From a virus (lineage: Duplodnaviria; Caudoviricetes), in the IMG/VR virus record IMGVR_UViG_3300037246_000766, positions 1-52,202 of that record: a stretch of DNA of 52,202 nucleotides, one strand, 5' to 3'. Made by a program: the position numbers and the translations under genes. This document shows, piece by piece, positions 1 to 52,202 of this stretch. Numbering within the stretch: position 1 is the first letter of the stretch; every line of letters starts with the position of its first letter. The notes below the pieces were generated by a model. The model had not been told where the DNA came from and made no database searches. It saw nothing but the letters and a program-made list of their open reading frames with translations.

Positions 1-2
1 CA

Positions 3-167
3 CATACTCCAGGCATCAGGGACGGTGCTTTCCAGGTAGGCACATTAAGCCAGCTAAAGCTAGACTATACGTCTGGTCCGTCTAGTTGGCTGAACACCAA
101 CGGTGTGGTATACGGGAATGGCAAACGCGCCCTGCTCAATATCATCGACGGGGCCTGGAGGAAATGA
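3..167 (+). CDS. C-terminal fragment of a T5 A1-like / metallophosphoesterase-like phage protein (5' partial)
   Basis: Frame 3 reads HTPGIRDGAFQVGTLSQLKLDYTSGPSSWLNTNGVVYGNGKRALLNIIDGAWRK*, matching the HSPGI..G.YQVG..S.L.L.Y..GPSSW....YPNGKR pattern I recall for A1-like proteins. Not in the ORF track. Confidence 0.6.
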   Translation, partial: HTPGIRDGAFQVGTLSQLKLDYTSGPSSWLNTNGVVYGNGKRALLNIIDGAWRK

Positions 168-168
168 A

Positions 169-390
169 ATGGAGAAGCACATGGCGCAACGCTCGATGCT
201 CGACCAGCCAAAAACTAACTGGGTTTGCCCGTGCGGAGCAAAAGTGTTTGAGATCTTGGTGTGTCCGAATTGCATCCACACACCACAGTCTCATATCGTT
301 GGGTTCAAATGTATTGGATGCGACACGATTCACACAACGGATCTCGAAGGGTCTACCTTCGATGAAGAATTTGAGAACGTCGTCCATTGA
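169..390 (+). CDS. small Zn-finger-like protein
   Basis: GGAGG RBS before ATG169; CPC, CPNC and CIGC motifs. Confidence 0.6.
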   Translation: MEKHMAQRSMLDQPKTNWVCPCGAKVFEILVCPNCIHTPQSHIVGFKCIGCDTIHTTDLEGSTFDEEFENVVH

Positions 391-971
391 TTTGGATGGC
401 CTCATATGGAGACAAGCCACCCGTGGCTAAAGTATCAACAAATTTCACTGTCTACGAAGTCGGGCGCTCAGACATAGCGACTCGACTTGAGATCCCGAAC
501 AAGCCTCCCCAATGGGTGCTTGAGAATGCAGCGCTAGTAGCAACGCATATCCTTGAGCCTGTTCGGGAGCACTTCGGTAAAGGATACCTTCCGAACTCCT
601 GGTACCGCAGCGAGGAGTTTGAGCAGATACTGACTTGGGAGAAAGGCTTTCGCCGCTGGTGCGCTAGGCACAATAAAAACTGGATCACGAAGGCTGAACT
701 GTACAAGAGGCCGAAGGCACTCGACTCATGGACTGAGTATTTCGATCGCAAGCAGCACCCCACGGGGAAGGCAGTGGACATCGAGATCGCAGGCGTGGAC
801 AATGACACGCTTTTCTTCTGGATTCGAGACAACCTGGGGTTCGACCAGCTCATTCGTGAGTTCCCGAACCCAGGCGATCCGGCTTCGGGCTGGGTCCATG
901 TCTCGTGGTCCTGTGTACAAACGAATCGGCAGAGTTACTTCTCGTACCCGAGCTATGACAAATACGTCTGA
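387..971 (+). CDS. endolysin, peptidase M15A family (Zn peptidase)
   Basis: SWYRS, QHPTGKAVDI, FDQLIRE and GWVHVS motifs; sits next to a holin-like gene. Start may be ATG396. Confidence 0.85.
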   Translation: MIWMASYGDKPPVAKVSTNFTVYEVGRSDIATRLEIPNKPPQWVLENAALVATHILEPVREHFGKGYLPNSWYRSEEFEQILTWEKGFRRWCARHNKNWITKAELYKRPKALDSWTEYFDRKQHPTGKAVDIEIAGVDNDTLFFWIRDNLGFDQLIREFPNPGDPASGWVHVSWSCVQTNRQSYFSYPSYDKYV

Positions 972-1203
972 ATGGTGCTCACGAGCATCGGAGTGCATGA
1001 ACGAACTGAGGATCGTACCTCGGATTGCGCTCGTGACGTACTTCGGCTTTGTCGGGTACGTGTCACTGTGGTTCATGGAGCTACCCGATCCCTCGGGTGT
1101 GCAGATGACCTTCGCAACTTTGATCGCGGGCTTACTCCCTGCAGTCATCGGGCTCTACCAGGGCTCCATCAAGATGGGACACGCAAATGCCAGCAATAGT
1201 TAA
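955..1203 (+). CDS. putative holin (2 TM helices)
   Basis: 82 aa from ATG955 with two hydrophobic segments (IALVTYFGFVGYVSLWF; MTFATLIAGLLPAVIGLY); directly after the endolysin. Confidence 0.65.
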   Translation: MTNTSEWCSRASECMNELRIVPRIALVTYFGFVGYVSLWFMELPDPSGVQMTFATLIAGLLPAVIGLYQGSIKMGHANASNS

Positions 1204-2797
1204 CGAGACTCTCGCGATTGGAACGCATGTCTTCATGGTGAACCCAAGAGTTCAGACAAACATCGTTGTCGACTCGCTAGGGAGTGGAGGTACAGCAAGC
1301 GTTGACTTCACCTACGATGACAGGGGCGAGGACACCATCCTCTCGGGTGGCAACTTCGCTGCTGACGTAGCGAGTGCGGAGTGGGCTCCGGGTGGCACTG
1401 CGCGATCTGCTCAGACTCTGCGTGGACCAGTGACTGCTATCCGGTTCGTAGTGGCTGGGGGTACTGTCAGAGTTGTTGCTGATCGTGCTGGCAAAGTGCG
1501 AAAGATACTCTTCCCAGGAGGCGAGACTCACGTTGGTAATAAGATAGCTTGTGCGATGACCATGACGATTGCCGCGTCGGGACGACAGCTGGCTCCTGGT
1601 GTTGGCGCAGTGTCGATGAACATGGTGATTGCATCAGTAGGATTGAATTCGGTTCACCATGGTGCTGGGTCCATGCCGATGACGATGGCGCAGGCTGCGG
1701 GTGGAACAATCGATAAGACACACCATGGTGATAGCTCAGTGTCGATGAACATGACGCTCGCATCAGTGGGATCGAACCCGGTTCATCATGGTGATGGCGT
1801 ACCAGCGATGACGATGGCATTAGCTGGAACATCTGCAGATCTTAAAGTCCATCACGGTACCGCAGCTATGCCCATGACGATGGCACTGGATGCAGACGGA
1901 TCGAATCCAGTTCACCATGGTGACGGTGTACCGGCAATGAACATGGCGCTGGCCGGTGTAGGGCTGAACCCCACACAACATGGCATCGGTGCTCTAGCAA
2001 TGGGTATGGCACTGGCTGCGACGGGAACAAACGAACCGGCTGGCGTAGTTTCTTTGGCTTCTGACTTCAATGAGGCTGTGCTCTTGGAAGATACGACTGG
2101 ACCGCTTGTATCAGGACAGGCTGATGGACGTGTCTGTACGATCTCGTTCTGGTACAAAAACAACGCTAACCATTCTCATGACCAGGAAATAATTCGAATT
2201 CAGAATGGCTCCAGTCAGGCGGCGCTCAACGTACGGAATTCTTGGGCACGCTCCCAATCCCTTGTGGTTAATACGACTTCAAGCGGAAGTAACTCTTTGA
2301 TCTCATGCGCATCGGCAAACAGCTCGGTTCAAGTCGCGGACGGATGGAACCACTTCATGTGTTCATTTGAAAATACCTTTCCTCTGGATTCAGTCGCACA
2401 CGTAACTGGGTATTTTAATGGCGTGCTGCTCGTGCATGGTACTAACGGTGAGATTGTTAACCAGTCAATCCAAAATCTTGATATCGCATACAATGCTCGC
2501 GGCAAGGAAATTGTATCGGCTTCAAACGGATTCCCAAGCGCGAGTGGTTTCCTTGATGGACAGATATCAAATCTGTATGTGAATATTCAGGAGCGCCTCG
2601 ACCTGACTATCCAAGCGAACCGAGAGAAGTTCTACTCAGCAACGGGCGGGAACACAGATCTCGGTTCGGATGGCTCGGCTCCAACTGGAAGTCAGCCCAT
2701 CATCTTTGCTCCAGACGGTGACTTGAGAGTGAATGCCGGGTATGGTCCGAACCTCACCAAAATCTCAGGTACCATCACAGCTGTTGCAGGTCCTTAA
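1187..2797 (+). CDS. putative virion fibre/decoration protein: N-terminal beta domain, His/Met repeats, C-terminal LamG/ConA-like domain
   Basis: TISFW, DGWNHF, YFNG and FLDGQISNL resemble a LamG domain; eight ~21-aa repeats in the middle. Confidence 0.65.
   Translation: MPAIVNETLAIGTHVFMVNPRVQTNIVVDSLGSGGTASVDFTYDDRGEDTILSGGNFAADVASAEWAPGGTARSAQTLRGPVTAIRFVVAGGTVRVVADRAGKVRKILFPGGETHVGNKIACAMTMTIAASGRQLAPGVGAVSMNMVIASVGLNSVHHGAGSMPMTMAQAAGGTIDKTHHGDSSVSMNMTLASVGSNPVHHGDGVPAMTMALAGTSADLKVHHGTAAMPMTMALDADGSNPVHHGDGVPAMNMALAGVGLNPTQHGIGALAMGMALAATGTNEPAGVVSLASDFNEAVLLEDTTGPLVSGQADGRVCTISFWYKNNANHSHDQEIIRIQNGSSQAALNVRNSWARSQSLVVNTTSSGSNSLISCASANSSVQVADGWNHFMCSFENTFPLDSVAHVTGYFNGVLLVHGTNGEIVNQSIQNLDIAYNARGKEIVSASNGFPSASGFLDGQISNLYVNIQERLDLTIQANREKFYSATGGNTDLGSDGSAPTGSQPIIFAPDGDLRVNAGYGPNLTKISGTITAVAGP
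1529..2030 (+). repeat. eight tandem ~21-22 codon repeats (HHGxGxxxMxMxLAxxG)
   Basis: Visible in the translation and as degenerate DNA repeats (e.g. tcgaacccggttcatcatggtgatggcgtacc vs tcgaatccagttcaccatggtgacggtgtacc). Confidence 0.9.
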
Positions 2798-2809
2798 CGG
2801 AGAAATTCA

Positions 2810-3154
2810 ATGACTGATCTAAGTAGAAACCGTGCCGTCGTTAACGACACTCTCGCAGTCGGCACTCATGTTTTCATGACCCCCGCTTACCGTGGCGCTC
2901 TCTACGGTGTGGTGGACACGTTGGGTCAAGGCGGCACCGCGCTTATCGAGTACACGTTCGATGATCGAGACAAGGATGTTATCCTTTCGGGTACGAACCC
3001 GGCAGGCGTCTTCGCTGCTGACGTGGCGAGCGCCGAGTGGAACCTCGGAGTCGTAGCGCGAGGCGCAGAGACCCTGGAGGGTCCGATCACAGCTATCAAG
3101 ATCACGATAGCGGTCGGCACGGTCAGGGTAGTAGTGGCTCCGCACCCACTTTAG
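2810..3154 (+). CDS. small structural-like protein, paralog of the N-terminal domain of 1187-2797
   Basis: Shared blocks VN(D/E)TLA(V/I)GTHVFM, FAADVASAEW, TL.GP(I/V)TAI and GTVRVV; GGAG RBS. Confidence 0.8.
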   Translation: MTDLSRNRAVVNDTLAVGTHVFMTPAYRGALYGVVDTLGQGGTALIEYTFDDRDKDVILSGTNPAGVFAADVASAEWNLGVVARGAETLEGPITAIKITIAVGTVRVVVAPHPL

Positions 3155-3175
3155 GGGCGGAAGTTAAAGTGAAGT

Positions 3176-3601
3176 GTGACGGAGGCCCCTGAGAGGCCCC
3201 AGGAGAGAGACGTGATACCAACGAAGCTCATCATAGCGGGGGTCGTGACCGTGCTGCTCCTGGCTGCAGGAGCGGCCATTTGGATGCACTACACGGGGCT
3301 GCTCAGCACCATTACGCAGCTTGAGACCGACAAGGCCCAGCTCCAGACCGCAGTCCAGCTCAAACAGGCCCAGATCGTGTCCCTGGAGGCCCAGGCCGCG
3401 TCTTCGAAGGAGCGGATGGAGGTAGTCCAGGCTGACTTCGCGGAGGCCAGGGCACAGGCTGAGCGCGTCAAGACGCTGTTCGCCAACCATGACTTCGACA
3501 GGCTCGCCAAGGCTAAGCCGGGGCTGATCTCGCGGAGAATGCAGAAGGCAACCGCCGCAGTATTTGCGGAGATTGAGGAGATTGGCAATGAAGAATTATA
3601 G
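3176..3601 (+). CDS. i-spanin (Rz-like)
   Basis: One N-terminal TM helix followed by a coiled coil; HDFDRLAKAKPGLI motif; upstream of a lipoprotein gene. Confidence 0.7.
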   Translation: MTEAPERPQERDVIPTKLIIAGVVTVLLLAAGAAIWMHYTGLLSTITQLETDKAQLQTAVQLKQAQIVSLEAQAASSKERMEVVQADFAEARAQAERVKTLFANHDFDRLAKAKPGLISRRMQKATAAVFAEIEEIGNEEL

Positions 3602-3770
3602 CGTCGAGTTTCTCCTACAGGGCGGGGCCGGAAAGGCGTGGGCTCCCAACGTGGAGAATCCAGTGACAGCTACAAATCTAAAGAGCGTGCTGCAACAACT
3701 CGCTGATGGGATACCTGGAGACGGCATGGTCGAGTTCATCGGTGTTCGGGTAGAGCTGGTCGATGAATAG
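3588..3770 (+). CDS. hypothetical protein (60 aa) between the spanin genes
   Basis: GAGGAG RBS before ATG3588; overlaps both neighbours by a few bases. Confidence 0.6.
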   Translation: MKNYSVEFLLQGGAGKAWAPNVENPVTATNLKSVLQQLADGIPGDGMVEFIGVRVELVDE

Positions 3771-4092
3771 GTACCACACACTTCTCATGTTTTGTGTGGT
3801 AGCTCTCACCGGGTGTGGCTCTGCACCCGTCAAGCTAGACGTCAGTCAAGTCGTCAGGTTGGAGTGTGGTGCCGAGCCCAAAGTGGACCGGTTGCACATG
3901 CGAATCGTCAAGCCTTGGGTCATCGAGGACAACGCCGGCATCACTTGGATCGGGATCTCACCAGACCATTACGAGAATCTCAGCACCAACATCGCAAGTG
4001 TCAAGTCGCAACTCAAGCAGCGAGTGTCTGTCAACAAGTTCTATCGCAAGTGCATCGAGAGCTTCAATGCCCCGCAAGCTGACAGCACTTGA
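3763..4092 (+). CDS. o-spanin (Rz1-like lipoprotein)
   Basis: Signal peptide with lipobox LTGC; YENLS.N...YRKC helical C-terminus. Confidence 0.7.
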   Translation: MNRYHTLLMFCVVALTGCGSAPVKLDVSQVVRLECGAEPKVDRLHMRIVKPWVIEDNAGITWIGISPDHYENLSTNIASVKSQLKQRVSVNKFYRKCIESFNAPQADST

Positions 4093-6745
4093 GTTCGCTG
4101 AACAGCTCAAGGTCCCGAACGTCACAACCCGAGTCCTTGGTGGCGCAACCCACGCGAGCGTCGGTTGGGCAATAGGCTGGGCCAAAACCCGCATACGACA
4201 GCTGTCGCAGCAGATTCGACGTTCGACAATTCAACGAGAACAAGATAAACAACGCACGCGTTTTGCAGACATCCTGACTTTCAAGGATGGTAGTCCTGTT
4301 AACTCTTCCCCGAACGAGAGTATACCTAAGAGTGTTGTCTTCGACCGTCGCTATTACTACGCTGTCAATGGGAAGAACGTCAACAGCATCGAGCTGTTCC
4401 TGAATGCCTACGTCGGTCTCTGGTCGATCACGATTCGTGCCATAGATGCAGTGGGGACTCCCGTCTTGTTCTTGATAACTGATGCAAGCGAACACGAAGC
4501 TATTGTCGGATCGGGAGAAAGTACGACAGAGTTTCCTGTCACTCGTGTGAATCTCTCGACTATTGAAGACGATGAAAGTCCGTTGATCAATGTTGTTCCT
4601 GTACGAGCGACAGCCTTGGGGAATCGTTTCACGTTTAGTACAACAGAGGAGACTGAGCTATCTGGCAAACAGGCTTGGAGAAATTTTGACGCTCGTAGAC
4701 TCTACAAAGTTCTAAGCCCGTGGGTCAATATAAATGTAGCGGCGATTAAGAGCACTTTTATTTGGGTGTCTCCACCGGAGCTGGTGGCGATTACAGGAAT
4801 GAAGTACCAAGCCACTTCAATGGTGCCTGTTTATTATGATCGTGCTAATGACAAAATAACTTTGTGGGTTGGAGAAAATGGTATCGGTGAGCCCGATCAA
4901 CAATTCCGAAGTAGACTGCTTGATCCTAGTGGCAATCCAGGTGGTTCGTCATACGACGTACCAGTCATAAACATTGAAATAGCTGCTAGCTTTTTCTGGA
5001 CAATCGATGTGGATGATTATTTGGTCAGTGGTGTCCCCGCTGGAGGACGTACGACACTCACTGATGTCAGCGCGGGGAGCCCACTCTCAGTAGACTGGGC
5101 ACTAGAGGTTGGACTACTGACTGACCCTATCCCCACTGAAGATGGCGCGTTTGATTTTGTTAGTACTGATCAGCGTTTTGTCGACGGTGGGTTAACGACT
5201 ATCAACTTCTCCATACGAGCGACCGGAGTAATCTCGGGGGGTATCGCCTCGTCAGTTCTCGTAGAAGTCAGTCCTTCATTTCTTATTGAGGGAGATTCTA
5301 TACTCGCGGGGTTCACAAACGATCTGACAGGGAACCCTCCTATACTGTCGGACATGGGTCAACACTTCAATGTTACACGTAACAATGTCGCTCTCGGGTC
5401 CAACGCACTCTCAGAACAAGCCGGTAAATATGTAGATGCATCAAGCGCAGCTACAGAAAAACTCAAAGTCACTGTAACTGATAGCAACAAGGGTGGCTGG
5501 TCAGGCGCAAGTGGATACCCTTTCGGTACTCACTTCGCTGGACTAATTGCTTCGCGCTTGGCCCCGCCGGGTTTTGTTGATTTCCCAGCGTCGTTTGATT
5601 TTATTGAAAGTGACACGCATGCAGGTAGTCCACTAATTCGGCACGTATACAACACAAATCTTTACCTATATGAAGGCGTTCATGTTATCCACCGACGATT
5701 CGTACAACACGAGGGGTTCCTCAGAAACGGTAAAGCTTTTGTCGCACTAGAGGGAACTTCATATACAGAGAACGAAACAACAGCGGAGTGGAAAGTCTTC
5801 ACATGGATTAACGGAATCATACAACCGTCGACACGTAGCTTTGATGCATCTATTACCCAGGATATCAAAGACCCGTCGCCTGGGAGCGTGCCTTATCAAT
5901 TGAAAGTCGAGCAGTCGGGCGGGACTATATCTATGACTGATTTGTTTTCCAGAGATACCCCGGTGGACGTGGGTACGGGAGGAATTATTACAAAAAGTGT
6001 AACGCAACCTCCGCAATCTTTTTCATCAGCTCAACAGGGAATGCACACAATTCTTAGCACTGACAAAAAGTTTGATGACGGTTTTGGTAATGATATCTTT
6101 GGAGAGAATGTTGAGATCGATCCGATCTCTGGCTTTAAGCGGGTTACTCGACCTTCAGGCACCCTTCAACAAGCTCGGATCTTGGACGAGACCGGAGCAA
6201 TCATCGCGGAGTATGTAGACGATAAAAATGCACGCAACGAGCAGTTCAATATTAGGGGTATACAAACATCATTCATCCAAGTTTTTAGTGATGTAGGTTT
6301 CGGTGTTCTTTCATTTAGTGAACCAGGAATTGAGTCTACGGATGTAGTGCTTGTTGATGGGAAATTCGATTTCCGTTTCATCGGGCAGGGGCTCAACTCG
6401 ATGGCTAATGACAGCAGAATCTATATGAATGATATCGGGCTCACACCGGATAACGGTATCAGTATTCGTTGGATCGATGCAGTCGAGGATCAACACGGTC
6501 TCTTCATGGGACTTGTGAGTACTGACTTTGAAACGCTGCGAGATGAATGGGCTACTATCAATGCGGATGTCGAATCTACACCAGAACAAATCACTGCTGC
6601 GCGTGATGCAGCCGTGGCTGAGATCACTGTGTTATACAACAACTTCGCTAGTCTCGATTTTGTTCTTGCAGCAGCGAGCACTGGTTTGGGTATAGATGAG
6701 GGTGGGTTGCATCTCTATATCGTAGACAAACAAGTAGATATCTAG
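4067..6745 (+). CDS. large putative virion/tail protein (892 aa)
   Basis: Long ORF rich in Ser/Thr/Gly and beta-strand-like sequence. Likely start is ATG4067 (MPRKL), since the upstream extension overlaps the o-spanin gene. Confidence 0.6.
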   Translation: MPRKLTALEFAEQLKVPNVTTRVLGGATHASVGWAIGWAKTRIRQLSQQIRRSTIQREQDKQRTRFADILTFKDGSPVNSSPNESIPKSVVFDRRYYYAVNGKNVNSIELFLNAYVGLWSITIRAIDAVGTPVLFLITDASEHEAIVGSGESTTEFPVTRVNLSTIEDDESPLINVVPVRATALGNRFTFSTTEETELSGKQAWRNFDARRLYKVLSPWVNINVAAIKSTFIWVSPPELVAITGMKYQATSMVPVYYDRANDKITLWVGENGIGEPDQQFRSRLLDPSGNPGGSSYDVPVINIEIAASFFWTIDVDDYLVSGVPAGGRTTLTDVSAGSPLSVDWALEVGLLTDPIPTEDGAFDFVSTDQRFVDGGLTTINFSIRATGVISGGIASSVLVEVSPSFLIEGDSILAGFTNDLTGNPPILSDMGQHFNVTRNNVALGSNALSEQAGKYVDASSAATEKLKVTVTDSNKGGWSGASGYPFGTHFAGLIASRLAPPGFVDFPASFDFIESDTHAGSPLIRHVYNTNLYLYEGVHVIHRRFVQHEGFLRNGKAFVALEGTSYTENETTAEWKVFTWINGIIQPSTRSFDASITQDIKDPSPGSVPYQLKVEQSGGTISMTDLFSRDTPVDVGTGGIITKSVTQPPQSFSSAQQGMHTILSTDKKFDDGFGNDIFGENVEIDPISGFKRVTRPSGTLQQARILDETGAIIAEYVDDKNARNEQFNIRGIQTSFIQVFSDVGFGVLSFSEPGIESTDVVLVDGKFDFRFIGQGLNSMANDSRIYMNDIGLTPDNGISIRWIDAVEDQHGLFMGLVSTDFETLRDEWATINADVESTPEQITAARDAAVAEITVLYNNFASLDFVLAAASTGLGIDEGGLHLYIVDKQVDI

Positions 6746-6825
6746 GCCCCATGCAATTCCTTTCGTAAAAAAAATTTTGACAATGGGCGTATTGGATGGG
6801 TTATACCCACCTACTATCGAGATCC

Positions 6826-7134
6826 TTAAAACTCTTCTTTCTTCATAACGTCACGCATCAATCGTTCGTACACACGCTCTCGTACACAGTCAGCAGGGAC
6901 CGTGCCGCACAATTCATTGTGCTTCTCGGCGTAAGAGAACACCCTGACAGGTAAGTAATGTCCGAAGCCATCGTTCTCTAGTACCTCGGCCTGGACAATG
7001 AGGACTGAGATCTTGCCTCTCGTTTTATCCCTCATTGTGTAGTACTCGGTTCGACTTCGCTCTGAGAAGCGGAGCACTAGCTGCTTCTCCGTTGCTTCGT
7101 ACTCTGCGATGGTAGTCTCTCCGAAGTTAGGCAC
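6826..7134 (-). CDS. hypothetical protein
   Basis: ORF with GGAG RBS; last gene of the leftward block. Confidence 0.55.
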   Translation of the reverse strand: MPNFGETTIAEYEATEKQLVLRFSERSRTEYYTMRDKTRGKISVLIVQAEVLENDGFGHYLPVRVFSYAEKHNELCGTVPADCVRERVYERLMRDVMKKEEF

Positions 7135-7339
7135 TGGGGCTCCTCCCTACGGGCCATGCCGTATGGTTTATCGTGGCGTTCCAATTGTCAGCGAGTCGTA
7201 CGCGTGCGATGTGGCAGTATCTCTGAGCATAGAAGTGGTTAGCAGTAAGAGGCTCACCCTTTGCAGACTGACAATAGTCACCAATGACGGCGAAGCAGGT
7301 GGGACAAATAACCCCTTCGATACGGTCGCGCTCATTCAT
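7127..7339 (-). CDS. small Zn-finger-like protein
   Basis: CPTC...C...H motif; ATGA overlap with the upstream gene. Confidence 0.55.
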   Translation of the reverse strand: MNERDRIEGVICPTCFAVIGDYCQSAKGEPLTANHFYAQRYCHIARVRLADNWNATINHTAWPVGRSPSA

Positions 7340-7662
7340 AACCTCGCCTCGTGTCTGCGCATGTTCTCAATGTCTTTGTGTAGTTCGATGAACTGCGCTT
7401 GGTTGGTGTCATTGACGTAGTGGCCCTGGAGCCTGACCATATGGTCGATAGCTCGGGTGACTGCCTTCTTCAGATTCATGGTGACTGGTCTGAGAATCAT
7501 CATGCCGTTGCACGGGTGCTCGTTCCACGAATCAGTCTTGCCGCACGTCTCGCCGGGGACCGTGTCCTTAGTGTCACCACACCGGTTACACTTAACTTCG
7601 CGTTTGGCTTTCTCGTAGTTCTCTTCTCTTTGTAGCTCTCGTGCAAAACTAAGACCGCTCAT
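7336..7662 (-). CDS. hypothetical Zn-ribbon protein
   Basis: CNRC, CG and PCNG motifs; GGAG RBS. Confidence 0.6.
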   Translation of the reverse strand: MSGLSFARELQREENYEKAKREVKCNRCGDTKDTVPGETCGKTDSWNEHPCNGMMILRPVTMNLKKAVTRAIDHMVRLQGHYVNDTNQAQFIELHKDIENMRRHEARL

Positions 7663-7831
7663 CTGTCAGCTCCTTGACCTTTGCGATGAGAACGTCGAGG
7701 ACTTCTGCTAGTTCGACAACATCGCAGTAGCCTTTCTGTGGGTGATACACCTGACCCATAGTGACTACGGATACGCCTCCGCGCATGCTCGTGAGATCGG
7801 TATTCGCCATTGGACTGATTACTATATACAT
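7649..7831 (-). CDS. hypothetical protein
   Basis: AGGAG RBS; tightly packed with neighbours. Confidence 0.5.
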   Translation of the reverse strand: MYIVISPMANTDLTSMRGGVSVVTMGQVYHPQKGYCDVVELAEVLDVLIAKVKELTDERS

Positions 7832-7860
7832 CTAAGTCTCCTGGTATTTGTGAAGTGTGT

Positions 7861-8325
7861 TTACCATAGGACTGTCCTGATCGGGATGTTTACTTCGGTT
7901 AGCATGTGCTGTGCAGTGATGCAGTTCAGCTTCCACAGCTCTCCCTTCCCTTCGAACTTGTCTCTCTCGGGACCTACGATACTCTTGATGCCCGCCTGGA
8001 TGATGGCTCGCGCACAGTCAGTGCAGATACCGAAGCCTGGGTTGTGCCCCAAGTACAGGGTACAGCCTCGTGTCCCGCCGCGACCGGCAGCAGCTTGGTA
8101 GATAGCATTGCGTTCTGCGTGCTCTGTGATGTCGTACTTGAGCGGGCGTTCATGGTACTGAGGGTTTTCGTCATCGATGTCACGAGGGAAACCATTGAAG
8201 CCAGTCGCTACTAGCTCATGGTGTTCATTGACGATGACCGCTCCGCACTTAGTGCTTCGATCTTTGCTCTTCTTCGCGACCTCTTGGGCCAGCTTGATAA
8301 AGTAAACGTCCCAGCTAGTACTCAT
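7861..8325 (-). CDS. dCMP deaminase
   Basis: SKDRSTKCGAVIV, TGFNGFP, HAERNAI and CTDCARAIIQAGI Zn-deaminase motifs. Confidence 0.92.
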   Translation of the reverse strand: MSTSWDVYFIKLAQEVAKKSKDRSTKCGAVIVNEHHELVATGFNGFPRDIDDENPQYHERPLKYDITEHAERNAIYQAAAGRGGTRGCTLYLGHNPGFGICTDCARAIIQAGIKSIVGPERDKFEGKGELWKLNCITAQHMLTEVNIPIRTVLW

Positions 8326-8552
8326 GTGTTGTCTCCAGGGACAGGTGAGAGCCCCAAGTTGTGACGTCCCTGCGCTGCATCAGGACCGGAGTTTAGAGTT
8401 TCCGCCTCCAGAATGTATCGGCGGGCCGTTTGGTGTCTCGTCTCCCCCGGCCACTTGTTCCCCACCCCCATTATCAGGTCGTGGTACAGATCCTTGAACT
8501 TCGTCAGGTCCTGCTTCAGCATCAGTATCTCTCGATACGTTGCGTTCGTCAT
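8322..8552 (-). CDS. hypothetical protein
   Basis: GGAGG RBS; K.PGETRHQTA.RYI motif, which I recall from other phage proteins. Confidence 0.55.
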   Translation of the reverse strand: MTNATYREILMLKQDLTKFKDLYHDLIMGVGNKWPGETRHQTARRYILEAETLNSGPDAAQGRHNLGLSPVPGDNT

Positions 8553-8832
8553 TGCTTACCTCCGGTACTGAGTACTTGATGTACGTTTCGTAGATGATAG
8601 CGTTGGGCTCTCTGTCTGGAGACAGTGCGAGTAGATGCGGTGTGCCATTGATCACGCACGCAAGGCGTGGCTCGATATCAAGCACGTCGGTGTCGTTGTC
8701 CTTATCGCATTCACACAGCTGAATGGGGAAGGCGTGGACGTTTACGACTGAGACCACTTCACTTCTGTCTTCGCCAACAGGTTTGGTTGGGTTGATACGT
8801 TTGATGATGACTGGTACGAAAGGGAGATCCAT
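8380..8832 (-). CDS. hypothetical protein
   Basis: GGAGG RBS; its acidic/Gly-rich tail overlaps the downstream gene. Confidence 0.5.
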   Translation of the reverse strand: MDLPFVPVIIKRINPTKPVGEDRSEVVSVVNVHAFPIQLCECDKDNDTDVLDIEPRLACVINGTPHLLALSPDREPNAIIYETYIKYSVPEVSNDERNVSRDTDAEAGPDEVQGSVPRPDNGGGEQVAGGDETPNGPPIHSGGGNSKLRS

Positions 8833-8871
8833 CAGATCGCCTCCAAAATTTTGTAGAAATTTGAAAAGGGA

Positions 8872-9047
8872 GGGGACCCTATCGCTCAGTCACACCTGAG
8901 TCGTACGTGACACTTTCTAGCACCAGACCATAAGGTGAGGTAGAGGTCTGTCGAGAGGGTCCCCATTGTTCAAAGTGGAGCCCTGCCCTGAGTGTGCATC
9001 CTGGTGCAGCCACCGGAGGTACACGCAGGCAGAGGGCAGGGACTCCA
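8872..9047 (-). terminator. two large intergenic stem-loops (terminator, processing site or structured RNA)
   Basis: ggggaccct...agggtcccc closes a branched structure followed by a U-rich tract on the - strand; second stem is tggag-ccctgccct...agggcaggg-actcca. Confidence 0.55.
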
Positions 9048-9053
9048 TAGATC

Positions 9054-9791
9054 TTAGCTCCGATCAGAACCTGCGTTCCAGGCAACGGAGTCATCAGTAG
9101 TCGATTCCTCGTCAGCCGGGACACCGCTCAGATCTTCACGCCAGCCGTCGCAGCGCTTGTTGCTGATACCAACCTCTTCGAAGGTGAGGCAGTACGCAGC
9201 GCTTGCTGCTTCGCGTCGATGGCTGCTGCTCTGAGTATTCTTCGCAGCGAGCCACAGTGCGCAGATCTTGGACAGCTCGGCGTTGGTTGCACCAACTGAG
9301 CCACTACCAAGTATCACCGAACCAGCCAAGCTGAAACCGTCCTGAATGTACAGGGGGCAATCAACCTTGACCTGATCGACGTTCACGTCGGGGCCAATAG
9401 CAGGAGCAGACGATGCTTCGTATGTGATGACCTTGTGGTCCTCGATCACAACCTGGGGGCCGACGTTCTTGACGATGCCGACCTGACCCTGGCCCTGGTA
9501 GTTGCTGCTGCTGACGTAGTTCTTGACGCTCGTCTGCTGCTGCGTGGTCAGAGAGTTGTAGTTGATGCCGATGCTTTTGGCATACGCCGCTGCATCCGCA
9601 TCTGCTTTGGCGATACCAACACCGATACCGGTGCCACCTTCGCCGCCTTTGCCGCCTGCGCCACCCTTGTTGTTGGTGGTGACGCTGTTGTCGCTGCTAC
9701 AGTCGGATAAGAACGACTTGTTGCAGTTGTTACCGGCCATCACGTTGCTCGACAGTGCAACGAGGGCTATGATCATGAGTAGCTTTTTCAT
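9054..9791 (-). CDS. secreted Gly/Ser-rich, Cys-containing protein
   Basis: Signal peptide MKKLLMIIALVALSSNVMA; KGGAGGKGGEGG segment; six Cys. Confidence 0.7.
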   Translation of the reverse strand: MKKLLMIIALVALSSNVMAGNNCNKSFLSDCSSDNSVTTNNKGGAGGKGGEGGTGIGVGIAKADADAAAYAKSIGINYNSLTTQQQTSVKNYVSSSNYQGQGQVGIVKNVGPQVVIEDHKVITYEASSAPAIGPDVNVDQVKVDCPLYIQDGFSLAGSVILGSGSVGATNAELSKICALWLAAKNTQSSSHRREAASAAYCLTFEEVGISNKRCDGWREDLSGVPADEESTTDDSVAWNAGSDRS

Positions 9792-9810
9792 AGTAGTTCC
9801 TTGTTTGAGG

Positions 9811-10437
9811 TTACTTACATGTACCGCTTTCCATGCACTCGATCATCTTGTTGGTTCGTACCCGATCGATCTGCACAGCCAGTGGATTCGTTGCGGCTGG
9901 AATATGGTTCACCACTTCCGGCCATTCTTTGACGAGCTTCTCAGTTGTCGTGCAGGCTCTGAGCTGCTCATTGATTTTGACAGTCAGCTTGTCCACGTCG
10001 TCTGAGAACTGGTCAAACTTGTCTGCGTACTTGATGAGTGCCTCGTACAGTTTTTTGTCGAGGTCTTGTCCTATGAGGCCGCCGGGTATCTCTCCCGTGG
10101 GTTCGGTCTTGGGTCCATGCATGCTGGCAGCATGGTTCCAACGACTTGGTTCGCACCCGAAGCTAGGACTGATAGACATCGTCGGGTGGTAATAGAACAC
10201 ATGATGGTCGTTGTTTTCTCCCAAACGCCTGAGTTCTACACGAATGCAAGCCGCGTTCTTTTGTAGGTAGCTGGGGAGTGCTAGGTACGCCTTTTTATGC
10301 ACACCTAGGTAGTCGTCCCTGATTTTTATAGCCAGCGATTTTTCTTCCCGCTCTAGCCATGCAGCACGCACTCTGAAAGTGTGCTTGACGATAGCCTTCA
10401 CAATTTGATCACGTATCGCGTTAGTCAATCTTGCCAT
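9811..10437 (-). CDS. Nmad5-like (nucleotide modification associated domain 5) protein
   Basis: N-terminal RLTNAIRDQIV and C-terminal TTEKLVKEWPE resemble the Nmad5 family. Confidence 0.7.
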   Translation of the reverse strand: MARLTNAIRDQIVKAIVKHTFRVRAAWLEREEKSLAIKIRDDYLGVHKKAYLALPSYLQKNAACIRVELRRLGENNDHHVFYYHPTMSISPSFGCEPSRWNHAASMHGPKTEPTGEIPGGLIGQDLDKKLYEALIKYADKFDQFSDDVDKLTVKINEQLRACTTTEKLVKEWPEVVNHIPAATNPLAVQIDRVRTNKMIECMESGTCK

Positions 10438-10445
10438 GGTCTCTC

Positions 10446-10634
10446 CTAGTCGTTGAATGGTTTGTCACTGACCAGCTTCCAACCTTCTGCCTTGGCGTGC
10501 TTCTTAGCACCGGCTAGGTTCGCAGACCAGATGTGGTATGTCTTGCCATCCTTAGCGACCGCTGTCCACCTGGGCTGGCGTGATGTCGTGACGTACTGAG
10601 CCTTGCGTGTGATGTCGTTCCTACTCGCTGGCAT
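10446..10634 (-). CDS. hypothetical protein
   Basis: 62 aa from ATG10634; packed between neighbours. Confidence 0.45.
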   Translation of the reverse strand: MPASRNDITRKAQYVTTSRQPRWTAVAKDGKTYHIWSANLAGAKKHAKAEGWKLVSDKPFND

Positions 10635-10803
10635 TTTCAATGTCCAACAAGCGAGCGTTGATCTGCTCGGTGAGTACGTAGGCAAGCGCTTGCACTTGGC
10701 GCGAGAGTCCTGCTTCGAAAGGTTTTTGCTCAAGCTCGAGTTTTCGGTACACCTTCTTGGTTTGTTCAATCACGTCGCCGGGATCAATGTGTTCAAGATT
10801 CAT
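10621..10803 (-). CDS. hypothetical protein
   Basis: GGGAG RBS; helical, protein-like composition. Confidence 0.55.
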   Translation of the reverse strand: MNLEHIDPGDVIEQTKKVYRKLELEQKPFEAGLSRQVQALAYVLTEQINARLLDIENASE

Positions 10804-11125
10804 TAGGCCAACTCCCTATGTAAATGGTGCGAGCAAGGTAGATCGGACTCGTGCTGTGCGTCTTCTTTCTGACGTCGTGAGCCCAAACCGGAAGGATGAT
10901 GAGTCTTCTCTGCTTGCTCGTAAATCTTTTCAAGTAGACTCTAGCCTCGGAACGAGTTGGGATGACGTGCCAACCTGACGTGTACTTCGTTCCGTTGGTG
11001 CCGTCAGACACTATTCTTGCTTCGGCACGGAGCCAAGTGTTTCGCGCTAATCTCCGACTCCCTCTGTTACCGTGGAACAGGGTGAGTAGCTTGAAGTCTT
11101 TGATCTCTACGATTTTGAACCACAT
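10793..11125 (-). CDS. hypothetical basic protein
   Basis: TLFHG.RGSR and Y.SGWH motifs. Confidence 0.6.
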   Translation of the reverse strand: MWFKIVEIKDFKLLTLFHGNRGSRRLARNTWLRAEARIVSDGTNGTKYTSGWHVIPTRSEARVYLKRFTSKQRRLIILPVWAHDVRKKTHSTSPIYLARTIYIGSWPNES

Positions 11126-11126
11126 G

Positions 11127-11747
11127 CTATCTGCCCAGCTCCCCTATAAGTTTGTCGTACATGTCGAGGAACTTTTGTTCAGCGATTTCGGGAGGCCAGA
11201 AGCGAAGCTCGACGGGGAGCGGCTCGATAGCAGGGAACAGGTTGTGTGCATTGCGTACGTACACAGCTTCTGACTTCCTGATTCGATAGTCGAACGGCTT
11301 CACTGCTAGGTACATGTTGTAACGAATGTCGAACTTCTCGAAGATACGTGTCCGGAGATAGTCACCGTACACAGCCAGCTCGGGTACTAAGATTTTGAGC
11401 GGGGACGGGAAATCACCAGTAACATACTCCTCAGAGTCATGTAGCAACGCAGCGAGAGCAAGCTCAGCGCGTCCGTGTGGATCGTGGGATACGAGACCCC
11501 CCTCATTCTCATGCACGTAGTCAGCCAGGAGCCAACTGTGCTCAGCGACTGAGTAGTGCTCGCAGTTCATCGCGCCCAACCAGCGTCCCATCCTGGCTAG
11601 GTGATGCGCGATGTCTAGCATCAAGAAGTCTTTCTCATGAACGGAGGCGTAGTAGAAACGACGCCCTGAGTACAGCATCGTGTGTGCGTCACTGTTTACC
11701 CTTCCGGCGAGAGGGTTCACGGTAACTTGAGTGAGAGTCTTGTTCAT
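11127..11747 (-). CDS. HD-domain phosphohydrolase (YfdR/YfbR-like 5'-deoxynucleotidase)
   Basis: DIAHHLA...R, YSVAEHS and ALLHDSEEYVTGDFPSPLK motifs. Confidence 0.88.
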   Translation of the reverse strand: MNKTLTQVTVNPLAGRVNSDAHTMLYSGRRFYYASVHEKDFLMLDIAHHLARMGRWLGAMNCEHYSVAEHSWLLADYVHENEGGLVSHDPHGRAELALAALLHDSEEYVTGDFPSPLKILVPELAVYGDYLRTRIFEKFDIRYNMYLAVKPFDYRIRKSEAVYVRNAHNLFPAIEPLPVELRFWPPEIAEQKFLDMYDKLIGELGR

Positions 11748-11822
11748 ACTGTTTGTCCCGTTGGATTCGTTTTACTTTGTCTACCCCGAACACAAAGATA
11801 TCGAGGATAGACATTGCACTTT

Positions 11823-12449
11823 TCAGTCCCTTAATGATTTGATCGATTGGTACCACCCTTGTAACTCCAGCACTTGTTCGCGTGCATCATCAAGCGCATT
11901 GTGCGCAACCATCTCAGGGTTTTTCGGGATCTTAGGGTCCCGTATACCCACCAGCTTTGCCGCCACCTTGTACGACATCATGCAGCGGTAAGACCACCAT
12001 GGTATCGGGAAGGTGTATCCGAAATCTGTGAACAGCGTCTCAAGTTTCGGACAATCGAAATGTACAGGCTTTGCCCAAAGTCCAGCGGGTTTAGCCTCTC
12101 CCGCCTCGTTAACGGCAGGCATGCAAAAGTCCTGCATGCGCTCGATGGCTCCTGCTAAGGTGTCAGGGGCATCTATCATCTCCTCATCGGGGATGAGTAA
12201 TGCTTCTTGGACTTGCTTCGACTGCTTGAGCCACCATTGCAGTGTTCGCCCTTCAACTGTGCGTCCTGCACTGATCTGGATTTGCATTGGGAGTGGTGCA
12301 TAGAACCAACGTCCAGGCTCTTTGAGTGTGCTCCAATCGTCCCGCTCTCTGATGTCGAACTTCACCATACCAACAGAGACAATGACTGCTCGGTTGGTGG
12401 GTGATGTATCAAGAGATTCGATGTCGAGCATGATGTTGGGGTAGTTCAT
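11823..12449 (-). CDS. DEDDh 3'-5' exonuclease (Rv2179c / ExoVIII-like)
   Basis: MLDIESL, TLQWWLKQS, W.....FD..L and HNALDDA motifs. Confidence 0.85.
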   Translation of the reverse strand: MNYPNIMLDIESLDTSPTNRAVIVSVGMVKFDIRERDDWSTLKEPGRWFYAPLPMQIQISAGRTVEGRTLQWWLKQSKQVQEALLIPDEEMIDAPDTLAGAIERMQDFCMPAVNEAGEAKPAGLWAKPVHFDCPKLETLFTDFGYTFPIPWWSYRCMMSYKVAAKLVGIRDPKIPKNPEMVAHNALDDAREQVLELQGWYQSIKSLRD

Positions 12450-12616
12450 AGCACTTTGACCTCTGCGATCCATTCGATGGGGAAGTTTGTGGCGATCTCT
12501 TTATACTTCTCGATTGCCTCGTCGGCTGACGATGCTTCGATGATCTCCTTATGGTGTCCCCAGTTCTTACGCCAAGCTTGAACCTCAAAGTGTTTTGTTT
12601 CAGTTGCGCGGCTCAT
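12446..12616 (-). CDS. hypothetical protein (56 aa)
   Basis: MSRATETKHFEVQAW...IIEASSADEAIEK; ATGA overlaps at both ends; below the ORF-track size cutoff. Confidence 0.55.
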   Translation of the reverse strand: MSRATETKHFEVQAWRKNWGHHKEIIEASSADEAIEKYKEIATNFPIEWIAEVKVL

Positions 12617-12801
12617 TGGTTTATTTTCTCCGCAAGTACATCGATCTCAGGAACTGGGAGTCCCGAATGCTCCCCGCAGTTGGTGTAGATTAGATCGATA
12701 TCCGTATCGACGTTGCCGTCCATCACTTCGTTTTGTAGTAAGCGAAGCCCCGCAAGTATGGCATCCCTCTCGGGGGGTGTTAGTTCAGATATTGAGTTCA
12801 T
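12613..12801 (-). CDS. hypothetical protein
   Basis: ERDAILAGLRLLQ...IDVLAEKIN; GGAG RBS. Confidence 0.6.
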   Translation of the reverse strand: MNSISELTPPERDAILAGLRLLQNEVMDGNVDTDIDLIYTNCGEHSGLPVPEIDVLAEKINQ

Positions 12802-13009
12802 GCTCTGGCTCCAGGTGTCCTTTGAAAACGAACTGGTTGTACCAGTCAGCTCCGTCAGTAGTTTCTTCGTGTTGTTTCATTGCCATGACGCGTGCCTCCG
12901 ACACTGCCAGCCCTGGTGTCTCTGCCTCCACGTAGAAGAGGTAAGACACCTGGGGCCAAACGTCGGTGTCGATGTAGTCAGGCGGCATCAGTTGGACGGT
13001 GAACTTCAT
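12785..13009 (-). CDS. hypothetical protein
   Basis: KFTVQLM.PDY...VEA...VFKGH pattern; GAGG RBS. Confidence 0.6.
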   Translation of the reverse strand: MKFTVQLMPPDYIDTDVWPQVSYLFYVEAETPGLAVSEARVMAMKQHEETTDGADWYNQFVFKGHLEPEHELNI

Positions 13010-13203
13010 TCCAAGTGTCCCTCCCTCAGTAGCACAGGTTTAGTGAAGGCCCAGACACTTCCATCGCGTGCTAAGACGATGACGTCAGTCTCTCCCCTCA
13101 CTATATAAACGGCGTTGATTGAGTCGAGTAGCGCGAAGAACTCAGACGCGAGCGAACCTGTCGCGTCTGAGACTCCGAGCTTGCTCATGGCGTTGGCGCT
13201 CAT
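13006..13203 (-). CDS. hypothetical protein
   Basis: GGAGG RBS; ATGA overlap. Confidence 0.5.
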   Translation of the reverse strand: MSANAMSKLGVSDATGSLASEFFALLDSINAVYIVRGETDVIVLARDGSVWAFTKPVLLREGHLE

Positions 13204-14276
13204 GCTGCGAGTGCGACCTCCTGCCACTGGCTCGGGACCAAGTCGATGACGTTGCCACCAAAGCGCTCCAGCTCAGTGACTCGGTCGTAGTCTGAGAGGT
13301 CACTGGCTGTACGTGTGACAGCGTTCGCCATTCCGTACTGTGACAGGTCACCCCCCTCGATCAGGTGCCGCAGGACGCTGCTCTGCTCGCCGTGAGTGAG
13401 GTTCAGACGGTTCCCCAGGACCTCGACAGCCTTGGGCACGTCGCCCTCGATCTTGTTCTGAGTCGCAATCTCCAGCTCCTTGACCCTCATAGCGAAGTCA
13501 GCGGCATCTGTAGCGGCCTTAACCACATCCCTGATGATGAGCCGCATTGCCTCTGCGCTCTTGTCTCTGGCCTCCTGAGTCAGCACAGCGTATGTCTCAT
13601 CTGACATACCGTGACGGGCACCAACGTGGAACTTCTTGAGCATGGTGGCCGAGATCATGCCGTTGAGGCAGGACAGACGATAGATGAGAGGCTCGACACG
13701 TAGGCTTCCGCAACCAACTTCACTGTTGCTGATGACGATGCCTGCCTGGACCGGATCGTTGAGCCCCACTGACCCTTTGATTCGAGGGAACAGTGCTTTG
13801 ATGTACATGCGTGTGTCGGTGACGCTCAGACTTTTGATCTGAATATCTGGTACGCATTGGAGGATGGGCAAGGCCGCGTTGGCGACGTCCCAGTTGTCCA
13901 TGTCGATGCGGAACTTGTCCGAGAGGTATGCACGAGCTGTGCCATCGAGTACGCGGATCATACGGTTCTCAGGCTCACGGTCGAAGAGCGTTGTGACTAC
14001 GTCAGCCAGAGTATCGGGATGATCGGTACGCAGTCGGTCGTAGAATTTCATAGGGATCTTGAGCTTCGTCGCGATCTGACCGTGCGCATGGTTGTTGATT
14101 TCGTAGCGAAGGTTGGGCTCGTTGGATCGAATCACTTCGAGCTTCAAGCCTTTCTCTTCACTGAAGCGTGGCAACTCCATCCCCAGCTGCTTTGTCGATG
14201 CAATCACGTCGACCTTGTTGAAGCGACTGTGCTCCATCTTGTGAGCGAAATTCTCGAGCGATAAGTCTTGTTTCAT
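13200..14276 (-). CDS. DUF932-family protein
   Basis: AHGQIA.KL.IP..FY, ARAYLSDKF, GIVISNSEVG.GS, YRL.CLNGM and NAVTRTA motifs. Confidence 0.8.
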   Translation of the reverse strand: MKQDLSLENFAHKMEHSRFNKVDVIASTKQLGMELPRFSEEKGLKLEVIRSNEPNLRYEINNHAHGQIATKLKIPMKFYDRLRTDHPDTLADVVTTLFDREPENRMIRVLDGTARAYLSDKFRIDMDNWDVANAALPILQCVPDIQIKSLSVTDTRMYIKALFPRIKGSVGLNDPVQAGIVISNSEVGCGSLRVEPLIYRLSCLNGMISATMLKKFHVGARHGMSDETYAVLTQEARDKSAEAMRLIIRDVVKAATDAADFAMRVKELEIATQNKIEGDVPKAVEVLGNRLNLTHGEQSSVLRHLIEGGDLSQYGMANAVTRTASDLSDYDRVTELERFGGNVIDLVPSQWQEVALAA

Positions 14277-14677
14277 GGTATTTGAACTCCTTTGCATGCA
14301 ATACGGACACGGTCACCCTTGATGACGCGTTGCCCGCTGATTGAGTATTTCCTAGTACGCCCTTGGAATAGAACGATGGCCCCTGTGCAAGGACCATCGG
14401 CATCGAGTGTTACTTGATCTTCGTACTCCCTATCACGCCCCTCGAAGAGCCACTGTCCAACTGTCATGATCTCTTCTGCTGCGTTGATGTAGAACACCTT
14501 GAAGAAATCCTGCGGTCCTTTTGATTCGAAAATCTTACGGACTTTCTCAGGTATGAGATCATCAGTGTTGGAGGAAGACGACGTGCTTGACTCGTCGGTC
14601 CCAACAGGCTCTACAGTCTCCACACTCATGCCCTTGGAGCGGAGCAGGGCAATGGTAGAGGGCTCGTTTGTTTCCAT
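14273..14677 (-). CDS. hypothetical protein
   Basis: ORF with GGAG RBS; its 5' part overlaps the gp88-like gene; start uncertain. Confidence 0.5.
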   Translation of the reverse strand: METNEPSTIALLRSKGMSVETVEPVGTDESSTSSSSNTDDLIPEKVRKIFESKGPQDFFKVFYINAAEEIMTVGQWLFEGRDREYEDQVTLDADGPCTGAIVLFQGRTRKYSISGQRVIKGDRVRIACKGVQIP

Positions 14678-15332
14678 TTACTTTTGCTCTCCATGTATCT
14701 CTTGATGCACGAGGCGCAACGCCGCTAGTGTTAGCGAATGACTTGCTGCAGTGGCGTCTAGGTTCTCGAATAAGCGGATCGCTGACTTGGATAACGAGGT
14801 TTCTTGGGCATTCCGCGGTCGCCAGAAAACGCTTAACGAACTGCCTCTCGCGTGTCGGTATCCAGAAACGAATTGTCGGGAGAGCGCGGGCAATATCACA
14901 TATTCTGGAGAGATGCTCGACGCTTTGGATGTCACCACTATCATGCCACCGAAAATGCGGACGCTTTCGACAGTAGTGTCCAATGACGACCACCATCGCA
15001 TCCACCCACTGGGGGTGAGATACTCCAGCCAACCGTTTTTCCAGGGCGAGACGGACATTAGGTCTAGCGTAGTTCCCTTTGAAAGCGTAACACTTCTCAC
15101 AAGTACTCCCCTTTATCTTACGCAGTTTGCTCCCCGTGATACAGGCTTGAGCTGGTGTGCTCGTACTGTATCCCGGCATCTTTGTTGTATTACTCAGACT
15201 GCCAGTTATTGATAACGCATGACTCAAAGACAACGTCGAAGATTGCGTCTGAGATGTCTTCGAGCGTCCAGATTCTAAGGTCACTAAGCGCGTGCTTGCG
15301 TGCCCAGCTTCCTTCCGTAAAGATAATGCCAC
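14562..15332 (-). CDS. gp88-like Cys-rich (putative Fe-S / radical-SAM-like) protein
   Basis: KMPG...PA..C.TGSKL....GSTCEKCYA, FRWHDSGD, WIPTRE and CPA...ECGDCRACWD motifs. True start is probably near 15230. Confidence 0.75.
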   Translation of the reverse strand: MALSLRKEAGHASTRLVTLESGRSKTSQTQSSTLSLSHALSITGSLSNTTKMPGYSTSTPAQACITGSKLRKIKGSTCEKCYAFKGNYARPNVRLALEKRLAGVSHPQWVDAMVVVIGHYCRKRPHFRWHDSGDIQSVEHLSRICDIARALPTIRFWIPTRERQFVKRFLATAECPRNLVIQVSDPLIREPRRHCSKSFANTSGVAPRASRDTWRAKVNGNKRALYHCPAPLQGHECGDCRACWDRRVKHVVFLQH

Positions 15333-15621
15333 CCTGATCGCCTCCTAAAATTACTGCGACTTCTATGTCGTTTTTGTGTGCTCGATCCACCCACCGTCTT
15401 TGCAGTGGTGTGAGTTTTGGTTTTTTGTTGATGAGGTCGATTGTTTTTGGGAATTTCCCGTCGACCCCCTTGTACTCTATGCGCAACGCACCTGTCGGTC
15501 CTTCGTAGTAGTAGTCAGGTGTCCCATTGCTGCCTATCATCCCCGTATAGCACTCCTTAAAGATTGTAGGAGCGAGGCGACGGTGGACCTTGTCGATGAA
15601 CCGACGTTCAGGTCCTGCCAT
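15190..15621 (-). CDS. VRR-NUC / PD-(D/E)XK nuclease (putative Holliday junction resolvase)
   Basis: E..F, GTPD, IEYK and LTPLQRRW motifs. Confidence 0.8.
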   Translation of the reverse strand: MAGPERRFIDKVHRRLAPTIFKECYTGMIGSNGTPDYYYEGPTGALRIEYKGVDGKFPKTIDLINKKPKLTPLQRRWVDRAHKNDIEVAVILGGDQGGIIFTEGSWARKHALSDLRIWTLEDISDAIFDVVFESCVINNWQSE

Positions 15622-15862
15622 TGGCTCGCCTGATGTGCTTGCAGACGTGCCCGCGATGAACGAAGGACATGCATGTACAAGCTACAGTCAACTTCCCAAT
15701 TGACGTGAGTTTGTACTGTGTTGAAGAGTCGGTCTCAGAGTCAACCAGTGAGTGCCCGATCTCAAGTGGCGGGAGCAGGGGTGGGCCACCGATAGAGTTG
15801 CCCAGCCTGTGAATCGCGTCCATTGTTTGGTCGAAGCTGTCTCCTTCAAAAGTTATTTTCAT
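15608..15862 (-). CDS. SWIM Zn-finger protein
   Basis: CTC..F....CKHI motif. Confidence 0.75.
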   Translation of the reverse strand: MKITFEGDSFDQTMDAIHRLGNSIGGPPLLPPLEIGHSLVDSETDSSTQYKLTSIGKLTVACTCMSFVHRGHVCKHIRRANGRT

Positions 15863-15952
15863 TTTGGCCCCGGAATTTTTGAAAAAATTGAAACGTAAAT
15901 GAAGGGAAGGGGTGTTCTCTCCGTTAACTTGGCACCCCTCCCCTGCATCGTC

Positions 15953-16201
15953 TTACGAAGCTCTCGGACGTATGAAGGCCGAGACCTTGTCTTCCTGCTT
16001 CGTGATGGCTGCACGCGTCTTACTGACGGTGCGTTCGGCCTTCCCAAAGAAAGAAGTCGCGGTGCGAAGTGCGGAGCGAGCATCTTTCAGCTCGGTACGT
16101 TCTTCGCGTAGTTGACCTTTCAACTTGCTGAGTTCGGCCTTAGCGAAAGTCTTCTTCGCTTTGACTTCATCAGACGAAAGGATTTTGGACACTTGTCCCA
16201 T
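15953..16201 (-). CDS. basic coiled-coil protein
   Basis: GAGGAG RBS before ATG16201; heptad pattern. Confidence 0.65.
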   Translation of the reverse strand: MGQVSKILSSDEVKAKKTFAKAELSKLKGQLREERTELKDARSALRTATSFFGKAERTVSKTRAAITKQEDKVSAFIRPRAS

Positions 16202-16220
16202 TGGTACTCTCCTCTTGATC

Positions 16221-16280
16221 AAAAGAAACACGCTCCCCCTCGCGTCTCTGACGGTAACCATCAGCGCTAGGGGGGAACGC
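16221..16280 (-). terminator. Rho-independent terminator-like hairpin
   Basis: - strand reads gcgttccccct...agggggagcgt followed by gtttctttt. Confidence 0.6.
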
Positions 16281-16371
16281 GACAATTGGAGCATCCTCTA
16301 CTGCCCGCGAACGACGTAACCTGGGTCCAGGACTCCGTTGACGGGTTGAGCGAGGACTTTCCGCTTGCTAG

Positions 16372-17196
16372 TTAGACGCGGCGCGAACCAGCTGAACGAC
16401 CACCTGTCTTCTTGGCGGTCTTCTTCGCTGTCTTCTTGTTCGTTTTGCGTCCGGTACTCGGCGTTGGAGTCTTCTTCTTCGGAGCGCTTGATGCCGGATC
16501 GGGCTCGACCAGAAGCATCTTCGTTGCTTCATCGCGCCTGCCCCAATGCATCTCTGCGTTCTCGTTCCAACCGACTCCCTTGAACAGAAGTTTCGGGTAA
16601 CTGACGCCATCGTCAAAGCCGATTTCGGTCACGACCTGAACGGGGAGCGTCCCCTTACTCTGCAGTGTGGTAACGAAGCCATCGAAGTTACGCAGCGACG
16701 TTGGTGCCACTTCGATCTTCATGATGGCGTCTTCCTCGTCAACCGAGTCGGCAGCAACTACTGCCAACAGTCGATTGTTTTTGCATGCCTTGCCCTCGCC
16801 TACCTTGGCGGTGCCAAAGACGTCCATCGGACAATCGGAACATGCTTCGTCGTTTTGACGATTCGTGCTGTTGGGAGACGAGACCAGGAGTTTCGGGTTC
16901 TCGTTGTGCGCCCAGCAGTCGGGGGGAGTCGGACTCTTTTCGTCGTAATCCTCTTCCCACCAGAAGTTGGCACTGATCCAACCCAGGATGATGAACTGGA
17001 ATGGTCCGTCCTCCTGGTGACCATCGGGGAACGTGAAGCGCTTGTTCTTCAAGCTGATCTTCTCGCCGCCCGCTTGGCCGATCTTGTCGCTGATCGCCTC
17101 CAGCGCTTTGTCCATCTCTGCCTGCGCATCCGCCGACAGTGCGATGGCTCCATTGCCTTTTTTCGCTAGCTTCTTAGCCATGTTGAGGTTCCTCAC
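16372..17196 (-). CDS. putative ssDNA-binding/annealing replication protein with Cys cluster and Lys-rich tail
   Basis: PDCWA, CSDCPM..FG, GKACKN and PTSL motifs typical of phage replication-module proteins; function is inferred. Confidence 0.55.
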   Translation of the reverse strand: MRNLNMAKKLAKKGNGAIALSADAQAEMDKALEAISDKIGQAGGEKISLKNKRFTFPDGHQEDGPFQFIILGWISANFWWEEDYDEKSPTPPDCWAHNENPKLLVSSPNSTNRQNDEACSDCPMDVFGTAKVGEGKACKNNRLLAVVAADSVDEEDAIMKIEVAPTSLRNFDGFVTTLQSKGTLPVQVVTEIGFDDGVSYPKLLFKGVGWNENAEMHWGRRDEATKMLLVEPDPASSAPKKKTPTPSTGRKTNKKTAKKTAKKTGGRSAGSRRV

Positions 17197-17573
17197 AAGT
17201 TACGTAGATTGAGTTTGTGCTTTTCGAATCCTGTAGCACCTGGGATCGGCTTACCACGACGCTCTTCCACTGCCTCGCGCCAAGCCTTAGCTGCTGGCCT
17301 CCGTTCCAACAGGTGGAAGGCTTTGTTCCGCGTGATGTACGCGTAGTACTTGTTCCAGTCGTTGATCTGTGGAACGGTTGTGATGCTGATTGACATCGTT
17401 GCAAACTCACCAGTCACTTTGCTGGTGCCCTCTTTGTTCATCCGCTCCAGAGCCGCCAGCTCTTTCTTGCCGTAAGCGTCTTTCTTTTTTTCGAGTTCAG
17501 TGTTCAAGCGTCGAATCTCTTCGCGCTCCAAATGGAGTTCGTCGGAGATAACTCCGAGTGTTTTTCGTGCCAT
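17193..17573 (-). CDS. conserved phage replication-module protein (coiled coil plus DW..Y...LLERR)
   Basis: PQINDWNKYYAYI...LLERRP...IPG motif. Confidence 0.65.
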   Translation of the reverse strand: MARKTLGVISDELHLEREEIRRLNTELEKKKDAYGKKELAALERMNKEGTSKVTGEFATMSISITTVPQINDWNKYYAYITRNKAFHLLERRPAAKAWREAVEERRGKPIPGATGFEKHKLNLRNL

Positions 17574-17599
17574 TGATAAGTCCTCACTTATGAAAGGTA

Positions 17600-17628
17600 A
17601 TTTTATAGGAAATCCCTCTCAGCAGCAA
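17600..17628 (-). promoter_or_regulatory. sigma70-like promoter
   Basis: TTGCTG-17 bp-TAAAAT on the - strand, intergenic, upstream of 17573. Confidence 0.5.
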
Positions 17629-17666
17629 TAGGGGGGAGGAGGGATGCGCTGCTGGAGGGTGGGGTA

Positions 17667-18416
17667 TTACCCCTGAAATGGTTCGTACAGTGTGAGTGAT
17701 TCCCAATCACCATCAAAGATCGCGTGTGCGAATCCATAGTGTACAGCCTGCTCTGCCGTAAGAAACGCATCTTCATGCAGTTGCATTTGATTGGTGAGCC
17801 AATCACGTTTCATCTGCTCCCCCCACCCTTTAGCTACACTGTGTTCACGGCCCATTGCTTTGACATAAATATCGAGCATGCGGTTTCGACTTTGAACCCA
17901 CTGCTCATAGAACGTCTCGAACTGTGTGCCGGTACCTTCGAACGATACCGTCCCCTTATGAAACATGTAGCGAGTGCTCTCTGGCATCATCACAAAGTAG
18001 TCAGCTGCGAGAGGGATGAGTGACGACATCGAACGTGCTTCCCCGTAGTTCAGCACGGTGATGGGGCAGGGAGACATCTTGATGGCGTTGTAGATTGCCA
18101 TCCCATGTGTCCAGCTGCCGCCGGGAGTGTTCAAGTGAACGAGGATGGGTGCGTCTTCATCTTCTTGTTGGAGGATGGACATGTTTTTGATGAAGCGGTT
18201 GGTTGTAACGTACTCGATGCCAGGGTCAACTGATGCATCGTGACTGTCGGCTCCTGCACCAACTTGATAGGTATGGTCACCGAGTAAGTAGAGCTGACGT
18301 CCCTCGATGTCAACACTCCACTCATGAAGATTGTGAACGGCGTCTGGAGCGTATGCGTCGTCTTCGCTCTCTTCCGCATCCTCGCAGACGAATTCTGGTC
18401 GTGTGATTTGGTTCAT
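17667..18416 (-). CDS. clpP: ClpP-family serine protease
   Basis: LNTPGGS...GMAIYNAI, catalytic Ser in EARSMSS, catalytic His in YMFH, and FLTAEQAV.YGFA. Confidence 0.85.
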   Translation of the reverse strand: MNQITRPEFVCEDAEESEDDAYAPDAVHNLHEWSVDIEGRQLYLLGDHTYQVGAGADSHDASVDPGIEYVTTNRFIKNMSILQQEDEDAPILVHLNTPGGSWTHGMAIYNAIKMSPCPITVLNYGEARSMSSLIPLAADYFVMMPESTRYMFHKGTVSFEGTGTQFETFYEQWVQSRNRMLDIYVKAMGREHSVAKGWGEQMKRDWLTNQMQLHEDAFLTAEQAVHYGFAHAIFDGDWESLTLYEPFQG

Positions 18417-20320
18417 GGCTTTACATATTCCTTGCTGATGATGCCTTCACCTGCCATCGGTAAATCGCGGCACCAGTCGGGGGCTATCGCAAACTCCTTC
18501 TCGGCTATTCTCAAACACTTCTCAGCACTCCGCTTGGGGACGCAGAAGATACCTTCATCATGCACGATGTTCACTAGACGGTATTTGTCTGCGATCCGGA
18601 GTAGTTGTTCGCCTACGATGATGCGTGCAAGACACTGCACTACATTCTCTGTGAGCAAACCCCCATAGATCTTGTCTTTCTCGTTGTACTTCCATGCTCT
18701 GCGTGTGTACTCGCCGGTGTCGCCCTGCACCGTCTCTGTCCAGGGACGGAGGTTTGGGTACCGGAGATACATCTCATTCGGTAACCAGATCTTACCTTTC
18801 TCGAAGGTGAGCGGTCCATACTCAATCAACTCCCCTCCCTGCCAGAGAGTTGGTATAAGATTCTGCATGTTAGCCCATTGATCTCGAATCGCTGGGAACT
18901 TTGCTCTGTAAGCTGACACACACTCTTTGGCGCGGCTTAGCTCGATGGGCATCTTTGGACCCATGATGCCTGCGGCCACCGTGTACTGGAACTTCGGCCC
19001 GCCCATCTGGTACCCGAGACCCAGGATGCAGACCTTACCTAGGAATCGTTGGACCTTCGAGACTTGATCCACCGGGATACGGTAGACGTCATGTCCCGCA
19101 AAAAGTTTGTAAGGGTCAGCATTCTTGTCCCCGGCATCAAATCTTCTGAACTGGTCCAAGAGATCGAATTGTCCTGCGAGCCACGCATTGACTCGGGCTT
19201 CGATCTGAGCTGAGTCAATAACGATAAGCACGTAACCTGCTGGAGCGACAATGCAAGCTCGTAGGCGTCCGTCCCTTGGGTAATTTTGTGGGTTGTTCTT
19301 ATCACCACCAGACCATCGGAGTGTATGCGCACCTCCATACTTAAGGAATAGTGGTAGTGCGGGCTCAGCATGAGAGATAAGTCGGGCGCTTCGAGTTTCA
19401 GCCAAATTCGAAGAGGCAGCTTGGCGTGCTCTAACCAAATCACGTACTCTTTGATCTGGGTGCATTTCGAGTTCTTGAAAGGCGAGGTCTGCTTTAGCAA
19501 AAGCGTATGTTGGTTTATGAGTTGTTGTAGATATTTTTTTAGGAGGCTCCACTCCTGCGTCTCGGAGTAGTTGAGCGAACGGTTCCCGCTTCGCCAAAAT
19601 CGACTTCTCGATACCAACCTTCTTAAAAAGCCTTTTCTTGCGGGCGATTTCACGCTTGTGCTCCTGTCGTGCTTTGATGACATCAACTTGGAGGATAGGG
19701 TTCGCGTAGCAGTTGATGGTGTGGTGTATGAGATCGAGTTCGTCCTGGGGGTACTCTTCCAACATCAGTCGGAAGATTCTCCACATCTCTTCAACATCCT
19801 GCGCGCAGTAAGTCCCCAGTTGCTTGAGTAACTCCCTCGGCAGATCTCGGACTCCTTTCGTTGCCCCCAACACGTCCTGTATCTTGCCCCTTCCACCGTA
19901 ATGTCGCGACAGTGTGTCGAGATCGTTGCGAATAGCGTTGCCGTGTAATGGGCGAGCCATCGACAGGGTGCAGTAGTAGTACGCTGGCACATGGCCGTAG
20001 TGGTGGCTAAGAATGAGCCCATCAAAGTTGGCGTTATGGGCAATAACAGCAGTGTCATCCCAGTCAATAGTATCGAGAATGCGAGCAATCGCATCACCGT
20101 GATACCACTTCGCGTGCTTTTGGCGGGACGTTTGGATTGAGACACACTGAGTTTTGAATCTTTCATCACGTACGTACTCCGTCATGGACGTCTTCACCTT
20201 ACGCAGTGAGTAGTCCTGATCGTAGAAGGTCTCGAAGTCGAGTCCTATTGTGCGGCTGGGGATTCTCATATGGCTACTATGCTGTTCAATTTCCCGCCTT
20301 TTGGCTAGGATTCTGTCCAT
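18413..20320 (-). CDS. family A DNA polymerase with 3'-5' exonuclease
   Basis: Exonuclease LDFET / AHNANFD / YCAQDV; motif A DSAQIEAR; motif B R...K...LGLGY; motif C VHDE. Confidence 0.95.
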   Translation of the reverse strand: MDRILAKRREIEQHSSHMRIPSRTIGLDFETFYDQDYSLRKVKTSMTEYVRDERFKTQCVSIQTSRQKHAKWYHGDAIARILDTIDWDDTAVIAHNANFDGLILSHHYGHVPAYYYCTLSMARPLHGNAIRNDLDTLSRHYGGRGKIQDVLGATKGVRDLPRELLKQLGTYCAQDVEEMWRIFRLMLEEYPQDELDLIHHTINCYANPILQVDVIKARQEHKREIARKKRLFKKVGIEKSILAKREPFAQLLRDAGVEPPKKISTTTHKPTYAFAKADLAFQELEMHPDQRVRDLVRARQAASSNLAETRSARLISHAEPALPLFLKYGGAHTLRWSGGDKNNPQNYPRDGRLRACIVAPAGYVLIVIDSAQIEARVNAWLAGQFDLLDQFRRFDAGDKNADPYKLFAGHDVYRIPVDQVSKVQRFLGKVCILGLGYQMGGPKFQYTVAAGIMGPKMPIELSRAKECVSAYRAKFPAIRDQWANMQNLIPTLWQGGELIEYGPLTFEKGKIWLPNEMYLRYPNLRPWTETVQGDTGEYTRRAWKYNEKDKIYGGLLTENVVQCLARIIVGEQLLRIADKYRLVNIVHDEGIFCVPKRSAEKCLRIAEKEFAIAPDWCRDLPMAGEGIISKEYVKP

Positions 20321-20492
20321 CTTCTTTGTAGAACGTCTTGGTCCACAGCACTTGGAGCACTGCGCGAAGCTCTTCGCTCTCCGTATTGGGAAGCTTAACT
20401 AGGACAGCATACCCTGCCTCCACTACCCTCGCAGTGGGTAGCTCTTCGAGTTCTTTTATGCGTGCAATTATTTTGTCATCTCGCTCAGTCAT
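20286..20492 (-). CDS. hypothetical protein
   Basis: Packed ORF with ATGA overlap. Confidence 0.5.
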   Translation of the reverse strand: MTERDDKIIARIKELEELPTARVVEAGYAVLVKLPNTESEELRAVLQVLWTKTFYKEDGQNPSQKAGN

Positions 20493-20725
20493 CTCTCCAT
20501 CCCCGCGTCTTCATCGAGTAGACCATGCATTATGGCGAGGCGAAACAGTTCTCGGTCATCCATATCAATGATGCCGGGAGTTCCGCTCGTCAAAAGCTCC
20601 TTTAGGTAGCCTGGATCTTTCTGGCATTTCTCCAGCTGGCATGTGATGATTCTCAGCTTCATGCTCAGGGAGATTACCGAGCCTTCGCGCTCTGTGCCTT
20701 TGGACAATTCTGTATGCATTTTCAA
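20489..20725 (-). CDS. hypothetical protein
   Basis: Packed ORF; G..G...MDD.EL pattern. Confidence 0.5.
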   Translation of the reverse strand: MKMHTELSKGTEREGSVISLSMKLRIITCQLEKCQKDPGYLKELLTSGTPGIIDMDDRELFRLAIMHGLLDEDAGMER

Positions 20726-21471
20726 TCACCACTGCGATTCGGAACAGTACCCCTGCTACCAACGCTGTTACGTAAAGTTTCTGAACTATGTTCTTTACCA
20801 TGTTGTTTTTCCGTAAACCTCCCCGGTGAATTTTCAGGTGGGAACACTTTCAACAAGTGCTTCACCTTCTCCTCTAGTCTGTCGTACATTCCCGCGATGT
20901 CTGGATGGGCTGGAGGCCGATCATCTTTGATGCAACCGACTTCGAAACCGTCAATGAGAATGGCAATGCAAGCGAGTGCATTACCAAGATGTGTAACACG
21001 CGTTGTTGGATCTTCCAGTTCTCCGTTCTCAAACTTTGCAATGTGTCGACGGAGTGCAGCAAGGTATACCGAAGTAAGGATTCCGCCAACTCTCCAGTTG
21101 TAGGCTCCATATTTTAGATGACCCTCCATCAGTGCGAGTGCCCCGTGGGCGACTGCGGTGTGTGGGAAAAGAGATAGATCGATTTTTGTTGTTGCGATTA
21201 GATCTTTTGGATTGGTTGGCTTCAGATCTGCAAGCACTTCCTCCCTCAAAATGAATGCGGGGATGGCATCCATCCCTACGGCCTCCCGCACTGTGTTCTC
21301 TGCATCCCGCAGTGTTTCAATCTGCTTTTGGAACTCAGGGTTCGCGACCACGTCAGCCTCGGTTACTTTATTGAGAGCATTTGAAGCGGCTTGGTTTCTC
21401 CTGTCCTGCTCCTCTGCTTTTAGATCAGCGAGATACTCCTTAAGGGGAATTGTATTTTTACTGTCGCCCAT
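20722..21471 (-). CDS. DUF5664-like (dATP/dGTP diphosphohydrolase N-terminal domain) protein
   Basis: NPKD....K..L.L.P, G..KYGAYNWR, Y..A..RH, ED..T...HLGNALAC..IL.D and DDRP motifs. Confidence 0.8.
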   Translation of the reverse strand: MGDSKNTIPLKEYLADLKAEEQDRRNQAASNALNKVTEADVVANPEFQKQIETLRDAENTVREAVGMDAIPAFILREEVLADLKPTNPKDLIATTKIDLSLFPHTAVAHGALALMEGHLKYGAYNWRVGGILTSVYLAALRRHIAKFENGELEDPTTRVTHLGNALACIAILIDGFEVGCIKDDRPPAHPDIAGMYDRLEEKVKHLLKVFPPENSPGRFTEKQHGKEHSSETLRNSVGSRGTVPNRSGD

Positions 21472-21688
21472 TCTCTTCTCCAAAGATTGCGTTGATAAGG
21501 GGGGAGTTGTCGTCGGTGCAGTGCAATGAGCGCCCACTTAAGTACGACAGCGCAGCAGAAGACACTGCTCCCAGGCCAATGAGCGTGACGAGTCCTCCTA
21601 CGAATAAGATTGCCATTGCGACTTTGATACTGATGACCACTGCGACGACCATCACAGCGAGAGTGAGCAGGACGTACCGTACCTTCAC
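21458..21688 (-). CDS. small membrane protein
   Basis: Two hydrophobic helices; GTG start with GGAGG RBS. Confidence 0.55.
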   Translation of the reverse strand: MKVRYVLLTLAVMVVAVVISIKVAMAILFVGGLVTLIGLGAVSSAALSYLSGRSLHCTDDNSPLINAIFGEENGRQ

Positions 21689-21777
21689 TTCTTCCTCCCA
21701 CACTTCGTACAGTAGAAGCGGGGAGGTTTGTTCTTTCGATACCGTGGGCGGAAGTTACATTTGTTCTTGCAACTCAT
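21685..21777 (-). CDS. tiny Cys-rich basic peptide (30 aa)
   Basis: MSCKNKCNF...YCTKCGRKK; exactly fills the gap with 4-nt overlaps at both ends. Confidence 0.4.
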   Translation of the reverse strand: MSCKNKCNFRPRYRKNKPPRFYCTKCGRKK

Positions 21778-23180
21778 TTGTCTCTCTCCTTCCTCAGAGT
21801 GGCTAGGAAGCTCTCCATGCGCTTGGTCTTGCGTATGAGGTTCCCGTACACACGCTGCTCTACGCGACAGCCCCGCGCTTCGACCAGGATGGTCTCTGTC
21901 TTGTGCTTCTGTCCCCCACGGTAGATACGGTGGATGAACTGCTTGAGGTAGTCGGCCTCATCGAACGGTGAGGAGATGATTGTTGCTCGCCCTCGCGTGA
22001 GTGTGAGTCCGTGCGCTCCCGTCTTAGGATGCATCGCAAGACACTGATACATCCCATCTTGATATTCCTCAATGATCTCTTCTCTTCGCTTGTCAGGAGT
22101 ATTCCCATCCATAACTGCGTAAGAGATTCCTCGCTTGTCGAATTCAAGTTTGAGTTCTTCACGTTGGTGCTTCCAATTGAATGACACGACCGAGTGCTCT
22201 CGTGCCTCCACTAGGTCAGCAATGAGCGCGTAGCGACTACGGTCGATGATTTTGTAGGTTGGGTCACGACGCCTGTCCCTGTCGTCGTCCCCATATGCTG
22301 CTCCGCTTGCAATTTGTAGCAGCTTGCCTCTCAGAACTCCCTCGTTGATAGCGGATACCGAACCCTGTTCTTCGAGGATGATGATTGCTTTCTCCACCAT
22401 CTCATCGTACGCACGCTTGAGCCCGAGTGGCATGTCGAAGTGAACCGTATACATGTGGTTCTTTGGGATGTCCATGCACTCGTCAAAGGCGTGACGTACC
22501 GAGAGCTTCGCAAGCTTTTTAGCGACGGCTGCTTCAGCCATCTCTTTGTCCACCCATTTCCCTCCGTATTTATTACCCTTGTAGTACTCACACACTATGT
22601 TGCGAAACGCAGTGAATGAGGTACCCAAGAGCTTACCGTTGTCCAACAGCATCATCTGATTCCACACATCAAGAACTGTGTTGGAGTTGGGCGTGCCGGT
22701 AAGACCGATACGGATTGGGAAGTGGTGTTTGATTTTTGATATCGCTCGACTGCGTCCACTCGTCCTGTGCTTGAACGCTGTGATCTCATCAATGAGTAGC
22801 GTGGGCTCCTTGCCGAAGCGCTTGAAGAACGATGGCTTCTGCTTGGCGAGCCACTTCACCGCGTCTGTGTTGGTGATGTAGATGTCAGCCTCGATGTTGA
22901 AGGCTTCCTCTCGGTTCTCAGCGCGAGCGATAACGATGGATAGGTTGAGCGGGAGAAATTTTCGTATGTCATCGAACCATGCTGACTTGAGCAGGGTCTT
23001 GGGTGCGATGATAATGAGACACCCTTTTCCTTTCCTCCTACGCCACAACCATACTTCCGCATGGGAGCGTGTCTTCCCTGTGCCTGGATCGGATGTGTCG
23101 TATACGATCTTTCGGCGCTTGCTGAATACTACTGTCTGCTTTTGATGCGACCAGAACGGCGCAATTTTACGTGCTGCCAC
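21774..23180 (-). CDS. SNF2-family (SF2) helicase
   Basis: PGTGKT, IDE, GLTGTP, KLLQIASG, GAHGLTL and Q...RIYRGGQ motifs. Confidence 0.92.
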   Translation of the reverse strand: MAARKIAPFWSHQKQTVVFSKRRKIVYDTSDPGTGKTRSHAEVWLWRRRKGKGCLIIIAPKTLLKSAWFDDIRKFLPLNLSIVIARAENREEAFNIEADIYITNTDAVKWLAKQKPSFFKRFGKEPTLLIDEITAFKHRTSGRSRAISKIKHHFPIRIGLTGTPNSNTVLDVWNQMMLLDNGKLLGTSFTAFRNIVCEYYKGNKYGGKWVDKEMAEAAVAKKLAKLSVRHAFDECMDIPKNHMYTVHFDMPLGLKRAYDEMVEKAIIILEEQGSVSAINEGVLRGKLLQIASGAAYGDDDRDRRRDPTYKIIDRSRYALIADLVEAREHSVVSFNWKHQREELKLEFDKRGISYAVMDGNTPDKRREEIIEEYQDGMYQCLAMHPKTGAHGLTLTRGRATIISSPFDEADYLKQFIHRIYRGGQKHKTETILVEARGCRVEQRVYGNLIRKTKRMESFLATLRKERDK

Positions 23181-23332
23181 GGGGGTTCCTCACTGCTTTG
23201 GCTTTACTGCTCGGCGTCGAGCAAGCACATTTTACCACGAGATTTGCTTTGTGGTCTACCATCCAGTAGTTGTGAGTCTGCCCCACGATCTTGACGGGAG
23301 CCCCCACAGAAGGCAGGTAACAGAAGACCCAC

Positions 23333-23605
23333 TTACCCTTTTCCGGACATTGTCCTTTGGGGGCTGAATCGGTCGATTTCTTTCCAGTCATTTGCTGCCT
23401 CGATGTACTCCATCATTTCCAATGCCGCAGGCCACTCAGGATGCTTAGTGAGATCTGGAGACCGATCTACCCCTTCTGCCCGCTCGGTGTCCAAGCGAAC
23501 TCGATCTGCATACAGCGTCAAAATTTTGTAGAAATTCTGAACCTCATCCGGGGTGTTCAGGGTCACTATCAGCTCCATCACTTTCGGCTGAGTCTTGTGC
23601 TTCAT
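23333..23605 (-). CDS. hypothetical protein
   Basis: Protein-like ORF in the operon; start uncertain. Confidence 0.45.
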   Translation of the reverse strand: MKHKTQPKVMELIVTLNTPDEVQNFYKILTLYADRVRLDTERAEGVDRSPDLTKHPEWPAALEMMEYIEAANDWKEIDRFSPQRTMSGKG

Positions 23606-23897
23606 CGTTAACATTTCCATCTCCATCTGTGTGTTCCAGTTGCGGCTCGGTGACTTCACTCGGATCAGTGAGCAGTATGGCGACGGGCTCGATCTTCACA
23701 GTTCCCATCTCGATGCCGGGTTGGAAGATCGCAATTGTCATGACACGCTTGCCGGTAGGTACGTATATAGCCGGGATCAGTGTGATCTTGTGACTAATCC
23801 CCACGACGCCCTCGACTATTAACTGAGCGAGTGCAACTTCCTCTGGTTTATACTCAACACCAGGGAGAGGATTGAATTCATCAGGTAGATTGCTCAT
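23544..23897 (-). CDS. hypothetical protein
   Basis: GAGG RBS; ATGA overlap. Confidence 0.6.
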   Translation of the reverse strand: MSNLPDEFNPLPGVEYKPEEVALAQLIVEGVVGISHKITLIPAIYVPTGKRVMTIAIFQPGIEMGTVKIEPVAILLTDPSEVTEPQLEHTDGDGNVNDEAQDSAESDGADSDPEHPG

Positions 23898-24193
23898 GTG
23901 TTCCTCTCGAATTTGATTTTGCCTTTCTCCATCAATAGCTCAAGTGCCCGCTGATACAACGGCATGCTCACGGAAGCTCTGATGAATGCTGATATGCCTG
24001 TTGGAGAGAAGTACTGGTAGTCTTCCTCCCCGTAGCGCAAGCAGACCTCTTGGCCGTAGTAGTCGTCAGGGTACACGTAGACGTCGATCCTCTCGTGCGG
24101 CGTTGGGTTCCCGTATGTGAAGGACCCCACGTAGCAGTCGTGTCCATGCGTGCAGTGATCTGTATGAAACGGTTCTCCCATCTTATCCCCCAC
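23894..24193 (-). CDS. hypothetical protein
   Basis: H.DHC...C.YVG...DVYV...RYG....Y.S pattern, which I recall from phage accessory proteins. Confidence 0.6.
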   Translation of the reverse strand: MGDKMGEPFHTDHCTHGHDCYVGSFTYGNPTPHERIDVYVYPDDYYGQEVCLRYGEEDYQYFSPTGISAFIRASVSMPLYQRALELLMEKGKIKFERNT

Positions 24194-24515
24194 AGAGTTT
24201 TCGTATGAACCAGCATGGCTTTGTTACGTGTTCCACTTTGACAATGACTCCCAAGGGTTTTTCCTCTTTGTCAGAAGTGAACTCGTACACAGGCTCCGTA
24301 AGATCGAGAATACGGTGCAGTGTCCAGTGTCCTTTCGGTATTCCTACCCCTGCCACCTCGTTTGCTGCTTCAGCAGTGTCGTAGCGTGACGCTTCTAATG
24401 GGCTCGTAACCCATGTGAAGCTGTTTTCTGAAGTTGAATACATATGTCCGGAATAGATTTTCGTGACCTTCATCCACAGGCCAGTTTCTCGTACCTTAAC
24501 TATGTAGCGGTTCAT
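24183..24515 (-). CDS. hypothetical protein
   Basis: GGAG RBS; ATGA overlap. Confidence 0.55.
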   Translation of the reverse strand: MNRYIVKVRETGLWMKVTKIYSGHMYSTSENSFTWVTSPLEASRYDTAEAANEVAGVGIPKGHWTLHRILDLTEPVYEFTSDKEEKPLGVIVKVEHVTKPCWFIRKLCGG

Positions 24516-24724
24516 CGTCTCTTCTCCACGCAAATTGTTCGTACCATATCGAACGTGTCCCTATCCCCATAGAACGCCCATCCATTATTCGCTTCGACTG
24601 CCCGCTTCTTACACGCAGCTGCGGTCAAGAGTCTGTCATCTGGAACCACGACTGTAGGTCCGTTGGTAAAGATAGTGATAAGAAGGAGGATAGTGTTAAG
24701 AGGAACGACGAGAGTCGGGTCCAT
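24512..24724 (-). CDS. small exported/membrane protein with two Cys
   Basis: Hydrophobic N-terminus; AAACK...TICV. Confidence 0.5.
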   Translation of the reverse strand: MDPTLVVPLNTILLLITIFTNGPTVVVPDDRLLTAAACKKRAVEANNGWAFYGDRDTFDMVRTICVEKRR

Positions 24725-25016
24725 ATTCCTTTCCTCTTGCTCTTGCTCGTGAGCCGAAGCCGGTGATGTATCGTTTGATGGGTGTAGTACTAGGTGCTAT
24801 AGAGCGGAGGTACGTGCGCTTGTGCATCCGGTACACCGCTCGTGTGCATTCAGGGTGTAGGGTGAAGTGATAGGTTTGTATGGGGACGGTGCCCATGGCT
24901 CCGTGGTATTTTTTGATCGTTCCCAGCTTGGGAACATAGAGATGGGGGCGCTTGCCAATTGTTTGCTTCATAGCAAGTTTGCGGATCGACTTGAGAACAG
25001 TGGTCTTGTTGCTCAT
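24696..25016 (-). CDS. hypothetical basic protein
   Basis: Packed ORF with GAGG RBS. Confidence 0.5.
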   Translation of the reverse strand: MSNKTTVLKSIRKLAMKQTIGKRPHLYVPKLGTIKKYHGAMGTVPIQTYHFTLHPECTRAVYRMHKRTYLRSIAPSTTPIKRYITGFGSRARARGKEYGPDSRRSS

Positions 25017-25633
25017 CCGTCAGCCCTCTTTTTGCCCGGAACATAGGCGTCGTCGCCTTTGAAAGTTTTCTTCATGAGCATGTTCCCGTGTGGGTGGTAG
25101 ATGACAACACCCTCCGGGTTCATGAATCCAGGTGCTGCGCGACTTCCTGTGCTACCCAAGAGAGTAAGTGCGGCGTTGATGGCTGGTGTGTCGAACACTT
25201 CAGCTGTGAGCAGTATAGGCACGACGTGACAGCACTCAGGCTTTGTCTCATCGTTCCAGCGGTGCGTGTTGAACAGCGAGAAGCGCTTGTCATTGATCCC
25301 GTAGTTGCGCTGGATGCCTTGGCCCCACCACTCTCCGTAGTGGCGTCCAGGTCCGAGTTTCTCTATGAGTTCATGCATGTTCGCTTCTGCCCACTTGTAA
25401 AAACCGAAGTGGTCTCCCTGCTTCGTTGCATCGAGCCAACGCTTGCGTGACCCCACGCGCATGATGGACCTGTTAGTGAAGATGTGCGGCTCTAGTTGGG
25501 GGGTACTCGGATCGAAGTCCGCTTCGAACTCTTCGTAGCTCTGGATGAGTAGCTGTCCGTTGCTGCCGTCGATCTTCTCAGTGATGACGATCGGGCGCGA
25601 TAGGCGTGAGATTTTTGGGAATTCTTCAAACAT
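25013..25633 (-). CDS. minimal ATP-dependent RNA ligase (nucleotidyltransferase domain only)
   Basis: Motif I TEKIDGSN, GSRKR, motif III YGEWWG, IIIa FSLFN, IV PEGVVI, V MKK. Confidence 0.85.
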   Translation of the reverse strand: MFEEFPKISRLSRPIVITEKIDGSNGQLLIQSYEEFEADFDPSTPQLEPHIFTNRSIMRVGSRKRWLDATKQGDHFGFYKWAEANMHELIEKLGPGRHYGEWWGQGIQRNYGINDKRFSLFNTHRWNDETKPECCHVVPILLTAEVFDTPAINAALTLLGSTGSRAAPGFMNPEGVVIYHPHGNMLMKKTFKGDDAYVPGKKRADG

Positions 25634-25634
25634 C

Positions 25635-25892
25635 TCAGTGCTCCGTAAGTTTTTCTGCGTTCTTGAGGACTACGAGCCTTTCGGCTATAGCATCGGCCAG
25701 CAGCTCCGGGTACCGTGCATCGAGCATATTGATGTTGTTCTGGAACGCAGCGATCTTGTGCTTGCGGTCTTCTATCTGCTCCGCAGGTACCATCTCGCCA
25801 TTCTCTTCTTTGACTCGCTCAAGAACATCGAAGCTGAGCATGCTCAATGTCTTCATGATGATTGCCATGTCGGCTTTGAACGCTTCATACAT
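25635..25892 (-). CDS. hypothetical protein
   Basis: AGGAG RBS before ATG25892. Confidence 0.55.
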   Translation of the reverse strand: MYEAFKADMAIIMKTLSMLSFDVLERVKEENGEMVPAEQIEDRKHKIAAFQNNINMLDARYPELLADAIAERLVVLKNAEKLTEH

Positions 25893-26112
25893 TTTTGTAT
25901 GCTCCTTTCCGGTTGATGACGTTAAGGACTGTGGCCTGAGAAACGTGGAAGTGATCTGCGACACGTTGCAAGCTACACTTGGTGTGCTTGTACATCCAAC
26001 GCACGCGATCTGCTTCCTCACTACCAAGTGCCCTCTTTCTGCCCGATTTTCTTCGCTCGCTCATAGGCAGTGGAGGGGGACGCATGTCGCGGTGGAATAG
26101 TTTGATCATCAC
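25885..26112 (-). CDS. helix-turn-helix DNA-binding protein
   Basis: SLQRVADHFHVSQATVLNVIN; GGAGG RBS. Confidence 0.75.
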   Translation of the reverse strand: MMIKLFHRDMRPPPLPMSERRKSGRKRALGSEEADRVRWMYKHTKCSLQRVADHFHVSQATVLNVINRKGAYKNV

Positions 26113-26299
26113 ATGCCTCCTGGGTGTCGTCGGGCGTAACGCTGTCGTGGAGCACTTTCCACAATGGCTTCTTGCGGATCGTAGAGTACTTGCGCACCCA
26201 CATCGTCCGAGCGCTCATCGGATCTATCCACAAGTCGATTGCCATCGCAATCCCAACGACTGCTACCCCAAGTAGAACTAAACCGAGTGGTGACTCCAT
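26021..26299 (-). CDS. putative membrane protein overlapping both neighbours
   Basis: GGAG RBS; N-terminal TM helix. Confidence 0.4.
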   Translation of the reverse strand: MESPLGLVLLGVAVVGIAMAIDLWIDPMSARTMWVRKYSTIRKKPLWKVLHDSVTPDDTQEACDDQTIPPRHASPSTAYERAKKIGQKEGTW

Positions 26300-26417
26300 G
26301 GCACTCTCCGCTTTCTATTAGCATCTCGTACAGACCATCACCGTGCTTCAGCGCGACCCAGCCCTCAACGATTAAGATGAGGGCCAGGAGGCTGAAGGCG
26401 ATGAGGTTGTTACTCAC
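26109..26417 (-). CDS. putative membrane protein
   Basis: GTGA overlap with the upstream stop; N-terminal TM helix. Confidence 0.45.
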   Translation of the reverse strand: MSNNLIAFSLLALILIVEGWVALKHGDGLYEMLIESGECHGVTTRFSSTWGSSRWDCDGNRLVDRSDERSDDVGAQVLYDPQEAIVESAPRQRYARRHPGGM

Positions 26418-26755
26418 TGCAGGTTGGGCGGCATCTGCGCATCACCACAGGTGATGACGAGCTGACTGTAGTGGATACCATCCGTAGTGGCGACCTTCTT
26501 GAACAGGCATCCGTTGCTGCGCAGCTCGCGTAGTACGCCCACGATTTGGGCCTGCTTGATGCGCGGAACGGTCGGTGCTACCAACTTCGGAATCTTGGCC
26601 TCTTCGATGATGGGCGCAGGGGCCACATCAGCGACCTTGATGACGTCAGCTTGCACGAGCGTTCCGCCAGTTGCTTGCAGAGGCTCTTCGACTTTGCCGA
26701 AGCCGCTGCATGCCGTCATTGAAAGCGCCACGAGGGCGAGTAATACGTATTTCAT
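26414..26755 (-). CDS. lipoprotein
   Basis: MKYVLLALVALSMTAC signal/lipobox; AGGAG RBS. Confidence 0.75.
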   Translation of the reverse strand: MKYVLLALVALSMTACSGFGKVEEPLQATGGTLVQADVIKVADVAPAPIIEEAKIPKLVAPTVPRIKQAQIVGVLRELRSNGCLFKKVATTDGIHYSQLVITCGDAQMPPNLQ

Positions 26756-27828
26756 CAGAGTTCTCCTTTGTCGATGGTGTATGGATAAACTACCGTCTCC
26801 TCGTCCCTAGCTGCAGGATTGTCCTCAAGCCACAGGTCAACTTCTTCTTGCGATGAGAACACACCGCAGAGTTGCTCCTGGTGATGAGTCTTGTATTTGT
26901 ACATGAGGATGAAAACTTCTCTGGCTGGGCGTATCGTAGCGTCCCTGAGTCCAGCGACTGTCCCCCTCAATTGCTGGATGAGATTGAATTGTGCATCCGT
27001 TCGCTTATCTCGATCAGAGATCTCCCTGATTTGTTTCTCGATCACGCTATCCGCGTTGTCAAGGTGAACGCCTCGCTCATCGACTTGCGCTATTTTCGCA
27101 TCGATGGTTTCGTCTTGCTTTATGATCGTTTGGGACTGCCTGTCGAGAATCTCGTCGAGCTTGTTGATGCGCTCATGCAGTTCGTCACGTATCTTGTTCC
27201 CCTGCTTGTTCTGGTACCGCAGAGAGTTTCCCTCGACTTCTAACTCGCTGATCTGCTTCCGCGTCTCCCCCATACGTAGGTGAGTGCAGTTCGCACTGAG
27301 TGCGTCGAACTTTGCTTTCAGCGCCCATTTCTCTGACTGCTCACCTAACATCGCTTTGCGATAACCTTCAGAGACTTCTGTCGAACGCTTTTTGTATCTT
27401 GTCAGCTCGTTTTGCAGCTCTTCCAGATCGGCCAGTGCTTTTTCTTTCTTATCGTTGTACTGTCTCATCAGTGTGAACTGTTCGAAGTTCTTATCCCTTA
27501 GCTCTTTGACCTGGGCATTGAACTCTCCGAGTTGATCTCGATACGTGTGTGCTTTCTGCGCCCAGTGATCGGAGTCAGATCGCAGCTGCTCGTTCGCCAA
27601 CTCGAGGATTGTCTTGCCGAATCGAGCCTGGGCGCTCTCCTCGGTGAGTACCTCTTCGACGGGTCTTTGCTTAGAGTTTCCACTCGCAGTCCACCGTCCA
27701 GTCCGAGATCCTTCTGTACTGAAATCTTGGCCCTGCGCCGGTAGCTCACGATCAGTCACGCGAGGTTTGAATGACTCCACCCACGCTTCGAGATCGAGTA
27801 CACGTTGCTGCAATGTTTTCTGAGTCAT
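26755..27828 (-). CDS. long coiled-coil protein
   Basis: Extended heptads; C-terminal V.IL.......L.GVFSS.E domain. Confidence 0.75.
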   Translation of the reverse strand: MTQKTLQQRVLDLEAWVESFKPRVTDRELPAQGQDFSTEGSRTGRWTASGNSKQRPVEEVLTEESAQARFGKTILELANEQLRSDSDHWAQKAHTYRDQLGEFNAQVKELRDKNFEQFTLMRQYNDKKEKALADLEELQNELTRYKKRSTEVSEGYRKAMLGEQSEKWALKAKFDALSANCTHLRMGETRKQISELEVEGNSLRYQNKQGNKIRDELHERINKLDEILDRQSQTIIKQDETIDAKIAQVDERGVHLDNADSVIEKQIREISDRDKRTDAQFNLIQQLRGTVAGLRDATIRPAREVFILMYKYKTHHQEQLCGVFSSQEEVDLWLEDNPAARDEETVVYPYTIDKGEL

Positions 27829-28151
27829 ATCGAATTATCCTCGATCCAGTCCGCGATCTCGTCAAACGACATTCCCTTATCGTCGTTCATGTCCGCGAGT
27901 TCTGTTGCCGTGGACCTAGAGAGACCGACCACTGAGGAGAAAGTACCTGTTAGACACGCGAGTGAATAGTCATCATCGAACGCATGCTGTGCTTTGTCGT
28001 CCTCACTGCCCTCGATGTCCAGTAGAACACCTAAGCAACAGTAGCCGTGCTCTTCTCCAGCATTGGGACCGACTCTTAGATATGAGCTAACTTGCTCGTA
28101 GTCACCGCTGCGTAGCGCTTTGCACCATTGTGCTCTGAGTTCGGGTTTCAT
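27825..28151 (-). CDS. CCLGV-motif phage protein, copy 1
   Basis: W.KALRSGDYEQ...L...GYCCLGVL.D...LADMND.GMSFDEIADWIE. Confidence 0.8.
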   Translation of the reverse strand: MKPELRAQWCKALRSGDYEQVSSYLRVGPNAGEEHGYCCLGVLLDIEGSEDDKAQHAFDDDYSLACLTGTFSSVVGLSRSTATELADMNDDKGMSFDEIADWIEDNSI

Positions 28152-28477
28152 AAACTCTCTCCCTCTATGTAGTCCGCGATCTCCGCGAAAGATTCACCGT
28201 CATCGTTCATCTCAGCGAGATGGTTCCTGTCCGTTATCCGGAGGAAGTGCTTGTGGCACCACTCGTGACTCAGCATCGAAGCTGCGAAGCCCTCTTCCCA
28301 CTCGTGAGTTTCTTTCTCGTCGTCAGTGCCTGCGATGTCCATCAGAACACCCAAGCAGCAGAATCCGTTGGCCTCCTCATCATCCACGTCATCTTGGACT
28401 TTGAGATACTGCTTTGTCTGGTCGTAGTTTCCACTACGCAGCGCATCGACCCACAATTTTTTGAGTTCCGGCGTCAT
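28148..28477 (-). CDS. CCLGV-motif phage protein, copy 2
   Basis: WVDALRSGNYDQ...L...GFCCLGVLMD...LAEMNDDGESFAEIADYIE. Confidence 0.8.
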   Translation of the reverse strand: MTPELKKLWVDALRSGNYDQTKQYLKVQDDVDDEEANGFCCLGVLMDIAGTDDEKETHEWEEGFAASMLSHEWCHKHFLRITDRNHLAEMNDDGESFAEIADYIEGESL

Positions 28478-28552
28478 GACTTTCTCCTGAATAGGAAGTA
28501 GGAAAGAAGGATCCCCCCTGGTGCGAACACCAGGAGGGCAAGTGTTACGACC

Positions 28553-29419
28553 TTAGCCGCGAGAACGAGACCCTTTCTTACGAGTGGTCTTCTTTCCGCT
28601 CTTACGTTTCGTCGCTGCGGGTGCAGCTCCAGGTTTCTTTTCGGCCCTGACAGCGACGTCACAGTGACCTGACCCACCATCCTCTTCGTGACGGTACGGG
28701 CAGTACTTGCATGCCTGTGAAGATGGGGAAGGTTTGAATACGACATCGCCTGTCATTTTCTCCATGCGCTTGTCCCACATGGGTTGGAACTTCAACCCTT
28801 GGGCTCGGGTGTACGTGACTGTCTTCACAATGTTCTGGTCGGAGTACCAGATCTCAGTGTGAACCTTCTTCAGCGTAGGGAATTTCCTAAATGAACTCAC
28901 TGCGTAGAGCTGCAGCTGCTCACCATGCTTCACTTCGTTGCCGAAGATCTTGCCTGACTTCAGATCGATCGCACTCGCCTCGACGGGCTCTTTGAGCGTG
29001 CCCTTGAGTGCTTGGAATATGTCGAGCTTCACGCGCATCCAGATGTTGTCCCAGTCGTTCCATGCGACTGGTATCCAGTCCTGGTTGAAGCACCACATGT
29101 CTTCTGCTACGACCAAGTTATCTTCGAACGATGCACGAGCGTTTGTCATCTCGATGTCGAGACACTTCAGCTCAACGCAAAACTTGTCGGTGACGCCCCG
29201 TATATAGCTGTCCATTGAGTTGTGGATGCGGGTGCCACGATCATTGTGCCACTCGCGCTCTTTGGTTTCGGGGTTGATCGGACAGCCCTTATGGGGTGGG
29301 CCTCGATCAGGTTCGGGGATCTTCTTGCAGAATGCCAGCTCCCCTCGCCGGGCGCATTCTTCGTAGACGCTCAGACGGGAGAAACTCCCCGCCTCAATTG
29401 TTGCGGTAGTGTGTACCAT
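28553..29419 (-). CDS. Cas4/RecB-like PD-(D/E)XK exonuclease
   Basis: SFSRL..Y..C, RGTRIH, KLD, IDLKSG, QLQLYA and CKYCPY...C motifs. Confidence 0.88.
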   Translation of the reverse strand: MVHTTATIEAGSFSRLSVYEECARRGELAFCKKIPEPDRGPPHKGCPINPETKEREWHNDRGTRIHNSMDSYIRGVTDKFCVELKCLDIEMTNARASFEDNLVVAEDMWCFNQDWIPVAWNDWDNIWMRVKLDIFQALKGTLKEPVEASAIDLKSGKIFGNEVKHGEQLQLYAVSSFRKFPTLKKVHTEIWYSDQNIVKTVTYTRAQGLKFQPMWDKRMEKMTGDVVFKPSPSSQACKYCPYRHEEDGGSGHCDVAVRAEKKPGAAPAATKRKSGKKTTRKKGSRSRG

Positions 29420-29458
29420 CTCGACCCTCTCATTTAACTATATCTAACTCAGGCCGGG

Positions 29459-29487
29459 ATTCTACACGAGCGTCTTTCATCAGTCTA
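29459..29487 (-). promoter_or_regulatory. sigma70-like promoter
   Basis: TAGACT-17 bp-TAGAAT on the - strand, upstream of the nuclease gene. Confidence 0.55.
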
Positions 29488-30088
29488 GGTCCTCGTGCTC
29501 GATGTTCAGGCTGTCCCCTGCAAGCAGTGTTTTCAGATACCGCTTGCGGTCCCTGAGTGCCGTCTTGTTCGTGACGTGATCAGGGTGGTATTCATCACGC
29601 AACTGTTCGAACGCCATTCTATGCCCGGTGTCTTCATCTTCTCCACGGCATGCCTGCTGGTAGAGTACGTTCTCGATGCCAGCCCCCCTGCTCCCGAACA
29701 ACGCTTTCGCTTGGTTCTCGGAGAGGCCGAAGTGCTCGGACAACTCGTCCCAATCGAAGTCTGCGAACATTTCATTCGCGTACTGTCGGGAGGTTTCTTT
29801 CCCGAAGCGATTGTCCGTATCGACCATCAGCTTGTACCAACCGGCGAGACACGCTTGAAAGCCGCAGTCGTACTTCTTCGTGACGGTGGCCCCGCAGCCT
29901 TTGCAGTCGCGTTTGCTGATGTACAAGTCCAGGTCGAAGATCGCGTCGGGAGCCTTTGGATTTTTGGCTCTCTTCTCTATCCACTTCGTGTAGTCGACGT
30001 GCATCATTTTCTCGACGTGAGGGATGACAGTGTTGAGCAGGTACTCTAAGTTACCTCGCTCTGTCTCCGAGAGTGGGAAGTCAGTCAT
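29480..30088 (-). CDS. CGxxxCxAGWY-motif protein, paralog 1
   Basis: IFDLDLY, CGFQACLAGWY, LSEHFGLSENQAKALF. Confidence 0.8.
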   Translation of the reverse strand: MTDFPLSETERGNLEYLLNTVIPHVEKMMHVDYTKWIEKRAKNPKAPDAIFDLDLYISKRDCKGCGATVTKKYDCGFQACLAGWYKLMVDTDNRFGKETSRQYANEMFADFDWDELSEHFGLSENQAKALFGSRGAGIENVLYQQACRGEDEDTGHRMAFEQLRDEYHPDHVTNKTALRDRKRYLKTLLAGDSLNIEHEDLD

Positions 30089-30518
30089 GAGACTCTAGCT
30101 CCTCTGTGAATTTTTTGCGAAACCTAACAACTTGTTTGGTACCATCTTCCGTGAGTCCGTCATCATTCCAGTTGCGACTATTGTCATGGACATCCTGTAT
30201 CTCAGCCCAGAAATTGATGCTGTGCCCACGGTACCTGGGCTCGAGGATTTCGTCGGCGCTATCCGGATTGGAGACGTGCCCAGCTTGGTAGAGATGGGAC
30301 ATGGCCCCTATGACTCCCATGCTCTCGTTACACTGCGCCTGGAGCGCGAGACGCCCCATGGGAGTGCAGCAACGAGAGAAGGCGCAGTATTGATCTTCCT
30401 TTCCCTCCACTTGTTTCACGTATACGCAGTCATCAGAGCGGCCAGTTGCGCGACGTGTGACGTCTTCGCTATAGAACGATGCGGTCTCGTTGAGAATTTC
30501 AAGCTTCGACAGATTCAT
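30081..30518 (-). CDS. Cys-motif phage protein (C.Y...CA...C; Q..HD)
   Basis: DDCVY, YCAFSRCC, FWAEIQDVHD; AGGAG RBS. Confidence 0.7.
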   Translation of the reverse strand: MNLSKLEILNETASFYSEDVTRRATGRSDDCVYVKQVEGKEDQYCAFSRCCTPMGRLALQAQCNESMGVIGAMSHLYQAGHVSNPDSADEILEPRYRGHSINFWAEIQDVHDNSRNWNDDGLTEDGTKQVVRFRKKFTEELESHD

Positions 30519-31059
30519 CGGCGTGCTCCTTGATCATGTTGTCGAGGAATTGAACGCGGCATTCGAGTGCGGCTGCTGTTCCATCGAGAGAGTCTTCACA
30601 TCCAGCACCAAGTGTGCGGAACAATGCCTCGGCTTGTTCGAAACTGATCTCGAAGTGCGCAGCAAGCTTGTTGAGGCAGTATCCCTGAAGCCCTTCAAAG
30701 TAAACGTCAGATGAACTCAGGAACTCATGCTTGCGTGCGAGCAGCACGTACCACCCCGCAAAACATCCTCGAAATCCGCACTCGTAGGCGGACGAGATCT
30801 TGTCGAGCTTCTCGTCATCATGGTTATTCACCATGTCGTAGTAGTCGTACCTTGCGAGATACGGGTCTTCTTCCATCTCGCCAGCAATGACACTGTGAAC
30901 GATGTACTGGTCGAGATCGAAGACCGCGGTGTTCGCGCAAGCCTTGTTGTACTTCTCGGGCTCTTCGTAGTCGACATCGGGGAGATCTGCGAGGGTGGGC
31001 ATCTTTTCGAGATGCGGAACCACCGTGTGACGTAAGAAATTGATACGCGCTGCGTGCAT
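30499..31059 (-). CDS. CGxxxCxAGWY-motif protein, paralog 2
   Basis: VFDLDQY, CGFRGCFAGWY, LAAHFEISFEQAEALF; AGGAG RBS before ATG31059. Confidence 0.8.
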   Translation of the reverse strand: MHAARINFLRHTVVPHLEKMPTLADLPDVDYEEPEKYNKACANTAVFDLDQYIVHSVIAGEMEEDPYLARYDYYDMVNNHDDEKLDKISSAYECGFRGCFAGWYVLLARKHEFLSSSDVYFEGLQGYCLNKLAAHFEISFEQAEALFRTLGAGCEDSLDGTAAALECRVQFLDNMIKEHADESVEA

Positions 31060-31193
31060 AGTAGTGCTCCTGATTGTGAATGATGTGGACGTCTCCCTCG
31101 TGCATTCGCTACTAACGAACGCATCGGTGTGGTCTTGGACACCACTTCCTCTCAGGTTCATTCCTGCCTCTACAGAAGGAGCGCCTAAGTTGA

Positions 31194-31808
31194 TTAGCTT
31201 GTTGCCTCGCCCCAATACTTAGCGAGTGAGCTGGGAGTGCTGTTGTCCAGCATCCTGTCGAGCAGCTCGATGCGAACGGTCATCACCTGTTTGTGCGTGA
31301 CACTGAGCACTCTGAGCGTGCAGTTGGCGCGTTCACTGGAAAAGTCTTCCAGGGTGACACCCATCAACTCCGAGAGACGGATGATCTCGTAGCCACTGCC
31401 AAATGAAGCGAACAGCCCTCTGGCTTCGTTGTGCGAGATGCCGAAGTGCTTCGCCAACCTGTCGTATCCGAACTCCTTGCGAGTCAGCCCGTCTTCGAGC
31501 AGCTCATCTTCGGTGAGCAGGCCATCCTTCTGCGAGAGTAGTGCGTACCACCCTGCAAAACAGCCACGGTACCCGCAGTCGTGCTTGGACGTGATCTTCT
31601 TGACGAACTTGTCCAGGGGAACTGTTGAGAGCGTGCCCTCCTGCTTTTCCCCATCATGGTCCGTGATCTGGAAGTACTGCAGATCGAACACTGCAACGTG
31701 AGTCTTTGAAGCTCCCCCATAGGTGTCGGGGAAGTCTTCCTTCTGAGGCATGGTGAGGATGTGATCGACAACGCGACTGCGTAAGTAACCTAAACGTGTC
31801 CTGTTCAT
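31194..31808 (-). CDS. CGxxxCxAGWY-motif protein, paralog 3
   Basis: VFDLQYF, CGYRGCFAGWY, LAKHFGISHNEARGLF. Confidence 0.8.
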   Translation of the reverse strand: MNRTRLGYLRSRVVDHILTMPQKEDFPDTYGGASKTHVAVFDLQYFQITDHDGEKQEGTLSTVPLDKFVKKITSKHDCGYRGCFAGWYALLSQKDGLLTEDELLEDGLTRKEFGYDRLAKHFGISHNEARGLFASFGSGYEIIRLSELMGVTLEDFSSERANCTLRVLSVTHKQVMTVRIELLDRMLDNSTPSSLAKYWGEATS

Positions 31809-31824
31809 AGTGCTGTTCCTGTGA

Positions 31825-32075
31825 ATGGAGGGTAAGAGAATCAGTACCGCCCCCTACTAGGTCCCTCCACGCAGTCGCGAGCCACGCTTCAATGGGTCCA
31901 TACTCGCAGGGGACTCGCGCAACCCGCGCAGGGACAAAGTGCCTGCCGATGAGGGATACGCTCTATGCTAGATCCGCCCTGGCCGCTACTTCAAATCAGC
32001 GCACCACCAGGACTCGCGCTCGGCACTCCGCAGGACGGGGACTAATGTCTCCCGCGCTAGAGTATGCTGTCCACG
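31825..32075 (-). ncRNA. candidate structured non-coding RNA / leader
   Basis: ~260-nt GC-rich gap with no credible ORF; nested pairings catactc/gagtatg, agtgcc/ggcact, gccga/tcggc, cctgg/ccagg and tggaggg/ccctcca. Confidence 0.35.
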
Positions 32076-32076
32076 C

Positions 32077-32295
32077 TCAGAAAATGCGCTTCATCAGAGC
32101 AGGCTTGTCCTTTGTGGGCTCAATGACGAAGACGTGTGTGTAACGCAGTGCTACCCACGTTCTTGTGAAACCGATACCGAGTCTGTTTCCTCCTCGGAAC
32201 CAACCGAAGTGTGAAGACCCTTCCCAGCCGTGATAGTGCGTGACACCAGTGATTACACGAGGGGGTGCGTTTCTACGGCCAAGAATGATGATCAT
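32077..32295 (-). CDS. hypothetical protein
   Basis: GGAG RBS; packed ORF. Confidence 0.45.
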   Translation of the reverse strand: MIIILGRRNAPPRVITGVTHYHGWEGSSHFGWFRGGNRLGIGFTRTWVALRYTHVFVIEPTKDKPALMKRIF

Positions 32296-32296
32296 G

Positions 32297-32707
32297 TTAC
32301 TCTCCCGATGGTCTGTTCAACTCTTCCCTCATCTCTCGTAGTTCAGCCTCTTGCTGCTCCATCCGATTGCGACACGCTTTTAGCTCCAACTGTGTTTTGC
32401 TGACTAGCGCTGCGGCCTGCGTCAACATCTTGCGTACGTCCTCTACAGGGACTTCCTTGGGTGGAGGCGGAACGCGTGGGTCCTCGTTCTCGATGGTGCC
32501 CTGCGTTGTGAGCTGGAATGGATTGTTATCCTTAACCGTAGGTCTCTCAGATGTAAGTGTGTTGATCAGCTGCACATAAATGATGCTGACATCCTGCTCT
32601 TGGTTCTGCGCTACGTGCTCACGCCCTGCATCAGTTGCTTGGTCCTGCGTCTCAAAGCCAGGGTCCCACTGTGTGACTGCGAAGTATCCTGTTGTTCGCT
32701 TTTTCAT
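32297..32707 (-). CDS. hypothetical protein with C-terminal coiled coil
   Basis: GGAGG RBS before ATG32707. Confidence 0.6.
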   Translation of the reverse strand: MKKRTTGYFAVTQWDPGFETQDQATDAGREHVAQNQEQDVSIIYVQLINTLTSERPTVKDNNPFQLTTQGTIENEDPRVPPPPKEVPVEDVRKMLTQAAALVSKTQLELKACRNRMEQQEAELREMREELNRPSGE

Positions 32708-32708
32708 C

Positions 32709-32897
32709 TCAGCCTCCGTTCTTTTTGCGATTGATCCACAACCAGACACAAGCTAAAGCTAACGACCACCACCATCCTATGGCGAAGCCGATTGCCACGC
32801 AGCACACTGCTTGGATGGTTGTACCTACCCAATCGATATCGCGTTTGAATTTCATGACTGTTCCTGCCTCTTCGGCTGCTTTGAAGAATGGATTCAT
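32709..32897 (-). CDS. small membrane protein
   Basis: Hydrophobic segment; ATGA overlap. Confidence 0.5.
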   Translation of the reverse strand: MNPFFKAAEEAGTVMKFKRDIDWVGTTIQAVCCVAIGFAIGWWWSLALACVWLWINRKKNGG

Positions 32898-33166
32898 AAC
32901 CAAGCTCTCAGTATGGCTGTAAGTACAACGCCAGCTATGATGGTACACACGGCGCAAACGACACCGTCCCACCATGCGCAATTGACTTCGCTCTCGTGCA
33001 TTGCTTCTACACTGGCCTTGATCTTCCTCTCCAGCTCCTCATTCGCTGCACGTATGCGAGCGGCATGATTGCACTCAACGCCTATAGGCAGATCTTCCAT
33101 GGGTGGACTAGCCATTATCTCATCCCAAACGTCATGCCAGTTCACAGTAGTCTGGTGGTCTTCCAT
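32894..33166 (-). CDS. protein with C-terminal TM helix
   Basis: Starts just after the primase stop; hydrophobic C-terminus. Confidence 0.45.
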   Translation of the reverse strand: MEDHQTTVNWHDVWDEIMASPPMEDLPIGVECNHAARIRAANEELERKIKASVEAMHESEVNCAWWDGVVCAVCTIIAGVVLTAILRAWL

Positions 33167-33168
33167 CC

Positions 33169-35685
33169 TTATGACGTTGTCCGCTTCGAACCCGTCGCGG
33201 GCACGCCTTTGATGTGGGCTCTTCGTTTCTGCAGCCATCGCTTCCACTCCCGTATGGTTTTGCCTTCAGCATGGAACGTGAGGCCCTTGATGCCGCGCAT
33301 GACATCATCACCTATGCGCACAGCGCGTATCTCCATGCCGCGTTTACCTAAGAACTTGGTGAACTTGTGCGGCGTCTTAAAGGTGACACCACATATGTAG
33401 TAGAAGAGAACGGTGAGCATGTCTCGCGAGATATTAACCTTGTGGTCCAGCTCACTCATGATCTGGTTCAAGATCTCTGCATACGTGGGCGGATTGTCGA
33501 GACCTGTGTCGAGCGCCACTTTACCTGAGATCTCTCTATCTGGAGCATTGTCGACAAAGAACTGAGCATTACCTCGCCTGAGAGCATCGACAACTTCATC
33601 GGAAGAGTCTCTCGTAAGGTGCTGAAGCCTTGTTCGCTCAGCTGAATGGTACATCTCTCTAGCAAGTTGAAGATCAGCCGGTCTCCCAAGAAGGTATCCG
33701 GCAAACTTTTCCAACTCCCCAGGTAATCGATCTTCAATATCTGTAACTCTGAGGACAGTGCTGAGAGGAGCCTCTTGACGCGGCGCAATGAGGAAGCGTC
33801 TATCGGACGGATCCACTTCCATTGAATCGTGATGATTTGAGGCGAAGACGAAGTTGGCATGGTTATCTATGAGGTACTGATCTGTCCTCATCCTCCTGAT
33901 TGCGACGTTGGCGTCGGTGATGAGCTGCTTGAGGTTAGAAAGGGCGGTGCTTGCTTTCGTGAGTTCAGAGATCCGAACTTCATCTACGAAAACTAGGAGG
34001 GCACGTTCCATGAACGCGTTGAACTCTTTCTCGAACACTGGGAGCGTCGTACGCGTGACGTAATCGAGTCCCAACAGCTTTGCCATGATCTCGTTAAAGT
34101 AAACTCCCTTCCCTGTGCCCTGAGTACCCGAGAGCAACCACGCAGTGCCAATGACTCTGCGATGCTGCACAATACAAGCATTCCAATTAAGAAACCGTTC
34201 GTATGCTTCATCATCGTCTCCTGTTACATGCTTGAGTACGCGTGCAATGGTCTTCGGCACACTTGAATACTTCTTAGCGAACATGAGAGGCGGGGGATTG
34301 TAGAGGTTGATCTTCTTCGCATCGGGATCGAGCTTGTATGTAGCGTCACTGAAGTCGAAGCCCACTGACCACCGCTCAAGGAACTCAGGAACCGGTACCG
34401 CGTATTCTTTGCAGAAGTCCTTTACCTGGACCCGTGCTCCGATATCCGCATACCCGAAGGTCCTTGTCGACGGTTCATATCTAAGTCCGAAGTAACCTCC
34501 GGTCTTGTCATTGATGCCGACGATTGTGTACCACCCATCTGGCGCTTGCTCATCCTCTGTTTTTGTTTTATCGACAGCATCCCCTTGTGTCTCATCCACG
34601 TCAGGATCAGTCCGGGCGACACTGCTGACAGCGCTGTCTCCAACTCCATCACTTTGTGCTCTATACTCTTGAGCAGCTCGATTTGCCTGTGCGTAATGCT
34701 GGGGAAAGACTTCTTCAATGAGCAGCCCCGGCTCGCTCTTGAAGTTTCGAAGCACACGGGGATTTCCATTTGGATAGTAGTACCCCCAAGAGTCTCCACC
34801 GTTAAGGTTGAGATAAGTGAAATGCGTACCGCGTCTTTCGCCGGTGATTTCGATGGTGTCTTTGACATTCTTCAATACCTCGACATCTTCAATGACTGTG
34901 GTGGCATCTGAGCGTCTAAGGCTCAGCCCCTCGGCTTTGCGTAGGATGTTGAGCTGCTTGAGACTGAGGCGTGCTATCTCACGCGTGTTGATCTCAGTGG
35001 CAAAGTCGTAGCTCAGAACAGCGTAGCGCTTCTTAACGAACTGAATTCGATCTCCCTTGAAAGAGTCTTTGACTCCTCGACCTAGCTGCGCAGGCGCTAC
35101 GTAAATGAGTTTGTCGTTTTGGCAGGTAGTGATATCGAGAGGGTATTTGAGGGCAGCACCTGTGCGAGCTAGCTTGAGCTGGTCTCTGATTGCTGTGACC
35201 TCGAAGTTCATTCGTTGGAGCCAACGCTTGAGCACATCAGCCTTGGTCTCTTTAATGAGGAAGAATATGTGAGCACTGAGTCCCTTGTCGACTATGCCCA
35301 TAGAGGATGAGTACTGAACGACGTGACTCGTGCTTCTGAATGCCTGGGGCAGTAATGCGAGGAACTGCTCGATGTCCTCTACACCCGTGATGCCGTCCAG
35401 GTCTAAACAGATCCATTCGGTGTCATCGCTGGGCTCTGTGCTCCCGGCTCTGGACTCGCTGTTGAGCTGCTTATGGCATGTGCCCTTAAGCAGGCAACCA
35501 CCTTTGTCCGCGACCTTTTGGGACCAAGCGCCAAGCTCTTGGATGGTGCGAACCGTGTGCGTAATGGATTTGAATTTAAGGACATGAGGGTAGGATGAGA
35601 CTTTAAGTTCCCCATCCTTTTTCGTGAATGCTTTCCCCAATCGTGTGCCGTCAGACGCAAATAATGCGGTGATATCGACCTTCAT
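33169..35685 (-). CDS. primase-helicase (N-terminal AEP-like primase, C-terminal SF3/DUF5906-like NTPase)
   Basis: ICLDLD and SAHIFF (primase); Walker A GTQGTGKG, Walker B VFVDE, FASNH and DRRF (helicase). Confidence 0.88.
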   Translation of the reverse strand: MKVDITALFASDGTRLGKAFTKKDGELKVSSYPHVLKFKSITHTVRTIQELGAWSQKVADKGGCLLKGTCHKQLNSESRAGSTEPSDDTEWICLDLDGITGVEDIEQFLALLPQAFRSTSHVVQYSSSMGIVDKGLSAHIFFLIKETKADVLKRWLQRMNFEVTAIRDQLKLARTGAALKYPLDITTCQNDKLIYVAPAQLGRGVKDSFKGDRIQFVKKRYAVLSYDFATEINTREIARLSLKQLNILRKAEGLSLRRSDATTVIEDVEVLKNVKDTIEITGERRGTHFTYLNLNGGDSWGYYYPNGNPRVLRNFKSEPGLLIEEVFPQHYAQANRAAQEYRAQSDGVGDSAVSSVARTDPDVDETQGDAVDKTKTEDEQAPDGWYTIVGINDKTGGYFGLRYEPSTRTFGYADIGARVQVKDFCKEYAVPVPEFLERWSVGFDFSDATYKLDPDAKKINLYNPPPLMFAKKYSSVPKTIARVLKHVTGDDDEAYERFLNWNACIVQHRRVIGTAWLLSGTQGTGKGVYFNEIMAKLLGLDYVTRTTLPVFEKEFNAFMERALLVFVDEVRISELTKASTALSNLKQLITDANVAIRRMRTDQYLIDNHANFVFASNHHDSMEVDPSDRRFLIAPRQEAPLSTVLRVTDIEDRLPGELEKFAGYLLGRPADLQLAREMYHSAERTRLQHLTRDSSDEVVDALRRGNAQFFVDNAPDREISGKVALDTGLDNPPTYAEILNQIMSELDHKVNISRDMLTVLFYYICGVTFKTPHKFTKFLGKRGMEIRAVRIGDDVMRGIKGLTFHAEGKTIREWKRWLQKRRAHIKGVPATGSKRTTS

Positions 35686-35751
35686 CTAGGACCTCATCAA
35701 GTGGCTAAAAACCGTAACAAACGGCTTAGTTTTTCTGGGCGTCGGAAGCAG

Positions 35752-35780
35752 ATTCTAACATCATGCAAGGGGTGCATAAA
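35752..35780 (-). promoter_or_regulatory. extended -10 promoter upstream of primase
   Basis: TTTATG-17 bp-TAGAAT with an extended -10 (TGtTAGAAT). Confidence 0.5.
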
Positions 35781-35953
35781 GCTTTATTTGAGCCAGTCAA
35801 AACTGACCTTCTTGTTGTTGAACATGAATCAAAACGGTAACGCTGAATTAAGGCATATTCTTTAAGCATATCAATGATGTAACGATATATTGTTACAACT
35901 ATAACTATAACAGTAATACACTATACATCATGCATGCTGGGTGCGAGTTTATG

Positions 35954-35991
35954 AAAGAGGCCCCCTATAGCTGGTATAGGGGGATCTTTTT
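35954..35991. terminator. hairpin, possibly a bidirectional terminator
   Basis: aaagagg-ccccctata-gctgg-tataggggg-atcttttt. Confidence 0.55.
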
Positions 35992-36149
35992 GCTTCGTTA
36001 CACAGGTCTCTTCTGATGGAGGCTCGTCGCGATCTCGGTCGGGTCCTCCAGGGAGGGACATGTGGACCAGATTGCGTTCGATAGCTCGGCTGTAGACATT
36101 AAAATTGTACTGCAAATAGCAGCAGTGCAGACGATCAGGACCATTCCTT

Positions 36150-36380
36150 TCAGCATGCCTGCCGTCCCGCCTCGATGAGCTTCTGAACCTGATGAATGAC
36201 GACACCGGCAGCAGCTGCTGAGATCTGAGCACAGGATCGATTGGTTGTGACGATGTCCTCCATACCATATTCCAGAGTCTTGCAGTTGAAGAAGCGCACC
36301 ATTTTGATGAGGGTGGGCTTGTCAGTGCATGTACGTGGCTTGAGGCCCACGCAGCCGCAGTGGAATCTGTAGAGCTTCAT
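36150..36380 (-). CDS. hypothetical protein
   Basis: RFHCGCVG motif; ATGA overlap. Confidence 0.5.
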   Translation of the reverse strand: MKLYRFHCGCVGLKPRTCTDKPTLIKMVRFFNCKTLEYGMEDIVTTNRSCAQISAAAAGVVIHQVQKLIEAGRQAC

Positions 36381-36787
36381 GGCTGAAAATCCTTCTTTGG
36401 GTTGAGGCGAATCTTGTGCCCGGTTGCTGGGTTGTACTCATAGACCTTGAGATGGGAGGGCATCACTATGTAGCGCTGTAGGTTGCCCTTCGGATCGAGT
36501 CGGTTCTCGATGTGCGAACGCATGCTCCCATGATAAGCGTTGATGACCTGAACCTTGTCCAGAGACCAAGCCATCGTCATGCCAAACGATTTGAGTTCGT
36601 AGAAGCACATACCCTGTTGGAGAGCGATCTTGCGATCATCGATCTCGATCTTGTTGTGGCATCTGGTGAAGCCCTCGACTCGCATGCGCTCCCACTCTTG
36701 CTTCTTACGCCGTAGCTCACGGTGATGAAGCTTGTGCTTGGGAGTCTGGTCGATCTTGACAGTAGGCATTCCTGCTGGCTCAGTCAT
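36377..36787 (-). CDS. hypothetical protein
   Basis: AGGA RBS; packed ORF. Confidence 0.55.
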   Translation of the reverse strand: MTEPAGMPTVKIDQTPKHKLHHRELRRKKQEWERMRVEGFTRCHNKIEIDDRKIALQQGMCFYELKSFGMTMAWSLDKVQVINAYHGSMRSHIENRLDPKGNLQRYIVMPSHLKVYEYNPATGHKIRLNPKKDFQP

Positions 36788-36968
36788 GATGATATTCCTG
36801 TTCGTGGATCTTGCGTTCAATTGTACGGGTGATTACTGCAACCGCACGCATGCGACTGTCGCTAGCAGTGCGCTCATAAGCGGTGTCAACAGCACTGGGT
36901 CTATCATCGAGACAAGTTTCGAGTACCCAATGACTGCCTTTCATTACGAGAATGATGTGTCTGTTCAT
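36780..36968 (-). CDS. hypothetical protein
   Basis: GGAGG RBS; ATGA overlap. Confidence 0.5.
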   Translation of the reverse strand: MNRHIILVMKGSHWVLETCLDDRPSAVDTAYERTASDSRMRAVAVITRTIERKIHEQEYHHD

Positions 36969-37270
36969 GCTGGTACCTCCATTGGGAGGAACAAATACTT
37001 GCTCACCCATAACAGGAGTGAGAGTGCGATGCCTCCAATGGCTGCTGTCATGCTTCCGCTGAATGTGCCTGCGAGCATGTACATCATTGTGCCTGTGAAT
37101 ACGACATCAACGTACGCGTGGTTGCGTAGCAGTGTGTCGCGGAATGGGACTGACATTACGAGTATATAGAATACCAATGCAGTCGCTGCGCCCGGAAGCG
37201 CGAACTCAATTATCGTTTCCAATTTGCTCTCCTCGTTTGCGTAGATTAGCACTACTGCCAATAAGTACAA
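36965..37270 (-). CDS. membrane protein
   Basis: Several TM segments; DV.FT.......GTFSG.M.A..GG motif. Confidence 0.6.
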   Translation of the reverse strand: MYLLAVVLIYANEESKLETIIEFALPGAATALVFYILVMSVPFRDTLLRNHAYVDVVFTGTMMYMLAGTFSGSMTAAIGGIALSLLLWVSKYLFLPMEVPA

Positions 37271-37469
37271 TAGCGATGTATCCGAATACCACTTCAGACA
37301 CTCCCTTCATGAATAGGCTCCAGCTGAATTTGCATGCCCAGTCATCAGTCTTCCAACGACACTGGTTGTAGAACATGTCTACTGGTTCCATCATCTGTAT
37401 GGCATCGCCCACGATCACCACGATAATGATCAGAGGGATGTAGAGAAAGCATTTATCAGAGAAGGACAT
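37206..37469 (-). CDS. membrane protein
   Basis: Two hydrophobic helices; GGAGG RBS. Confidence 0.5.
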   Translation of the reverse strand: MSFSDKCFLYIPLIIIVVIVGDAIQMMEPVDMFYNQCRWKTDDWACKFSWSLFMKGVSEVVFGYIAIVLIGSSANLRKRGEQIGNDN

Positions 37470-37551
37470 TTGCGCCTCCGCACATTAGGAAGGTGACAAG
37501 GAGGATGGTAGCCCCACTGATCGCGAGGCTGAGTCTGTCTTGAGTGTTCAT
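37456..37551 (-). CDS. tiny hydrophobic peptide (31 aa)
   Basis: MNTQDRLSLAISGATILLVTFLMCGGANVLL; AGGAG RBS. Confidence 0.4.
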   Translation of the reverse strand: MNTQDRLSLAISGATILLVTFLMCGGANVLL

Positions 37552-37592
37552 AGCCCATGGACTCCTGGCCCTGCGGCGTGGGACCAAAGCAG

Positions 37593-37634
37593 AAAAAAGG
37601 CGAGACACAGCCAGGGTGGCAGCTGTGCCTCGCC
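37593..37634 (-). terminator. Rho-independent terminator
   Basis: - strand reads ggcgaggcacagc...ggctgtgtctcgcc-tttttt, just after the 37647 stop. Confidence 0.8.
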
Positions 37635-37646
37635 AACGGGGAAAAC

Positions 37647-37949
37647 CTAAGCGGCGAAGTGAAGACCGGTCGTCCAGTCGAGCATCGTCTTCGACACGGT
37701 GATGAGCTTCACGTTCGTGATGTGCAGGTCGGTCGCAGCCTGCTGGCCGTAGTCGAGGTACTGACCCATCAGCAGTCCGAACTGCTCGGGGGTCATGCGC
37801 CACGGCTTGGGAGAGCTTGCGCATGCCTCAACGGCATCCTTACTCTCTTTGAGACCAGCGCCGGTTGCGGCACGCACTGCCTTGATGGCAGAGATCTTTC
37901 GACCGTCGTCCACCCATTCACAGGTGAACTCGATGTACTTCGTAGACAT
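37647..37949 (-). CDS. ribosomal protein bL12 (L7/L12) C-terminal-domain-like protein
   Basis: KISAIKAVRAATGAGLKESKDAVE matches the bL12 signature K..VIK.VR..TGLGLKEAK..VE. Confidence 0.8.
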   Translation of the reverse strand: MSTKYIEFTCEWVDDGRKISAIKAVRAATGAGLKESKDAVEACASSPKPWRMTPEQFGLLMGQYLDYGQQAATDLHITNVKLITVSKTMLDWTTGLHFAA

Positions 37950-37954
37950 GATGG

Positions 37955-38040
37955 TGACCTCCTGGTCATGTGATGAGCGGATGCTCACTTACCTACTCCA
38001 TCGTTGATGAGGCAGGTAAGTGAGCACGTCCTTGTGCTCA
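37955..38040 (-). promoter_or_regulatory. structured leader with CsrA/RsmA-type GGA hairpins
   Basis: UGAGCAC-AAGGAC-GUGCUCA (fits ACANGGANGU); RBS hairpin UGACC-AGGA-GGUCA; overlapping alternative stems. Confidence 0.5.
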
Positions 38041-38052
38041 GGGATTACTCCG

Positions 38053-38781
38053 TTATACGCCGCAGTCGACGGACTTGGCGGCATTGCGCATACGAACCTT
38101 GGCAGCGACGGCTTTGTTGTCGTCGTTGGTTTTGTTCGTCGAGTTGCGCAGACGCTGCTTCGTGTCCAGGTCCTGGTACATCTGCTCCTGCGTCAGGTCG
38201 TCGGCAGAGTAGCCAGCGCCCTTCAACAGGTTGATGACCAGGGTGTTCTTCTGGATGAACTCGGCATTACGCAAGATGTTCGCGTACTGCTTGCCGGTGA
38301 TTCCACGCGAATCATCGTTCCGAGTGTAGCCAGCCGGGTGTAACTCCCGATTGAACACGAACTCGTCCGGGTTGGACGCCACGCCGGGGGCGATTTCGAA
38401 CACGTCCTCGAACGAGGGCAGAGTGCCGAATTCACCAAGCATCATCGCAATCCAATACAGGTTGCTCGCGTTGGCCTCCTTCAGCAGGACGGACTGCTCG
38501 GTGCAGTGCGCGTGAAAGTTGACATCGATGAAGAGGATGCCAATGGTAGCAGGCGAACGAGCGTTCAGCTGCGGCAGGTTGCCGATGTCTTCGGCGTTGG
38601 TGGGCTCGGGTGCATCGTTGGGCTTGTCAGTATTCTTACTCACGTTTAAGTACTCCTCAATTGATAAAAGAACGCCCGTCTCCTCCTGATAATCCTCAAT
38701 TGCTTGAAGTATCTCAGTTGGTTCAAGGCGTGAGTCAGGCGTTACAGCCGCCATAAGCTGTGGATCTGTGTTGAATTCCAC
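38053..38781 (-). CDS. acidic early protein
   Basis: 242-aa ORF; GTG start with AGGAGG RBS. Confidence 0.7.
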   Translation of the reverse strand: MEFNTDPQLMAAVTPDSRLEPTEILQAIEDYQEETGVLLSIEEYLNVSKNTDKPNDAPEPTNAEDIGNLPQLNARSPATIGILFIDVNFHAHCTEQSVLLKEANASNLYWIAMMLGEFGTLPSFEDVFEIAPGVASNPDEFVFNRELHPAGYTRNDDSRGITGKQYANILRNAEFIQKNTLVINLLKGAGYSADDLTQEQMYQDLDTKQRLRNSTNKTNDDNKAVAAKVRMRNAAKSVDCGV

Positions 38782-38873
38782 AAGACCCTCCTACGTAATG
38801 GGCGTCCATGCCCTGGTACATCCTTCACAACACACAGTGCGCATCGTTCGCCGTCTCTTAGGCGAGCGATGTC

Positions 38874-39092
38874 TTAGTGACGTGCCTCGTAGAGTTCGAT
38901 GTCGATCTCCACGTTCTCAAGCATCTCGTACGCGTGGTCGCTGGGCTCGTTAGCACAGAGCACCAGTTCCAATGCGGCTTCGGCTTTCGCGAGCTTGGCT
39001 TCTAGCTGCTCGATGGTTTCCTGGGCCTCACATAATGAGACCAACGCGTTGTCCCTGAAGGACTGCATCTGACTGTACGCACTCATGGGCAT
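38874..39092 (-). CDS. small coiled-coil early protein
   Basis: TIEQLEAKLAKAEAALE; flanked by hairpins. Confidence 0.6.
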   Translation of the reverse strand: MPMSAYSQMQSFRDNALVSLCEAQETIEQLEAKLAKAEAALELVLCANEPSDHAYEMLENVEIDIELYEARH

Positions 39093-39178
39093 TTCCTTGT
39101 AGGTTGATGAATATCAGTAGGATAGGGTCAGGCAAGGCAAGCGTGCCCTACCTGACCCCGGCGCGGGGAGCCGAGTGC

Positions 39179-39355
39179 CTAGTCCTTGGCAGTCCAACCC
39201 GGTCCCGCTTTGACGCTGACGTCGGGGAGCAAGTCCCAAGCGCCGAGTGCTACGTTCGCAGTTGCGTCGAAGCATGTGGTGAAGAACTCAGCTATGTCCT
39301 CACAGACATTGGTGCTGGGCGCTTCGGGCTTAGCAGTCTTGGTCTTTGCAGTCAT
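39179..39355 (-). CDS. hypothetical early protein (58 aa)
   Basis: ggagtacataccATG leader; MTAKTKTAKPEAP...; not in the ORF track. Confidence 0.6.
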   Translation of the reverse strand: MTAKTKTAKPEAPSTNVCEDIAEFFTTCFDATANVALGAWDLLPDVSVKAGPGWTAKD

Positions 39356-39429
39356 GGTATGTACTCCAGTGGTTAAGGGACAATCGCACTAAGCTAGGGC
39401 ACTGTACTTACGTACAGCACCCTTGGCGC

Positions 39430-39648
39430 TCAGTGCTTGGCAGCACCTCTGTCGAGTGCAGCCTGCATGCCCGGTCCTACCGTGCGCTTGGCCTTGGGCT
39501 TGGTGCCCTGCCCTTCGAGCTTGGCTATGCGTGCAGCCTGCACCTTGCAGAAGATAGCGGCTGTGTCCATGCGGTGCATGAGGCCCTGTATGATCTTGTC
39601 TTGGGCTGCAACGACGTCGGCTAGCTGAGCTACGGTGATCTTAGCCAT
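39430..39648 (-). CDS. first early gene, small coiled-coil protein
   Basis: ggagtatataccATG leader; MAKITVAQLADVV... Confidence 0.65.
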   Translation of the reverse strand: MAKITVAQLADVVAAQDKIIQGLMHRMDTAAIFCKVQAARIAKLEGQGTKPKAKRTVGPGMQAALDRGAAKH

Positions 39649-39649
39649 G

Positions 39650-40420
39650 GTATATACTCCAATGTGGCTGGGTGGCGAGCACCAGTTGTTGGTACTCATC
39701 TCGCAACACCCGGTGCTTCGCGTTGTGTGCTCTTGCACAACGCGAGGGATGCTGAGAGAGAAGAGGGACCCAATGCCAACTCCGAATCCGAAGTGGGGTC
39801 CCGGCGCTCAGTTCCCCAAGGGGGAGCAGTGCGCGTGGTACCCGATCCTTTTTGAAAAGTTTTCGCGTTATTATTTTTCAGAATTTTATAACGCATTCGT
39901 TATTTTGTAGGTGCAGTCGACCTACTTGACCCCGGTTTCCGGAAACTCGGGGACAACCGTTACCGGGAACGCGCAACAATGCGCAAAGCACTGAATTCTC
40001 AGAAATTGTGCATCATCACGTTGGATGTGAGGATTAAATGCACAAAGGATTAGTTTTCAATACTTTACGCGTTCAAAAACGCAAAGCGCGTAGAACTGTA
40101 TGCAATTTGCGTATCCAATTTGGAATTTCAGTATTTTGTTGCCTTCATGAGCCCCTAAAGCCGGTTAAGGTGCCTTTAAGAGCACATTTCGCTTGACAGC
40201 CCCCCTACAAGAGCATGCTAGACTCAAATCTGAGTAGCTCTCCTCACGGTTGCTCGGCGTCCGAAGCCCTGGCTGATTTGCCCCCCTTATCAGTCAGGGC
40301 TTCACTTTATCCCCCAAACGTACCCCAAAGCATACGCTTGCAGTTGATTTCTGCGTATGCGAGGGAGTATTCTCCGCGTCGTAACTGTCTGAGTAACCAC
40401 AACCCTTTGGCCCGAGGACG
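39650..40420. other. divergent control region / probable genome-end or packaging region
   Basis: ~770 nt with no credible ORF between the leftward early genes and terS; several inverted repeats and phased T-tracts. Confidence 0.5.
40193..40224 (+). promoter_or_regulatory. possible rightward promoter for packaging genes
   Basis: TTGACA at 40193 and extended -10 TGcTAGACT at 40216-40224; the 20-bp spacing is non-optimal. Confidence 0.35.
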
Positions 40421-40422
40421 CC

Positions 40423-40905
40423 ATGAAACGAGATCCGGTGAAGGTCCAGCTGTTCATCGAGAACGCTGGCATGGGAAAGTCTCCACAGACCGCTGCGCGG
40501 GCTGCGGGCTATTCCAATCCTGGCCGCGAGGGACGGGCACTGATGAAAATCCCCGCAGTCCTGCATGCGATCAAGACAATTCAGCTCGAAAACCGCAAGA
40601 ACTCAGCCCTGAGTCGCAAAGACGTCATGGAGAACCTGATTGACGCCTTCGCTTTGGCGAGAACGCTCTCAGACCCACAGGCCATGATCCGAGCGATGTC
40701 CGAAGTGAACCGCATGTCTGGTTACTACGCTCCTGAGAAGAAAATCATCGAGCTGCAGGAGGGAGCCAAGCGCTTAGAGGCCGAAGTCGAAGCCTTCACG
40801 AAGCAGGAACTGCTCGAAATGCTCGTGAAGGAAGAAGAGACTCCGTTCTTGGAGGCGCAGAAGCAAGAGGATGGGAGTTTTGTCGTTGAGGAAGAGGCGG
40901 CATGA
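40423..40905 (+). CDS. terS: terminase small subunit
   Basis: AARAAGYS HTH, ALSRKDV...L.DA and E.NRMSGYYAPEK; directly upstream of the large subunit. Confidence 0.85.
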   Translation: MKRDPVKVQLFIENAGMGKSPQTAARAAGYSNPGREGRALMKIPAVLHAIKTIQLENRKNSALSRKDVMENLIDAFALARTLSDPQAMIRAMSEVNRMSGYYAPEKKIIELQEGAKRLEAEVEAFTKQELLEMLVKEEETPFLEAQKQEDGSFVVEEEAA

Positions 40906-42962
40906 AGAAAGGGGAGAAACTCGTAGCGAAACCATACCTTTGCAGGACATGTGGTAAGACAAAACCGAAAAAGCAGTTCGGTCTACGGGCACAGACCAAA
41001 AACGAACAGAAAGTATTAGGTCTTGCACCGACAACGAAGGTTAGCAGGAGCGTGTGTCTGGTTTGTGAGGCCGCAGACGAGAAGGAGGAGCTTGAAGCGG
41101 CTGTTGCAGACAACGTGCGGATAAAAACTATGCGCCATGCGCGTAGAACTCTTGCAAAGGCTGAAGCGAAGAAGGAGAAGAAGGCCGAAAAGCGCGAAAA
41201 ACAGATTCACGGCGTGAAAGAGGAGTTGTTAGAGCGCCAACTCGCGAGAAAGAGTCTTTTGCAGTTCCTCAAGCGGTTTTATCCGCGATATATCGCCGGT
41301 TGGGTCCATGTCGACATCTGTAACCGGCTTGAGCGCTTTATGGAGGACGTCGTCGCCGGGAAGAACCCTCGATTGATGTTATTCATGCCTCCACGGCACG
41401 GAAAGTCGATTATTGCGTCACAGCACTTCCCTGCATGGGTGTTGGGGCAGCATCCCGAGTTCGAAATCATCGCAGCGAGCTACGGCTCTTCTCTCCCGAT
41501 CAAATTCTCGCGTTACGTCCGTGCGTTGTTGCGAGATCCGAAGTACCAGAAGATATTCCCCGACACTGTGCTCGACAAAGAGAACGAGAATGTTGAAGGG
41601 TGGGGTACGACTGATGGTGGTGGGTACATCCCGGCTGGTGTCGGTGGTGGTATCACGGGTAAGGGCGCGCACATCCTGATCATTGATGATCCGGTCAAGG
41701 ACGCGGAGGAAGCTGACTCGGAGACTACACGCGAGTCAGTATGGGATTGGTACGGTTCAACTGCGTACACCCGGCTCGCACCGCTCAGTGGTGTGCTCGT
41801 TATTCAAACGCGTTGGCACGATGACGACCTGAGTGGTCGACTCATTCAGCAGATGCGTGATGCGTACAAGGAACTCGAGAATTTGGACCGCGAAGTTACT
41901 GAGCAGCTTAATCGCGAGTTGGACGACGGAGAGATCGACAATGTTAAGTACACGATGTGCATCGCAGACCTCGCAAAAGACATACGTCAGAAAAGATCTG
42001 AAATTGATTCGTGGGAGATCGTGTCGTATCCGGCAGAAGCGGAGTATGACGAGTATCAGGACGATAGGGGTAATATCCTATTCGTGGATCCAGAGTCGGG
42101 GATGCCGGTACAGGACGTCATTGATTTCGACAAGTCAGCGGCGCGGCTACTTCGTCATAAGGGAGATGCACTTCATCCAGCCCGCTACCCATCAGATCGC
42201 CTTAAGAAAATCAAAAACGCGCTTCAATCGAGACACTGGCATGCCCTCTACCAGCAGAACCCGGTTCCGGAGGAGGGGCAGTACTTCAAGAAAGAGATGT
42301 TTCGTTACCGAAAGGGCATGCTTGACGTTCGGAACCTCCCGATTGCCATGGCGTGGGACTTGGCAATTGGCAAAAAGCAGACGAACGACTGGACGGTCGG
42401 TATCGTTGGCGCAATCGATTATGAAGGGAATATTCAGATCATCGATCAGTTGAGAGGTCGATGGGACACGAACGAGATTGCGCGGAACATCATCATGACC
42501 TACTCCAAATATCGCAGTATGACCGACCAAATGTGCCTTGTCGGTATCGAGCGCGGCCAGTTGGAGTTGGCTATTCGTCCAGAGCTGAACAGGCTTTCGA
42601 ACGAGCTTCGGATCTTCCCAGCGTATGATAATGAACTCAAGCCATTGACTGATAAGCTGATTCGCGCTCGTCCCCTGCAGGGTTTTATGCAGGGAGGGAA
42701 GCTCGTCCTGGCTGACGTGGAACTGAATCCATGGGTGGAAATCCTAGTCCATGAGCTGTTACGATTCCCGAATGGTACTTTCGATGATTGCGTGGATGCC
42801 TTAGCATGGCTGGCTCGCATGGTGGAGCGCAACTTCTCCAAGCCGAGAAGGCTTGATCCAGAGAGGCGTCGGCGCAAGAAGGAAGGTGAGATGACAGTTG
42901 CAGAGCGGATGAAAGAGGCGTACAGGAAACAAGGCGGCGGACGGGACCCGATGGCAGCATGA
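40902..42962 (+). CDS. terL: terminase large subunit
   Basis: MPPRHGKS Walker A, IIDDPVKD Walker B, IQTRWHDDDL, ALYQQNP; nuclease WDLA and DDCVDA. Confidence 0.95.
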   Translation: MKKGEKLVAKPYLCRTCGKTKPKKQFGLRAQTKNEQKVLGLAPTTKVSRSVCLVCEAADEKEELEAAVADNVRIKTMRHARRTLAKAEAKKEKKAEKREKQIHGVKEELLERQLARKSLLQFLKRFYPRYIAGWVHVDICNRLERFMEDVVAGKNPRLMLFMPPRHGKSIIASQHFPAWVLGQHPEFEIIAASYGSSLPIKFSRYVRALLRDPKYQKIFPDTVLDKENENVEGWGTTDGGGYIPAGVGGGITGKGAHILIIDDPVKDAEEADSETTRESVWDWYGSTAYTRLAPLSGVLVIQTRWHDDDLSGRLIQQMRDAYKELENLDREVTEQLNRELDDGEIDNVKYTMCIADLAKDIRQKRSEIDSWEIVSYPAEAEYDEYQDDRGNILFVDPESGMPVQDVIDFDKSAARLLRHKGDALHPARYPSDRLKKIKNALQSRHWHALYQQNPVPEEGQYFKKEMFRYRKGMLDVRNLPIAMAWDLAIGKKQTNDWTVGIVGAIDYEGNIQIIDQLRGRWDTNEIARNIIMTYSKYRSMTDQMCLVGIERGQLELAIRPELNRLSNELRIFPAYDNELKPLTDKLIRARPLQGFMQGGKLVLADVELNPWVEILVHELLRFPNGTFDDCVDALAWLARMVERNFSKPRRLDPERRRRKKEGEMTVAERMKEAYRKQGGGRDPMAA

Positions 42963-43060
42963 GCATTCAATCACGTATCAACTGGCTTCTCGTGGGTTTT
43001 CTCGCTGTCATGGTTATCGTCGGTGTTCTCATTTACTTCGGCGTAGGAGATGTATGGTAA
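42959..43060 (+). CDS. tiny single-TM peptide (33 aa)
   Basis: MSIQSRINWLLVGFLAVMVIVGVLIYFGVGDVW; ATGA and TAATG overlaps on either side. Confidence 0.55.
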   Translation: MSIQSRINWLLVGFLAVMVIVGVLIYFGVGDVW

Positions 43061-43245
43061 TGGCACAACCATCTGATGAACAATTGAAGGGCGCTATCAA
43101 GCGCGGTGAACGCGCAGGCAAAGGGCTTCGTGAGTTTCTCATAGGTCGTCCTGAGAAGAAGTTGAAAGCGCGAGACCTAAAGAAAGCCAAGCGCAAGGTC
43201 AAGGTGACCTTCAACAGTCCGAAGACTACGAAAATCACGTACTAG
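43060..43245 (+). CDS. small Lys/Arg-rich protein
   Basis: AGGAG RBS; highly basic. Confidence 0.55.
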   Translation: MAQPSDEQLKGAIKRGERAGKGLREFLIGRPEKKLKARDLKKAKRKVKVTFNSPKTTKITY

Positions 43246-43283
43246 CACGATAAGCTAATAATCGTACAGCACGATAAACTAAT
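43244..43283 (+). repeat. 16-bp direct repeat, putative regulatory site
   Basis: agcacgataagctaat (43244-43259) and agcacgataaactaat (43268-43283). Confidence 0.7.
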
Positions 43284-43297
43284 TTAGGTACAAGCGC

Positions 43298-43660
43298 ATG
43301 GCTAAGCATGACGACAGGAAACGGATCAAGCGGAAGGTAATCGAAGTCAGCCCTGGGAAGTTTGTCAAGGCAGGGGGTGCGCTCGATACGAGTAGTGGAG
43401 AAGGCAAGGCGCGGCTTCGTGATAAACGTGTCGCGGCAGCGAGAAAGAAAATCACGGGTGATTTGAAGACGCGTGTTGTCGCGCTTCAGAAGAAAACCCC
43501 TGGTGCTCGTAAGGGTGAGTTGAGTCTTCAGAAGGACACCGCGCCTAAGCAGGACGCGATCAAGAACGAGCCTACACAGCGCGGACTCAAGAAAGCATTC
43601 GAAGGTGCTGCTGCAGCGCGTGCAGAAGCAAAGAAAAAGATCAAGACAAAAGGTACATAA
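43298..43660 (+). CDS. Lys/Arg/Ala-rich protein
   Basis: 120 aa, highly basic. Confidence 0.6.
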   Translation: MAKHDDRKRIKRKVIEVSPGKFVKAGGALDTSSGEGKARLRDKRVAAARKKITGDLKTRVVALQKKTPGARKGELSLQKDTAPKQDAIKNEPTQRGLKKAFEGAAAARAEAKKKIKTKGT

Positions 43661-43662
43661 TC

Positions 43663-43815
43663 ATGGCAGGACTAGCACAAAGGTTGAGGGACGCGTTCCT
43701 AAAGCCAGCACAGAAGAAGTTCAAGAAGCGGCTTGTAGGCTTGGAAAAACGGTCGACAACTCCGGGTCAAGCGGAGAAGGTTGTTGTTCGTCCGGACAGA
43801 CCAGTCAAAAAGTAG
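43663..43815 (+). CDS. small basic protein (50 aa)
   Basis: MAGLAQRLRDAFLKPAQKKFKKR...; fills the gap before the portal; not in the ORF track. Confidence 0.5.
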   Translation: MAGLAQRLRDAFLKPAQKKFKKRLVGLEKRSTTPGQAEKVVVRPDRPVKK

Positions 43816-43824
43816 GTAGCCCCC

Positions 43825-46008
43825 ATGCCCAAAGATGTAACAAAAGCAGAAGAGAACTGGAACCGGTACACGTTTGCCCGCGACAACGGGCATCTCGACT
43901 TCGTTCGGAAGGCAAACATCTGCGAACAGTACTTCTACGGAAATCAGTGGAGAGAAGAGACCCGGCGACTGCTAGAACAGCAGATGAAGCCTGTGGTCAC
44001 GATCAACAAAGTTTTTTCATCTCTGCTTGTTGTGATGGGCGAGATGCTACAGGTACAAGGCGATGTCTCGTTCCAACCAACCGCATCCGGCAACCAAGAG
44101 ACTGCTGATGCTCTCACGAAGATATACAGGTCTATTCTTCGGAGCAACAACTATCAAGTTCGCGAAGCGGAAGTTTTTGACTCCGGTATCATCCGCAGTC
44201 GCGGCTTTTTCGACATTCGACTTACATTCAACGACCACCTACAGGGCGAAGTCAAGATTACGAGCGCCAACTCGAAGAATGTAGTCATCGATCCCGATGC
44301 ATCACAGTATGATCCTGAAACGTGGAACGAAGTCTTTTATACGAAGTGGATGACAGCGAACGACATCAAGACCGAATATAACGAAGCAGATGGGGAACAA
44401 CTATCGCAAAAAGATCCCCGAGACTTTCGTTTCGGTGTTGACTCAGCCGATTCGCTCATGAATACCTTCGGCGGCGCTACTCGCGTAGGAAGGAACCGTT
44501 CCGCGTTTCTTCATCCTTCATATTTCCCTCAGTCGCGCACTGCGTACGATTCGAAAGTCAGACGCATCATTCGCGTGATCGAGCGCCAATATCGCGACCT
44601 CGACAAGGTCGATCACTTCGTAGATCGGGATACGGGTGATATGCGCCCGATCCCCGATAGTTGGGATGAGGAGCGCATCAAAGAGGTCATACAAGCGTAC
44701 GACTTCCTGGTACTGCCCAAGAAGATCAGTCGCATTCGTTATCTCGTCACTGCAGACGATCATGTGTTGTTTGATGATTGGGGACCGCTCAAGCGCTTCA
44801 CATTCGTTCCCTACTTCCCGATGTTCCACGAAGGGACTGCTATCGGCATGGTAGAGAACATCCTCTCGCCGCAAGACATGCTCAACAAGACTCTCAGCCA
44901 GGAGTTGCATGTTGTGAACACCACAGCGAATAGCGGCTGGCAGATGGAGGAAGATCAGCTCGTCAACATGGAGAGCGAAGAGTTGGAGACTCGCGGCGCA
45001 GAGACCGGGCTCGTCCTGGTGCGTCGGAAGGGCACAGCGCCTCTAGAGAAGATCAATCCAAATCAGATCCCAACAGGACTTGACAGGTTGTCATTCAAAG
45101 CAGACGAGATGGTCAAGGAGTTGTCAGGCGCGTCTGACTCTAAGCGTGGCTTCGACCGCGCTGATGTTTCAGGCAAGGCTATCAAAGCAAAAAATCTCGC
45201 AGGCTCGGTCAACTTTGCCAAGGCTCTGTTTAACCTCGTGCAGACGCGGCATTTGGTTGCTGAAGCTGTCGTTGACATCGTGCAGGAGCACTACACTGAG
45301 GAACGGTTGTTTCGCGTAGCGCCCATGCAGTTAGGTGCTGATAGCGAAGAGATTCGTGTCAACGTACAGTCACCAGAGGGACGAGTCATCAATGACCTGA
45401 CCCTTGGTGAGTATGACGTCGCGATCACTGATGTGCCGCTCACTGACACGTTCGAACAGAGTCAGTTCGACGAAGCTGTACAGCTGCGTGAATTGGGCAT
45501 CGCTATTCCAGATCATGTGCTCATCGAGGCATCGAAGCTCTCGAAGAAGCAGGAGATTGCGCAAGCGCTCCGCGAGCAGAATGAAGGTAGTGATAGTGAC
45601 CCGGCTGCACAAGAGCTGGCTCAGCTTGAGATCGAGCTTAAGAAAGCCGAGATCGAGACAAAGAAAGCAACTGCACAGAAGCAGCAGGCTGATGCCGCGT
45701 TGGCAATCGCTCAGGCGCAAGCTACACTCGCAGAGGCACAGCAGCTGGGTAATGCAGAGGGTGACCAACAGAAACTCCAGCTAGAGGCAGAAAAGGCCGC
45801 ACTCGAAGCCGCACAGGGTGAGCGAGTTGCTAATCTCAACGAACAGAAACTCAAGACCGATATCGAGCTGACTCGTCGTAAAGGCGAGGAGGAGATTCGG
45901 TTGAACCGCATCAAAGCAGCGCAAGAATCACGCGCCGCAAACGAGAAAGAGAGGAGAGATAATGAAGCTGCAAAAGCTAAACTTGACAGTAAGAGTGAAA
46001 GTAAATGA
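43825..46008 (+). CDS. portal protein (P22 gp1/N4-like)
   Basis: FYGNQW, P..TINK, FVPYF...GMVE....PQD.LNK and SGKAI motifs; C-terminal coiled-coil barrel. Confidence 0.9.
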   Translation: MPKDVTKAEENWNRYTFARDNGHLDFVRKANICEQYFYGNQWREETRRLLEQQMKPVVTINKVFSSLLVVMGEMLQVQGDVSFQPTASGNQETADALTKIYRSILRSNNYQVREAEVFDSGIIRSRGFFDIRLTFNDHLQGEVKITSANSKNVVIDPDASQYDPETWNEVFYTKWMTANDIKTEYNEADGEQLSQKDPRDFRFGVDSADSLMNTFGGATRVGRNRSAFLHPSYFPQSRTAYDSKVRRIIRVIERQYRDLDKVDHFVDRDTGDMRPIPDSWDEERIKEVIQAYDFLVLPKKISRIRYLVTADDHVLFDDWGPLKRFTFVPYFPMFHEGTAIGMVENILSPQDMLNKTLSQELHVVNTTANSGWQMEEDQLVNMESEELETRGAETGLVLVRRKGTAPLEKINPNQIPTGLDRLSFKADEMVKELSGASDSKRGFDRADVSGKAIKAKNLAGSVNFAKALFNLVQTRHLVAEAVVDIVQEHYTEERLFRVAPMQLGADSEEIRVNVQSPEGRVINDLTLGEYDVAITDVPLTDTFEQSQFDEAVQLRELGIAIPDHVLIEASKLSKKQEIAQALREQNEGSDSDPAAQELAQLEIELKKAEIETKKATAQKQQADAALAIAQAQATLAEAQQLGNAEGDQQKLQLEAEKAALEAAQGERVANLNEQKLKTDIELTRRKGEEEIRLNRIKAAQESRAANEKERRDNEAAKAKLDSKSESK

Positions 46009-46192
46009 TGCAGGGTACTTTCCTGCCGTGGAAGTCGCTGACGTCCTCACAACTTTCGTTCGACATTTGCGGGAGGGTGCGTATAGTGCATCCCTCGAAA
46101 CCAAAGGCACTCATCTACACGCAGCAGGCGCGGTCGATTGGGAGCTAGAAGAGGTAGAAGATGGCAAAGGTAAAGCTCCCGAAAACGGATAG
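45962..46192 (+). CDS. hypothetical protein
   Basis: GAGGAG RBS; overlaps the portal end. Confidence 0.5.
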   Translation: MKLQKLNLTVRVKVNDAGYFPAVEVADVLTTFVRHLREGAYSASLETKGTHLHAAGAVDWELEEVEDGKGKAPENG

Positions 46193-46355
46193 CATGGCGG
46201 ACTTCGAACTGAAGGACGACATGCGGACTCTGAAGAAAGCGAAGGAGATCATGAGTGATTCCAAGCGAATGGCTCGGGTCAAATCAATGGCGAGAGAAGA
46301 GGCTGGTGCTTTGATGGAAATCGCATCAGGCAAAGGTCTCCGTCGAATGAAGTAG
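46161..46355 (+). CDS. small conserved head-module protein
   Basis: DDMRTL.KA.EI..D.KRM motif. Confidence 0.6.
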   Translation: MAKVKLPKTDSMADFELKDDMRTLKKAKEIMSDSKRMARVKSMAREEAGALMEIASGKGLRRMK

Positions 46356-46367
46356 AGGTAGAGAGAG

Positions 46368-47396
46368 ATGGCTATTTTGAGACATGTGTTGAGAGAAGAG
46401 AACAAGGGCGACGGATCTGACAATCCGCCGAAGGTAGTAGCTGGTCCCGGCGAGACCCAGGACAGCATGCCGAAAGATCCCCCCGCTAAAGATCCAGACA
46501 AGGGCGATGCTGTTGGTGATGAAGCGGCCAAGGAAGCGGCCAAGAAGGCAGAGGAAGATGCTGCAAAGGCAGCAGCTGCAAAGGATGCCGGCGGCGACAA
46601 AACGGACAAGGACGGGGACACCGACCTCAAGATCTCCGTTCCGAAGGCGAGGATGGATGCTGCGCTAGTTCGTGCGCGTGAGGCAGAGGCGCGAGCCGAT
46701 GCAGCAGAGCTGCGAGCAACTGAAGCTGAGCGGACCCCCGCGACTGCCAAAGCCGATGATGACGACGACACGCTAACGATTGCGCAGGCTGAGAAGCGCA
46801 TCGGGGAGCTTGACGCTGAGATCGCGAAAGCGATGAAAGACGAAGATGATGAGGGCGGTGCCAAAGCTGCTGTCTTACTTCGTGAACAGCGCGAGTTATC
46901 GGAAGGCGTCAGGGATGCTAAACTGGAAGATGCAACTGTCGCACAGACAGCGCAGACTACGGAGTCCATCCAGTTCGACCGCGTGGTCACTGACCTGGAG
47001 GGACGTATCCCGATCCTCGACGAGAAGCATGACGACTTCGACAAAGACCTGACCGACGAAGTAGTCGAACTCGCTCGCGCACTACACAGACAAGGTGGCC
47101 GCTCTCAAGGAGATGCGATGATCTTGGCAGTGGATTATATGTCCACTAAATTGGGCCTCGATGGAACTGACACGGTGAAAGAGGTCAAAAAGAAAGAGAC
47201 CGACATCGCGGGTAACGTCGACAAGGCAAAGAAGCTGCCGCCCGATTTGGCCGCTTCAAAGGCCGGATCGGACTCCGATAAGGCTGGGGTCACAGCGGAT
47301 AGCAAGCGGGCGATGGATATGTCGCCTGAAGAGTTTGAGGCCCTTTCTGGCAATCCGGAGGAAATGTCCCGGTTGCGGGGCGATTTCGTTACATGA
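46368..47396 (+). CDS. capsid scaffolding protein
   Basis: Acidic, Ala-rich, coiled coil; VPKARMD; C-terminal MS.EEF.AL...RLRGD; upstream of the capsid gene. Confidence 0.8.
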   Translation: MAILRHVLREENKGDGSDNPPKVVAGPGETQDSMPKDPPAKDPDKGDAVGDEAAKEAAKKAEEDAAKAAAAKDAGGDKTDKDGDTDLKISVPKARMDAALVRAREAEARADAAELRATEAERTPATAKADDDDDTLTIAQAEKRIGELDAEIAKAMKDEDDEGGAKAAVLLREQRELSEGVRDAKLEDATVAQTAQTTESIQFDRVVTDLEGRIPILDEKHDDFDKDLTDEVVELARALHRQGGRSQGDAMILAVDYMSTKLGLDGTDTVKEVKKKETDIAGNVDKAKKLPPDLAASKAGSDSDKAGVTADSKRAMDMSPEEFEALSGNPEEMSRLRGDFVT

Positions 47397-47534
47397 TAGT
47401 CTCTCGACATTCGGGTGGCGTACGATATGAAGCCCGTGCTCAGCACACGCTAAAGAGCTGCTTTCCGGCCTCCGACACGACAGTTCGGAACACTGTATCT
47501 ATCTTGTGTATCAGGACTTAGGAGGTCCATCAAA

Positions 47535-48653
47535 ATGGCTCTTACCAATTTCGCTGCTCTCACAGACGAGCAGAAAACGATTTGGGCCAAGGATACCTGG
47601 AAGAACGCCCGTAACGCTGCCTTTCTGAACAAGTTCTTAGGCGACGGTCCCAACTCGATGATCCAGCGGATCTCCGAGTTGAAGAAGACCGAGAAAGGCG
47701 CACGCGCTGTCATTACCCTGGTCAAGGACCTGGAAGGTGATGGTGTTGCGGGAGATCGAACCCTCGAAGGCAATGAGGAAGAGATCCAGTCGTTCGATCA
47801 GGTCATCCAAGTCGACCAACTGCGTCACGCCAACCGACACGAAGGCCGCATTGCGGATCAGCGTTCGGTTGTGGAGTTCAGAGAGAACTCTCGCGACGTA
47901 CTGGCCTACTGGCTCGCTGACCGACTCGACCAAATGGCGTTCTTGGCGCTCACTGGCGTTTCCTTCACTCTCAAGAACGACGGCTCCCCGCGAACGGGTA
48001 GTGATCTGCCGTTCCTGGAGTGGGCGGCTGACGTCACGGCTCCGACTACGCTTCGTCATCGCAACTGGGTTGACGCATCCGACTCACTCGTCCCCGGCGA
48101 TACCGCTACGGTAGTCGCTGCCGACGTGCCGTCTTGGCGCATGCTTGTCAAGATGAAGGCGTTTGCGAAAATTCAGTTCATTCGGCCCATCCGGGGCGAA
48201 GGTCCTTTCTCGGGGCAGGTCATGTACAACGTGTTCATGCACCCCGATGCAATCGCGATCCTCAAGTTGGATCCGGACTTTCTCGCCGCATGGCGCAACG
48301 CGATGCCTCGTTCGACAAGCAACATCTTGTTTCGCGATGCAGACGTGTACTTTGTGGATGGTCTCGCAATTCGCGAGTTCTTCCATGTGTTCAACACCCT
48401 TGGCGCTGCGGGTGGTAGCAAGTTCGGATCTGGCGGAAACGTCGAAGGTTCCAGCACGCTGCTCTGCGGTTCCCAAGCCCTCGGCTTCGCTGACATTGGC
48501 GATCCCTACTGGGTGGAGAAAGGGTTTGACTACGAGAACGAGCAAGGTATCTCGTTGGGCAAAATGTGCGGCATGAAGAAGCCTGTCTTCCGAAGCCACG
48601 CGTCGGGTACCAACGAAGACTTCGCAGTTCTTCGCGTCAATCACGCAATCTAA
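47535..48653 (+). CDS. major capsid protein (N4-gp56/DUF4043-like)
   Basis: LEGDGV.GDRTLEGNEE, VDQLRHA, WLADRLDQMAFL.LTG and CG.QAL.FADIG motifs. Confidence 0.92.
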   Translation: MALTNFAALTDEQKTIWAKDTWKNARNAAFLNKFLGDGPNSMIQRISELKKTEKGARAVITLVKDLEGDGVAGDRTLEGNEEEIQSFDQVIQVDQLRHANRHEGRIADQRSVVEFRENSRDVLAYWLADRLDQMAFLALTGVSFTLKNDGSPRTGSDLPFLEWAADVTAPTTLRHRNWVDASDSLVPGDTATVVAADVPSWRMLVKMKAFAKIQFIRPIRGEGPFSGQVMYNVFMHPDAIAILKLDPDFLAAWRNAMPRSTSNILFRDADVYFVDGLAIREFFHVFNTLGAAGGSKFGSGGNVEGSSTLLCGSQALGFADIGDPYWVEKGFDYENEQGISLGKMCGMKKPVFRSHASGTNEDFAVLRVNHAI

Positions 48654-48665
48654 CGGAGGCTGATC

Positions 48666-49127
48666 ATGGAAATTCTGAAAGACCAAGGTCGGCAATACTC
48701 CCTTTGGGCATCTGCGAACATCGGCTTTGCTGATGGACTCACTGTCGCGCAAGCAATCGGTACAGGGATTCAAGATCTTCTGGATCTTCCTGCGGGCGCG
48801 GAAGTGGTTGGTGGCTCAATTACCGTGACTGAGGTATGGGATCAGGGCACAACCGCTGTGCTTGATATCGGAGACGTAGACGATCCTGATCGTTACACGT
48901 CTTCGCCTGTCGATCTCAAAAGCCTCGGGCGAACGGCTCTTACTCTGGATGGTAAAGTGACCACAGGGGAAGAGACGGTCGACGTCGATCCCGTTCTTGT
49001 CGGGGCCGATTCCACGCAGGGAGCGGCGACCATTCGAGTCGAGTACGTCATCAACGATCGAGCCCATGAGAACCAGGGCCTGAACGTGGCGGATTACGGA
49101 TCGAAGAATGCGCCTGAGACCGGCTAA
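48666..49127 (+). CDS. capsid decoration/cement-like protein
   Basis: LPAGAEVVGG.I.V...W......LDIGD...DRY...G.A...VEY pattern; follows the capsid gene. Confidence 0.7.
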   Translation: MEILKDQGRQYSLWASANIGFADGLTVAQAIGTGIQDLLDLPAGAEVVGGSITVTEVWDQGTTAVLDIGDVDDPDRYTSSPVDLKSLGRTALTLDGKVTTGEETVDVDPVLVGADSTQGAATIRVEYVINDRAHENQGLNVADYGSKNAPETG

Positions 49128-49147
49128 CCCCTTTGGGGAACGAAGCG

Positions 49148-49187
49148 GGGACTGGGGTACTTACGTGCCCCGGTCCCTTTTTTATTT
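49148..49187 (+). terminator. Rho-independent terminator
   Basis: gggactggggtac-ttac-gtgccccggtccc-ttttttattt. Confidence 0.85.
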
Positions 49188-49207
49188 GTGTTTGAGAGGA
49201 AAGAGAG

Positions 49208-49897
49208 ATGCCTAAAGAGAGAGTGAACTTGCCCGCCCCCGTATTTCCCGCAGTCGTGCGTGGAATGACGTGGGTGGAATCAAACCGAAATATTACCCTG
49301 AACACTACGAAGGGACACTGCGTTTTCTTCTTGCGCGGTCGAAAGCAGCTGTGCCCCAACGTCATACTCGAAGATGCGATGGCAGTTGGAATCCTTCCCG
49401 TCGAAAGGGACCGTGTGTCGGATGACGACGACGATGGGATTCTGCCAGTCGAGATCACGGGTAGCGCACGTATCAGTCAGATTCGTGACTGTGTCGAGGC
49501 ACTGATCAGGCGCAACGGACGAACTGACTTTACTGCCAGCGGCCTACCGAATCTCAAAGTGGTCAACCGTACTCTCGGGTACGATGTCGATCTCAGCGAG
49601 GTAACGAAGGTGTGGGCCAAGATCCAACAGGAGAACGCTGATTCTCGCAATGATCCTTCAAAGGTCATCGAGAGCGCTGCTCCCGTTCGCCCCTCTGATC
49701 CGGAGGAGTTCGTGAAAGCACTCGATGATATCGTTCGCTCAGTCTTCGAGACTGGAAGCGAGGATGACTTCACTGGATCCGGCGCACCACAGGTGCGGTC
49801 TATCGTCAACCGATCTGGTTACGATGTGACAGCAGCCGAACGCGATGCGGCCCATAAGCGCTATCAAGCTGCGCAGAAAGGGCAACCAGCAGAGTAG
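49208..49897 (+). CDS. head-module protein with two tandem DFT.SG.P domains
   Basis: Internal duplication visible in the translation. Confidence 0.7.
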   Translation: MPKERVNLPAPVFPAVVRGMTWVESNRNITLNTTKGHCVFFLRGRKQLCPNVILEDAMAVGILPVERDRVSDDDDDGILPVEITGSARISQIRDCVEALIRRNGRTDFTASGLPNLKVVNRTLGYDVDLSEVTKVWAKIQQENADSRNDPSKVIESAAPVRPSDPEEFVKALDDIVRSVFETGSEDDFTGSGAPQVRSIVNRSGYDVTAAERDAAHKRYQAAQKGQPAE

Positions 49898-49906
49898 GTA
49901 ACGTAA

Positions 49907-50650
49907 ATGTCACTCACACCCGAAGATCTTAAAGACAGGTTCCGCAGAGAAGTCGATGACATAAACGGTGGTAGTCAAGGTGAAGACTACCTCTGGTCTG
50001 ATGATGACGTCTTCGGATACATGGAAGTGGCGCAGAGAAAGTTCGTACGACGAACACATTTTCTGCGGAAGGGTTCCCCTGCGGTCGATATAACAGATCT
50101 GACCACACTGGCCTTCACTGCTTCGGGTGCGAGTGGCTTTTTACCGATCAGTACCAAGATCATTCGTATCTTGAACGCAAGGATGCGAGACACTTCAAAC
50201 TCGAATTCAGATCCACTAGAGATCATGCCTTTCGAGGAACTCAACGAGGGGTTCTTCACGCGTGACTATGGCGCTGTGTTCGTAGGAAACTGGCAGGATA
50301 AGATTGGAAACGCACGTATCCTTGCTCCGAACTTCACAGAGAACTTCGTACGCATTGTCCCGATCCCTGCACAAGACGACACCGTTGAGTTGATCGTTGA
50401 ACATCTTCCGCTTAACACTGTGACGTGTGATAGCGCTACGCTCGACGTCACAGAACTCGAAGATCAGCTAATCATCATGGACTACATGCGCTCTCTTGCT
50501 TTCTTGAAGCAGGACGCGGATACCTACGATCCAGAGCTGTCTGCCAAGTTCGGACGTCTGTTTGACAGTGCAGCTGATGAGCGACGTCGTGAGATCAAGC
50601 GTACGCGCTTCCGCGCTCGTAGTACGCGCTACGGAGGCATACCCTTCTAA
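49907..50650 (+). CDS. head-tail adaptor protein
   Basis: FR..VDD...YLWSDD....Y...AQ..F, P.P and AFLKQDADTYD motifs. Confidence 0.75.
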   Translation: MSLTPEDLKDRFRREVDDINGGSQGEDYLWSDDDVFGYMEVAQRKFVRRTHFLRKGSPAVDITDLTTLAFTASGASGFLPISTKIIRILNARMRDTSNSNSDPLEIMPFEELNEGFFTRDYGAVFVGNWQDKIGNARILAPNFTENFVRIVPIPAQDDTVELIVEHLPLNTVTCDSATLDVTELEDQLIIMDYMRSLAFLKQDADTYDPELSAKFGRLFDSAADERRREIKRTRFRARSTRYGGIPF

Positions 50651-51864
50651 TGGCGCTCAAGAACACCACAGCGAACAGACCGAGAGATGCGAAGCTTGAG
50701 ATCAAGGGACTTCGTACGCAAGACGAAGACTTTGAGGTTGGCTTCGATGGAATGGTCCTCGCTAACAACGTCGACCTGACGCGCAAGAATAGCATCGAGC
50801 GCCGCCCTGGTCGCGTTGACACTTCGTACGTTCCTGCAGGAACGATACACAGTGCATGGGCTGACAAGCAGCTCTTTCTTTTTCAGGAGGGCACGTCGCT
50901 CAAACGCTTTCGCTCTGCGACTGACGTTGAGACGCTGCGCACCGGCTTAACGATAGGAGATAAGATCAGTGCCTACAGAATTGGAAACCAAGTCTACTGG
51001 AGCAACGGATTTGAAACTGGAGTCGTGGAGCCAAACGGTAACCTTCGTGATTTCGGAGTACCCGTCCCTTCCCGCTTGGAAGGTGCGCCAACTACAGGAA
51101 ACCTTGGAGAAGGCCGCTACTCGTATGTTTTCACAAATGTTGAGTCAGATGGCCGCGAGTCCGGAAGCCCTCTACCAAGAACCGTTGACGTTGGAGAAAA
51201 TGAAGGCTTTCTCTTCACATTCTCTGCGGGGCTCACGAAGCGCTTCTGGATCACTGAAGCTAACGGCGACACCCTATATCTCGCAGATGAAATTTTTGCA
51301 GGGGAGACGGGCTTCTCTTATCGTAATGGACGACCTCGTACAAGCATAGTGCTCGACCGTCAATTGATGTCCGCCCCGGAGGCATGGCACGAGATTGACT
51401 GGTTCCGCGCTAGTTTACTCTTCGCCCGAAATAACAACTTAGAGTGGACAAATGAGTTCGATTATGAACTCAGAGACCTCGCCAAAGGGTACATGCCCTT
51501 CGGGGAACGGATCCACATCATTGGTGGTCTCAGAGATGGGTTTTACATCGGGACGGAGACAAAGCATTATTGGCTGACCGGGAGCGACATGATGAACCTG
51601 TCCCTGACCGAAGCTGCAGATTACGGAGCGATCCCAGGCACGAAGGTCCATATCAACGGCTCAGTCGTTGGTACCGGCGAGGCCACTGAGAGGATCCCGG
51701 TATGGGCTACTCAGGCGGGCATCGTGATAGGGCTCCCAGGCGGAACCTTGAGAAACGTCCACGAGCGTGTGGTAGACTTCTCAGCCAATTCAGTGGATGG
51801 TACAGCGCTCTACAGACGAGCGAACAAGCAGAACCACTACATCGCAGTGGTAAACGGAGGCTAA
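50650..51864 (+). CDS. tail tubular/nozzle-like virion protein
   Basis: GL....E....A.NVDL......RRPG N-terminus; beta-propeller-like composition; position after the adaptor. Confidence 0.65.
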   Translation: MALKNTTANRPRDAKLEIKGLRTQDEDFEVGFDGMVLANNVDLTRKNSIERRPGRVDTSYVPAGTIHSAWADKQLFLFQEGTSLKRFRSATDVETLRTGLTIGDKISAYRIGNQVYWSNGFETGVVEPNGNLRDFGVPVPSRLEGAPTTGNLGEGRYSYVFTNVESDGRESGSPLPRTVDVGENEGFLFTFSAGLTKRFWITEANGDTLYLADEIFAGETGFSYRNGRPRTSIVLDRQLMSAPEAWHEIDWFRASLLFARNNNLEWTNEFDYELRDLAKGYMPFGERIHIIGGLRDGFYIGTETKHYWLTGSDMMNLSLTEAADYGAIPGTKVHINGSVVGTGEATERIPVWATQAGIVIGLPGGTLRNVHERVVDFSANSVDGTALYRRANKQNHYIAVVNGG

Positions 51865-51868
51865 GACA

Positions 51869-52202
51869 ATGGCACTAAGATTGACGGACGGACTGCGGAA
51901 TCACATCCTGCAGGTTAGCTCGGTGGAGGCTGCGCTTACTCTCGGGTTTCTCATGATCTACAGCGGGTCTCAACCCGCAAGCGCAAATGACGCCGCGACC
52001 GGAGTTCGTCTCGCGACGATTGCTGTCGACGGTGGTGCAATCGGACTTACGTTCGATGCGATTGTTGTAGCGGGTACGTTGCCCAAAGCTGCGGCAGAAG
52101 TGTGGAACGGGACAGCTGGTGCAACAGGCACGGCTGGCTGGTTCCGTTTTCATGAACTGGACACAAACAAAGCGACTACGGAAGCAAGTGCTGACGCAGG
52201 CG
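51869..52202 (+). CDS. virion structural protein (3' partial)
   Basis: MALRLTDGLRN...IYSGSQPASANDAATG...GTAGWFRF; GGAGG RBS; runs off the window end. Confidence 0.7.
   Translation, partial: MALRLTDGLRNHILQVSSVEAALTLGFLMIYSGSQPASANDAATGVRLATIAVDGGAIGLTFDAIVVAGTLPKAAAEVWNGTAGATGTAGWFRFHELDTNKATTEASADAG

Follow-up and report, generated by a model that had tools for sequence, protein, structure and literature searches.

Beta-repeat shafts of phage fibres include triple beta-helix and beta-spiral types, and to our knowledge no shaft repeat has been described in which Met is fixed at two positions together with a pair of His residues. Residues of these two kinds are characteristic of copper- and silver-handling proteins, of which SilE and PcoE are disordered Met/His-rich binders. 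CopI, described as a copper binder, also contains a His/Met-rich region (PMC13308877), and the Cu(I)/Ag(I) site of CusF is formed by His36, Met47 and Met49, the M47I/M49I changes being reported as non-functional (PMC9302797). As outlined in PMC11705849, metals are associated with phage fibres as well: the needle domain of T4 gp37 carries HxH motifs on one strand face, with six His per Fe2+ in the trimer, and metal-ion-carrying 'Ferrojan horse' fibres have been proposed, for instance gp12 of the Alteromonas podovirus R22Y.

In this work, we analysed a window of 52,202 nucleotides (the whole stretch of DNA considered here; IMG/VR record IMGVR_UViG_3300037246_000766), in which gene P0001 encodes a Met/His-rich tandem repeat that a preliminary description had proposed as a copper- or silver-binding fibre. 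The source phage is an uncultured podovirus that comes from marine sediment and has Pseudomonas phages KPP25 and phiR18 as distant relatives. We find that the repeat is periodic, conserved and extremely rare, and we favour, with a probability of about one half, the view that it forms a rigid shaft or spacer of beta structure in which the packing is specific for Met.

Layout of P0001 and its flanking domains

P0001 occupies positions 1187-2797 of the + strand as an open frame without stop, encoding 536 aa from an ATG at 1187. This ATG lies 17 nt inside the upstream ORF, and the gene caller placed the start at Met124 instead (P0003, 413 aa); since aa 3-98 are 63% identical to the product of the next ORF, the N-terminal part is coding, and the gene probably yields the 536-aa form. 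The preliminary description had read the protein as an anchor, a repeat array and a LamG-like tip, and this modular order proved right; a domain does precede the array, although 'anchor' is a putative role for it.

This N-terminal domain of about 105 aa (1187-1501, + strand) is predicted to be an eight-stranded beta-sandwich, with strands over aa 5-100 in the AF2 model (pLDDT about 60-70). Its closest structural neighbour by VIA-align was an Ena spore-appendage subunit (Z 8.3), followed by PirA, XepA (Z 7.7), a phage cement protein and TNF/C1q-type jelly rolls, all of these Z values falling within the range that the tool calls a common arrangement. By sequence, its only relatives are P0067, a metagenomic protein of 114 aa (50% identity), and P0002 (2810-3154, + strand), a stand-alone paralogue of 114 aa that follows P0001 directly, is preceded by a GGAG motif before its ATG and shows 60% identity to the domain in the database search and 63% over P0001 aa 3-98. 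The N-termini of two further proteins, P0009 and P0005, were considered as copies of the same domain and discarded, as BLASTP gave no significant similarity (E 0.7-1.2).

At the other end, positions 2045-2794 (+ strand) encode a LamG/pentraxin-like jelly roll with a conserved tail of about 60 aa (motif N-R-E-K-F ... G-S-D-G-S-x-P-T-G). The module was modelled by AF2 with pLDDT 70-92, and pentraxins, neurexin LNS and LamG domains headed the Foldseek list against the PDB (best E 6.5e-7), in agreement with the LamG-like tip proposed earlier. In BFVD, many 'Concanavalin A-like lectin' proteins of uncultured phages were recovered (best E 1.3e-9). The Pfam Laminin_G_3 score of P0001 itself, 18.2 bits, is under the 27.6 cut-off, whereas the relatives P0009 and P0005 score above the PF13385 cut-off with 75.7 and 55.6 bits. 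A search of 1.84 billion proteins with P0001 returned 1,540 at E <= 1e-3; among the best 150 of these, all matched best in the LamG part except the protein itself, P0016 and P0067. Fold and family-level match thus confirm a LamG/ConA-like jelly roll, and the C-terminal 250 aa share both fold and sequence family with the PF13385 LamG/ConA-like phage lectins.

The closest relatives of this module, P0004 and P0009 (63% identical) and P0005 (55%), align up to the end of the array. P0009, P0010 and P0005 carry tandem LamG modules, and P0001 has a single one, with the array in place of the others; because further LamG modules stand at this site in the closest relatives, the array is, on sequence comparison, an exchangeable cassette, that is, a swappable spacer.

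Genomic context

P0001 belongs to a late + strand block together with capsid, SU10-type adaptor and Hc3 genes. Its region corresponds to that of the annotated tail fibre gene of phiR18, a position compatible with a fibre role, and the phage setting assumed for a fibre-like protein in the preliminary description was correct. No similarity to the P0001 region was detectable in phiR18 gp02-gp08. The window is a linear record, rated 81% complete. It ends within the homologue of phiR18 gp81, and the region in which phiR18 encodes its large virion proteins lies downstream of that point.

The immediate flanks of P0001 and P0002 are an endolysin (phrog_894, 7.7e-22) and a small membrane protein on one side, and Rz-like (5.2e-13) and Rz1-like (2.5e-6) spanins on the other. 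This arrangement would also suit a pair of accessory lysis-cassette products that are not part of the virion, released at lysis, with the lectin acting on envelope or debris. Two observations would agree with such a role: the structural neighbours found for the N-terminal domain include XepA, which belongs to the lysis cassette of PBSX, and P0001 matched no PHROG family. However, the XepA score lies in the common-arrangement range, tied with dozens of unrelated beta-sandwiches; relatives of the source phage scatter lysis genes among structural genes, the phiR18 endolysin lying just before Hc3; and the other array carriers described below are virion-structural or tail-fibre-like. We regard a non-virion lysis product as very unlikely. 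The most probable reading of P0001 is a fibre or receptor-binding protein that is carried on the virion and recognises carbohydrate.

A 21-residue Met/His repeat

Between the two flanking domains, aa 115-285 (1529-2041, + strand) form an array of eight units of about 21 aa, with boundaries at 1529-1588, 1589-1645, 1646-1717, 1718-1780, 1781-1840, 1841-1909, 1910-1972 and 1973-2041. The range given earlier, 1529-2030, covers aa 115-281 correctly but stops short of the end of the eighth unit, at 2041. The consensus is H-H-G-x-G-x-x-x-M-T-M-A-[IL]-A-A-x-G-x-N-x-x. As had been claimed, every unit contains MxM (in order MTM, MNM, MPMTM, MNM, MTM, MPMTM, MNM and MGM, the cores starting at aa 124, 144, 163/165, 187, 208, 228/230, 251 and 272), and five units open with HHG (aa 157, 179, 200, 222 and 243), besides which a QHG occurs at aa 264. 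The array contains 10 overlapping MxM, far more than chance would give: 20,000 shuffles of its 171 residues averaged 1.78 and never exceeded 7, and 5 HHG did not arise in any of them either. Self-similarity of the array is maximal at lag 21 (z = 8.2).

At the DNA level, Tandem Repeats Finder reported no repeat over nt 1100-2900, and identity between P0001 units in ungapped register is 0.38-0.71, from which it follows that the repeat is old and has been kept at the protein level. The Met pair is retained among units that are otherwise 24-67% identical to each other.

Met makes up 10.7% of the array and His 7.1%; Gly, Ala, Ser and Pro are abundant, Trp, Tyr and Phe are absent, and there is a single Cys. 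This composition could suggest an intrinsically disordered His/Met-rich linker that acts as a flexible tether and possibly as a low-affinity metal 'sponge' like SilE/PcoE or CopI. Such a linker would be consistent with the AF2 model from a 22-sequence alignment, in which aa 102-286 have pLDDT about 30 and no secondary structure, and His/Met-rich copper-binding regions are described for periplasmic proteins in PMC13308877 and PMC12509749. Yet the array has a mean hydropathy of 0.527, above the value of 0.422 that separates folded from disordered chains, and a net charge near zero, which is unlike typical disordered linkers; its strict periodicity of 21 residues, with Gly, Asn and Ile/Leu conserved, is that of a folded repeat. 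Fibre shafts that are obligate oligomers likewise obtain low scores when predicted as monomers. A three-copy prediction of aa 100-300 scored 0.01 and speaks neither for nor against a fold. Neither as monomer nor as three copies did the array yield a confident fold for the trimeric beta-stalk proposed in the preliminary description, and the absence of strands from the AF2 model counts against the shaft that we favour as well. Taken together, a disordered linker seems to us decidedly improbable.

Distribution of the repeat

Searches of 1.84 billion representative proteins, complemented by a region search, identified only two carriers of the repeat besides P0001, namely P0016 with 10 units and P0158 with 6; with a further search of 5.8 billion clusters, it amounts to three protein clusters in all. 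The Met/His motif is therefore extremely rare. In P0016, which has 1,477 aa, and in P0158, the array directly abuts another repeat region, which has a similar period but lacks Met (L-P-x-L-x-V-x-G type) and is followed by a conserved C-terminal domain. These proteins have PHROG matches to 'virion structural protein' (1.6e-97 and 3e-12) and 'tail fiber protein' (1.1e-35), plus DUF7483, a relative of which adjoins collagen-like fibre genes.

The preliminary description knew of no phage protein with this repeat, and the repeat indeed appears undescribed across Pfam, PHROGs, PDB sequences, GenBank phages, our IMG/VR scans and the literature. Neither Pfam nor PHROGs matched the array; its profile against all PDB sequences returned only glutamate-transporter (membrane) noise (best E 0.019); and aa 115-285 in the ESM Atlas gave a best score of 0.87 with no named family. 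No match to P0001 or P0016 was found by tblastn in 50,697 GenBank phage records, nor to the structural block by megablast. Profile and sequence searches with the array, P0001, the P0016 array and an alignment of the two arrays recovered no relative in viral, metagenome or genome contigs, and no relative of P0012 was found in genome contigs. A two-unit HHG..MxM..HHG pattern at the DNA level hit 60 IMG/VR loci, none of which holds the array; two of them, L031 and L048, were rejected as arrays, each having one in-frame look-alike attributable to chance. A two-unit M-T-M-A pattern hit 28 IMG/VR loci and at least 120 genome loci, and none of those listed has a His/Met array. The literature search returned no paper on this repeat in a phage protein.

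The L-P-x-L-x-V repeats of P0016 and P0158 and the V-T-G repeats of IMG/VR proteins were considered as Met-free versions of the array and set aside, as the unit HMM does not detect them. On repeats of the type found in the IMG/VR loci L074 and L085 it scores below 6, against 21-37 on true units.

Array identity is 52-53% between P0001 and P0016, on par with the 54% between P0158 and P0016, and 42% between P0001 and P0158. In run X1, which holds the gene of the window, a second contig of 10,611 nt has a depth of 17.4 against 17.7 for the contig of the window; parts of the array are present on it, and translation of the ends that overhang yields three stretches that occur in P0016 units. P0016 is encoded on contigs of 25,036 nt and 10,611 nt, and P0158 on one of 25,463 nt. 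No RNA run is listed among the runs holding the gene, and run X2 holds only a small share, in the LamG region.

If P0001 and P0016 belonged to one phage, their arrays might pair or share a virion site, making the array a docking or co-assembly module, a role compatible with any reading of its fold. The equal depth of the P0016-type contig in X1 would fit this, as would the incompleteness of the window, which ends before the large virion genes are reached, and the similar identity of the arrays. On the other hand, a depth shared within a single run is no more than suggestive, and X1 could be the very sample from which the window came; the window and the P0016-type gene are not linked by any contig; and the database holds no second array protein of 294-938 aa from the source of P0158. 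We consider co-assembly through the arrays unlikely.

Conservation of Met and His across the three carriers

A profile was drawn up over the 24 units that the unit HMM finds (8 in P0001, 10 in P0016 and 6 in P0158). The most conserved positions are G3, M9, I/L13 and G17 (22/24 each) and M11 (21/24), with N19 in 16/24, and large hydrophobic residues at p9, p11 and p13 alternate with the small T10, A12 and A14. His occupies p1 in 17 units and p2 in 15, and 22 of the 24 units have one His or more. Over the 48 core Met positions, Met is found at 43, Ala at 4, Ile at 1, and Leu or Val at none.

The preliminary description had held that replacement of these Met by Leu or Ile in homologues would speak against a metal site. 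Five replacements do occur, all in P0158 (Ala four times, Ile once), and one P0158 unit lacks His, so the Met/His ligand set is dispensable in some units; the remaining Met are nevertheless kept, and never exchanged for Leu or Val. Because the neighbouring p13 swaps freely among Ile, Leu and Val (it also accepts Gln), this absence indicates a Met-specific constraint, and in our alignment points to Met-specific selection at both positions. It is unusual for a plain hydrophobic core and would fit a chemical role of the thioether, and it counts, as does the retention of His in nearly all units, against the shaft interpretation that we favour.

A shaft that binds metal would account for both features. 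In such a shaft the MxM pair of Met and one or two His, from a single unit or from two adjacent ones, would make up a candidate site, either a CusF-like His + Met + Met set for Cu(I)/Ag(I) or a His ladder for Zn, Ni, Fe or Cu(II), so that each chain would hold a row of up to eight ions serving stability, assembly or receptor targeting. At the motif level, the triad of His and MxM is present: all eight P0001 units have MxM, with a His 7-8 residues upstream in six and an offset His in one more. In other proteins, backbone-assisted binding of Cu(II) is favoured where His is followed by Gly-x-Gly, as it is in the array. The ligand set matches that described for CusF (PMC9302797), structural metals held through His are known in a phage fibre from T4 gp37 (cited in PMC11705849), and failure to fold in metal-free predictors would be expected if metal were needed.

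Against this, no Pfam family of copper or silver proteins was matched at E <= 1; the array has no aromatic residue to serve as a cap and only one Cys; His wobbles between p1 and p2 and is missing from two units, and five core Met of P0158 are replaced; the strand that carries the Met is rich in A, I and L and strongly hydrophobic, as is typical of buried cores; and the closest relatives lack the array, with no copper-related gene among the 10 neighbouring ORFs scanned. Metal binding by the array, including a CusF-like Cu(I)/Ag(I) site, is a chemically plausible candidate that we judge rather unlikely.

Comparison with described systems

Like T4 gp37 and R22Y gp12 as presented in PMC11705849, P0001 would be a phage fibre-like protein with repeated His motifs along its length, for which metal carriage has been proposed. 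The analogy with the HxH motifs of T4 gp37 drawn in the preliminary description fails, however, at the motif level: the array contains adjacent His (HH-G) and no HxH, the sole HxH of P0001 being H-S-H at aa 329 in the LamG domain; moreover, Met is its most conserved residue, and the array resembles no PDB chain or GenBank phage. CusF consists of one small domain whose only site is capped by Trp44, unlike the eight tandem copies on a hydrophobic strand without aromatics seen here, and its Pfam family was not matched. With SilE/PcoE and CopI, the array has in common the enrichment in Met and His, but those proteins are polar or acidic, with no strict periodicity, whereas the array is hydrophobic, uncharged and 21-periodic, with no Pfam match.

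An architectural likeness exists to the beta-repeat shafts of phage fibres and to the fibre-like IMG/VR family of L074 and L085, with repeats of about 20-22 residues, Gly-bounded strands, alternation of hydrophobic and small residues, and LamG-like domains next to them; M-T-M is there one strand variant among L-T-S, A-Q-I and L-N-L. Given the low unit HMM scores, this resemblance to beta-repeat shafts is one of analogy.

A model of the array

We infer the beta-shaft fold, the virion location and the spacer role from these observations. In the shaft interpretation, each unit would contribute one amphipathic beta-strand, with Met9, Met11 and Ile/Leu13 on one face and Ala/Thr on the other, and one turn of Gly, Asn and His (G3, G5, G17, N19, H1/H2). 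Stacked units would build an elongated beta-structured shaft, as a solenoid or an intertwined oligomer, that would keep the lectin-like tip at a distance from the N-terminal domain. The simplest account of the Met pair would be a tight packing that admits unbranched Met or small Ala and rejects Leu and Val; the array may in addition be sensitive to pH or metal through the His ladder of its turns.

A more specific proposal, which we hold to be doubtful, is that the 21-residue unit is a metal-dependent rung and that the array folds only with metal. The inward-facing Met9 and Met11 of the long strand and a His of the short H-H-G strand would then meet in the core, each rung with one soft ion, within a two-layer beta-solenoid or an intertwined trimer; this would give a row of 6-10 thioether/imidazole Cu(I)/Ag(I) sites, in two proteins (P0001 and P0016) of one marine-sediment phage.

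If the array is only a shaft, it would represent an undescribed type of repeat in phage fibre architecture, its fixed Met pair being an unusual case of residue-specific core packing; at about 170 aa, it is small enough for bench work. If Cu or Ag is bound, it would be, judging by our literature search, the first Met/His soft-metal site described in a virion protein, with a bearing on receptor targeting, on trace-metal cycling by marine viruses and, as a template, on metal-loaded protein nanowires. Should the metal-dependent rung be real, a virion would carry tens to hundreds of copper ions, which would extend the iron-centred 'Ferrojan horse' idea to copper.

An eight-unit Met/His array in P0001

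The plus-strand ORF at 1187-2797 of the window, a single linear IMG/VR virus record of 52,202 bp with a completeness rating of 81%, encodes the 536-aa protein P0001, in which a Met/His array (aa 115-285; nt 1529-2041, plus strand) is arranged in eight units of 19-24 residues each. An MxM core is present in every unit (in order, MTM, MNM, MPMTM, MNM, MTM, MPMTM, MNM and MGM); HHG opens units 3-7, QHG opens unit 8, the His of unit 1 lies in an offset T-H-V-G, and His is absent from unit 2. Overlapping MxM motifs numbered 10, versus a mean of 1.78 and a maximum of 7 in 20,000 shuffles of the segment, none of which gave 10 MxM or five HHG, and self-similarity peaked at lag 21 (z = 8.2). The unit listing, the shuffles and the lag-21 peak confirm that the eight-unit MxM/HHG repeat of the preliminary description is real; its placement at 1529-2030 was right except for the end, which fell 11 nt short. 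Since Tandem Repeats Finder reported no DNA-level tandem repeat and DNA identity between units was 0.38-0.71 (ungapped register), we infer that the array is old and kept up at the protein level.

The HHG codons (window 1655-1920) are often C-A-C/T-C-A-T-G-G, containing the palindrome CCATGG, and therefore the antisense frame also spells H-H-G; the minus-strand ORF at 1467-1832 is spurious.

Relatives and other carriers of the array

When 1.84 billion representative proteins were searched in full by HMMER with P0001, 1,540 matched at E <= 1e-3, and the best 150 of these all matched best in the LamG module, except for the window's own protein, P0016 and P0067 (a 114-aa metagenomic relative of the N-terminal domain). 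Because the closest relatives among the matches listed, namely P0004 and P0009 (63% identical) and P0005 (55%), align to P0001 as far as the exact end of the array and have further LamG modules in its place, the array is, as judged from these alignments, a cassette that has been exchanged into a protein of modular build. Among the best 150 of 1,540, the match extends through the array only in P0016 (1,477 aa), where ten units of exactly 21 residues all have MTM; this array is 52-53% identical to that of P0001. A region search from P0016 found P0158 (1,253 aa), whose array counts six units. P0016 and P0158 continue after the array with a second repeat region, free of Met, and then a C-terminal domain that is conserved; both match families annotated in PHROG as 'virion structural protein' and 'tail fiber protein', plus SPRY or DUF7483; collagen-like fibre genes adjoin a DUF7483 relative.

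No further array carriers were found in IMG/VR, the JGI metagenome set, GTDB genomes, GenBank phages, PDB sequences or the ESM Atlas, and the repeat matched no Pfam or PHROG family, no PDB structure and no description in the literature searched. The motif is genuine, seldom found and maintained by selection, and P0001 is probably a fibre-type modular phage protein carrying a previously undescribed putative shaft repeat.

A separate uncultured-phage fibre-like family, encoded on the minus strand at the IMG/VR loci L074 (5350-7656) and L085 (2891-4537) and at ~15 further IMG/VR loci, has a repeat of about 21-22 aa of the type N-x-D-V-T-G-x-x-h-x-h-x-[VI]-G, with M-T-M as one strand variant beside L-T-S, A-Q-I and L-N-L; some members have a LamG-like domain inserted.

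Unit conservation and proposed function

The unit profile, pooling 24 units from P0001, P0016 and P0158, has His at p1 (17/24) and p2 (15/24), Gly at p3 (22/24), p5 (15/24) and p17 (22/24), Thr at p10 (17/24), Ala at p12 (18/24) and Asn at p19 (16/24); the Met core comprises p9 (Met 22, Ala 2) and p11 (Met 21, Ala 2, Ile 1), and p13 is Ile 17, Leu 5, Val 1 and Gln 1. Leu or Val occurs at 0/48 Met core positions, though each is one base change from Met, the nearby hydrophobic p13 exchanges freely, and outside the core the P0001 units are only 24-67% identical to each other, which argues for a Met-specific constraint rather than generic hydrophobicity. That Met and Ala are tolerated and branched residues are not would suit a narrow seam with tight packing.

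In the unit profile, large hydrophobic residues at p9, p11 and p13 alternate with small ones at p10, p12 and p14, bordered by conserved Gly and Asn. Since this alternation reads as one amphipathic beta-strand and one turn per unit, with identical units stacking in parallel, the array would form an elongated shaft, as a solenoid or an intertwined oligomer, keeping the N-terminal domain and the lectin-like tip apart; we give about even odds (roughly 0.5) to such a beta-structured shaft or spacer, its fold being predicted from the residue pattern. A disordered His/Met linker would agree with the AF2 model, in which aa 102-286 have no structure (pLDDT about 30), and disagrees with the hydrophobic, strictly periodic sequence, which by its hydropathy (0.527, with the boundary at 0.422) and near-zero charge falls among folded sequences; we consider it very unlikely.

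The array may also be read as putative soft-metal sites formed by His and MxM. These are exactly the ligands of CusF (His36/Met47/Met49), of which M47I/M49I is non-functional (PMC9302797), and phage fibres use His-bound metals, as in T4 gp37 (cited in PMC11705849). However, metal-protein family tests were negative: the array has His, as the gp37 site does, but no HxH, and despite the ligands in common with CusF it lacks an aromatic cap and any match to CusF or another copper family (0 Trp/Tyr/Phe, 1 Cys). The preliminary description held that Met replacement by Leu/Ile in homologues would speak against metal binding; this is borne out in part, since five replacements do occur, all in P0158, none of them to Leu or Val. 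Given these and one His-less P0158 unit, the putative ligands can be dispensed with in individual units. Metal binding is regarded as unlikely, and its boldest predicted form, in which CusF-like Cu(I)/Ag(I) sites would line a phage fibre in a row, as quite unlikely.

Flanking domains

The 536-aa form is the likely product because aa 3-98 match the next ORF, P0002 (2810-3154), at 63% identity. The gene-caller version P0003 (413 aa) starts at the internal Met124 (window 1556), and this start of the public gene calls removes the N-terminal domain conserved in P0002 and P0067. In the AF2 model, aa 1-100 form a beta-sandwich (pLDDT about 60-70) and aa 287-536 a confidently predicted jelly roll (pLDDT 70-92). 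Predicted alone, the N-terminal domain was a generic 8-stranded sandwich (mean pLDDT 60), with a best VIA-align Z of 8.3, a level rated by that tool as a common arrangement, and ties with spore-appendage subunits, PirA, XepA, a phage cement protein and TNF/C1q jelly rolls; its role as an 'anchor' is putative.

Foldseek neighbours of the jelly roll were pentraxins, neurexin LNS and LamG domains (best E 6.5e-7), together with many uncultured-phage 'Concanavalin A-like lectin' proteins in BFVD (best E 1.3e-9). Pfam Laminin_G_3 scored 18.2 bits for P0001, under the 27.6-bit cut-off that its relatives P0009 and P0005 exceed. A tail of ~60 aa closing each LamG module (P0001 aa 470-536) is strongly conserved in all LamG-module relatives, with near-invariant D472, N478, G496, G501, P504, N516 and G518, and recurs after each module in multi-module relatives.

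Genome context

The window's major capsid protein shares 56% identity with its counterparts in Pseudomonas phages KPP25 and phiR18 (Kochitakasuvirus, about 64 kb); other products encoded here include an SU10-type adaptor and a protein of the Hc3 type. Both record ends interrupt ORFs (51869-52201 and 3-167); the right one belongs to a homologue of phiR18 gp81 (45% identity over 97 aa), so the record lacks virion genes over about 11 kb (equivalents of phiR18 gp82 to gp01).

P0001 and P0002 belong to a late plus-strand block, and the lysis genes are split around these two (window 387-4092): an endolysin (387-971) and a small membrane protein (985-1203) on one side, and an Rz-like i-spanin (3176-3601), a 68-aa ORF (3564-3770) and an Rz1-like o-spanin, a lipoprotein (3763-4092), on the other. 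This flanking would suit a non-virion, lysis-associated role of P0001, which we judge highly improbable. The matching late region of phiR18 has an annotated tail fibre gene, with no sequence similarity to the P0001 region. Directly after the spanins lies a late ORF of 888 aa (4079-6745), with no Pfam or PHROG match, no MxM and no HxH, whose product is a candidate for this phage's main tail spike or fibre.

A possible second array protein in the same run

The window's gene occurs in a marine sediment metagenome (run X1), which may be its source and where a second contig of 10,611 nt, with a depth of 17.4 vs 17.7 for the window's contig, contains array-like pieces, its overhanging ends translating to three stretches present in P0016 units. 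Since these stretches occur at near-equal depth, P0016 may stem from the same phage, its gene falling in the portion that the window lacks, or from another phage resident alongside it. A docking or co-assembly device seems a quite improbable function for the array; it is raised because, if P0016 came from the same phage, the array would be common to two of its virion proteins.
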